Shown here: positions 1 through 64,000 of the stretch, one piece after another
How the letters are laid out: every line of letters begins with the position of its first letter
Position numbering within the stretch: the stretch's first letter is position 1
Assembly (NCBI RefSeq): GCF_963506605.1
Contig: NC_083279.1
Location: 19,902,001 to 19,966,000, forward strand
DNA length: 64,000 nucleotides
Direction of reading: 5' to 3'
DNA from: Zootoca vivipara
Lineage: Eukaryota
Notes under the pieces: model-generated
What the model saw: the letters and a program-made list of their open reading frames with translations, nothing else
Told to the model about the DNA's origin: nothing
The model's database searches: none
Made by a program: the position numbers and the translations under genes

Positions 1-12290: not shown

Positions 12291-12507
12291 NAAATATTCC
12301 TTAAATATAAAATTGATGCATTTCCCCCCCCCCGTCTTTATTGACTAAAATTTCTTTAGCATACCTGTGATATGTTTATCTCCCAACACATTACTAGATC
12401 TAGACAGACATAATAGATTTACAATATACAGAGGTAGCTTTTCCTCCCCCTTCCTTCTCTTTTGAAAGGGAGAGAGAGGGAGAAGGGGGGGGGAATCTGT
12501 ACAAGAG

Positions 12508-12647
12508 NNNNNNNNNNNNNNNNNNNNNNNNNNNNNNNNNNNNNNNNNNNNNNNNNNNNNNNNNNNNNNNNNNNNNNNNNNNNNNNNNNNNNNNNNNNNN
12601 NNNNNNNNNNNNNNNNNNNNNNNNNNNNNNNNNNNNNNNNNNNNNNN
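12508..12647. other. assembly gap (N run)
   Basis: 140 N. Confidence 0.99.
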
Positions 12648-13128
12648 TCCTAGGTAAGCTAAAAAAAAAATGAAGAAAAGACCTCTGGAACAAAGGGTAA
12701 CGGTGCCATAATGAATAATGTGGGTCCCACTTTGGAAGGCTGGGGAACATTCACAGCCGTTGTCAGTGTCAGACATGAAACAAAACAGAATGTCAGGTAT
12801 ATCAATACTACTTTGTTTTTAAGAGCCTGGTGATTTGCATTTAACTAAGTCAGGGTGATAGGTGTTAGGCAAATATTTTTGCAACTAAAACTTCACACAT
12901 CAAAATATACAGTACTGTAATGTGGACATTCTAAAGAAGATAGGCCTAAGAGAATAGACCTTTTTGAAAGCTTGGCAGTTTTCTTTTTTATTTACCCCCA
13001 CCTCAGTACCCCAGGCTTTGTTTTCTCTGTTTATTTGTATTTCACTTCAATGGAAAGTTTAGTCATACCATTTTATAGATTTTATTTTATTTTAAATGAA
13101 ACTGATCATTTCCCTCTACAATGCTTAG

Positions 13129-13230
13129 TTTACAGAGAAATTTGAACACCACTTAAAAGGTCGGGTACTTGTAGAAGCTATGAATTTCCTCCCTTTTGTG
13201 GAAACAGCAATGGGCTTACTCAATTTTAAG
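13129..13230 (+). CDS. CLYBL: CLYBL coding exon (exon 4 equivalent)
   Basis: TAG acceptor, GTAAGA donor. The 102 nt encode FTEKFEHHLKGRVLVEAMNFLPFVETAMGLLNFK; phase 0 at both ends. Confidence 0.96.
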
Positions 13231-14947
13231 GTAAGAAACATCAATATAATTTAGTTGGCATTTCTGCTTAAAGCCATATATCCATTGAATAAGTCACATA
13301 ACTAGAAAAAGGTGGGTTAAAATGCCATAGCATTTGTTAAATCCATTTCGTATTTTATATGAATGCATTCATCACCCAAAATATTTGCTGAAATTCCAGC
13401 ACCACATAAAACAGTCGCATCCTACATAATAGTTCTCTCCTGTCCTATTTTGGCATTTCTTTTTTATTTCCTTTAAATCCAATAAACATGTGTGAAAAGA
13501 TATAGCGGCTGTCAAATTTTTATTATTATTTAGGAGTTTTATTCTAATATCTTAAGAGCACCTCTTCTATGAAGTTCTGAGAGCTGATAACATTTACAAC
13601 CACACACAGAGAGCCCTTTGCAGTCAATGGTAAAAAAAAATGTATCTTCTGTTTTCTACAGCCCAATACTGTATATGCACAAAAAATGGCATTAAGGATT
13701 GTGGAGTTCTTCATCTGCCCTCCAAAAATGTTATTTCTTTTCTCTTCCCTCATCTTTTGCAATGTGAACTTGATGTTTGACCAAATACATGCAAATGGCC
13801 TCCTATTCTTGGCATCCAGCCTGTGTGTTTCTGTGGAGGAAAGATATTAACAATGATGAAATTGAAACTAGAGTGCGCCACAGCCATGCCAAGGTTTCCT
13901 GGAAAAGTTTTGTGTTATTAGAAGGAGCTGCTGGGAGGCCCTTGTGGCTACCACGTTGATAGGCACCGCATTTTTAACAGCACGTTTGAAAGATAGTTTT
14001 TGGCTTAAATTTAAAGGATTTCTAAATATACAAGTTCATATCTAGCCAAGATTTTACTTAATGGTTTGGTTTTTTTTACTGGTTTTTATTTTCAAATTCA
14101 CACACACACACACACACACACAAAAGGGTTAGTAAAGTCAGCGCCGAAAAATACCAGCTAGCATCCAACATCCTGGTGATAGGATTTGTATGAACCACAG
14201 CATATAAAAACAGGTATATTTGCAACAGTAATCATAATAAAATAAACTGTAGCTCTTTGCTTTTGCAGGCAAATTCTAGCTAGCTATGAAGCATTTCAGT
14301 TTGCAACATTTTTTTTTAAAAGAACAATAATTACACGAACATTACAAAGATTAATGCATTTAGCAAATCCCAAGGTGTTGCTTTTCAAATTATGTTCTAT
14401 GCTACTTGTTGCACCTTATATATCCTAGAATCGTTTCATTGTGTAGTTTTACCATTGGTTAGCAGCCCCACCCTATGCTGCCCATTAAATAGCGATTAGA
14501 AGATTGCTGATGGACTGTCATGGCAGATGCAATGTATTAAACCAAAGATACTCCAGTCATGGTTCTATGCAGGTATTATTCATGGGGTGGGGGAAGGATT
14601 CTTAAGCTATATGCAGTGTCCACTTTCGTAAATATAATAACACTGCTTACAGTTATCATTCAAAGGTTGTTGCCACAGGACAAAGCTTTGTCCTAAATGC
14701 AAGGACAAAATTGTATATATGTATTCTGTGCTTTAAGTTATAATGGATAGATTTGCATTTAAAGTATACTTTTTGTGCAGATGTGTAATTTATTATTATT
14801 TACTTCTCGTCCATTATGCAAGAAGAGTCTTGACAGCAGCCCCTGTTCCCAAGGAATTAATGTAACTGACGATTAGTATCTTTCTGGTGGTGAAAATTAT
14901 TTTAAACAGCCTGCTGCTTACGTTTAACATTTTTGTTCCATTTAAAG

Positions 14948-15041
14948 GAAGTTTGCGAAGAAACTCTGAGGACAGGACCCCGAATTGGCCTTCGTTTGGA
15001 TGGAGTTGTCTTTGGAGGCGAGGATTTCCGTGCCAGCATAG
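14948..15041 (+). CDS. CLYBL: CLYBL coding exon (exon 5 equivalent)
   Basis: AAG acceptor and a weak GTGCTT donor. The 94 nt encode EVCEETLRTGPRIGLRLDGVVFGGEDFRASI(G), containing the CitE-family FGxED motif. Confidence 0.95.
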
Positions 15042-16061
15042 GTGCTTCCATCCCCCCCCATTAAATCAACAGTACAGTATTATAATAACAGAATGTCCAC
15101 AATACTAACAACAATTATATTTTCTGCCACAGACCTATAGGTACTGTCTCATTTAGCCCACTAAAATCAGTGGGATTAAATACATCTAACTCTTTGCTGG
15201 AGTGTGGCCATTATTTAAAAAAATGGAGCCCACTGCTTGCATATACCTCTGCCTTTACTAACTTAGCAGGTATACATTTATTTATGTTGTCTCCTGTACA
15301 TCTTCCTAATTCGGTTGTTTTTTGAAATCTAAAACCTATTACAGCCGTGCTTTTACATAAACATATTATGCTTATTGCTCTCCAGCTAAAAAATTAAATG
15401 CAGTGACTGTTGAAATCATGAGACTAATTTTGTAATGTTGGTGCATAAAGAAGCCTATTGTTAATACTCTAGATAGTTTTAACAATCTCTTGCATGCTTA
15501 GTTCTGTTTTAGTGCATGCATCTAAACACTTCCTCCAGGAAAGCAGCCACACCTCAGTGCCTTTCTGCCTTGTGATGTCACAATTTCTACAAAAACGACA
15601 TCAGTGTCAGAATCTCATTTCTGTATTACGTTGCTACGGTATGACAGACATATCTGCTAAATATGCACCCTCTGATCTGGTTCATCTAATCACAACTTTC
15701 TGAGTGCAATTCACATAAAAGGAAGCAATATTTTAAATAATGAGGCATAACAAAGCCTTCATTTATTCCTGATAAGGTGGCAAGCAAGGTCAAAACAGTG
15801 ATGCTCAAGACAAGAGAACAGATTATTATTTTTTCACACAAGTGTACATGTGAGAATAGATGCATTAAGAGGTATCAGATACTCTTTGGGTTCAGCAGGT
15901 TTTGTAGATGTTTTTTTTTATTTAAAAAAAACCAACAACACTCAGAAGTCAATCATAGTTATCAGCTGTTTCAACCAAGGGTTTGGGCATGAACATTTAT
16001 CTTAGGCTAAAATTTTAACTCAATGGACTTCTTTCAAAGTAATGTGTGTAAGATCAAAATA

Positions 16062-16345
16062 CAGTGGTGACTCGCTTAACAAACGCCCCGTAAGACAAAT
16101 TTTCGCTTAAAGAAAGGATTTTTCCAGCGGAGGTTGCCTCGCTAGACAAATTCGTTTTACGAAAAATTCGTCTAGCGAATCGCGGTTTCCCATAGGAATG
16201 CATTGAAATTCAATTAATGCGTTCCTATGGGCAATTTTTTAAAAAAAAAAAATTCAATGCATTCCTATGGGATTCGCTAGACAAATTTTTCGTTATAAGA
16301 ATAGACCCGTGGAATGAATTAAATTCGTCTAGTGAGGCACCACTG
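16062..16345. mobile_element. Tc1/mariner (Tigger-like) MITE
   Basis: TA|CAGTGGTGACTCGCT ... AGTGAGGCACCACTG|TA, with the internal inverted segment CCCATAGGAATGCATTGAA / TTCAATGCATTCCTATGGG. Confidence 0.85.
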
Positions 16346-16549
16346 TACTGAGACAGAAATCTTTTTTTTTAAAGCTAAAGCTGTATTTCTACCACTTATT
16401 TCAGCCCCACTGAAATAAATGGGACTATTCTAGATTAAATGGTTGGAACATCTCAGTGACCATCAAATTGGTGCTTTTTGGTGCAATAAATATAGATATC
16501 AGCAAATTACTACAAATATGCAAAGCAAATTAAGGGCGTTATTATTAGT

Positions 16550-16980
16550 ACCAGAACTATAAAGTGGTTAACAGCTTGGAACCAATTTATCTGAAGGATT
16601 GCCTTACCTCTATATATGTCCACTCAACTCCTTCAATCTGCTGAATCAGTGCCACGTAACGTTCAATCCACATGCTCAATGATGGTTTGGTGTGGCAGCA
16701 CCCATCCACTGGAACTCCCTGCCCATTGATATTAGACAGGTGCCTTTGCTGTCTTGTTTTTGAAACTTGCTAAAAGCTTCATTTAGGCAAGTCTATAAAT
16801 TTGACAATTATTTTAATATGTATTTTATTACGCATATTTTTATACTGCTGATTACATCTATACGTTAAGAATTTCTAGGTCAACTCATCGGATTTTCTTA
16901 AAGATATATTTTATGCCCACTTAGAGACTTTGCTGATTAAGCAGTATAGAAATAAGTGTTCAGTAAAATAAAAATAAAAA
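16550..16980 (+). mobile_element. old L2 LINE 3' fragment
   Basis: GTGGCAGCACCC...TGGAACTCCCTGCC (APxxWNSLP-type L2 C-terminus) and an A-rich tail. Confidence 0.55.
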
Positions 16981-17648
16981 CCTAATTCAAGATCCAGAAG
17001 GAAGAGCATCTTCAGATGCAGTTTATCTCCAACTCAACTTGCTTATTTCTGGCTCAGTTGGGCTCAGCCATCTTTAGGTTCCCCCAAACCAGCTCGGCTG
17101 AAGACATTCCTGTCCTGTGTGACTTGCTCAGCCAGCCGAGCCAAGGCCTGTGCAAGTCCCCCCAAAAGGGCGTTCTGGGGCATGGCAGGGGCAGGACAAG
17201 AGAGAAGGGATTTAGGCTGGATCCTAAACCCATTCAGGTCAGTCACATGCCTTGGCAATACAGCATTTTAATGGTTTGTTTTCCCTCTTTCTGGCTTAGG
17301 GAATGGGATTTGGATCTGGTGAAACTTTGCACCAGCTTCTTGTGCATAGGATTGCTCCCTACACAAAGCTTAATGCTCTGGCACTAAGGCTTGATTTTTT
17401 AAAAAACGACCAATGTTTCATTTCACTCAGAAACAGAAAGAAAGGGGTTTTTTGCAGAAGCAGCTTTAATATTTTGTCTCCAGCAACAAAATATCTTTGC
17501 TGCTGCACAGAAATTTGGAGAACAAAGCTCTTCAATATTTTCCTGTCTGTCTTTCGGAAAAAGGACGACAAAGGTAACGTTAAGTAAATTTCTGCTGCGA
17601 ATATTTTAAAAAAACCAGTTTTCTCAACTGTCCACTATTTCTTTTCAG

Positions 17649-17816
17649 GTTCAACAAGTAGTAAAGAAACCCACGATATTCTATATGCCAGGCAAAAAAT
17701 TGTTGTCACAGCAAAGGCTTTTGGCTTGCAGGCCATTGACCTTGTATTTATCGACTTTCATGATGAAGAGGGACTCCGTAAGCAGTCAAGAGAGGGTGCC
17801 TTAATGGGTTTTACCG
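17649..17816 (+). CDS. CLYBL: CLYBL coding exon (exon 6 equivalent)
   Basis: TTTTCAG acceptor, GTATGG donor. The 168 nt encode (G)STSSKETHDILYARQKIVVTAKAFGLQAIDLVFIDFHDEEGLRKQSREGALMGFT(G); phase 1/1. Confidence 0.97.
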
Positions 17817-20800
17817 GTATGGCTTTTACATATATATTTATATATACAGTATATATATATAATAATTGCTAGCAGGTCCAAAATACTGAAACGTAGCAGA
17901 AACAACCAGCCCCACCCAAACAATATTCAAGAATATATTTATAGAGAGCTGCAGCATTCTCACTTCGGCATCTACGTTCTCAAATTTAAACTTGCACTAA
18001 AAGATGGGAGGAGGTGTGGTTTATACATATCTTCCCTTAAAGCATCCTGCTTTCACAAGAGAGCACCCACAAGCATCCCCCCCCCATCACCACCCATAAA
18101 GATTTAAAAAGTAGGCTCCCTTCACCCTTGGTTTAAAATGTATTATCTCTTCTCCTTAATCATAAAACAGCCGTGTTCTGCAGCACAGACCCCCTGTTTG
18201 TCTCCTTACGCTGACTGGTGGAGGAGCAGAGAAGTCCAAACGCTATAAAACGTTTTCACAATTACTTTTGCCTGTAAAACGCCAGGTGGAAAATTCCAAG
18301 TGCAAAACGAGGCCCTTAAAGAGTCTTTCAACAAGTCACACCCAAGTGCGTTACTCATTTTATGATTTAGGGAAAGTAAAGTATAAATGAAGACTGCGGT
18401 ATAAACATAAAAGCCTCCTGCTCTCGCAGGTTAGAGGAAACACAATATTGGCTGAAAACCTTGCACACCACTCGGTTTCCAATTCACGTATGCCTGTGGG
18501 TGTACATTTATGCAAAAAATAAAATTAAAAAATGCTGCCGTTGCATTTCGGGAATCACTTTTTTAAAAAGCGTTTTTAACAAATTTGAATAAAACGTCCT
18601 CTACTTCTGACATCTGCTAATCACAGCTATACATTCATTTCAATAAATGGACAAAAATCCCGATAGTCCACATTTTTATTATGAAGTGCTAGAGCTTAAA
18701 CCCCCCACACACACACACACAACAACCCAATATGCTAATTAGGCTATGATAGTTATTTTCTTGTCAGTCTTTCCTTTGAGTTGCTTTCCCCAATTCTGGC
18801 TTGCTTCCCAGTAATTGCCTGTTCACCTGATGGTACTGGCAAGGCAGTGTGATCAGCAGGCTTCTTGCAGCCAATCCCTGTAACACAGACATTTCACCAG
18901 TGATTGGTGCGCTAGATCATGCAGGCGCCCCTATGAGATGCGATACATAACAAAGATTGCAGCTTTATGATAGGAATCAGCTACTTGGCTTGCATACAAA
19001 GATTACAGCGTTCTTTAACCGCAGCAGTACCAATGTTTCAGTAATACCTTTCAATCAAGATGGGCATGTGACATTTTTACAGATAGGTAGGTCTGTAAGA
19101 CTGGGGAGCAGGGACCTCTCTGAAGCTCTTAATCTAGTAAGAAGTGCATTCTTAAAATAAAAAGTTCAAAATCCCTCTTGGTTCCTGGAGGAAATGCAAC
19201 TTGAAGAACCATTTAAAGCACCAACCTAGCTATCAATAATGACCAAGGAGAAGGAGACTTGTGGCACCTTAATGGTGTTATTGCATTTCAGCTTCTGTCC
19301 CTGAAAGCTTGTGTTATAATAAACATGTTAAGTTTTTTTAAGTGCCTCAAGACTCTTCCTTGTTTTTGCTGCCAGAGAGATCTGCTTGCCAGAAATATTA
19401 TCAAGAACAACAGGCTAATACTCTTCCATCCCAAATACTACTACAAGAATTACTTGGGGCACTTTCCAGACAAAGGCATGCATCAAAGTGCCTACTGTTT
19501 CCTTTAACCAACCAACCTTCAAGGCTTTGTCACACTCCTGTTAAAGTCAATGACTGAAATCCAAAACAGTACACATGCACAAAAGCTTATTTGCTCTCAA
19601 CTGTCTGCGGCAGATTAGAATACCACTTGAAGACTCCCTCCAAAAGCTGGAGGCCTTCTAGAGCAGAGCAACACAGGAATCTGTCTTCTATCAGGCCAGA
19701 GTGTTGGTTTGTCAAGACCAGTATGGACTGTGTACTGATAGGTGTCTTTGCCATCACCTATGTGTTTGTTTTTAATTGGAGATACCAGGGGTTGAAGCTG
19801 GAACCTTTAGCAAACGACTGAGCTATGGTTCCTTCCCATGAGACAAGGGAATGCTACTGAAAGCTTTAAAAAAATATTCATCATCTCCTCTTCTGAGCAC
19901 AGAAATGCTTTGTATGTTTGCACAGGCCCCTTTAGAGCCTGAATACTGAAAATGTACTAATAGGTCACTTGACCCATCACCTGCTCTTGATGAACCAAGT
20001 GTTGACAAGCCCAAACTCTTTTATTCCAGACTAAGTAACGTGTATCCTGGTTATGTTTCTCAAATTCACTAACATCAATATTCCACATGATTTGGAGTGA
20101 ATACAATAATTTATGACAACTTTCTACTTGTGAAAATGAAGCAGGCAATCTGTCTCCAAAGTACACACTTTTGGAGGTATGTAGCTGCCTATATAATACC
20201 AAGATCGCTAGACCCAGGTTAAGTGGAGAAGGTGAATTTTAGTTCACCTCGTGCTCACACAATCAAAGCAATTTAAAATGTGATAGAAGGCTGGATTCCC
20301 TTACCCCAGAGCCTTCCACTTAATGTTTTTGGGAGCATATAATCCTTTATGTAATACATTTTTATTCTAATTAATATGGCACATATTCCTAATCACCAAA
20401 GTAGATCAAATTAGCAAATTCAGCACCATTTTGAAGGGTGGTGTTTTTGAGCGATTTTGAAAAGAACAAATTCTCCCTTTTCACCTCCCTCAAATCATCT
20501 TGACTAAAGTGTGTCAAGCCGAATTTTCTACTATGAACATATTGGCATTTTCATCTATTGGAATTAAAAATAGCTTATGTTGCTAAAAGGCATGATGAAT
20601 ACTTTCTGATGAAGTTACTAGGATTTCTATGTGATAAGCATTGCTCCACGTAGCAGCTGCTATCATGTGAGGAGCTGTTCCAGTGTGGATTAAATGCATT
20701 TCACTATGCCACTGCAAACTTTTCTTTACCCTCATTTGCCATGGCATGGAAAAACTAACACCATCTGTGGGGTAAACCGCTTTACACAAATGGCTCATCA

Positions 20801-21083
20801 TATGATAACAGCCACCACCTACAGTGATTTGAAGTGGAGTCCATGTGGCAGCTGCTCTGAGAGATCTGCTTATAGGGCGAGATAGAATTTTTTATAATAA
20901 TAAAAAATAAACCAGTAAATAAATGTTGACAAGCTTCAAGGCAAGATATCTAAAGCAAAAACAGATGAGTGTTGTTGCTGCTCTTTACTCAGTGAATCCC
21001 CATTCATCTCGGTGGCACCTGTGTATGAATAATAAAGGGCACAGAAGATCACTAAATTGTGCCCTTAGCTGTTATCTGTGGGA

Positions 21084-21430
21084 TAAAGGTAAAGGTAAAG
21101 GGACCCCTGACCATTAGGTCCAGTCGTGACCGACTCTGGGGTTGCGCGCTCATCTCGCATTATTGGCCGAGGGAGCCGGCATACAGCTTCCAGGTCATGT
21201 GGCCAGCATGACAAAGCCGCTTCTGGTGAACCAGAGCAGCACATGGAAATGCCGTTTACCTTCCCGCTGTAGCGGTTCCTATTTATCTACTTGCATTTTG
21301 ACGTGCTTTCGAACTGCTAGGTTGGCAGGAGCTGGGACCAAGCAACGGGAGCTCACCCCGTCACATGGATTCGAACCGCCGACCTTCTGATCAGCAAGCC
21401 CTAGGCTCAGTGGTTTAACCACAGCGCCAC
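21084..21430 (-). mobile_element. Sauria SINE (POM-like)
   Basis: (ACCTTT)n tail on the - strand, tRNA-like head with B box GGTTCGAATCC, and a BovB-like 3' motif GAGTCGGTCACGACT. Confidence 0.9.
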
Positions 21431-21959
21431 ATTCGCAGGCAAAAACACATATGGGGCTCGAGAGGATTAAATATAATTAATATAATATATCCTCCTACCA
21501 ATCCCTATCATTATCAACATTTTTGTCATGCAGAACTGAATGAGCAAAGCATTTCATAAATGTTCATCTGTCTAATTCAAGATGGCAGGGATAGTGTCTG
21601 TCCAAAAAGTTGCTGAACATCAACCCCAGCTGGCATGGCCAATGTTCAGGAGTTTTTGAACCTGTGGTCCTAAACATTTGGAAGGCCTGAGGTTGGGGAA
21701 GAGTCTCCTGTAATGTAATAATCAGGTTAGCCATTTGACCGCCCCCCTCCCCACCGCCAAGAGTTATCTTACCTCTAGCAGTTCAGGATTAGCAAACCAG
21801 TCATCCCTAAATCAAAATTTAAAATGTACTCACAAAGGAGAACTCTTTATTATACACCTCCTCTACCTGCTCTCTACTTCACTTGCTCTCTCGTTTGGTT
21901 ATGTTCATAGCTTTTAAATATGGCTTTAATCCTATGTTAGGCCTCTCTGACTCTATTTA

Positions 21960-22318
21960 AAAGGTAAAGGGACCCCTGACCATTAGGTCCAGCCACGGAC
22001 AACTCTGGGATTGCGGCGCTCATCTCGCTTTACTGGCCGAGGGAGCCGCCGTTTGTCCGCAGACAGGTTTCAGGTCATGTGGCCAGCATGACTAACAGCT
22101 TCTGGCGAACCAGAGCACCACACAGAAGCGCCATTTACCTTCCCACTGAAGCGGTACCTATTTATCTACTTGCACTTTGACGTGCTTTCAAACTGCTAGG
22201 TTGGCAGGAGCAGGGACCGAGCATCGGGAGCTCACCCCATCACGGGGATTCAAACAGCTGACCTTCTGATCGACAAGCCCTAGGATCTGTGGCTTAGACG
22301 ACAGCGCCACCCGTTCCC
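21960..22318 (-). mobile_element. Sauria SINE (POM-like)
   Basis: Homologous to 21084-21430, with a 13-bp TSD CTGACTCTATTTA (21947-21959 / 22319-22331). Confidence 0.92.
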
Positions 22319-22878
22319 CTGACTCTATTTAGGATTAAGCTAAATGTTAGTTCGCTGTATTAGTCAATGATATATCCAGACAGGTGTAGAGTTGTTGCCA
22401 GAGTTCTCACTGCTTCCCATGCCCTCTGGTAATGTGTGGATGACGATGATATTTGTGTAGGAAAGAACTTAATCATTGACATGACTACCACATTAGCATT
22501 GGGAAAAGCCACAGAATTATGGCTCCAACATCTCATTGAAGAAATATATGAATTTGTCTCCCAGGTTTTCACCCAAAAGGTTATAGAAATGTGTTTTCCA
22601 AACGTTACAAGCAAAACATTCAACAGTGCCTAAATCCAATCTCTCACAATGCTTAGTCCACACATCAACGGTTCGAAAGGGATCACTTCTCAAAAGTGAG
22701 AAGTGCCTTAGTAAAACATTTACAATGGGACTATGGTAGACTTCATGCAACATGACCATGAAGTTTCATTTGGCATTCCCTAAACGATAAACGCTGCATT
22801 TCTTGTATATGGAGTAATCCTATGCATGAGAAGCTGGGCTAAACCAAGCCGGTCTAAGTTAAGCCAGCGTAAATTTAC

Positions 22879-22927
22879 GTGATGGGGTCATGAAGAGTCA
22901 GACACGACTAAACGACTAAACAACAAC
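22879..22927 (+). mobile_element. extremely 5'-truncated BovB (about 50 bp 3' tip)
   Basis: ATGGGGTCATGAAGAGTCAGACACGACTAAACGACTAAACAACAAC matches the 3' end of the full-length BovB; TSD AAATTTAC (22871-78 / 22928-35). Confidence 0.85.
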
Positions 22928-25900
22928 AAATTTACACCAGATCCAAAACCTGTTCAGCAGAGGGGCTGCTGCAGCTCTGCCTGAGCCTCACAGGGGGGAA
23001 ACAAGCCTTTAAAATAGTGCTATATACCAGGTCATGTGACAAAGCTGAACAGCCTTAAACAGAGGCAAAACTTGGCTTTATTTCACTTTCCAGTATTTCA
23101 AAGACCCAGTTTGGCACACACACCCCTGCGCATTTGGGTACACACACACACAGGCTGGGAGCCTCAGTGGCACCCCTCTGGAGGCTTCACCCAGGGCAAA
23201 AAACCTGGCCAGCCCCCCCCCCAAGCTACAGCTCTGCCTTAGGAGCCAACCAGTGGTGGCTGGTGCCCACCAACCCCTGAAATATTCCTTTTGGGGGAAC
23301 CTACACCAGTCTTAGCCAAGCTTCAACTGAGCTGGGATAAGCTTGTTACTCCAGCATCCTTGCCCAGCTGAGCCAGAGGTACGCTGCATCCTAAGCTACT
23401 CACCCCAGCGGATCTTGCCATAGGATTGCACCCATGTTTTCAGCCATAATTATGAAGAGCAGTTGTTGTTTTTAACGGGTCTGTTTTCTGGTAGCTTACC
23501 ACTTACGAGTCTGTGTAACCCACAAGTTTTATTTCAGGATGCTCTCTGTATAAATGTCTTATCGGCTGTAATCATGTTTACATACATAAAAATTGTAAAC
23601 CCTGGAATGACACTTTAACAGCTGACTTAGTCATTATAGCTACTCCACTGCAACATGCTGGGAAGCCAAATATAAATATGAAGCACTATAGGGTCCCCAC
23701 TCCCATTTTTACAATCTTTTGTAGAAGACAAAAAATGACACCATCATAGAATTACATAAAAGACTTGACAGGTATTGATTTAAAGCATGATATATCAAAT
23801 GGTACTGCAAAAAGGATTTCATGGCCATAAATTTTAATGCCTTCCAGCTCTGCAACCTCTCTCTAACTTGTCAATAACAACTGTTTGGTTTATAATATTT
23901 CCCTTGTTTCACCATGACACTAAAGTCCATTATACACTTGTTTGGGTACACAAGGTGTAACAAAAGGCAACCGAGGCCATAAATCAAAGGTTTTAATTTT
24001 TTTTACTGAGGTCACACATTTAAACAGGTTAAAGCCCTTACATTATATATCATCAGTGCAAAATACCTTTTTTAAAAACCTAATTGAGCAGTATTTTGGG
24101 CCTTCTTTCTCATAGTGCTGAACTTTGTCTTTAAATATATATTTTCTATATTTTGTAATGAACTACTTATACGAATTCAGTTTCTAAATTTACATTTTGT
24201 CTATTACAAGTAAAGCAGAATAAAAACTAAAAACTATGGTATATTCACCATAGTAGTATAATTTGAAATTTCTCTCAATTTTAGAAAATGACACTTCTTT
24301 CTGCAGATAGAACAGATTATTGAATTACACTAATTTATTCAATGTAATTCCTTTTTAAAATTAGGATTTTTAAAGATGTGAAACTTATGAGAGCATCTCA
24401 ATCTCACGTTATGAATATTCAGGTTGCAAAACGCGAAAATGTAATTAAAAATGAAATATGATGAAGCATCTTATGGTATAACTTTCTAAACTATGTGCTG
24501 CAGCTAAATAAAGTACCTTATTTGCATAGAATTTATTTCAGTTTTATTTTTATTATCAAGAATAAAACTGGAAAACATCAAAATTCTTTGAACAACGAAT
24601 TGTAGAAATGAAGGCACACATTCTTGCAATTCTTTTTCTTTCACTTTCTTATTCATAGTAACTTCCAGTTTTCATTTGAACTTCTAATTTTGTGTTGCTT
24701 AAATGTGCCTCTACCTGCTCCGCCCTGAGCTGCAGAATTTTTAAATGAAGTAACAGATTATGACTTTTTGCTAATTGCTTCCCTGGTTTTGAACCAGCTG
24801 AAAATGAGCACATTTCAAAACAGTTTTGGGGCTTGCACATTACTGTAAAGTACTTCTGCAAAACACACAACTCATTTATGGCAACCGGAAATATTGTTTG
24901 TGCCCAAAAATAAGAGTTTGAGTTTAATGCTCAATATAATGAGCCATGTCGTTATATTTTTAATGAGGGCAAATCTATTGACAGTTCTTTGCAAAACCTT
25001 CCTAAGAGTCTCTTGAAAAAGATTCAGGTGGGTGTAAGAACCCATTTTAATGTAACCCAATAAAATATTAGGATGCTCATAATATGCAAACGGGTAAGCA
25101 GAAAAGAAAAGCTCAACCTGAGCTCTGATTTTGTTGCTATTTTTCTTATTTTGATTTATTTATTTTTTGAAGCCAAGTCCCTTTCTTTCACATGAAGAGG
25201 TGTAGCATTTTTTAAAAAGTTACTGTATGATTTCCCCTCTGCAATTATTCACTGTTAGAAGAATAAAAATGTTGTAAGGATCTACTGGAATTTCATTTAT
25301 TAAAGAAATCTATATTTTTCTCATTGAACATCAAATCATATTTCTTGTAACAGGTACTGTCTATTAAGGCTTTCTTAAACTTCAGCACAGCATAGATCGG
25401 TTTAATGTAGTTCTAAAAGATTTTTGTTTCTTCTTTTTAGCCTCACTTCCACAAGAAAAAATTACAGTAGCACAGTACTTATTACTCAGTTTAAAAGATA
25501 AACACATGGCCAGGAGAGAACAGAATATCTTACATAAACAAATAAAATTGTCAAATGAAAAATTCAAATAATTGTGGATTCCTTTTGATTTACTTTTATT
25601 TAAGTTTTCTGAGCCAGTAGGGTGGGACTGGAATGGGAGTCACATTTTAAAAGGCACAAGCCCACAGGGAAACTTCCTCTGTGCAAACCCCATTGGGTGA
25701 CATGCAACTTCATACAAAAAGACTTCCATTTGATCTCATCACCTTGTTCGCCCAGACCTGTTCTAGAGGATCCATTAGATTTTAGGCTAGGGCAGGGATT
25801 TCACAAGGAATCTGTTCCATCACCAATGTCAATTTCACTGGTGGACAACAAAGTTGGATTTCACTCACTGATGATAGCCAAATTCTTGAGCACCTCCCAT

Positions 25901-26523
25901 TCATTTTAATGGGGCTTATGAAGGAGGACGTTTTGGTGGATTATAGCCCATATTTGTGAAGGTGAATTTGACTTGCAGATGAGGCAATCTATAAATTTAA
26001 TAAATAATAAGTTGGTGCAGAATATTACTAAAACGTAAATCCTAACACGAGGACAATTTAGGCTGCAATCCTATAAACATGAACCTGGGAATATGCCCCA
26101 CTGGGAATAATGGAACTTAGTCCTGTATTAAGATTGCACTGTTAGAGAATAATTATTTGGAAATAGAAAAACCTGCAAACCGCATAAAAGCTTTATGCTT
26201 TGGTGATAGATCTTATTTCCATCATTTCCCTTTTTAATATGAATAAGTATCTTCTAAAGTCTGGCTATATCTTTTATACTATGTTTGAATAGATGTGGGG
26301 GGGGGGGCTGAAATGCTAGTCACATCTATTTAAAAAAAAACGGAGTTGTTATGTCTATTTTTAGCTCATTTAGGGTAAGGAGAAGCATAATTTAACAATG
26401 AATGTTAAAAACCATCGAAAAATGAGAGTCCGTGCAGTATTTGAAAGCCTCAAGTGATTGGAACATTTTGCTAAGCATCTGTTAGTAAATGCTTAACTCT
26501 GGGGTTATTAATCATCTTTGTAG

Positions 26524-26648
26524 GTAAGCAGGTGATTCACCCTAATCAAGTTGCCGTTGTCCAGGAACAGTTCTCACCAAGCCCTGAAAAAATTATGTGG
26601 GCAGAAGAACTCATCACAGCTTTCGAAGAGCATCAGCGCATAGGGAAG
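26524..26648 (+). CDS. CLYBL: CLYBL coding exon (exon 7 equivalent)
   Basis: TTTGTAG acceptor, GTAAAC donor. The 125 nt encode (G)KQVIHPNQVAVVQEQFSPSPEKIMWAEELITAFEEHQRIGK, with the GKxxIHP motif. Confidence 0.97.
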
Positions 26649-29600
26649 GTAAACCCCTTTTTTCACACTATGTTTCCTTTATATATAATGCCTGAAGTGG
26701 AAGAAAATGTGAAAGTATTCAGTGTGGGTTTTCAGTTATCATAAAGGATACAGTAACATGTATTATATAGAATATACACTAGCATATATTTACTCGAAAA
26801 AATAAGTAACTTGCATTTTGTTGAGAGAAATCAGTTTTATATTAAAACCTATGACTTGTTCATTTTAAATGGCAGTTTTAGTCATGTGTCCTGAGTTTTG
26901 CTTCTTGTCTTTCGTCCTTTAAATGATATATCTTAAATTCAGGTGCATTCTAAGAACATGCCTTTTTCTCCGTGATTTCCCTGATGCAGAAGATTTGTTG
27001 GAATTAGCTGGGTTCTTGTTTTCATTTGTTTCCTCTGCTTTTTATACTACTGTTCAGTATAACAGTCGTATTGTGTTGAATTTTTGTTTTAATGATTTTG
27101 TTTTTTGTTTTTATCTTTTATACCACTTAAAGAGATTCTTCTAACAAACATTAAGCGGTTGATAAATGCTTTTAAATAAATAAACAATGTAGATAGTGCA
27201 CCTAGGGATCTAGTTAAGTTTAATCAACTCAAATATAAAGAAAAAAGGAAGAAAAAAACCCCTCTTATTCTGTGCCGCTGTATTATTTATTAATTCCTCA
27301 GACGGCTTTCATTTCCATGTAACTCCAAGAAAACAATCATGTTCGGGTTTTCTTTGTCTTCTTCACACCCATCTCCTAAATAGTAGAGACCAATTATTGT
27401 TTTTTACACTTTGAGAAACTTCTGGGTAAAGCTCATTTGTGAGTAAAGTTCTCCATGCTATGAGGCTCCTTACAGAATTGGTCGTCAGCTGATTGCAAAG
27501 TACAGGTGGAAATTTGGAATTATTATTTTTCAGAACTTATTTTTGGACTGGAGGGGTTTTTTTGGATAGAAAAGAGAGCAAATTACTTCTCGAATATGAT
27601 TGTTCCTAATTTAGTGCATCATTGAGTCTCCTGTTTCCTGCTCTGTGGGTTTCTGATATGTAAACATTGCGGTGGTGAAGCACAATCTGTCTTCACTTTG
27701 TGCCAGTAACACTTAAATTAGGGGTCGCCTGAAGGAAAATTTTATGCTCGTTGCAGCATTGTCGGCTAATTATCTTAAAGGTTATTTGCTATAATGTTGT
27801 TTGCCACTTTGGGGGGGGGGCAGGGGAAAGTTGCAATTAAATGTGATTCTTCTAGCAAGAGCCAAAATCTGAAATGGTTATCAAGCCAGTGAAGTTTCAG
27901 TGTCCAGAAGTGCAGCAGAGAACGTGTGATTCTTTCAGTGCAATTTACACAATATTTAATTGCCAAGGAAACATCTTTAGCAAATCTGAACGCACACAAG
28001 AGATATTTGTGTGTGTATATGCATATGCACTTCTTCTTGTTCCCTACAAATCCCACTAATGCATAGATTGCATTGCGAAAATATATGGCGATAGTTTCAC
28101 ATGTTTCTATCCTGCTAGTGTGTGCCAAATGACCCATTCACAGAATATGACTTTGTTTCAGAAATAATATTTCCATATTTCCATTTTATCATCAAACCTA
28201 CTCCTTAGGATAAACTGATTGCCATATACCCATAAGGAAGCTTCCCTTCTGTCTTAAGCCATAGTTTATCACATAACTATAACTCTGTCAAACCCAGATG
28301 CTATATTAATAAGGTTTACTCTAATAGGAATATCAATTTGCATATCTTTTGTTTTGATCACCTTATTTCATATGTTTAAATCCTCTAATGAATGAAACAT
28401 ATTTTTTTATAAAAAATATATGCTAACAGCATTTTAATTTTATTTTATTTTTGCATTTCCTCTGTACACCTGTTAGCAGCCATCTCTCTATACCCATCTG
28501 TGTGTGTACAGTGCCAATAGGGTGTACATATGGCAGCTAACATTTTCCAGGGAGTTATGAAGACTACAGAGAAAGACAATGTGGGGAGTACTCAAGGGGC
28601 CAAAATATTTATATTTATTGCTTTTGCGCTGGGGAGCCATAAATATTTTCCATATGAAAAGGCTTGCTGGGCTATCATTTTATACCACTACACACCTGGC
28701 ATAGAAGAAACTTGCATTGTTTTTCCTAAGTTCTTCCAAAGACTTTTGTACTCGCCACCCTAATTGCTTCTTAGATGAAACAACTGATTTGCAACAATCT
28801 TAGAATCAATTGAGGAACGTGGCACGTAATTAGGGTAGACTGATAGTTCAGAAACACTTTTGCACTGTACACAACCTGTATTGCCTGCTGATTATTGAAT
28901 GCAATCTGTGGAAATATGCACGTTCTTTGCGACCCCACCGTTAACTCCCAGTATTTATAAATATGACACTGACCATTCACTATAGGATTAAATGTTGACC
29001 TCATCAAAGCGAGTGAGAGCTCCGCCATTGACTTCAGCAAAGGCCTGTTCTCACCCTGTAAGGAAATACAGGATGTTGTTTGATCAACATTTCCTTAAAA
29101 CATCATATCAGTGTGTGTATTGCTATATTGAAAAATCTGACACTTAAGAAATCTGGTTATGTGTGATTGTTTAACTTTCCAAAAGAACTACTTCTCACAT
29201 CAGGAGACATGTGTGGCATGTCCAAAAAAGGCATTAAAATTTTCATCATGATTTGAGCCTCCTGGTTCTGAAAGGTTCTAGTTACTGGTATGTATTGCTA
29301 ATATACTGTACTCTCTTTTCTTTACAAGAAAACCACATTGCCAGCAATTCTGCAGTCTCCACCTTATTCTTTCCTATTCCTTTCACGAAACCAAATCTTT
29401 AATTTCAGCAGAGCTAAAATACTATTCTGGTTTGACACTGTTAAGCTTTCCACGGTGTGTCTGTGTGTTATTAATCAAAACTGAAAGCCTGGAAAAGAAA
29501 ACCTGAAATGCAAAGGATTAGAGTGACTAGTTTGCTCACAGATAAATTGCTGGTCCTGAGCCTCTGGGATCAGTTTGTTGTTAATTGGAAGTTCTTAGTG

Positions 29601-32600
29601 AACAAAGTTCGATGCCCTCAGTCAACAATAGTTTATATTAACATACAGCAATCGGATAACACAATTTATCAGAGTTTGGAGAGTATAGAGCAGCCGTTGT
29701 TGAAAGAATCCAAGCTACCCTCCTGCCTCTTAGGTGACTAAAAGATTTGCTGTAGTAATAAGTACTAACGGAAATCAGAAAGAAATTGAGTAAAAAATAA
29801 ATGGCTATTACAGTAACAGAAGAAGACTTACATTATGTTCAAGTAGCAACTTCAAATTTGCTGTAAATGGGATTTTAAAAATTGTTTTTGTTTCTTTGAA
29901 TGTTTGAAAAATTCAACCCATAATTCAGCCAAACCAGTCAGTTACTTTTAACAAAATACCGAAATGTTTATACACCAATGTATCATTTATGTCTGTGTTT
30001 CATTTATATCTCATATGTTTCATTATATACCATATTCACATAGCTCCCCCCAATATCGACAGAGAGCAATAAACAAACACTATATTTCACCTGTATTTTA
30101 GTACTAATTTTGCTTGGTTCTCTCTTTTCCTTTGTTTTTTTTTTTTTTTTTGAAGCTCATAAAAACATCACAGTATAAATTCTGTTAAGCTGTAAGCAAT
30201 ACAGTGATAAATATATTCAGAGGTAATATTACTAAGCATTTTAAAGAATTCTATTTATAATAATTTGTACTGCCTTTCACTATACCAATGCACAATAGAA
30301 GTGCAAGAATAATTTTTTATAAGAATATGCAATCATGCTTTTTTAAAAAAATTAAAAACTTTGTGTTATTTATGATATTCTATTATGTTTTTATCTTTAA
30401 TAGCCTTTATAACTACACATACTCACACAATTACCTTTTGAAATAAAATTTTTAAATCTATTTTTGAATCAATTGTCACTCATTTTCAACAGAGAACAGC
30501 AATGCGCTCGGGTTGACCAAAAGTTATCATTTGCCTAGTCCAGGTAAGAAGGTTTTCATGCAGAAACAGGTTTATATTTTGGCAGCCCTAGATATAAATC
30601 GGAGGAACAATCACATTTATTTTTAATTTATTTCATTAAATTTATCAAAGCTGTTTACAAAGAGAGGATGAACATTCTGATGTTAATTTGAATTTGTACT
30701 CCCTTACCTGCTGCTGCATAATATACTAGCAACTTATTTACACCTGAGTAAGGATGGATCAATGCCATTCTGAGGAAGGAAGTCTTAGCTATATGAATGC
30801 AGAACAGGATCCCAAGACTCTTTTACAATCTAAAGTAAAAGTTGGAAAATACATGGTGACAGAAAAAGTTTAGAACCAAGGTGGTGTAACTACCATTTGA
30901 CAAGTAGATTCTGCTCACTTAAACCAAAGTACCTCCAGTAAAATAAAAACCTACAATGGAAAAATGTAGGTAACTTTATGACAAATGTTACCATGTAAGT
31001 CATGTAATACACATTTGTTCCTACAGAGAGCGGGACACCGAGATATGGGGCATTGGGGCATGTTCTTGAATACCTAAAGAGTGGCCAAGTAAGATTTTGT
31101 GTGATCACTAAGCGAGGTTTCAGTGCTTCACACAGATCCTTGTCCTTCCCCAAGATTAAAGTTCTCAAACTAAATTATGTAACTGAGTAAAAACAATAGA
31201 ATATATTATGCAAAATTATTCAGATGCAGTAAATGAACTTAAACTGTATAATATATGTTGGTTACAGAATCCATCCATTTTAGCTCAAAAACTTGCTTTT
31301 TGTTTGGGGTGCACACAGCCTTGGGGCAACTCAGCCACAGAGAAACTGGGTAGCAATGGGCAACAAGCAATCTCATAATCTTAGTTTCCCATCTGTAAAA
31401 TGGAAATAATTGCCACACTGGCGAGCTATGGAAATTATAAATAAGGGAAATCATAGTTATGAACCACTCTGATCCTTACGGATGGAGTTGGATCTACAGC
31501 TGCACAAATAAAATAATACATACGAGAGTCACTGTGGTGTGGGAAGATATATAAAGGATAATCACTTTATCAGCTACTAATTAGAGGGTTGTGCCGTACT
31601 TCTGGGGGTACATGGAAAGCCAGCCCCATTATTGCTTTCTGTTAAAGCTGGTAGAGACAATTGAATACTGGATCCTATTATTACTTGTGGAGTCATACCC
31701 TGACTTGCCAGTTTATCATACCTTCCTGCCTTCTTTAGCATGTTCTATATACATCCACATTACCTCTTCTTGACAGAAGACGAGAAAGTAGTTTTTACAC
31801 AAACACATCCACAGTGAAAGCTGTTTCACACCCATATCTCCTGGGAAAAGCATGTGGTCCAGCAATTATATTCATTCATGCAGGCTCCCAGAGGACTTGT
31901 GGTTGGTGAGGAGAGAGCTTAACCCTGAGTCCCAGTTCAGATGATACAATGAGCCAAACCTTGGCTTAGCTCAGGACAGCAAAAAGGACCAGGTAGGAGC
32001 AAAGTGTTTGTGAGCTTCTCTCCAGTGTAGTCTATCCAAGTCAAGATTCGTTTGGCTTAGCATATTGTGTGAAACTGGTTGCAGTAGCCAGTGTCTTTCC
32101 ACATAAGTTGGAATAGGGCAGAGAAGGGAAAATACTAGGCTCCAGACATAGCTGCCAAGTTTTCGCTTTTCTCACGAGGAAGCCTATTCAGCATAAGGGA
32201 AAATCCCTGTAAAAAAGGGATAACTTGGCAGCTATGGCTTCAGAGGCTCACAGAAGAATGGAGGAAACTGGTGTGGTGGTGGTGGGACTGAACAAGCCAA
32301 AATACAGTCTTTGCTTGAAACCAACAACCACTTCCATCATACCTGGATGGCTGAATCCAAAATACATGGTTTTCATTGATTTGGAAAACCTTGTTTCTAA
32401 GCTAAAACCATGCCCAGGGTACCAGTGATCTACTCTTTAATCCCAGGATGGCCACTGCTCTCATCTCATAATGGACCAGCCACTACTTTCTGATACACTG
32501 ATCAACAAAGAGAAACACACACATCCTCCAGGGACCTGCTTGGTGCCCTATTCTGTACAGTAGGGTAATGGGTTAACTGGCCTCAGGTAGCAAAGATTAC

Positions 32601-34823
32601 CATGTGAAACTGCTTTATGCCAGTGACCCCATTGATCCATCTATCTCAGCATTGCTGGCAACAAGCCTCCAAGTTCTCAGCATTTCACAGCCCTGGCTAT
32701 CTGGCCATTTTAATCGTGATTGAACCCGAGACCTTCTGCATGCAAACCCACTGAGCCTAAATATGGGGGAACCATGCAAAACGTATTCACCCTGACATTG
32801 TTTCCCTCTCTTGCCTCCAAACCTGGATCCCTGTAGGACTGGAGAAATATCAAGGGGGTGGGGGGGATGGAAATGTGTATTTCACACTCTGCTCATGGTG
32901 GCAGGCTGAGCTGCTGAGCATGATAGGATATAGATTTGGCTTGCAGCAAGAGCGCTGGAAAAGCATACCTTCCAAACCTTAAATATCTGGTGTGTGTCCC
33001 CCCCCCCCCAGTGCTCACAGGTACAATGGTGCTCAGCTGCCTTCTTTCTTTCTTTCTCCAATGCAGGGTGTAACAAAAGAACTAATGTTCTGGCCAGATG
33101 GCCTTCTTCGGGGCATACTGAGAGCACTCAAAGGAAAGCAATACAGCCTAAATATCATTTCAGCTAATTTAAGTGGCAGCAATCCTGTGTGTGTGTGTGT
33201 GTGTGTGTTTCATTTCACTGTATTTGGCATGGGTTTCACTAGAATTAAGCGCCCGCGCCTGCCACAAGGCTTTATTGGCTGAAAATTGCAACGTTTTGTT
33301 CACATTCGGTTTTGTGGTTCAAAAAATGACTCTGAAGCTACAGGAAACTCAGAATAGCTTACAAAGACATTTGTCCTCCCTGTCACTGCGGTACTTTAGC
33401 CTTATTTCCTTGAACCCCATCCCTATCTCAGCCCCCCCTGGAATAACACTGCCAATAGTTTAAATTTTGGAGACTGGGATCCTTAAGCTTTATACCTATT
33501 TCCTATATAATTATACCACCTTGAGAAGATAAAAACCATCTCAATGAGGTTTACAAAATAAAACAGTAGCTGAGATCCAGAAGTATACATGAGAGGCAGT
33601 GTTACAAAACCATTGGCGATCTGCATTGAGCTCGAGTCCCACCCTCAACTGCTAACTTCCTACACCTGTTACATTCATAATTTAGGTGCACACGTGTGAA
33701 TAAAAACAATCCAGTTATGAGAAACTAATATTGATGTTCAGATTCTGTCCACTGCCTATACTGGCACCTCTTCAAAAAGAGCATGCCATATATGCTTTCA
33801 TAGGGTCTCTGGCCTGGATTGGGGATGGGGGCGCTGAACCCCTCCAGGTGGCCTCCCTTGTCCCTGGCCGTTGACCATGCTGGCTGGAGTTGATGCCCAA
33901 CAACGACTGAAGGACCAGTTCCCACACCTAAAGCCAGTTGACTTTAAGATAGGATTATGTCAATAAGCAGTAATATTTAGAATCTCAACTTTCAAAACCT
34001 TGAGTCATTCATAGATCAATTTCTTTTAAACGGAAGTTCAGGGTGAAGTTCCTAGAAGCAGTTTAATCACTTATAGGAGATCCCTAATGAACACAAATTA
34101 CAATCCGTGTATTTTGCTAGTTTCTCTTATGGAATTTGTAGAAACTCCCTGAGTTCAGTTCCTAGAAGCATTATTTCCACCTAATTCCCTTCTCCGTGCT
34201 AACCTTATGCTTTTTGCCCTGAAATGCGTATCATGCACCACCATTGTTACTCCTTTTATGCCAATGTAAAAATATAAAATCTTCTTGATTTTGTACAATA
34301 CTGATCCCTTTATCGAAATCTGGCTTTTTGTAGGAACCTTTTCCCCATTCGATGTGTCCCAGATGTAGTCTTGGTTCAGCCATAAACAGTGGAATCTGAC
34401 TAGAACCCTTTGGGCAGCCTGCAGTTACAATTAAATACATTTGTGCTTAGAACCCAGCAGCAGCAGCCATGATCCCAGTCTTTTATCTCAAATGGTAGCA
34501 TTTCAATTTTGGTGGAATCTACCAAGGAAAGTGCCCCAAAGGCCCAAGCGGTCAATGTCACTGGCACTTAGTTTACACTCGTACTGTACCTCCGTTTACA
34601 TAACCCTCTGGTTACGTAAACTTTGGGATGTCCATGCAGCAAACCCAGAAGTATTTTACCAGAACTTGCGGAAACCTCAGGATCCGACCGGACCTCCAGA
34701 ACGGATCCCGTCCGCAACCAGAGGTACCACTGTACTTACAAATGTCTATCCCACTTCTCAAAATGTAGGTCTCAAAAGCGGTTTGCAACATTAAAATATA
34801 TAGCTAAATCCATACAGAATGAA

Positions 34824-34940
34824 ACTCTTAATCTCAGGGTCGTGGGTTTGAGCCTCACGTTGGGCCAAAAGATTCCTGCATTGCAGAGTTGGACTAGATG
34901 ACCCTCGTGGTCCCTTCCAACTCTACAATTATATGATTCT
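34824..34940 (+). mobile_element. tRNA-derived SINE fragment with CR1-type 3' tail
   Basis: B-box-like GGTTTGAGCC, then GGACTAGATGACC...GGTCCCTTCCAACTCTACAATT(C/A)TATGATTC. Tail-only copies at about 35.7, 36.0-36.1, 44.3, 50.0 (-) and 53.5 kb. Confidence 0.65.
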
Positions 34941-37367
34941 TATTATATTTAATAGGACTTACTTCTGAGCAGATAGTCATAGGCTTGCACTGTAAATAAA
35001 TTTAATTGAGTTCGCTGCAGAAAACAAAACTTAAAACATTTCTGACCCAACCTTCTCGATGCTAAATATCAATGCTAGGAAAATATATTTCCCACTCTCA
35101 TTAGGATTTTTAGTGATCTCCCCTCCCAGCAAATTTATCTAAACCCATCAGAAAACCGAACATGTATGCACTTTAACCCTCATTTGATTTCCTTGACATT
35201 TTCTACACTACAGTTAGATTTCCAACCTATTATTTTAGTAATATGGTTCCAGGAGTGCAGTTTGCTTAAATTGTTGCTTTCTAAAATGGCAGATACTACT
35301 GGGAGCAAGTTTTCACTGTTAAATTGCATGTGAATTCTTGCAACATTCCCCACTACCACCCCACAAAAAAGAAAAACACAGTCTCAGATACTGAAGTGAG
35401 GATTTACAGCATAATTTCCAGTTGTACTTATGAGGGCAAGTATGCAGTGAAGATTTAGCCTAGAAAGGCAGGGATTAATAATAAGGATTGTTCTGCCTAT
35501 CATCTGTGCGTTGTTCTGAAGGTGTGTGCAACTAAAAAGCTATTTTATAATATTTTGTTTCAGGCTAACTTTTTGTTGTAGTTATCCAGCTAGACTTAAG
35601 GATTTATTTGTATTTCTTTGTATTCAAACAATAATGTTAAAAAATGATAAAAATCCAGGAAGAAAGAGGGAAGGAAAGAAGGGATAGATATGATGATCCT
35701 CATGGTCCCTTTCCAACTCTACAGTTCTATGATTTTATGTCTTAATAGCAGTAATAAATGATTATTGCGTACTAAATGATAATTGTGAGCTACAAAAAAT
35801 GTGCACTTGGGGGGAAATAAAATAAACTTCAAAACATCTTGCATTAAATAGTCATTTGGATGAAGTGAATTACTTTTTTTTTTTATTGTGCACCCATTTT
35901 AGGAAATTGTAGGTTATCCATCTGCATGAGCCACTTGGCTTTTCTAAGCAGTTTGGAAATCCATGCTATGCCACTAGTGCGCCTTAGCTCTATGCCTTTT
36001 CAAAACAGTGGGGTATTGCAGGGGGTTGCGTTGGATTAGATCAGTTTGGCCATCACTGGATTAGATGATCCTTGTAGTCCCTTCCAACTCTACAATTCTA
36101 TGATTCACAATTCTATGCTTTTCCAACTGTGGCAAAACTTTTTCTCTTGCATTGAGAAAGAGATCAGCATTATCAATGAACCACACTCATAGCTATTTAT
36201 AGAAAGAAGCAGACTGAAATCCAACCAGAGTTTCGTATGCTTGAACTCATTTGGGAGCCCACAATCTAAATTTAGCCATTCACAAGGCCAGGTATGTACA
36301 ATGGCAACATATTGGGCAATTTCACCAGGTTCATAAATATTAGACAAACCCCAAACACTCCTCTAAAACAGAAACAGGGAACCCAAGACGCTTCAGATGT
36401 TGTTGGACAGCTCCAGCCAACATGGTCAATGGCCAAGGATGATGGGAGTTGTAATCCAGTAACACCTCAAGAGCAACACATTCCCCACGCCCGCCCTGTA
36501 ATTGCTGAGTTACAGGTAGCCAGTAATGATGATACAACAGGTAGCCCGAAAACCAGTTTGAAAATCGCAAATTGGCAGCAACAACACTGCGCCTTGGGAC
36601 AGAGTACCAAGTCCCCTTATTCTTGCCGGTTCCAATCCCGCGGCAGATTTTTGCATGGTAACACAGCTTTGCCAGCCTTGTAACTAGTTCAAAGTTCTGT
36701 TGCTGGAGAAAATGCTCCCTGTGGGTAGCAGTAGTATATTATTAAACGTCACTTTCTCAATTGGTAAAGGCAGGTGCTCTGCCGCAGGAGGGAGGGAATT
36801 GCCAGGACACCTTAACGCTGGCGTGGGGTAGACATCATCTGTGACAATTGCGAGCTACTGTTCTCGTTCACCCATCTCAGCTCAGTTTTTCCTGGGGAGT
36901 ATGAAGGGAGAGCTCCCTGACCCAGGGGTCCAGGCCAGCAGTGTGCTCTTTGCTTCCCCCTCTTCAAGAAAGGTACAGGATCAATCATATGGGTCCTCCA
37001 ACCTCCAGTTTCACCACCCCATCCCAAAAGCCAATGTATTTCATCCTGTGGGTCATTTCTGACTCTGGCTCGGAGGTAAATATATGTCTTTTTCTACACA
37101 CAGTGGTTTTTTGTTTTGGTCTTTCACACGCTCACATCTTTTGTTTGTTTTTTGTACATTTCCCTGTAGTCAGTGCCTCTCGGCTTTTTTCTAAAGCCAG
37201 CAGAAGACAACGTGGTTTGATTCATGTGGGATCTAATGATTCTTGTCTTGCGGCAATGTATGAAAAGCTAACCCAAGCCTGCAATTTTCCTTTCCCAAGG
37301 TCTCTTTTAAGATGCTGATGGTCTGGCATTTGGTATTTCATTCTGTTATTCTTTTTCCTTTTTCCAG

Positions 37368-37463
37368 GGTGCCTTCACTTTCCGCAGCAGCATGATAGAC
37401 ATGCCATTACTGAAGCAAGCCCAGAACATTGTTAGTCTTGCCACAGCCATTCAGAAAAAATGA
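37368..37463 (+). CDS. CLYBL: CLYBL last coding exon (exon 8 equivalent) including TGA stop
   Basis: Long pyrimidine tract + CAG acceptor. Encodes GAFTFRSSMIDMPLLKQAQNIVSLATAIQKK*; the catalytic Asp (human D320) is at 37398-37400. Confidence 0.96.
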   Translation, partial: GAFTFRSSMIDMPLLKQAQNIVSLATAIQKK

Positions 37464-37716
37464 TCTGCTAAATGAAGCTTCCCCCTAGAGAGACTCCAGG
37501 AGCGATTTAAAGGAGGTTAATATGATAACTGGGAGAAAGAAAAATGCAACCGTTCACACTTCGACAAAACACTGTTTACCTGCCCTTGAACATGGCCATA
37601 TATTTTTCTTCCTTGTCATGGACCATGTATTGAAAAGATCAGAGCCCTGCTCCCATTGTACTCACTTGTTAAGACTCGGCTGAAAGCAGAGATCAACTTG
37701 TGTGGGGAACGGATCC

Positions 37717-37722
37717 ATTAAA
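37717..37722 (+). terminator. possible variant polyadenylation signal (ATTAAA) for CLYBL
   Basis: PAS-like hexamer about 250 nt after the stop codon; no transcript evidence. Confidence 0.25.
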
Positions 37723-37842
37723 AACCACCACCAATGAAATTGGTGCAGAAACCCAAGTCTGATTAATTTTTTACTGTAAGATTTTCAGGCGAAGGGGAAT
37801 GATAAGCAGCAAAAAAAGGGGGGGCAGAATCCTCATACCCTT

Positions 37843-38079
37843 GTACCTTGGATTCCGAACGCCTTGCAACTTGAATGTTTCGGCTCCTGAACGCCACAAA
37901 CCCGGAAGCGAGTGTTCCGGTTTGCAAACGTTCTTTGGAAGCCAAACGTCTGACGTGGCTTCTGATTGAGTGCAGGAAGCTCCTGTAGCCAATCAGAAGC
38001 CGCATCCTGGTTGTCAAACGTTTTCAGAAGTTGAACGGACTTCTGGAACGGATTCCGTTCGACAACCGATGTACGACTG
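37843..38079. mobile_element. Tc1/mariner MITE (same family as 3213-3727)
   Basis: Shared body (AACCCGGAAG...GCAAACGTT.TTTGGAAGCCAAA) and right end GTACGACTG|TA. Confidence 0.8.
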
Positions 38080-39830
38080 TATAGGCATAGAAGGGGGAGG
38101 TAGGGTTTGTCATACAAAAGAGAAAACCCTCCAAAAAGTCCTTCTTCTGTACAACAGTGGCAGCAATCCTAAATACCAGGGGTAGGGAACCTGTGGCCCT
38201 CCAGATGATGTGGAACTACAGTTCCCATCATCCCATGCTGGGTAGGGATGAGAGTTAGTTGGAGTCCCAACAACATCTGGGAGAGTCACAGGTTCTCTAC
38301 CTCATTCTCCACTCAGTTATCTGGGGGTGAGTTTATTATTTGTACCCCACCCATCTGACTGGTTTGCTCCAGCCAATCTGGGCAGCTTCCAACAAATAGA
38401 GAGCATAAGAAAAACATTAAACATTAAGAACTTCTCTATATACCGCTGCCTTCTAAAAGTTGTATATTTATCTCCTTGACATCGGATGGCAGGGCGTTCC
38501 ACAGGGTGGGCACCACGAACGAGAAGACCCTCTACCTGCTTCCCTGTAACTTCACTTCTTGCAGTGAGGGAACCGCCACTAGACATGTACTGTATAGGAT
38601 TGCATGTACTGTATGAAAAGTACAAGAGCTCTGTCTTGCTTTGCAGTAAGTCACTCCAGTGGAAGACAGCAATACATTTGGCCACAGCAGCGCTTATCAG
38701 AAGGGAACCAGGACCTAGATACATAGTAATAGTGATCTGAGTTCTCAGGGTGCAATCAAAATGGCCCCATCCACATATAAGAGGGAGGCATCAGCAAGTT
38801 TGCAGTAGTAGTTTTAAGAAAACACTTTGGGGGGGAAAGCAGCCGGGGGTGGTGGGGAGAAACCAAATGAAAATTGAGCATGCTCAGTGGGTCACGGAAT
38901 GCTGAGGGTTTGTTGCAGCGGGGAGGACAGAAAACAGGATGCTAGGGGACTGCAGAATGGAGTGGAGTATCCTGGGGAAAGGAATGGCTCGCTGGAACCC
39001 TGAAGAGGAGTACTCCACGCTGCAACACTTTGCACTTTCCTTCATAGATGCCACCTTGGAATCCATGGTAAGCCGTTTCCCAACTCCAGCCCAAGTGGAC
39101 TCCTGTAATCTCTTTAAAAGTTGCAAAGGGGGGAATTCAGAGAGGGAGGCCATATTTATGGAAGTTCCTCGCTGCAACTTTTGAAGGTAGAGGAATCCAC
39201 TAGGTTTCTGCCCTCCATAATTCTTCCCAATTTAAGTCACTTAAATCTGAAGGCCCGTTGCCTGTTGGATTAATCCAAAATAAACCACTTGGTTCTGTAA
39301 TGATCACCACTAATGGATTTGATTCACCATCCATGCAATTAAGACCAAGAGTGCAAACTCAAATCCACTTAATATGGATTAGCTAACCCCTTCAGAAGCC
39401 TGCAACCAACCCCTTTGCCTCTAATCCTTCCCAATGATGGGTGCGTCATGAATGTTGCTTTACAGGAGATGTGTCACAAGGGAGCTAGAGTGGAATTCGC
39501 CTTTCCCACAACAGTGCTTTTGAGTCAAGACTGCTCAGATATGTAAGTTAGGCACCAAATGGCTCTTTAAACAAAGGTTACAGTCACCAAAACGGAATGT
39601 CTAGGTGCCATTTGGGGGATAAGACAGCTCTAAAGTCTTATTATTTTTCAAAAGATGGATTGACTTTGATTGATTCTCAGTTAAACCTTCAGAGGGCTAC
39701 CTTGAGCTAGGTTAAGAACTTTGAGAACTTAAAGAAAAGTCACTTTGTCCAGGCACAGTCCACAAATATATTGGCTTATTCCTACCAATCTTCCATAATG
39801 ATGAAAAGGATCATTCATAACATAAGAATA

Positions 39831-41473
39831 CAGTGGTACCTCGGTTTACGAACACCTCGGGTTACGAACTTTCGGTTTACGAACCATCGAAACCCGGAAG
39901 TAAGTAACCCGAGGTTTCCGAGGCCTATGGAGGCCTCCACGGAGGCATCGGAGCGTCCGCGACTGGGACGCAGCCACAGAAGCGCTCCGATGCCTTCACG
40001 GAGGCTAACTGTGTGGAAAGGAGCCCTGCGGCTGCGGCCGCGTCTCTTTCAAAGCGGGTGGGGGGGGTCCCTTTGGAAGCGCTTACCTTGCGCATAGAAA
40101 ACAGCGGTGAGAGGCTTGGCTGCGCGGCGGTGGCGCTCGCAGCTCTCCTTCCCTCTCTACGTGGTGCCAGCCGGGCGACCTTTCTCCTCCTCAGAGCAGC
40201 CACCACCACCACCAGGCGCCAGGACTGGCTGGGGTGGCTCGAGGTGCGCCTGGCTGTGCTTGGAGCGGCGGCGGCGGTAGCAGCGGCGGCTTCTCTCAAG
40301 CCCGAGCCTCTCCACACTGCAGGGGCGCAACGGTGAAGGCCCGGCCTCGCTTCTCTTGACCCCTCCGCGAGGCCGGGCCTTCACCGTCGCGCTCCTGCGA
40401 TGCCTCTCCACATTAGCGCGACGGCGAAGGTGGAGAGACGTCGCAGGAGCGCGACGCTGAAGGCCCGCTTCTCTTGAGCCCTCCGCGAGGCCGGCTCAAG
40501 AGAAGCGGACCTTCGCCGTCGCGCTCCTGCGATGCCTCTCCACATTAGCGCGACGGCGAAGGTGGAGAGACGTCGCAGGAGCGCGACGCTGAAGGCCCGC
40601 TTCTCTTGAGCCCTCCGCGAGGCCGGCTCAAGAGAAGCGGACCTTCGCCGTCGCGCTCCTGCGATGCCTCTCCACATTAGCGCGACGGCGAAGGTGGAGA
40701 GACGTCGGAGGAGCGCGACGCTGAAGGCCCGCTTCTCTTGAGCCCTCCGCGAGGCCGGCTCAAGAGAAGCGGACCTTCGCCGTCGCGCTCCTGCGACGCC
40801 TCTCCACATTAGCGCGACGGCGAAGGTGGAGAGACGTCGCAGGAGCGCGATGGTGAAGGCCCGGCCTCGCGGAGGGGTCAAGAGAAGCGAGGCCGGGCCT
40901 TCACCGTTGCGCCCCTGCAGAGTGGAGAGGCTCGGGCTTGAGAGAAGCCGCCGCTGCTGCCGCCGCCGCCACTCCAACCAGAGCCAGGCGCACTGCGAGC
41001 CACCCCAGCCAGTCCTGGCGCCCTGTGGTGGTGGTGGCTGCTCTGAGGAGGAGAAAGGTCGCCCGGCTGGCACCACGTAGAGAGGGAAGGAGAGCTGCGA
41101 GCGCCACCGCCGCGCAGCCAAGCCTCTCACCGCTGTTTTCTATGCGCAAGGTAAGCGCTTCCAAAGGGACCCCCCCACCCGCTTTGAAAGAGACGCAGTT
41201 AGCCTCTGTGAAGGCATCGGAGCGCTTCTGTGGCTGCGTCCCAGTCGCGGACGCTCCGATGCCTCCGTGGAGGCCTCCATAGGCCTCGGAAACCTCTTGG
41301 CAGACAGTGAAATTCATGTTAAATTGAAGCTTTAGGGGGTGTTTTTCATCGTCTGGAACGGATTAATCCACTTTCCATTATTTTTAATGGGAATGTTTGC
41401 TTCGGTTTATGAACACTTCGGTTTATGAACAGACTTCTGGAACCAATTGTGTTCATAAACCGAGGTACCACTG
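39831..41473. mobile_element. non-autonomous Tc1/mariner (Tigger/pogo-like) foldback element, GC/CpG-rich
   Basis: TA duplications at 39829-30 and 41474-75. TIRs CAGTGGTACCTCGGTTTA(C/T)GAAC. Internal inverted arms of about 470-500 bp (39911-40411 / 40826-41296). Confidence 0.9.
40384..40846. repeat. tandem repeat, 132-bp unit x about 3.5, each unit two hairpins
   Basis: The marker CATTAGCGCG recurs at 40411, 40543, 40675 and 40807 (period 132); the units are nearly identical. Confidence 0.95.
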
Positions 41474-41541
41474 TATTCTTCATATCTGTGAGCAGGGCAG
41501 TGGGGTGGGGTAAGTGAAGACAAGCTACAACTACTAACTAT

Positions 41542-41720
41542 CTCTCTCTTTGGCGATCACTCGTAGCCGAGTAAGATTGTCTTCCATAAACACAGTTTTA
41601 ACAATGAATCCATAAGTGACTGTGTAGGCCAATTCTGGATCCACACATCCTTCCACAGTGGGGACATTGGTTTCCAGGCAGGAGTTGATCACGGTGTGGA
41701 TTTGCCAAGCATGCCTTCCT
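41542..41720 (-). mobile_element. 3' fragment of a second RTE-clade LINE family
   Basis: Reverse complement of the 3' ends at 56330-56509 and 59495-59660; encodes the CPHCGR..GSRIGLHSH zinc-finger-like end. Confidence 0.85.
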
Positions 41721-42965
41721 CCTATACAGTACAGTATAAGGTTTTCACTGTTCCTGCTCAGGCGGCACAGAAAAGGCATTTTGGTTCCAGAAATTCATTC
41801 CAGTCATGAATATAACACAGAGAATTCCACAGGATGGAGCATTAGTGTGTGAAAATCCAAAGCCAATGATTCCCAGGCATGCACCTCCAGCTGATGGAGG
41901 TATCAGGTGCTATCCTGGCGCCCAGACATCTTCACTTGGTCTCAAGTGGCCAATAGCCAGGTTCAAAAATGCATCTGGTGCCTGGCTAATTTTGAACACT
42001 GAGCAGGAACTGCCCCATATTTGCCTCTTATCAGACCTGGAAGCAGCACATTTTCACCATTCTGCCGCGACAGACACACATTGAGCAATTTGGGTCATTG
42101 CATGATCTGTACATGGCAAGCAATTTGCTCTCTAATAATGTACATGGGAAAAGGTTTTTAAAATCAGCCTTTAAAGATAACTTCTGCCCGTTAAGTCAAA
42201 CCATCAGGTTTCCCTCAACGTCTCCTGCTTTGCTTTCACAATTCCTGCAGAAGAAGTAAAGAGCAGCGGAATCTCAAAAGTTCTGGTGGTTGGTAGGTTC
42301 TTTTTCCTAGCTTTCTGAAAACTAGGGCTCAGTGGTATTTTCCAAACATTCATGCCACTTAAGCCCCTTCAGATAGCCAGATTGCAGTACCTCCCAAACC
42401 TTGTGGGGAAACAGTTCTTTGGTCTGCTTTTCCATTCCTTCCATTAAAGTTTATTGGCAAGGGCAGATTCCGAAATGCATAAACAATTGGGAGTAGAGAA
42501 CTATGGGTGGTAATTGCTCGATATTGATTAATCCATGGTAGCAGTGTGTGACCTTGTGTATGTACTCAGAAACATTTTGTGGAAAGAGAGATTAAAGATC
42601 CAGAAGCATAACATAATGAGACTGCCTGACTAGTATCAGATCTTTGGTCCACCTTGGCTTGGAGTAGAAAACCTGTGGCCTGCAGGTATTGTGGTGCTCC
42701 AGCTCCCATCACCCCCAACATGGTCAGGGACAATGTGTGTTACAGGCCAGCAACATTTGGAGTGCCAGGTGTTTCCTATCCTGAATCTAGCCCAGTATTA
42801 TGTGCTCTCACAGGCAGTACCTTTAACCTGGGGCAGAACTCAATCCCAGCCCTGCTACCAGATTTAACAGAGCTGAAACTGAGGAGCATTTCAAACAATG
42901 GACTGGCTGTGAGAGATTCACGGTTAAGCATCTGGCTAGTTCAGAGGACAACCTTGAGCTAGGGT

Positions 42966-43087
42966 CATGGGCAGCTGTCCCCCTCCAAATCAAGTACCGG
43001 TAAATAAAAATACTTAACCAAACACATTGCAGATACCATAGCTTGGTTCTGCCCCACCCCCCAACATAAATCCTGTCTATGCCCATG
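42966..43087. mobile_element. small hAT-like element (CATGGGC...GCCCATG termini)
   Basis: Inverted termini and a flanking AGCTAGG duplication; sister copy at about 54390-54510. Confidence 0.65.
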
Positions 43088-44949
43088 AGCTAGGTTAAGA
43101 TCTTTGCGAACTTAAAGGAGAAAAGTAACTTGATCCAGGGACAGTCCACATACATATTGGCCTATTCCAACCTCTTTCTTAATGGTGATTGTTCCTGCTC
43201 AGGCTGCACAGAAAAAAGCAATTTGGTACCAGAACATCATTCAGATTATGCAGATAAAATATAACAGATAGAATTCTACAGTATGGAGTATTAGTGTGTG
43301 AACACAGTCCAGATCCAAGGATCCCCAGATGGTGAAGATGTCAGGCACCATCCTGGTACCCAGGCATCTTCACTTGGTTGCAAGTGGTCGAAAGCCAGGT
43401 GCAAACACATCTGGCTAATTTTGAACACTGAACGCGACACAAAGGCTGGCAACATCAACCCTGCCATGTGGAAATCCCTTGCAGACAACTGCAGTGCCTG
43501 GAAACTGGAGAAGGAATGACCACTGGGAGGAGTGCAGGGAGAAGGCAGGCCATGGTGCATCTGCAGCAGCATAACTAGATGCCTTCATCTGCCCCAGCTG
43601 CGATAAAACATGTCTCTCCCATGTCCGTCTCTACCGTCCAACAGCCTGATTCCACCTGCACTCCTCCATTTACTCCCGGGACAGATCACCACCACCACCA
43701 CCAGAGCTACATACGGCCCTCCCCTCCAATGCCAGATAGAACCAGGCCAAAATTTCAGGGCCATCCCAAGGCATTTTGTTGCCGCAATCAGAGCCCAAAC
43801 AAACCTTTGCTAGGACCAACACTTTTAAACAGACTCGCTAGGCCATTCATGCACCAGTTACTGCCTTCACCTATCCCCACACTGATGGCCTTGCCTGAAG
43901 CATGTCACATTGTCTTGCTGCTTGGCCAGACAACCCACCCATGCAAGAGCCCAACTATGATGCCGGGGCAGGGAACCTTCTCCAACCTGCGGCCACTTTC
44001 CCTTGTAGGAACCTTCCAGAGACCACAGGGCATTGGTTGGCAGAGAAAGTAAAAGTGGGTGGAGCCACAAATGCTAATTTACTCACACCTTCCTCTCTAG
44101 CCTCCATCCAAGCTATCTTTAATGCAGTTAATAATCCTCTTTTAAGAGCATTTGAGCTGGAGAGGTTGACAGACCTTTGCTTCTCTAAGCATCATCTAAA
44201 TAAAAAGAGGCAAGTTCAAAATGTTTTAAGGGCAGACCTATTTAAAGCCGGAAGCTTAAACACGCTCATTAAGAAGGAAACCGCACTGTCTTTAGTAGTA
44301 ATGATTAATGAGTAAACAAGATTGCATGGGGTTGGACTAGATGGCCCTAGGGGATCCCTTTTCAATTCTACAATTTTAGGCTTAAAATAGTGCTGTGGCT
44401 GGGACCCTGAACATACTTCAGTACTCAGATTATCTCTTATATGCTTCCCAGAGTTGTAGGTGGCTGGGTTTGGAGATGCTGGGTTTTGAACCTGGGAACT
44501 TTTGGGTGTAAAAGCAAATGGCCCACCGCTGACCTAAGACTTTCCCCTAAAACAGTAGAAACTTGGGAAGCAGGCTTCCATTGTATCCACTAACTGGCTG
44601 CAACTGCCTCCAGGTTTTCAGTCTTTCCCACCTGGGGATGAACCCTGGGACCTGCCACACCTTCTCTCCAATAAAGCAACCATCTTTTCTTCCCCCATAG
44701 ATGCAGTGTGATTTCTCTCAAGTACCTGGGAAAGGGCTGTTGACTTACCCCCGAGGCATCCTCGCTGTCCCACCCCTGGGTGCCCCGCCTCCAGCTTACT
44801 TGGGGGGAGAGGGGGGAGCTGGTGGATCTTCTCGTCGGGCCCGAGGAGGCTCGTTTGCATGACAGTGGCGATTCTGCAGCGGGTCATCTGGGCTGTGCGG
44901 CTAACGGGCTTAGCCTGGGCTGTTTGGGAGAGGTTAACCCAGCTTGTAG

Positions 44950-45330
44950 GGAGGGTAAATAAACAGAACAAGCCGCCTTTGTCCTCTATTCAGGCCGGCC
45001 TCTCCTCCCGAAGGCGAGCCGCATTGAAGGCGCAGAGATCAGCTTGTGGCTGCCAGGGGGACTCCCGAGGAAGTTGCGAGCGCCAACAATCAGCCAGTTT
45101 GTTTCTCCTCCTCATTAAATCATCGCCTTTTGTGCGGGGGCCCCGCAAAGAGTGTTCCTTAAGAAATTAGCAGAATGCGGAGTTGCAAACCGGGCCCCAA
45201 CCTTTTCATGACCTACAAGCTGCGCTTAAGACGGGCGCTCCGGGAAAGCTGCTCTGTTTGCTTAAATGGGTAAATAGAAAACACTTGCGGGGGGAGGAGT
45301 CATTGAGCCTGTCGACTGATTAAATTTAAA
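44950..45330. promoter_or_regulatory. candidate conserved enhancer (CpG-rich, non-repetitive)
   Basis: Elevated CpG with SOX-type (CTTTGT, ACAAT, CATTGA) and homeobox (ATTAAAT, GATTAAAT) motifs, downstream of CLYBL towards the expected ZIC5/ZIC2. Inference only. Confidence 0.35.
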
Positions 45331-45860
45331 GTGGATCCCCCGCCCTAAAACACACACACACACACACACACACGTGTACACATGTTAGGAAAACAAAGCT
45401 GAATGTGAGCACCATGAACCTGTTCTTAGTGATCTGCAGTTGAATGTTCCTGGGCATGCACAGAGTGCTTTCAGCTCTGAGTGACCAATTCCTAGAGACA
45501 TTTAGCTTAAGAGGTGGGGCTTTAACGAAGGGGGATGTAGCCTTCCAAAGGACGTCGGCCACATCGCCTCCCTTCCTCCCCCCGCCTTAAAAACCGGCTG
45601 TTTTTTAAACGTCTTGATCTTATGAACACTTAGGGGTAAGTCCCACTGAAGTGGAAGGGGCGTTTTTTCGAGTAACCTCTTGTAGAATAAGCTGCACCAG
45701 CGTTGGCCTACTAGCAAGGAGGAAACGTTTCTGAGAGCAGAGGAGGGCCAGGCAGCCCCGGCGCCAGAAAAAAAGAAGGCTAGGGAAAGGAAAATGAGGA
45801 TCTGATCTGGATAATCCTAACGAACGATTTTCCAAAAGAAAAAAAAAGGCACCGACTAGG

Positions 45861-45995
45861 CATGGTTTCCCAAATTTGGGTCTCCACCGGCTTTTGGACT
45901 ACAACTCCCATCATCCCTAGCTAGCAAGACCAATGGTCAGGGATGATGGGAATTGTAGTCCGAAAGCAGCTGGAGAACCAAGTTTGGGAACCAGG
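45861..45995. mobile_element. palindromic hAT MITE
   Basis: GACTACAACTCCCATCATCCCT ... AGGGATGATGGGAATTGTAGTC; relatives at 1531, 38177, 50810 and 60710. Confidence 0.75.
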
Positions 45996-46640
45996 GCAAT
46001 GTCTCCCACTAGTTCTGAGGCCGCTCCAAACCCTTGTTTTGGTTTTTGCCTCCAACAGGCAGCAAAACCAAAAGGCCCGCGCACACACAAACCTGCACTC
46101 TCGTGAAGTCAAGCTCCGGTTAGCAAGCCGAGGAGCCAAGCAGTCTCTCCAACTCCGGAGCAAGATTAAGAACTAACGGGACGAAGCTGAGCTCGAGGAA
46201 TCAGTAGGTCTTGCTTTCTGAGCAGACGCGATCAAGATGGCGCTGCAAGCCCTTGCCAGGGTTTAACTGGCCTCATTAAAGTGCCCGAGATGCGATTCCA
46301 CCTTTCCTTCTTTTTTTCTCTCACACACGCATGAGGAAACACCATGTTTTTTGTATGTTGCTTCTTAAAAAAAATGTTTTCATTGAAAGATTTTCATTAT
46401 GGATAACAAAGGTGCATATGACTCTTGTTTTCAATTCATAGTGTCTTTTCTACATTGGTGGTGGTTGGGAGAGAGAAGTAGAGAGTGGGGGGGAGAGAGA
46501 GAATGATATCTCATTCTTTTGCTTAGTGTATGCATAGTTTTTGCATCAGCATCACATGGATGTGTTATTTTTGTTTGCAGTGGTTTGTAAGTTTCTTTGA
46601 GTTCTTTTTTTAATAACAATAATAATAATCAAGGCATTGA

Positions 46641-46769
46641 TCCCTTCATGGATCAATGCCTTGTCGTGGCGAAGGGGCTTGAATAACTCAGAGAAGCTAT
46701 GAGCTATGCCATGCAGGGCCACCCAAGATGGACAGGTCATAGTGGAGAGTTTTGACTAAACGTGATCCA
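46641..46769 (+). ncRNA. candidate HDV/CPEB3-like self-cleaving ribozyme in the BovB 5' UTR
   Basis: P1 TCCCTTC/GAAGGGG, P2 TGGATCA/TGATCCA, P3 GCC/GGC, L3 TTGTCGT, P1.1 G-C, a long P4, and J4/2 starting at C46756. Pairings read by eye. Confidence 0.55.
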
Positions 46770-46820
46770 CCTGGAGAAGGAACTGGCAAGCCACTCCAGT
46801 ATCCCTGCCAAGAAAACTCC

Positions 46821-49800
46821 ATGGACAAAGACAACAGGCATATAAAAGTTATGACGCTGGAAGATGAGCCCCTCAGGTCGGAAGGCGTCCAACATGCTAC
46901 TGAGGAAGAGCGGAGGACAAGTACAAGTAGATTCAGAGCTGATGAAGCGGCTGGGCCAAAGCCGAAAGGACGCTCAGTTGCGGATATGCCTGGAAGCGAA
47001 AGGAAAGTCCGATGCTGTAAAGAAAAATATTGCATAGGAACCTGGAATGTAAGAACCATGAATAGAGGTAAGCTGGATGTGGTCAAAAATGAGATGACAA
47101 GAATAAATATCGACATCCTGGGCATCAGTGAACTAAAATGGAAGGGAATGGGTGAATTCAGTTCGGGTGACTATCATATCTACTACTGTGGGCAAGAATC
47201 CTGTAGAAGAAATGGAGTGGCCCTCATAGTCAACAAAAGAGTGGCAAAAGCTGTGATGGGATGCAATCTCAAAAATGACAGAATGATCTCGATACGAATC
47301 CAAGGCAGACCTTTTAACATCACAGTAATCCAAGTTTATGCACCAACTACCGGTGCTGAAGAAAGTGAAATTGACCAATTCTATGAAGACCTACAACACC
47401 TTCTAGAAATGGCACCAAAGAAGGATGTTCTTCTCATTACAGGGGATTGGAATGCTAAAGTAGGGAATCAAGAGATAAAAGGAACAACTGGCAAGTTTGG
47501 CCTTGGAGTTCAAAATGAAGCAGGGCAAAGGCTAATAGAGTTCTGTCAAGAGAACAAGCTGGTCATCACAAACACTCTCTTCCAACAACACAAGAGACGA
47601 CTCTACACATGGATATCACCAAATGGGCAGCATCGAAATCAGATTGATTATATTCTCTGCAGCCAAAGATGGAGAAGCTCTATACAGTCAGCAAAAACAA
47701 GACCTGGAGCTGACTGTAACTCAGATCATCAGCTTCTTATAGCAAAATTCCAGCTTAAAATGAAGAAAGTAGGAAAAACCACTGGGCCAGTAAGATACAA
47801 TCTGAATCAAATCCCTTATGAATACACAGTGGAAGTGAGGAACAGGTTTAAGGATTTAGATTTGGTGGACAGAGTGCCTGAAGAACTATGGATGGAGGCT
47901 CGTAACATTATACAGGAGGCAGCAACAAAAACCATCCCAAGGAAAAGGAAATGCAAGAAAGCAAAATGGCTGTCCAACGAGGCCTTACAAATAGCGGAGG
48001 AGAGGAGGCAAGCAAAATGCAAGGGAGATAGGGAAAGATACAGGAAACTGAATGCAGATTTCCAAAAAACAGCAAGGAGAGACAAGAGGGTCTTCTTAAA
48101 TGAGCAATGCAAAGAAATAGAGGAAAACAATAGAATGGGGAAAACCAGAGATCTGTTCAAGAAAATTGGAGATATGAAAGGAACATTTCGTACAAAGATT
48201 ACCATAATCAAGGACAAAAGTGGTAAGGACCTAACAGAAGCAGAAGACATCAAGAAGAGGTGGCAAGAATACACAGAGGAATTATACCAGAAAGATATGG
48301 AGGTCTCGTACACCCCAGGTAGTGTGGTTGCTGACCTTGAGCCAGACATCTTGGAGAGTGAAGTCAAATGGGCCTTAGAAAGCACTGCTAATAACAAGGC
48401 CAGTGGAAGTGATGATATTCCAGCTGAACTATTTAAAATTTTAAAAGATGATGCTGTTAAGGTGCTACACCCAATATGCCAGCAAGTTTGGAAAACTCAG
48501 CAATGGCCAGAGGATTGGAGAAGATCAGTCTACATCCCAATTCCAAAAAAGGGCAGTGCCAAAGAATGCTCCAACTACCGCACAATTGCCCTCATTTCAC
48601 ACGCTAGCAAGGTTATGCTTAAAATTCTACAAGGCAGGCTTAGGCAGTATGTGGACCGAGAACTCCCAGAAGTGCAAGCTGGATTTCGAAAGGGCAGAGG
48701 AACCAGAGACCAAATAGCAAACATGCGCTGGATTATGGAGAAAGCTAGAGAGTTCCAGAAAAACGTCTACTTCTGCTTCATTGACTATGCAAAAGCCTTT
48801 GACTGTGTCGACCACAGCAAACTATGGCAAGTTCTTAAAGAAATGGGAGTGCCTGATCACCTCATCTGTCTCCTGAGAAATCTCTATGTGGGACAAGAAG
48901 CTACAGTTAGAACTGGATATGGAACAACCGATTGGTTCAAAATTGGGAAAGGAGTACGACAAGGTTGTATATTGTCTCCCTGCTTATTTAACTTATATGC
49001 AGAATTCATCATGCGAAAGGCTGGACTAGATGAATCCCAAGCAGGAATTAAGATTGCCGGAAGAAATATCAACAACCTCAGATATGCAGATGACACAACC
49101 TTGATGGCAGAAAGTGAGGAGGAATTAAAGAACCTTTTAATGAGGGTGAAAGAGGAGAGCGCAAAATATGGTCTGAAGCTCAACATCAAAAAAACCAAGA
49201 TCATGGCCACTGGTCCCATCACCTCCTGGCAAATAGAAGGGGAAGAAATGGAGGCAGTGAGAGATTTTACTTTCTTGGGCTCCTTGATCACTGCAGATGG
49301 TGACAGCAGTCACGAAATTAAAAGACGCCTGCTTCTTGGGAGAAAAGCAATGACAAACCTAGACAGCATCTTAAAAAGCAGAGACATCACCTTGCCGACA
49401 AAGGTCCGTATAGTTAAAGCTATGGTTTTCCCAGTAGTGATGTATGGAAGTGAGAGCTGGACCATAAAGAAGGCTGATCGCCGAAGAATTGATGCTTTTG
49501 AATTATGGTGCTGGAGGAGACTCTTGAGAGTCCCATGGACTGCTAGAAGATCAAACCTATCCATTCTTAAGGAAATCAGCCCTGAGTGCTCCCTGGAAGG
49601 ACAGATCGTGAAGCTGAGGCTCCAATACTTTGGCCACCTCATGAGAAGAGAAGAATCCTTGGAAAAGACCCTGATGTTGGGAAAGATTGAGGGCACTAGG
49701 AGAAGGGGACGACAGAGGACGAGATGGTTGGACAGTGTTCTCGAGGCTACGGACATGAGTTTGACCGAACTGCGGGAGGCAGTGGAAGACAGGAGTGCCT

Positions 49801-49853
49801 GGCGTGCTATGGTCCATGGGGTCACGAAGAGTCGGACACGACTAAACGACTAA
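46821..49853 (+). CDS. BovB ORF: APE endonuclease + reverse transcriptase
   Basis: Uninterrupted frame, open from 46752 with first ATG at 46821. EN motifs GTWNVRTM, LGISELKW, GDWNA, IDYIL, SDH; RT motifs QAGFRKGR, FIDYAKAFD, GVRQGCILSP, YADD. Confidence 0.95.
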   Translation: MDKDNRHIKVMTLEDEPLRSEGVQHATEEERRTSTSRFRADEAAGPKPKGRSVADMPGSERKVRCCKEKYCIGTWNVRTMNRGKLDVVKNEMTRINIDILGISELKWKGMGEFSSGDYHIYYCGQESCRRNGVALIVNKRVAKAVMGCNLKNDRMISIRIQGRPFNITVIQVYAPTTGAEESEIDQFYEDLQHLLEMAPKKDVLLITGDWNAKVGNQEIKGTTGKFGLGVQNEAGQRLIEFCQENKLVITNTLFQQHKRRLYTWISPNGQHRNQIDYILCSQRWRSSIQSAKTRPGADCNSDHQLLIAKFQLKMKKVGKTTGPVRYNLNQIPYEYTVEVRNRFKDLDLVDRVPEELWMEARNIIQEAATKTIPRKRKCKKAKWLSNEALQIAEERRQAKCKGDRERYRKLNADFQKTARRDKRVFLNEQCKEIEENNRMGKTRDLFKKIGDMKGTFRTKITIIKDKSGKDLTEAEDIKKRWQEYTEELYQKDMEVSYTPGSVVADLEPDILESEVKWALESTANNKASGSDDIPAELFKILKDDAVKVLHPICQQVWKTQQWPEDWRRSVYIPIPKKGSAKECSNYRTIALISHASKVMLKILQGRLRQYVDRELPEVQAGFRKGRGTRDQIANMRWIMEKAREFQKNVYFCFIDYAKAFDCVDHSKLWQVLKEMGVPDHLICLLRNLYVGQEATVRTGYGTTDWFKIGKGVRQGCILSPCLFNLYAEFIMRKAGLDESQAGIKIAGRNINNLRYADDTTLMAESEEELKNLLMRVKEESAKYGLKLNIKKTKIMATGPITSWQIEGEEMEAVRDFTFLGSLITADGDSSHEIKRRLLLGRKAMTNLDSILKSRDITLPTKVRIVKAMVFPVVMYGSESWTIKKADRRRIDAFELWCWRRLLRVPWTARRSNLSILKEISPECSLEGQIVKLRLQYFGHLMRREESLEKTLMLGKIEGTRRRGRQRTRWLDSVLEATDMSLTELREAVEDRSAWRAMVHGVTKSRTRLND

Positions 49854-50559
49854 ACAACAATAATACTTTGTTCATAGTACCAATCTTATAGACCTACAAT
49901 TCCCAGCACCTTTAGTAAATGAACAATCATGGAGACTCTTGGGCATTGAAAAGTGGTAAAAGAGCAAATTGTAGATCTGAAAGGGACCCCAGGGGTCATC
50001 CAGTCCAACCCCCTGCAATGCATGAATCTCAGCTAAAGTATCCTTGTGCTTCAAATGTTTGATGTGGATGTGACCTGAGATAAGATTGCAGAAAAGTAAC
50101 AAAAACAGCATTTAAAACAGCAGCAGCAACTATTTCAACTGATAAAAAAATAACACAGCAGATTAAACAGGTATTAAATCATCCAGAAACCAACTGGGCT
50201 GGAGGTGTCTGGAGTTCCTTCAGAAATGCAGGGCCCCTGCAGAAAAGGCCCTGTCCCTGATAGTCACTGGCTCTCGGTGTTGGACCAGAGGGCAAGGCAT
50301 CTGGTTCTGGGGCAATCACACATTAATGCAGGCAGTCCTTCAGATTGCCTGGTCCCAAATCTTAGGGTTTTGATTGTTAACATCATCACCTTAAATTAGT
50401 TTTACAGCACTTCGGGGGTTATATATATATATGAGAGGTTTGGTATCAAAACCCAGGCCCATGAATGAAAAGGGCCTTGGAGTCCAGGATTCTGTTAATA
50501 TGGAAATAAGATGATGTCTGGTGAAATATGGTTTGGATGTCACTGTGCCACAAAAACAC

Positions 50560-50798
50560 TACCTGCTTACCCTCCGTAATCATTGAGCCTGCCAAATTCA
50601 AAATCACTTGGACATATTACTGCAGCAGACGTGTAACCACTTTTCGGATCCTCCCTGGACTGTTCCCCCCCCCCCCTGTCCTGCCTTAATCCTTTAGTAT
50701 TGACTCAAGTGAGGGGGTAAATTATTCTAGGACGGCGATTCTGTACCTGTTTAGTTTCTTAGAATTAACTGCCATCGAATTATCAATGCAGATTACTT
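50560..50798. promoter_or_regulatory. candidate enhancer
   Basis: Unique sequence with TAATCC (50687), TCAAGTG (50705), TAATCATTG and AATTATCAAT motifs. Confidence 0.35.
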
Positions 50799-50809
50799 CT
50801 AAGATAGGT

Positions 50810-50940
50810 CAGCCTTCGCCAACCTAGCACCCTCCATATGTTTTGGACTGTAACTCCCAACAGTCCCTCCTCCCCACCAGTATGTGCTGATGGGAGGTGT
50901 AGTCCAAAACATGTGGAGGGCACCAGGTTGGCAAAGGCTG
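50810..50940. mobile_element. palindromic hAT MITE
   Basis: TIR CAGCCTT(C/T)GCCAACCT and TSD AGATAGGT/ATATAGGT. Confidence 0.8.
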
Positions 50941-53900
50941 ATATAGGTGATCCGCTTTGCAGCCTTTCTCAGCTTCCCCCTCATTGCAGACTGCGAGGTT
51001 AGGCACCCCCCAGGGAACAGGAAATGAAAATGGATTTTTTTCCTCCTCTCCCCTCCTTGTCTTCCTTTCTCTTCTTCATTATTCTCAATTGTACCCTGGA
51101 GATACTGATTGTGGTATTCTCCTAATCCCTTGCCTGGTGGGGTTATTTCCTCCCCCTCCCCCGCAAAAAAACAAAACACCACATCATGTCTTCATTGTTT
51201 TTTGGAGAACTTAATGACAACGGGGGCATCCCTCGTTTAACTGCGGGAGCAAAATGCGGGAGCAAAATGGCATATGAGCAATGATGGAATTTTTGCAAGG
51301 GAGGGCGGTGGACGACTGTCCTGGGACATTCCTTTTTCACTTCAACAGCGAGCAATGGGTGCATTTCTAGGGGGCAGGAAGGCGTGAAACCCTGCTATGG
51401 AAGGAACCCGCATATGGAAGGAATGCTCTTCCCAAAAGGCTAAACATGGGACAGGGACCGTGGAGTTAAAATATAGTCTTTTATGTGGAATGGTTAGAAT
51501 TTCTGGTTGCGGAGAAGGTTTCTAAAACCTGCATTCCCTACCAGGTTTTGGTTTTGGTTTGCAAAAAAATATAATGGGATATTAAAAAAAAGAACTCCAG
51601 AGAATCATTAAAGGCGAAGAAAGCGGAGGTTCTAGCCAAATTTATGTTGTCTCTGATTTCGCACATAAGGTGCACTGAAGGTGCTGAGAACTTTACTGTC
51701 CTGTTGAAATTAACAGGAACGGAACGTGCATAAATTCGGCTGAATCGCGCCCTCAACCTTCCGAGTGTATTTGGCTGGAGTTGTGCGTTGTTCATACTTT
51801 TCAGGTTTTCTTTACTATGCCCCCCAACTTCCTTTTCAGCCGCTTCCGATTTTTCCCCGCACAGAAAGAAGGTTTCAAAGACTTTAGTTTGTCTGTTTTA
51901 AATAGCTTGCCCCCCCTCCCTTTTCAATTCTACTTATTGCTACGAATCCAATTGGTGAAACAAAACAGATTATAGGATTAAGCAGCAGGATTTATCATTA
52001 AAATGCAAATAAATAAATAAATAACGGGTGACCACTAATGAGCATGGAGAGTTCGGTTAGGAGCGAGACGCGCGCGTCTCGTTGAAACTGGGAGGGGGGG
52101 AAACCTACAGTCGCTGCTGTTTCTTTTCTTTTTCGCAAGATGCCAAAGCGGACAACGCGTTTCTCACGTCACATAGTTTGTCGAGAGAGCCGCTTTTAAA
52201 CCAATGAAAAGCTGGGTAAATTTTTAGAAGATCTGAAATGGCATGGGGGCCCCAGGGAAGCGTTGTTCCAAAAAGTTTTGCTTTCCCCAACTGCGCTTGG
52301 ACTCTCAGGTCCTATCCATTTTAATGGGAATTCTCTCTCTCTCTTCAGGGTCGTTCAGAGTAAGTTGGAAATGGGGAGAGGGGGGGCATGAGGGTTACAG
52401 CCTTTCTCTAGTAGAAGAATTCAGTAGGTTACGTTTTCCCCATCTCTTCCTCAACCTGTGCCTTGCTGTTGAGCTCCTGATCAGGCTCAGTCAGCACAGA
52501 TAATGGTCAGGAATGATGCGAGTTGTGGTCCTCAACTCCCAGAGTCCAGGAAAGCAGATGAGCCTCAGCTTCTGTTTGCATGCAGACAGTTGCATGATGC
52601 TTAAAGCGACAGAAGACCGTGCACGCACTTGTGTAGAAGCTAGTAATTGCCCTTGAAAGTAAGGATGCTTACGCAAACACGGGTATAGGAGTTTTGCACA
52701 GGGGAATATCCCGAGACTGAATTTCGGCTAATATTTTCATATTAAAAGCTGTTCAAACGTCAGTGAGGCGGGTTGTTTTGTTCTATTTTATCATATCCCC
52801 ATCCCCAACCATTTTTAGCCCAGTCCTCAGCAGAGGCCTCCTGAGCAGCTAATAAATATCAGTCATAAAACAGTTCTCCCTTTTCATAGAATCTAAATGA
52901 CACAGCACAAAAGGAAAAAGGGACTGGGAGAGAGGAGGGGGGTGGAAGCAAACTTGTCTCGGGCTCTAATTCTTAATTATAGAGTTTTCGAAACGACCAG
53001 CTTTTTAGAGGGAAACAACAAAGGGGATTGGAAAGGTCAGGGATCACAATGCATTGTGTTCGTGTTTGAAATGTTTCTAAGGTTTATTTAATAGAAAACA
53101 AACCTATTCCCCAGTTTCTTCTGTTGCTTGCTCTGGTTCCTTCCCATCACCTTAATCTCTCTCCTCTTACATCAAAGGACGTGCACACAAAATCAAGAAA
53201 GCGTGAGCTGAACTCGGCTGTCCATTTTAATAATAATAAATAATATTTTTCTTATTTATACCCCACCCATCTGGCTGGGTTTCCCCAGCCGCTCTGGGCG
53301 GCTTCAGACAAGGGCCACCAAGCCTTGCCACTCCCCACTGAGCCATCCTTCAGGATTTGAACTTTTCTGCTTTCCTCAATTTGGCAAGCCGAGGTTTGAA
53401 AAATGTGCAAGGCTTTGTCTCCCCCCCCCCATTGCAACTCACTCAAAAGAAGCCGGACAACCCAGCAGATGGCTGCGGGCAGGATTCCTGCATCGCATGG
53501 GGTTGGGCTAGATGACCCTCGTGGTCCCTTCCCACTCAGAATCCTAGGATTCTGATTTCTGGAAAACGCTTCCAACCTCAAGCTGCGATCTCCAAAGCCC
53601 CACTGTTTTTCGAGGCAGGCCCTTGCAAGTAAGTGAGTTTAAGGATGGAGCCAGATTTTAATTTCCAGTTCAGGACTCCGTTATAATTTGCAAGCCAAAA
53701 TGCCCTCCCCAGCACGCAGCCACACCATCACCCCAGGGCACCTATGCTCAGAAGCTGTGAAACAATAATAAAATAAAATAAAATAAAGCAGCAGAACTCA
53801 CACACACCGACACCGTCCTCATATTTCCACACATCTCATATAATTCTTATCAAGTCCTGTGTGTGCTCTTTAGTTTGCAAATCAATCTGAGAATTTAGGC

Positions 53901-54801
53901 AGGGTTGGGGGAGCCTTTGCATTTGGAAACCTTTCTTGCTTCCTCTCGCAGCAATGGGCTGCCCATTGCTGGGCACTATCCAGCAAAGGCACACGCCGTC
54001 GATTTCACTGGGAGGTACCCTTGTACAGTACAGAATTCAGACTCCGATTCAACTCGGTGATATTTTGAAACTGCTTCAAGCCGGATCAGTCGCGCCTGGT
54101 GTGTGCCTCCTTCGTTCAGCCCAAGCGGCGTTCCTTGGCTAATATCAGCAAATGGCCGATTAAATGGCAGGAAAAGACCGAATAATTTGCGACGGATGAG
54201 GCTGGAACCGGCGGAAGGCTGATTTGTTGGGCATCGAGACGCTTCTGCTATCCTTTCTTAAAGAAGCAGAGACCAAACAGGAAAGTTAAACTGTTCTCAA
54301 AAGCATCGTTCTGGCACACTTAATTCTGGGGGCAAATGTGTTCCATTGTGGTTAGTGTGCTAGGGTACTACCAATCTCAACTCTCCAACACATGGGCATA
54401 GCCGGAGGCGGGGGGGGCAGCTGTCCCCCTCCAGATCAAGTAAATCAATAAAAAATACTTAACTAACTGAGGTTCTGTCTCCCCCACAACATAAATCCTG
54501 GCTACGCCCAAGCACCAACACCTGGATAAATTAGCAAGAACCAATAAATTTGTTTTATTTACACAGTAAGAAAAATTACATTTTTTGTTGCATTGCCAGC
54601 AGAGAAATAAAACGGGAAGGTTGTTAGCTGTTTCAAGGTTATACAAATTCACACAAGCTTCTCAAACTGTACCTATTAAAAAGATGGAGCAAGGAGGAGG
54701 GGGAAGTTTGCCTTATAAGGAGCATAGGTGGGTGCTACCAAACAGTGGTCGAAATTTGCCTGGCCAGTTGCAACCAGGTGAAGATGCCCAGGTGCCAGGA
54801 T

Positions 54802-55360
54802 TGTAGCGCCTGACACCTCCACCATCTGTCAAACCTGTGGGAGCCACTTCCCCCTGGGTGTGGCCAGGTAGATGGGCATGACTCAAATAAAAGGCTGGTC
54901 ATGTAGCCACGTCCCTTCCCTTGCTCCTCCTGCCTCTGCGTCTTGCTCTCCTACTCTCCGTCATGTACTGCATCTCTACAAAGATATTGGCCCATGTTCT
55001 AAGTCTGAGACTTAACACAAACCCCCCTTTAATCTACACCTGCCTGGGTAACTGCAACCTAAGCCTGCCTTCAGATTGCTACTGAATGTGAACTGTGAGT
55101 TAACTCTATACAGTATTTTTATTCTAAGAAGCCTGTTTTTGAATGGTTATTGTTTCAAGGGGGAATAAAAGGAGAAAACACCAGGAAGAATCCAAGCTGC
55201 ACCAAGGCTTCCTGGATTGTTTCATCAAAAGGCTGAAAGTAGCTAAAGAACAGTTTCCTATTTTGCTGCAAAAGGATGTGCTCTGCTCTACTCACAAACA
55301 TGAGTAAGGAAGGATAATATCTTAATATATCCTTTACTACCTTCCATTCACATTCCTACA
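54802..55360 (+). mobile_element. probable solo LTR
   Basis: TGTAG...CTACA inverted termini, imperfect 4-bp TSD GGAT/GTAT, a TATA-like AAATAAAAGG followed by a pyrimidine-rich R-like region, and an AATAAA. Confidence 0.45.
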
Positions 55361-55577
55361 GTATCCAATGCAGCCTTAATTGCATGTAAACGTCCTTGGG
55401 AATAAGGCAGGTTCCTCTCTGCGGGAGGAAGAAACCCTGTTCTCTTTCATGCTGCGTCAGATAGGCTGCAGTTGCTCAGCAGGAAGTTAAAGCCACTTGG
55501 ACACATGCTCAGAGATTCGTTGCATGATACTGCTCCCACTCCGTTTTTAGAAAAGGGCATGGCCAGAGGTGTGGAAC

Positions 55578-56509
55578 ACTTATAAACACCATCTCCAACT
55601 CCTCGAAAGATTCCATCAACGGTGTATCTGAAAATCTTTACACATCACTTGGGAAGACAGGTGAACTAATACCAGTGTACTGGAAGAAGCAAAGATCACC
55701 AGTGTTGAAGCAACAATTCTTCAACATCAACTTTGTTGGACTGGTCATGTTGTGCAGGTGCCTGATTATCGTCTTCCAAAGCAACTGTTTGTTTGTTTGT
55801 TTGTTTGTTTAGTCGTTTAGTCATGTCCGACTCTTCGTGTCCCCATGGACCAGAGCACACCAGCCACTCCTGTCTTCCACTGCCTCCCGCAGTTTGGTCA
55901 GACTCATGTTTGTAGCTTCGAGAACACTGTCCAACCATCTTGTCCTCTGTCGTCCCCTTCTTGTGCCCTCAATCTTACCCAACATCAGGGTCTTTTCCAT
56001 GGAGTCTTCTCTTCTCATGAGGTGGCCAAAGTACTGGAGCCTCAGCTTCAGGATCTGCCCTTCCAGTGATCACTCAGGGCTGATTTCCTTCAGAATGGAT
56101 AGGTTTGATCTTCTTGCAGTCCATGGGACTCTCAAGAGTCTCCTCCAGCACCAAAGCAACTACTCTATTCTAAACTTAAAAATGGAAAGAGGTTTAAAGA
56201 CTGTATCAAGGCAAATTTTAAAAAATGTAGTATAAACACCAACAGTTGGGAAACACTTGCCTGCAAGTGCTCCAATTGGAGAAGAGCCTTTACTCGAACT
56301 CAGGATGTAACGGAGAAACGTGCTAAGAGGAAGGCACGCTTGGCAAACCCACACCGTGATCAACTCCCACCCAGAAACCAATGTCCCCACTGTGGAAGGA
56401 TGTGTGGATCCAGAATTGGCCTCCACAGTCACTTACGGACTCATTGTTAAAACCGTGTTTATGGAAGACAATCTTACTCGGCTATGAGTAATCGCCAAAG
56501 AAGAAGAAG
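55578..56509 (+). mobile_element. 5'-truncated RTE-clade LINE (non-BovB family), split by a BovB insertion
   Basis: Translates to HLQLLERFHQRC..HITWEDR..SVLEEAKITSVEA..QL.WTGHVV..PDYRLPKQLLYS and CPHCGRMCGSRIGLHSHLRTHC*; (GAA)n tail. Confidence 0.85.
55787..56150 (-). mobile_element. 5'-truncated BovB nested in the RTE element
   Basis: Closely matches the 3' 350 bp of the full-length BovB. (AAAC)n tail; TSD CCAAAGCAACT (55776-86 / 56151-61). Confidence 0.92.
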
Positions 56510-59118
56510 TAAAAGAGGTGGTGAGGCTCCAAGAAGAAAGCACATGCAAGAGGTGTCCACTACCTCAATTACATCAGAGGGTAGAGCGGAGAGTTTGCTA
56601 GCTCACACCTAGCCAGGCCACGGCTGTGTTTTCTGGGGATTATTCCAGTGATCAACCAGATACTGATGGATTGCCTCTCTCTTTCTGGCTGATGTGCCAG
56701 CAGCCTCTGTGTCTATCTGCGTGTATCTGTCTTGAGTGTAATGGTGGCAGATCAAAGGATCGCCCCGTGTCCCTGCAGAGCCAGAGAACAATCCCGCCGC
56801 TTTTGTGTGCTGTTGCTAGGAGCCCAGAAAACTAAAGGAAAGTGTGGGGAGCATGTTAATCAGACTCGTTACAGTACAACAATAATGTCTCTCTCCAGCG
56901 ACAAGTCTCCTAGAGTGGAGTGCTGGGCACTTGGGCAGGTCAGTAGATAGACAGTCTCCAGCCCAGCAGCACCAGGAGCTAAGCGCGTGCACGCGTGCAC
57001 GCACACACACACAGTGTGTACAACTAGGTAAGATATATATGCTCACTCATCATATTACCAAACAACAACAAAAAAGATGCACTGTATGCTGTATCGACCA
57101 TCCACTGCACCGTAACACAAACATGGTAATTTCTTTCTGGAACTGGCATCTACTGGGAAGAGAAGTAAACGATCTAAATCCTCTATACAACCATTTCTAT
57201 TTCAGTTTTTATAGGGATATGTCAATGCCTGCTATCCAAATATCTGTTGGTTGGCATCTGCTAGAATCTAAATTATGTAAAGGCTTTCTTCATTTCCTTG
57301 TGCAATTCCTCTCGGTTGAAAACAAACAAACCCCGGTCAACAGGGCACCTGTTGATGATCTTAATACTCATATGTTCTAAATTTACCCCCACCCCCACCC
57401 CATTTCTAAACCGAGATTTCCTTCATGTCCCATTTGTCAGGCTTGTTCTCTTTTGACTTAATATGTTGAACAACCAAGTTGTAATTTTCCTTACTTAAGT
57501 TTAGGCAAAAATGCTTGTAGCACATGACAAAGCAAAGATAAATTAACCAAGTTAAGGTTCTTTACAGGACAGGCCCTGTCCTAATCTAATCATCTGGAAA
57601 TCCTCAGTGCAAAATGTGAGCCAGTGCAGTGTGGTTGATTGTGTGGGATGTTTGATGCAGTCAAATCAACAATTCATGTTTTGCCAGATGGGCGCATGAA
57701 GGGACTGGGGCTCACAGAGCTTTCCTGTAATCCTACTAGACAGAATTCTGTGAGATCACTTCCGTTTTTGCCCTGACAGGAAGAGAGTATAGCTATGTAT
57801 GCTCCTCCCTGCCTAGGCACACTCTCGCCTCTTTCCCACCATGTCTGCAATGTGAGAACTCTGAGCTGAAGCTCAGACACCATTCTTAAGCTAGACTTAG
57901 TATGTTTTAGTAACTCAAATAGCATTTTAAGCCTGCCTGCGTCAAGCTACTGTACCTGTTATTCTTCAAGACATATACTGTGTGTTATTTTCAACTTTTA
58001 TAATTCTGTAAAAAGCTCCCAGCAGAGTATTAAAATCACAGAATTATGCAGCACAGTGAAGCATGAGGAATATAGCTTGCTAGACCCTTTAAATATCTCC
58101 TTTAATCAGCTTACAGTGTTTCCCCTCTCTACCCCTCTCACAATGAACAGACCACACTGTTAGTATGTTTAAATGCTATACTTACAAACACTGAAGGCAA
58201 GATTCGTGTGTTATTCCATGCAGCAGCAAGAACACACGTAGAAAATCATTGGATTATAAAATACAGAAAAACATTTCTGAGCACGCAGTCCGGGCTTGAA
58301 TCGGCCAAGCCCAGATTTGTTGTCTAGTTAGCTTCACATGGTGGAAGAGAATGAACAAAGGGAACATCATTTCCTCCTTCCCTGGAGGTGAGGAGGCATG
58401 ACCTAAACTAGTGATACAGCTCTATGGTCTTATCTTAACCTCTTCATGTGTTAACTAGCCCTAAGATTGCTAGTTATATTTGACTGCAATTTCTCACAGT
58501 TAATTCCATGGTATCTATAGCTTTATCAACTGATCAATTAAAAATATTGACAGTCAGGCACCAGTAAAAAGAACAGAATATGCTTTTAGCTGCAAATGAA
58601 GAGATGAAAAGGTTAGGGTAGTTGTTTGTGAACAAATGCATTTGTCCAGACCTGTTTTTATAAGAGGAAATATGTTGTTGAGGGATGAGACCACATATTA
58701 CACTTCCTCATAAGACCCCCTCCAATCCTTTCTATTGGTCTTGGACAAAGTATACACATTTGTGAAGGAAAATGCAGAAACTTATTGCAACCTTATTGAA
58801 TTTTCCGATTCATCATCTTTTTACAGTACTGTACAAGACTGTGGACTAGTGGGGATTGACCTTGGAAACAAAGTACTGTACTGTACCAATTGACAAGGCA
58901 ATACCTCTGATATGACCAAAGGAATCATCCTAGTATGGAATCAGAGTCCTTCTTTTGGTCTGCCTGGATATGAATGAATCAAGCTACCAATCATCCTACC
59001 AACATCAGCTGCAGTGGCATGAATTTTTAAAGCCTCTCTTGAATACAGCAATTATGTTCACCTAATGGTTTAGATTGCCGTTATTTTCTGTCTACTTCCA
59101 CTTTGCCAAGCTAGAAAA

Positions 59119-59713
59119 TTTTTACACATCACTTGGGAAGACAGGCGAACTAATATCAATGTACTGGAAGAAGCAAAGATCACCAGTGTTGAAGCAATGA
59201 TTCTTCAACATCAACTTCATTGAACTGGTCATGTTGTGCAGATGCCTGATGATCGTCTTCCAAAGCAACTACTGTACTCTATTCCGAACTTTAAAATGAA
59301 AAGCGTAATGCTTCTGGTCAACTAAAGAGGTTTAAAGACTGTCTCAAGGCAAATATTTAAAAATGTAGTATAAACACTGATAACTGGGAAACACTGGCCT
59401 GCGAGCGCTCCAGTTGGAGAACAGCCTTTACCAAAAGTGTCATGGGCTTTGAAGAACCTTGATCTCAGGACGCAAGGGAGAAACGTGCTAAGAGGAAGGC
59501 ACGCTTGGCAAATCCACACCGTGATCAACTCCCACCTGGAAACCAATGTCCCTGCTGTGGAAGGACGTATGGATCCAGAATTGGCTTCCACAGTCACTTA
59601 TGGACCCATTGTTAAAATCGTGTTTATGGAAGACAATCTTACTCAGCTACGAGTGATAGAAGAAGAAGAAGAAGAAGAAGAAGAAGAAGAAGAAGAAGAA
59701 GAAGAAGAAGAAG
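59119..59713 (+). mobile_element. 5'-truncated RTE-clade LINE with expanded (GAA)n tail and 36-bp TSD
   Basis: Homologous to 55637-56509; flanked by ATTTTCTGTCTACTTC(C/A)ACTTTGCCAAGCTAGAAAA at 59083-59118 and 59714-59749. Confidence 0.9.
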
Positions 59714-60709
59714 ATTTTCTGTCTACTTCAACTTTGCCAAGCTAGAAAAACTTGATTGACTTGGATATATTCAAGTGTTAACATTCAGCCAGTTTCAGTC
59801 TAAACTCAATATAATACTCAATCATGTGATAAAATCATCAACATATTTATTTATATTGCTGAAATTGTAATTCTGGGTTTTTATTTTCTATATATATGTC
59901 AGACTTTTATTTTGACCACAGCAAAACTGTGCTGAGTGTTTCCGTAGTAGGTTGGCTTGAGCTGAAAAGTGCATGTCAAGTTCATTTCCTTCAGAGCAGA
60001 GGCTAGTAGCAAGTGGCACTTTTCACCCCGGACAAACTGTGAATTGTATTTGGAATTGTATTTGTGATCAAAATCTGCATTGCTGAGGTTCCTGCTGGCG
60101 GCTACCTCTTTTTTTCTCTTTTTTTCTGAAAACTGATATCTCTAGCACCGCTCTCAGGAACAGGGGAGATTTGTGGTGGAGGCTCTCAATCAAATTTGCC
60201 CCATCCTGCTCTTTAGAAATCAGAACCTTGCTGCAAAACAATCAGGAGTCGGTTCCTGCATTCTTTCAAAACCAGCTGGTGTTAGAAATGCTTTAAACAC
60301 ACACAGACACGTGAAACTACAACAATGTATATCTTTTGAAAAGGATATCTGGGACCAAGGCTGCGGAGACCAAAAGGGGGTATCCACCCCCACCCTTCAA
60401 TCTGCTCCAGAGGAGAACCCAGAACATATTTAAGGGCCATGTGGGGGAGAATTGATAGCATAGGATCAAACTCCTAGGGGCTGGCATTCCTTTGGACCCC
60501 CCCCCCCAATAAAACATTTGAGGGGGCCACATACTACCCAAAAAGTTGATGGGCATTGCCATTCAAATGGGGGGGGTGGTGTGCCGCATATTGTGATCAA
60601 TTATGAGGGACGGGGATTACCTGCCCCCACCCCAATATTTTATTCAAGTTGGCACCCCTGGTTAATAGAAAGGAAGTTCCATTGTCGAGACAAAAGTGCA
60701 GAACTGTTG

Positions 60710-60841
60710 GCTTTTCTCAAACTTGTGTCCCCAGATGTTGCTGGACTACAACTCCCATCATCCCTGACCACTGGTCCTGGTAGCTATGGATGATGGAAGC
60801 TGTAGTCCAACAACACCTGGAGACCCAAGTTTGAGAAAAGC
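60710..60841. mobile_element. palindromic hAT MITE
   Basis: GCTTTTCTCAAACTTG ... CAAGTTTGAGAAAAGC, with the same core as the 45861 copy. Confidence 0.75.
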
Positions 60842-62204
60842 TCATTTCGGTGCATAATAGAAATGTAGATAATGATAATGTACAGGTGACGATGTGACCG
60901 CATGTACATTATGTATATGGCAGGGAGAGTGTTGTGTGTCAAGTGTCTGTGACAATGAAAGGAGCTAAAGGTACGGTACATGCATTTTTCTTCTTCTTGG
61001 GTGGGGATGGGGGTGGTTTGCCCCATCCACTTTGGCCCTGCTTACTATTCATATGTGGCCCCTGGAAGACTGGGCAAGTTTGTCTGGCCCTCTGGCTGAA
61101 ATAGGTTTCTCACCGTTGTTATACATGCTGAAAACCTATTTCTAATCTTCTTTTCTGCTGATAATCTGTTGGGTTTTCTTGGATTCAATATTTTAGTATT
61201 TTAATATTGCATTTTATGGTTTTGTGCTTGTGATCCACCCCGGGAACAATGTTACCGGGTGGCCATACAAAGGCCACAAACAAATCCATGAACCTTTCTG
61301 CCACATGGAACCCGGGGTTACCTTTTCTGACAGGAGAAAGAAGTAATCTGAATTAGGGCAGCTCCCGTTGTTTAAGGGTTGAGAAATTCACAACCAATTT
61401 AAAAAGGATGCTCTGCTTATATGGTGCCTGTTATATCACTGTGTTATATGCGAGCAGGAGAGAAGCGGTAACCCTGCCAAAACCCTAGAGTTCCTGGTGT
61501 TTACAGACTCCTGTCACCCCAAGCAAAAACCACAAGCTCATAAAGAAACCTTTTCAGCAGAACCTTTTACAAATTAACTCACAGCCAACACATTAACGTT
61601 CCTTTTCTTTTGAGGAATTCGTTTTGAGTTTAAAGATGCCTTTCCCCCCCTCATAATCCAGGTGCGCTCTATAAAACGTTGACTCCTGCACTATTTCCTA
61701 ATATATAGTTCAACTGAGATCTAACATAGTAATGATTAATTATGGACCCTGGTTGTTGTGTGGCTCCTATTTGCGGTTTCAGGGAGGTTTTAAGCAGTTG
61801 GCATCATCTGATGGGTGGTTTGGAGCCTGCCTTGCTCCAGCAAAGGAACAGTTGGGAAGCCATTTTAAGCGCCCAATTGTTCCTCTGGGGCCCTCCCTTA
61901 ACTTGCCCCATGCCTGGTAACCAGGTATAGGATGGGTGGTCATGGCATCTCCAAAAATGGCCTGGTGGCCCAAGCGTGGTCTGCAGGCCACAGATCCCAC
62001 CTGTGCTTTAACTAGATATATATTTTGAATAGGAAAAGTGCAGTCATTCAGTCCTCCTTTGATGGACTCCCAGAATTAGTGACTTCCTGCATGAAAACAG
62101 GAACTCTACCACAATCTTTGGCTCCAGTGTCAAATTGCATCTGACATGTACAAATGAGGAAAGAATTACATTTCTTTGATTTAAAAATAAATAAAAAATA
62201 AAAA

Positions 62205-62286
62205 ACTGACCAGTAGCACCTTATAGACCAACTAAGTTTGTTCTGATAAAAGTTTTCGTGTGCATGCAGACTTCTTCAGATACACT
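62205..62286 (-). mobile_element. Penelope-like terminal fragment with degenerate hammerhead
   Basis: Reverse complement reads GTATCTGAAGAAGTCTGCATGCACACGAAAACTTTTATCAGAACAAACTTAGTTGGTCTATAAGGTGCTACTG, homologous to 10171-10245. Confidence 0.6.
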
Positions 62287-62608
62287 GATTGTTAGCATTG
62301 TTATAGATTTGGGGAGGGAACCCCCCTAAACCCTGGAAATTAATAACTGGTAGGATTTTGATTAATTGGGGTATGGATGAAAGTACAAGAGGCAGAGCTG
62401 TGCCAGACAAGGAATCCCTGAGCTGGCTTATTCAAACCAGCCTGGCTGTTCTAGCAAAGAGCAAATCTGTTAACATGCCAAAAGGGGTTGATGGGCCATC
62501 TGAGAGGAATCCTTTGGCCTGGGCAGACAGATGTTGAGGAGGTGATGGGGTATGAGTTCAAAGTGACAGGAAAAGAGAGCTTTCCGCAAGTTGTACTGGG
62601 AAGAAGGC

Positions 62609-62953
62609 GGGATGCGGGTGGCGCTGTGGGTTAAACCACAGAGCCTAGGGCTTGCCGATCAGAAGGTCGGCGGTTCGAATCCCCACAACAGGGTGAGCTC
62701 CTGTTGCTCGGTCCCAACTCCTGCCAACCTAGCAATTCTAAAGCACGTCAAAGTGCAAGTAGATAAATAGGTACCGCTACAGCGGGAAGGTAAATAGCGT
62801 TTCCGTGTGCTGCTCTGGTTCACCAGAAGTGGCTTTGTCATGCTGGCCACATGACCTGGAAAGCTGTACGCCGGCTCCCTCAGCCAATAATGTGAGATGA
62901 GCACCGCAACCCCAGAGTCGGTCACGACTGGGCCTAATGGTCAGGGGTCCCTT
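62609..62953 (+). mobile_element. Sauria SINE (POM-like)
   Basis: GGGATGCGGGTGGCGCTGTGGGTTAAACC head, B box GGTTCGAATCC, and a body homologous to the copies at 21-22 kb. Confidence 0.9.
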
Positions 62954-64000
62954 GGGGGAGGAAGAAAGACTGGGATCCATCTTGGGCAGGCTGGCTGAAG
63001 ATTGGCTGCGAGGGACTCCTGCCTTGGACTCCATGGCTGCACTATTGTGGGGGACAAGCCCCTCTTGAAATGACCATTTTGTAAGATCTGGACTCCCTCC
63101 ATGCAGACTGAAAGAAACTACAGTCCCCCCCCCCCATTTCTCAATTCTCCAAAGGATCACAGAACCCTAGGGAGCCTGGGACCCCATGGACTCTTTCTGC
63201 CACTCAGCAGAGAGGGGAGGAGGCACCCATCTTTTTTAACAATATTTTGAATGGGATGGGTGCAGTCATTCAGCCATTCAGTCCTCCTTTAATGGACTCT
63301 AGAATTAGTGATTTCCTGCATGCAGAATATATACTCTACCACCATCTCTGGTCCCAATGTCAAGTTGCATCTGACATATGAAAATGGGGAAAGAATTGCA
63401 TTTCTTTGAGTGTTAGTATACTGTATTGTGGTTTGAGTGCTGCAAAGGAAGAAAGAATGCCTTTACAAATTACACCTGTATCACAACTGCCTTCTCTGTA
63501 CATGTCAGCTGAGTTGCCTGGAAAGACTCTCACAGGCATTTTACCTTTCACTTTTAGGTTAGTTAGCCTTATTTTCAATATAATTGTGGATAAAATATAC
63601 TGCATTGATTGCCTTGTCAGGTGAAAAGATGCTTAAAGAGCCATAGAACACCTTTAACCGTAGGAATACAGTCTTAATGTTCTATACCTGGGGCAGTGTA
63701 TGTATATGACATTTTACTATTTGTGCCAATGTCTCTTTTGTACAATTTTGTGTTACCCAGATTGGTAGCCAGCACTACTATGAATATAACCGCAGGACCA
63801 AAGTGCAAAATAACTTGCTTGTTACCCGTTTTTATCTGCCTTTTTAAAAACATGGTTTTTTAAAATTTTATTTTAGCAGCCCTTTGGTGAAATTTTAATA
63901 TGTACTTTGGTTTCCATTTGAGTTATTCATTGATATGTCAATGTACAGGAAATAGATCGGGTGAACATAATGGATGACTGTGCACTCAGCATGTACCCTG

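What the first reader, a model, noticed from the sequence alone, without database searches (positions are those of the whole stretch)
46641..46769. HDV/CPEB3-like ribozyme fold at the 5' end of an intact vertebrate BovB LINE
Seen: the element starts TCCCTTC-A-TGGATCA-AT-GCC-TTGTCGT-GGC-GAAGGGG-CT-[76 nt]-CTAAAC-G-TGATCCA. This gives P1 46641-47/46671-77, P2 46649-55/46763-69, P3 GCC/GGC around a 7-nt loop UUGUCGU, and a one-pair P1.1 (G46663-C46678) beside a U.U mismatch. P4 is extended (AACTC/GAGTT, GCTATGA/TCATAGT, CCAT/ATGG) and the candidate catalytic base is C46756. Knowledge: this is the order and near-exact register of the nested double pseudoknot of HDV and CPEB3 ribozymes (CPEB3 L3 is UUCACGU with a single C-G P1.1 pair; here that pair is swapped to G-C). 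HDV-like ribozymes are known at the 5' ends of R2, L1Tc and invertebrate RTE elements. Inference: BovB may cut itself out of host read-through transcripts and so not need its own promoter, which could help explain its repeated horizontal transfer. I am not aware of this being described for BovB, but cannot check. Caveats: the cleavage-site pair is U.G rather than the usual G.U, and J4/2 is slightly long.
Basis: partly seen in the sequence, partly recalled or inferred. Interest (0 to 1): 0.88.

Follow-up and report, generated by a model that had tools for sequence, protein, structure and literature searches.

The report
HDV-like ribozyme fold starting lizard BovB
The first 129 bases of this intact lizard BovB jumping gene fold like the self-cutting HDV ribozyme, with the predicted cut at the element's first base, as in related invertebrate-type elements; actual cutting has not been tested.

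Summary
A strict descriptor modelled on the candidate matches only 46641 in the window (0.18-0.30 hits expected per shuffled window).

The predicted cleavage site is the family's real 5' end. DNA depth jumps about 500-fold at 46639-46659, flanks diverge before 46642/46643, and most full-length Podarcis muralis copies start CCCCTTC.

Related RTE/BovB families fetched here have HDV-like folds at the same place, just upstream of a shared 5'UTR motif. L017 and L060 get sub-threshold Rfam HDV hits. L009/L010 has a compact 78-nt fold starting at its own first base. They share L3 U1/G6, an ..AAC junction and a C-N-A-A catalytic strand. Ruminant-type BovB keeps P2 and P4 with compensatory changes but lacks P3'/P1'.

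Against it: no Rfam HDV/CPEB3 hit, a long J1.1/4 and J4/2, a one-pair P1.1, no pile-up of RNA read starts, and many read-through reads.

The 14-bp hairpin (46630-46663) belongs to this copy only and is best read as a snap-back extension that would hinder its own cleavage.

Verdict: a new member of a known kind, probably functional, cleavage untested. The scan already reported the same fold on other pieces of this genome (s1-848603, s1-853490, s1-851730).

The parts
46630..46640 (+). 11-nt extension found only in this copy. It is the exact reverse complement of 46653-46663. With 46641-46643 it forms the left arm of a perfect 14-bp hairpin (46630-43/46650-63).
   Evidence: hairpin -22.6 kcal/mol. 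DNA depth is about 1.7k here against 840k-1.8M inside the element, and flanks diverge before 46642/46643.
46641..46647 (+). P1 5' strand UCCCUUC, with the predicted cleavage 5' of its first base. The family form is CCCCUUC.
   Evidence: Family start.
46649..46655 (+). P2 5' strand UGGAUCA. In P. muralis and ruminant-type copies, where 46656 is C, it extends to an 8th pair with G46762.
46658..46670 (+). P3 (GCC/GGC) enclosing the 7-nt L3 UUGUCGU. U46661 and G46666 sit at the positions of the conserved L3 U and G. G46663 pairs with C46678 as P1.1.
   Evidence: The role of the L3 G is from PMC3774820.
46671..46678 (+). P1 3' strand GAAGGGG followed by C46678, the P1.1 partner.
   Evidence: This stretch is absent from ruminant-type BovB.
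46679..46751 (+). J1.1/4 (UUGAAU, ending in the shared ..AAC) and a long P4 domain: AACUC/GAGUU, GCUAUGA/UCAUAGU, and a distal CCAU/AUGG.
   Evidence: The UCAUAG/CUAUG stem has a U-A to C-G compensatory change in ruminant-type copies. The distal part is not conserved in the major P. muralis subfamily.
46752..46762 (+). J4/2 UUGACUAAACG with the candidate catalytic C46756 in a C-U-A-A motif.
   Evidence: GACUAA here, GCCAA in L010, GGCUAA in L017 and L060. Among about 95 P. muralis copies, 86 read GACCAAACG, 2 read GACTAAACG and none read GATC.
46763..46769 (+). P2 3' strand UGAUCCA.
   Evidence: Pair 46653-46765 is U-A here and C-G in ruminant-type copies.
46771..46830 (+). Conserved RTE/BovB 5'UTR motif (GGAGAAGGAACUGGCAAGCCACUCCAG...UGCCAAGAAAAC) lying between the ribozyme fold and the ATG.
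   Evidence: blastn and motif listing.
46821..49853 (+). Intact BovB ORF of 1010 aa with APE-type endonuclease and reverse transcriptase domains.
49854..49865 (+). Very short 3' tail (..aacaacaataata) running into an AT-rich target-site repeat.
   Evidence: compared with the P. muralis copy ends.

Best explanation
The first 129 nt of lacertid BovB are an HDV-like self-cleaving ribozyme inherited from the RTE-clade ancestor. Proposed mechanism: a copy transcribed as part of a longer host transcript folds into the nested double pseudoknot (P1-P1.1-P4 stacked beside P2-P3). C46756 in J4/2, with a Mg2+ ion held near L3 (U46661, G46666), cuts the backbone just 5' of P1. This frees an RNA whose first base is the first base of the element. 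That RNA is translated and reverse-transcribed, so new full-length copies all begin CCCCTTC. What is shown: the fold, its homologues in relatives and the exact 5' boundary. What is inferred: catalysis and its role in the life cycle. In this copy the cDNA end appears to have snapped back on itself and added 11-12 nt. The resulting 14-bp hairpin would compete with P1, P2 and P3 in a read-through transcript.
For: (1) All helices are present, and the strict descriptor hits only 46641 in 128 kb against 0.18-0.30 expected. (2) The predicted cut is the family's 5' end. Depth rises from 1.7k to 840k to 1.8M across 46618-46680, and 53+23 DNA contigs and 82+15 RNA reads have heterogeneous flanks ending before 46642/46643. 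About 90 of roughly 100 listed P. muralis copies longer than 3 kb start at the same base, and TSDs abut CCCCTTC. (3) Relatives have the fold at the same place. L017/L022 and L060 have 30-32-bit hits to Rfam HDV_ribozyme and HDV-F-prausnitzii in the 5'UTR, just upstream of the same GGCAAUGGCAAACC motif. L010:643-720 is a compact 78-nt HDV fold, and L009/L010 homology begins at its P1 base 1. (4) All 15 core pairs are kept in the four families, 14 with changes on both sides. Motifs that were not part of the descriptor are shared: J1.1/4 ..AAC and J4/2 C-[UC]-A-A. (5) P2 and P4 each show a U-A to C-G compensatory change between lizard and ruminant-type BovB. (6) The odd features have active precedents. 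L1Tc cleaves at C1 and has a one-pair P1.1 (PMC3185411). The fast C. briggsae ribozyme has a U:A plus C:U P1.1 (PMC13635239). (7) P1+P3+P4 alone is -32.8 kcal/mol against a nested MFE of -36.5, so the fold is competitive once P2 is added.
Against: No Rfam HDV-family or CPEB3 model scores the segment, even at E<=10 on 166 nt. However, Rfam also misses the compact L010 fold. J1.1/4 (about 6 nt) and J4/2 (11 nt, with 5-6 nt after the C) are longer than usual, and G-A-C replaces G-G-C. The MFE z-score of the whole segment is only -0.38. RNA reads show no concentration of starts at 46641, and about half of the laid RNA runs on into unlike flanking sequence, meaning uncleaved read-through. The cross-family pair table was fitted to the structure, so its paired fraction is biased upward. 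Squamate BovB families outside Lacertidae could not be fetched. A precise 5' end is equally what an internal promoter would give.
Confidence: 0.6

Rival explanations
1. Relic ribozyme or structured 5'UTR. The fold descends from an RTE ribozyme but no longer cuts. The 5' end is set by an internal promoter that starts transcription at base 1. The conserved P2-P4 domain serves translation initiation or binding of the element's own protein.
For: Ruminant-type BovB keeps P2 and P4 with compensatory changes although P3' and P1' are deleted, so that domain is maintained without a ribozyme core. The junctions are longer than usual and there is no Rfam hit. RNA reads show no pile-up of starts and abundant read-through. 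L1Tc shows that promoter and ribozyme can share the same 77 nt and the same +1 (PMC3185411).
Against: Within lacertids P1, P3, L3 U1/G6, P1.1 and C46756 are all intact. The differences between the two P. muralis subfamilies fall mainly in P4 and the junctions. A dead relic in a family with thousands of young copies would be expected to have lost some core feature.
Confidence: 0.27
2. Chance complementarity in a GC-balanced 5'UTR, with no ribozyme ancestry.
For: A loose descriptor gives dozens of hits per window (45 and 63 per strand) and about 12 per 332 kb on the antisense strands of the loci. The whole-segment MFE is not unusual.
Against: The strict form is unique in the window and starts within 1 nt of an independently measured family boundary. 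Three related families have the fold at the homologous position, with shared unpaired motifs.
Confidence: 0.05
3. The dominant structure is the 14-bp hairpin 46630-46663, for example a promoter or terminal-repeat element of BovB, and the HDV reading is secondary.
For: It is a perfect 14-bp stem of -22.6 kcal/mol, and it dominates the fold of 46600-46800 (z = -2.56).
Against: Its left arm lies outside the family. Depth there is about 500-fold lower, other copies have unrelated flanks, and P. muralis copies lack it.
Confidence: 0.03

Closest known systems
[quoted passage not shown] 2011, cited in PMC6765202 and PMC5786205; examples fetched here: L017/L022, L060, L009/L010)
   Same: Same clade of element. 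The ribozyme is the first thing in the element, just upstream of the same conserved 5'UTR motif. The helix order is the same, as are L3 U1/G6, the ..AAC junction and the C-N-A-A catalytic strand.
   Different: The host is a vertebrate. P4 is much longer (about 67 nt against 12-20), and J1.1/4 and J4/2 are longer. P1.1 is a single G-C pair. The +1 base is C, which L009/L010 shares but L017 and L060 (G) do not. It is not detected by Rfam models. I could not read Ruminski et al. 2011, so I cannot exclude that a BovB was listed there.
L1Tc ribozyme of Trypanosoma cruzi (PMC3185411)
   Same: An HDV-like ribozyme occupying the first bases of a LINE. It cleaves at C1 of a GC-rich P1, has a one-pair P1.1, and is inhibited by upstream sequence that forms alternative helices.
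   Different: It belongs to the Ingi clade rather than RTE, is 77 nt long, and has been shown to be active and to overlap a promoter. None of that is shown here.
Mammalian CPEB3 ribozyme
   Same: I did not check this against a CPEB3 sequence.
   Different: CPEB3 is an intronic single-copy ribozyme with G1.U at the cut. The Rfam CPEB3 model does not match this segment. The L3 pattern is also present in the L009/L010 RTE family, which is the more likely relative.
R2 element ribozymes (PMC3774820)
   Same: They free a LINE RNA from a co-transcript. P4 and the junctions are variable, and only the catalytic C and a few other bases are fixed.
   Different: R2 is site-specific in rDNA and often cleaves upstream in 28S. 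BovB inserts throughout the genome.

Membership tests
HDV-like self-cleaving ribozymes | Nested double pseudoknot in the order P1-P2-P3-L3-P3'-P1'-P1.1-P4-J4/2-P2' | tested here: met
   P1 7 bp, P2 7 bp, P3 3 bp, no P3'/P1' linker.
HDV-like self-cleaving ribozymes | Cytosine in J4/2 followed by N-A-A (the general acid) | tested here: met
   C46756-U-A-A. C-[UC]-A-A is present in all four families. The C is kept in 88 of about 95 P. muralis copies counted. Its catalytic role was not tested.
HDV-like self-cleaving ribozymes | 7-nt L3 with the conserved U and G that form the reverse wobble | tested here: met
   UUGUCGU has U at position 1 and G at position 6. The importance of the G is stated in PMC3774820.
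HDV-like self-cleaving ribozymes | P1.1 pairing between L3 and the bases after P1' | tested here: met
   One Watson-Crick pair, G46663-C46678, beside a U.U mismatch. The pair covaries: U-A in L010, C-G in L017 and L060. One-pair P1.1 is known in active L1Tc.
HDV-like self-cleaving ribozymes | G.U wobble at the cleavage-site pair | tested here: not met
   U.G in this copy and C-G in the family. This feature is not universal: L1Tc cleaves at C1 and L017 has G-C.
HDV-like self-cleaving ribozymes | Score above threshold with Rfam HDV-family covariance models | tested here: not met
   No hit at E<=10 on 166 nt or on 6 kb. The models also miss the compact L010 fold, and score L017 and L060 below gathering.
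HDV-like self-cleaving ribozymes | Helices supported by covariation in relatives | tested here: inconclusive
   14 of 15 core pairs change on both sides across four families, but the alignment was fitted to the structure. Two independent compensatory changes, in P2 and P4, appear in a sequence-based alignment with ruminant-type BovB. No other squamate families were available.
HDV-like self-cleaving ribozymes | [quoted passage not shown] | not testable with these tools
   RNA reads give no pile-up of starts at 46641 and many read-through reads. A standard library cannot settle this.
CPEB3 ribozyme (Rfam RF00622) | Match to the family model | tested here: not met
   No match. The locus is a LINE 5' end.
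BovB / RTE-clade LINE | Single ORF with an APE-type endonuclease and a reverse transcriptase, closest to BovB proteins | tested here: met
   PF03372, PF14529 and PF00078. 94% identity to a P. muralis protein and 76-81% to bovid proteins.

The most novel reading that the evidence does not exclude
Squamate BovB is processed by an active HDV-like ribozyme of a distinct C1 / UUNNCGU-L3 / one-pair-P1.1 subtype that it shares with the L009/L010 family. This would make BovB independent of a promoter in any host, able to use read-through transcription from whatever site it lands in. The ruminant lineage would then have lost the ribozyme core and replaced it with a longer acquired 5' region.
Probability: 0.4. 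Interest if true: 0.75.

Novelty: new member of a known kind. Interest (0 to 1): 0.62.

Why it matters
BovB is the textbook case of a LINE that moved horizontally among squamates, ruminants and other animals. A 2026 study of reptilian Bov-B states that why RTE-clade LINEs transfer more often than L1 is poorly understood (PMC13295347). A self-cleaving 5' end would let a newly arrived copy make a correct full-length RNA from any host read-through transcript, which gives a concrete and testable contribution to that success. It would also add a very abundant vertebrate HDV-like ribozyme and define a subtype that current Rfam models miss. The ruminant relic would show how such a ribozyme is lost. 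In the literature I could search, no paper links BovB to a ribozyme. HDV-like ribozymes in RTE elements in general are already known.

Tried and rejected
- The viral-contig scan gave only one unrelated 23% hit.
- A covariance model built from L009/L010 alone (R1) did not find the window candidate. With effectively one training sequence this says little.
- Rfam scans of 36 loci found HDV-type hits only in L017, L022 and L060.
- L065, L069, L023 and L025 contain GACUAAA-like strings, but I could not fold them into an HDV architecture.
- I first thought the element began at 46630 and that the 14-bp hairpin argued against the ribozyme. Read depth and loose ends showed the left arm is private to this copy, so I dropped that reading.
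- Ruminski et al. 2011, Webb et al. 2009 and Cerrone-Szakal et al. 2008 are not held.

Full report
**What is in the sequence**

My descriptor script recovers these helices:
- P1 UCCCUUC/GAAGGGG
- P2 UGGAUCA/UGAUCCA
- P3 GCC/GGC around L3 UUGUCGU
- a one-pair P1.1, G46663-C46678, beside a U.U mismatch
- a long P4 domain
- J4/2 UUGACUAAACG holding C46756

P1+P3+P4 together evaluate to -32.8 kcal/mol against a pseudoknot-free MFE of -36.5. With the seven P2 pairs added, the double pseudoknot is therefore competitive. The plain MFE of the segment is unremarkable, z = -0.38.

The element is an intact BovB. Its 1010-aa ORF at 46821-49853 has Exo_endo_phos and RVT_1 domains. It is 94% identical to a Podarcis muralis protein and 98% identical to a partial Zootoca protein, so the genome is a lacertid lizard.

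**Is it more than chance?**

A loose HDV descriptor fires dozens of times per window. A strict one matches only 46641 on either strand. It requires 7-bp P1, 3-bp P3, a 7-nt L3 with U1 and G6, no linker, a Watson-Crick P1.1 pair, P2 of at least 5-7 bp, and a C 3-7 nt before P2'. Shuffled windows give 0.18-0.30 hits, and 20,000 local shuffles give none. The rule set was written after seeing the candidate, so the location evidence below carries more weight than these numbers.

**Where the family really starts**

I first suspected the element began at 46630. A perfect 14-bp hairpin, 46630-43/46650-63, spans the proposed cut. Laying public reads settled the matter:
- In DNA contigs of the same species, depth is about 52 upstream, 1.7k at 46618-38, 840k at 46639-59 and 1.8M at 46660-80.
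- 53+23 contigs and 82+15 RNA reads carry heterogeneous flanks that end just before 46642/46643.

The family therefore begins within a base of the predicted cleavage site.

The supplement of a 2026 paper on reptilian Bov-B gives independent support (PMC13295347). About 90 of roughly 100 listed P. muralis copies longer than 3 kb start at the same base, and target-site duplications abut CCCCTTCATGG. The paper's Figure 4 legend notes that reptilian full-length Bov-B begins with a stretch of cytosines. It does not contain the words ribozyme, promoter or UTR.

In the family, P1 is CCCCUUC/GAAGGGG, all Watson-Crick. In this copy 46630-46640 is the exact reverse complement of 46653-46663. The simplest reading is that the cDNA 3' end snapped back on the CC/GG microhomology and copied itself, adding 11-12 nt including T46641. 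It also implies that the parent RNA ended at the P1 start.

**Relatives**

Using an alignment of BovB/RTE proteins I fetched 101 loci from metagenome and contaminated genome contigs.

*L017/L022 and L060.* Rfam scans gave sub-threshold but clear HDV_ribozyme and HDV-F-prausnitzii matches on the sense strand of the 5'UTR. The families are L017/L022 (52% aa identity) and L060 (35%). Scores were 30-32 bits with E of 0.004-0.1. Both sit just upstream of the motif GGAAGGCAAUGGCAAACCAC, which is the window's 46771-46795.

*L009/L010.* This family is 59% identical in protein, and its 5'UTR aligns to 46771-46892 at 77%. It has a compact 78-nt HDV fold at L010:643-720:
- P1 CUCUCAU/AUGAGAG
- P2 ACGUGCA/UGCGCGU
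- P3 ACC/GGU
- L3 UUUACGU
- P1.1 U-A beside U.U
- a 7-bp P4
- J4/2 GCCAA

The two copies become alignable exactly at P1 base 1. Rfam does not see this fold either, so the lack of an Rfam hit on the window is weak evidence.

*Comparison across the four families.* All 15 core pairs are kept, 14 with changes on both sides. That table is structure-fitted and so biased. But three features that were not in the descriptor are shared: J1.1/4 ending ..AAC, J4/2 C-[UC]-A-A, and the L3 pattern UUNNCGU in the lizard and L010.

*Ruminant-type BovB.* Eight loci align to the lizard 5'UTR by sequence. P2 is kept, with U-A changed to C-G at 46653/46765 and two extra pairs. The UCAUAG stem of P4 shows a second U-A to C-G change. 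However, 18 nt holding P3', P1' and P1.1 (46666-46683) are missing, and the element runs at least 100 nt further 5'. The ruminant lineage therefore carries a relic, not a ribozyme.

**Do the odd features rule out activity?**

They do not on their own.
- The proven L1Tc ribozyme cleaves at C1 of a GC-rich P1 and has a single P1.1 pair (PMC3185411).
- A very fast C. briggsae ribozyme has a U:A plus C:U P1.1 (PMC13635239).
- In R2 ribozymes only the catalytic C and four other positions are fixed, and P4 and the junctions vary widely (PMC3774820).
- In about 95 P. muralis copies the C46756 equivalent is kept in at least 88, and never appears as GATC.
- The differences between the two P. muralis subfamilies fall mostly in P4 and the junctions.

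What remains unusual is the length of J1.1/4 and J4/2, and G-A-C in place of G-G-C.

**RNA evidence**

In one RNA run of the same species there is no concentration of read starts at 46641. About half of the laid RNA runs on into unlike flanking sequence, which means uncleaved co-transcripts exist. A random-primed library dominated by intronic, often decayed copies cannot decide the question. It gives no positive support for cleavage.

**Verdict**

- The 5' end of lacertid BovB very probably descends from the RTE-clade HDV-like ribozyme (about 0.85).
- I put about 0.6 on the family form still cleaving.
- The main rival is a non-cleaving structured 5'UTR with an internal promoter.
- This particular copy is the least favourable one for a test because of its private hairpin. 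The L1Tc work shows that such upstream helices inhibit cleavage.

HDV-like ribozymes in RTE elements are known (PMC6765202, PMC5786205). I found no paper connecting BovB with a ribozyme. This is a new member of a known kind.

The scan had already noted the same fold on other pieces of this genome, and one note was followed up with the same reading. Those notes are not independent evidence.

Ruminski et al. 2011 could not be read.

Noticed in passing
window 46630-46663: The perfect 14-bp palindrome arises because 11 nt upstream of the element are the exact reverse complement of 46653-46663. This looks like snap-back self-priming of the cDNA end at integration. A P. muralis copy (chr15:455177, paper supplement) instead has a direct duplication of its first ~19 nt at the 5' junction.
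   Followed up: partly
window 46771-46830; also L019:4897, L020:3615, L055:6989, L070:7045, L074-L076, L079: The motif GGAAGGCAAUGGCAAACCAC...UGCC(A/U)AG lies in the 5'UTR of some RTE/BovB families and directly after the stop codon, in the 3'UTR, of others. In ruminant-type contigs it also follows the 3' end. This fits the known origin of Bov-A units from the 5' and 3' parts of BovB. It may be a binding site for the element's protein.
   Followed up: partly
L001:3378-3460 and the same place in about 15 ruminant-type loci: My descriptor also fits an HDV-like pattern (P1 CATCACT/GGTGATG, P3 AAC/GTT, L3 TCCGGGA) inside the 3' end of the ruminant BovB ORF. The lizard sequence at the same place cannot form it. 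It is probably chance in one family.
   Followed up: no
window 45887-45970 and 50807-50943: Two long near-perfect foldbacks flank the BovB. They match plant and animal miRNA precursor models on both strands far below threshold (mir-5408, MIR7533), which is typical of MITE-like palindromic repeats.
   Followed up: no
L010:440-531: A near-perfect hairpin (sub-threshold miRNA-model hits on both strands) lies about 110 nt upstream of the L010 element start, in the flank.
   Followed up: no
window 46696-46709: GCTATGA GCTATGC is a tandem duplication inside P4 that ruminant-type BovB lacks. Either repeat can pair with UCAUAG(U).
   Followed up: no
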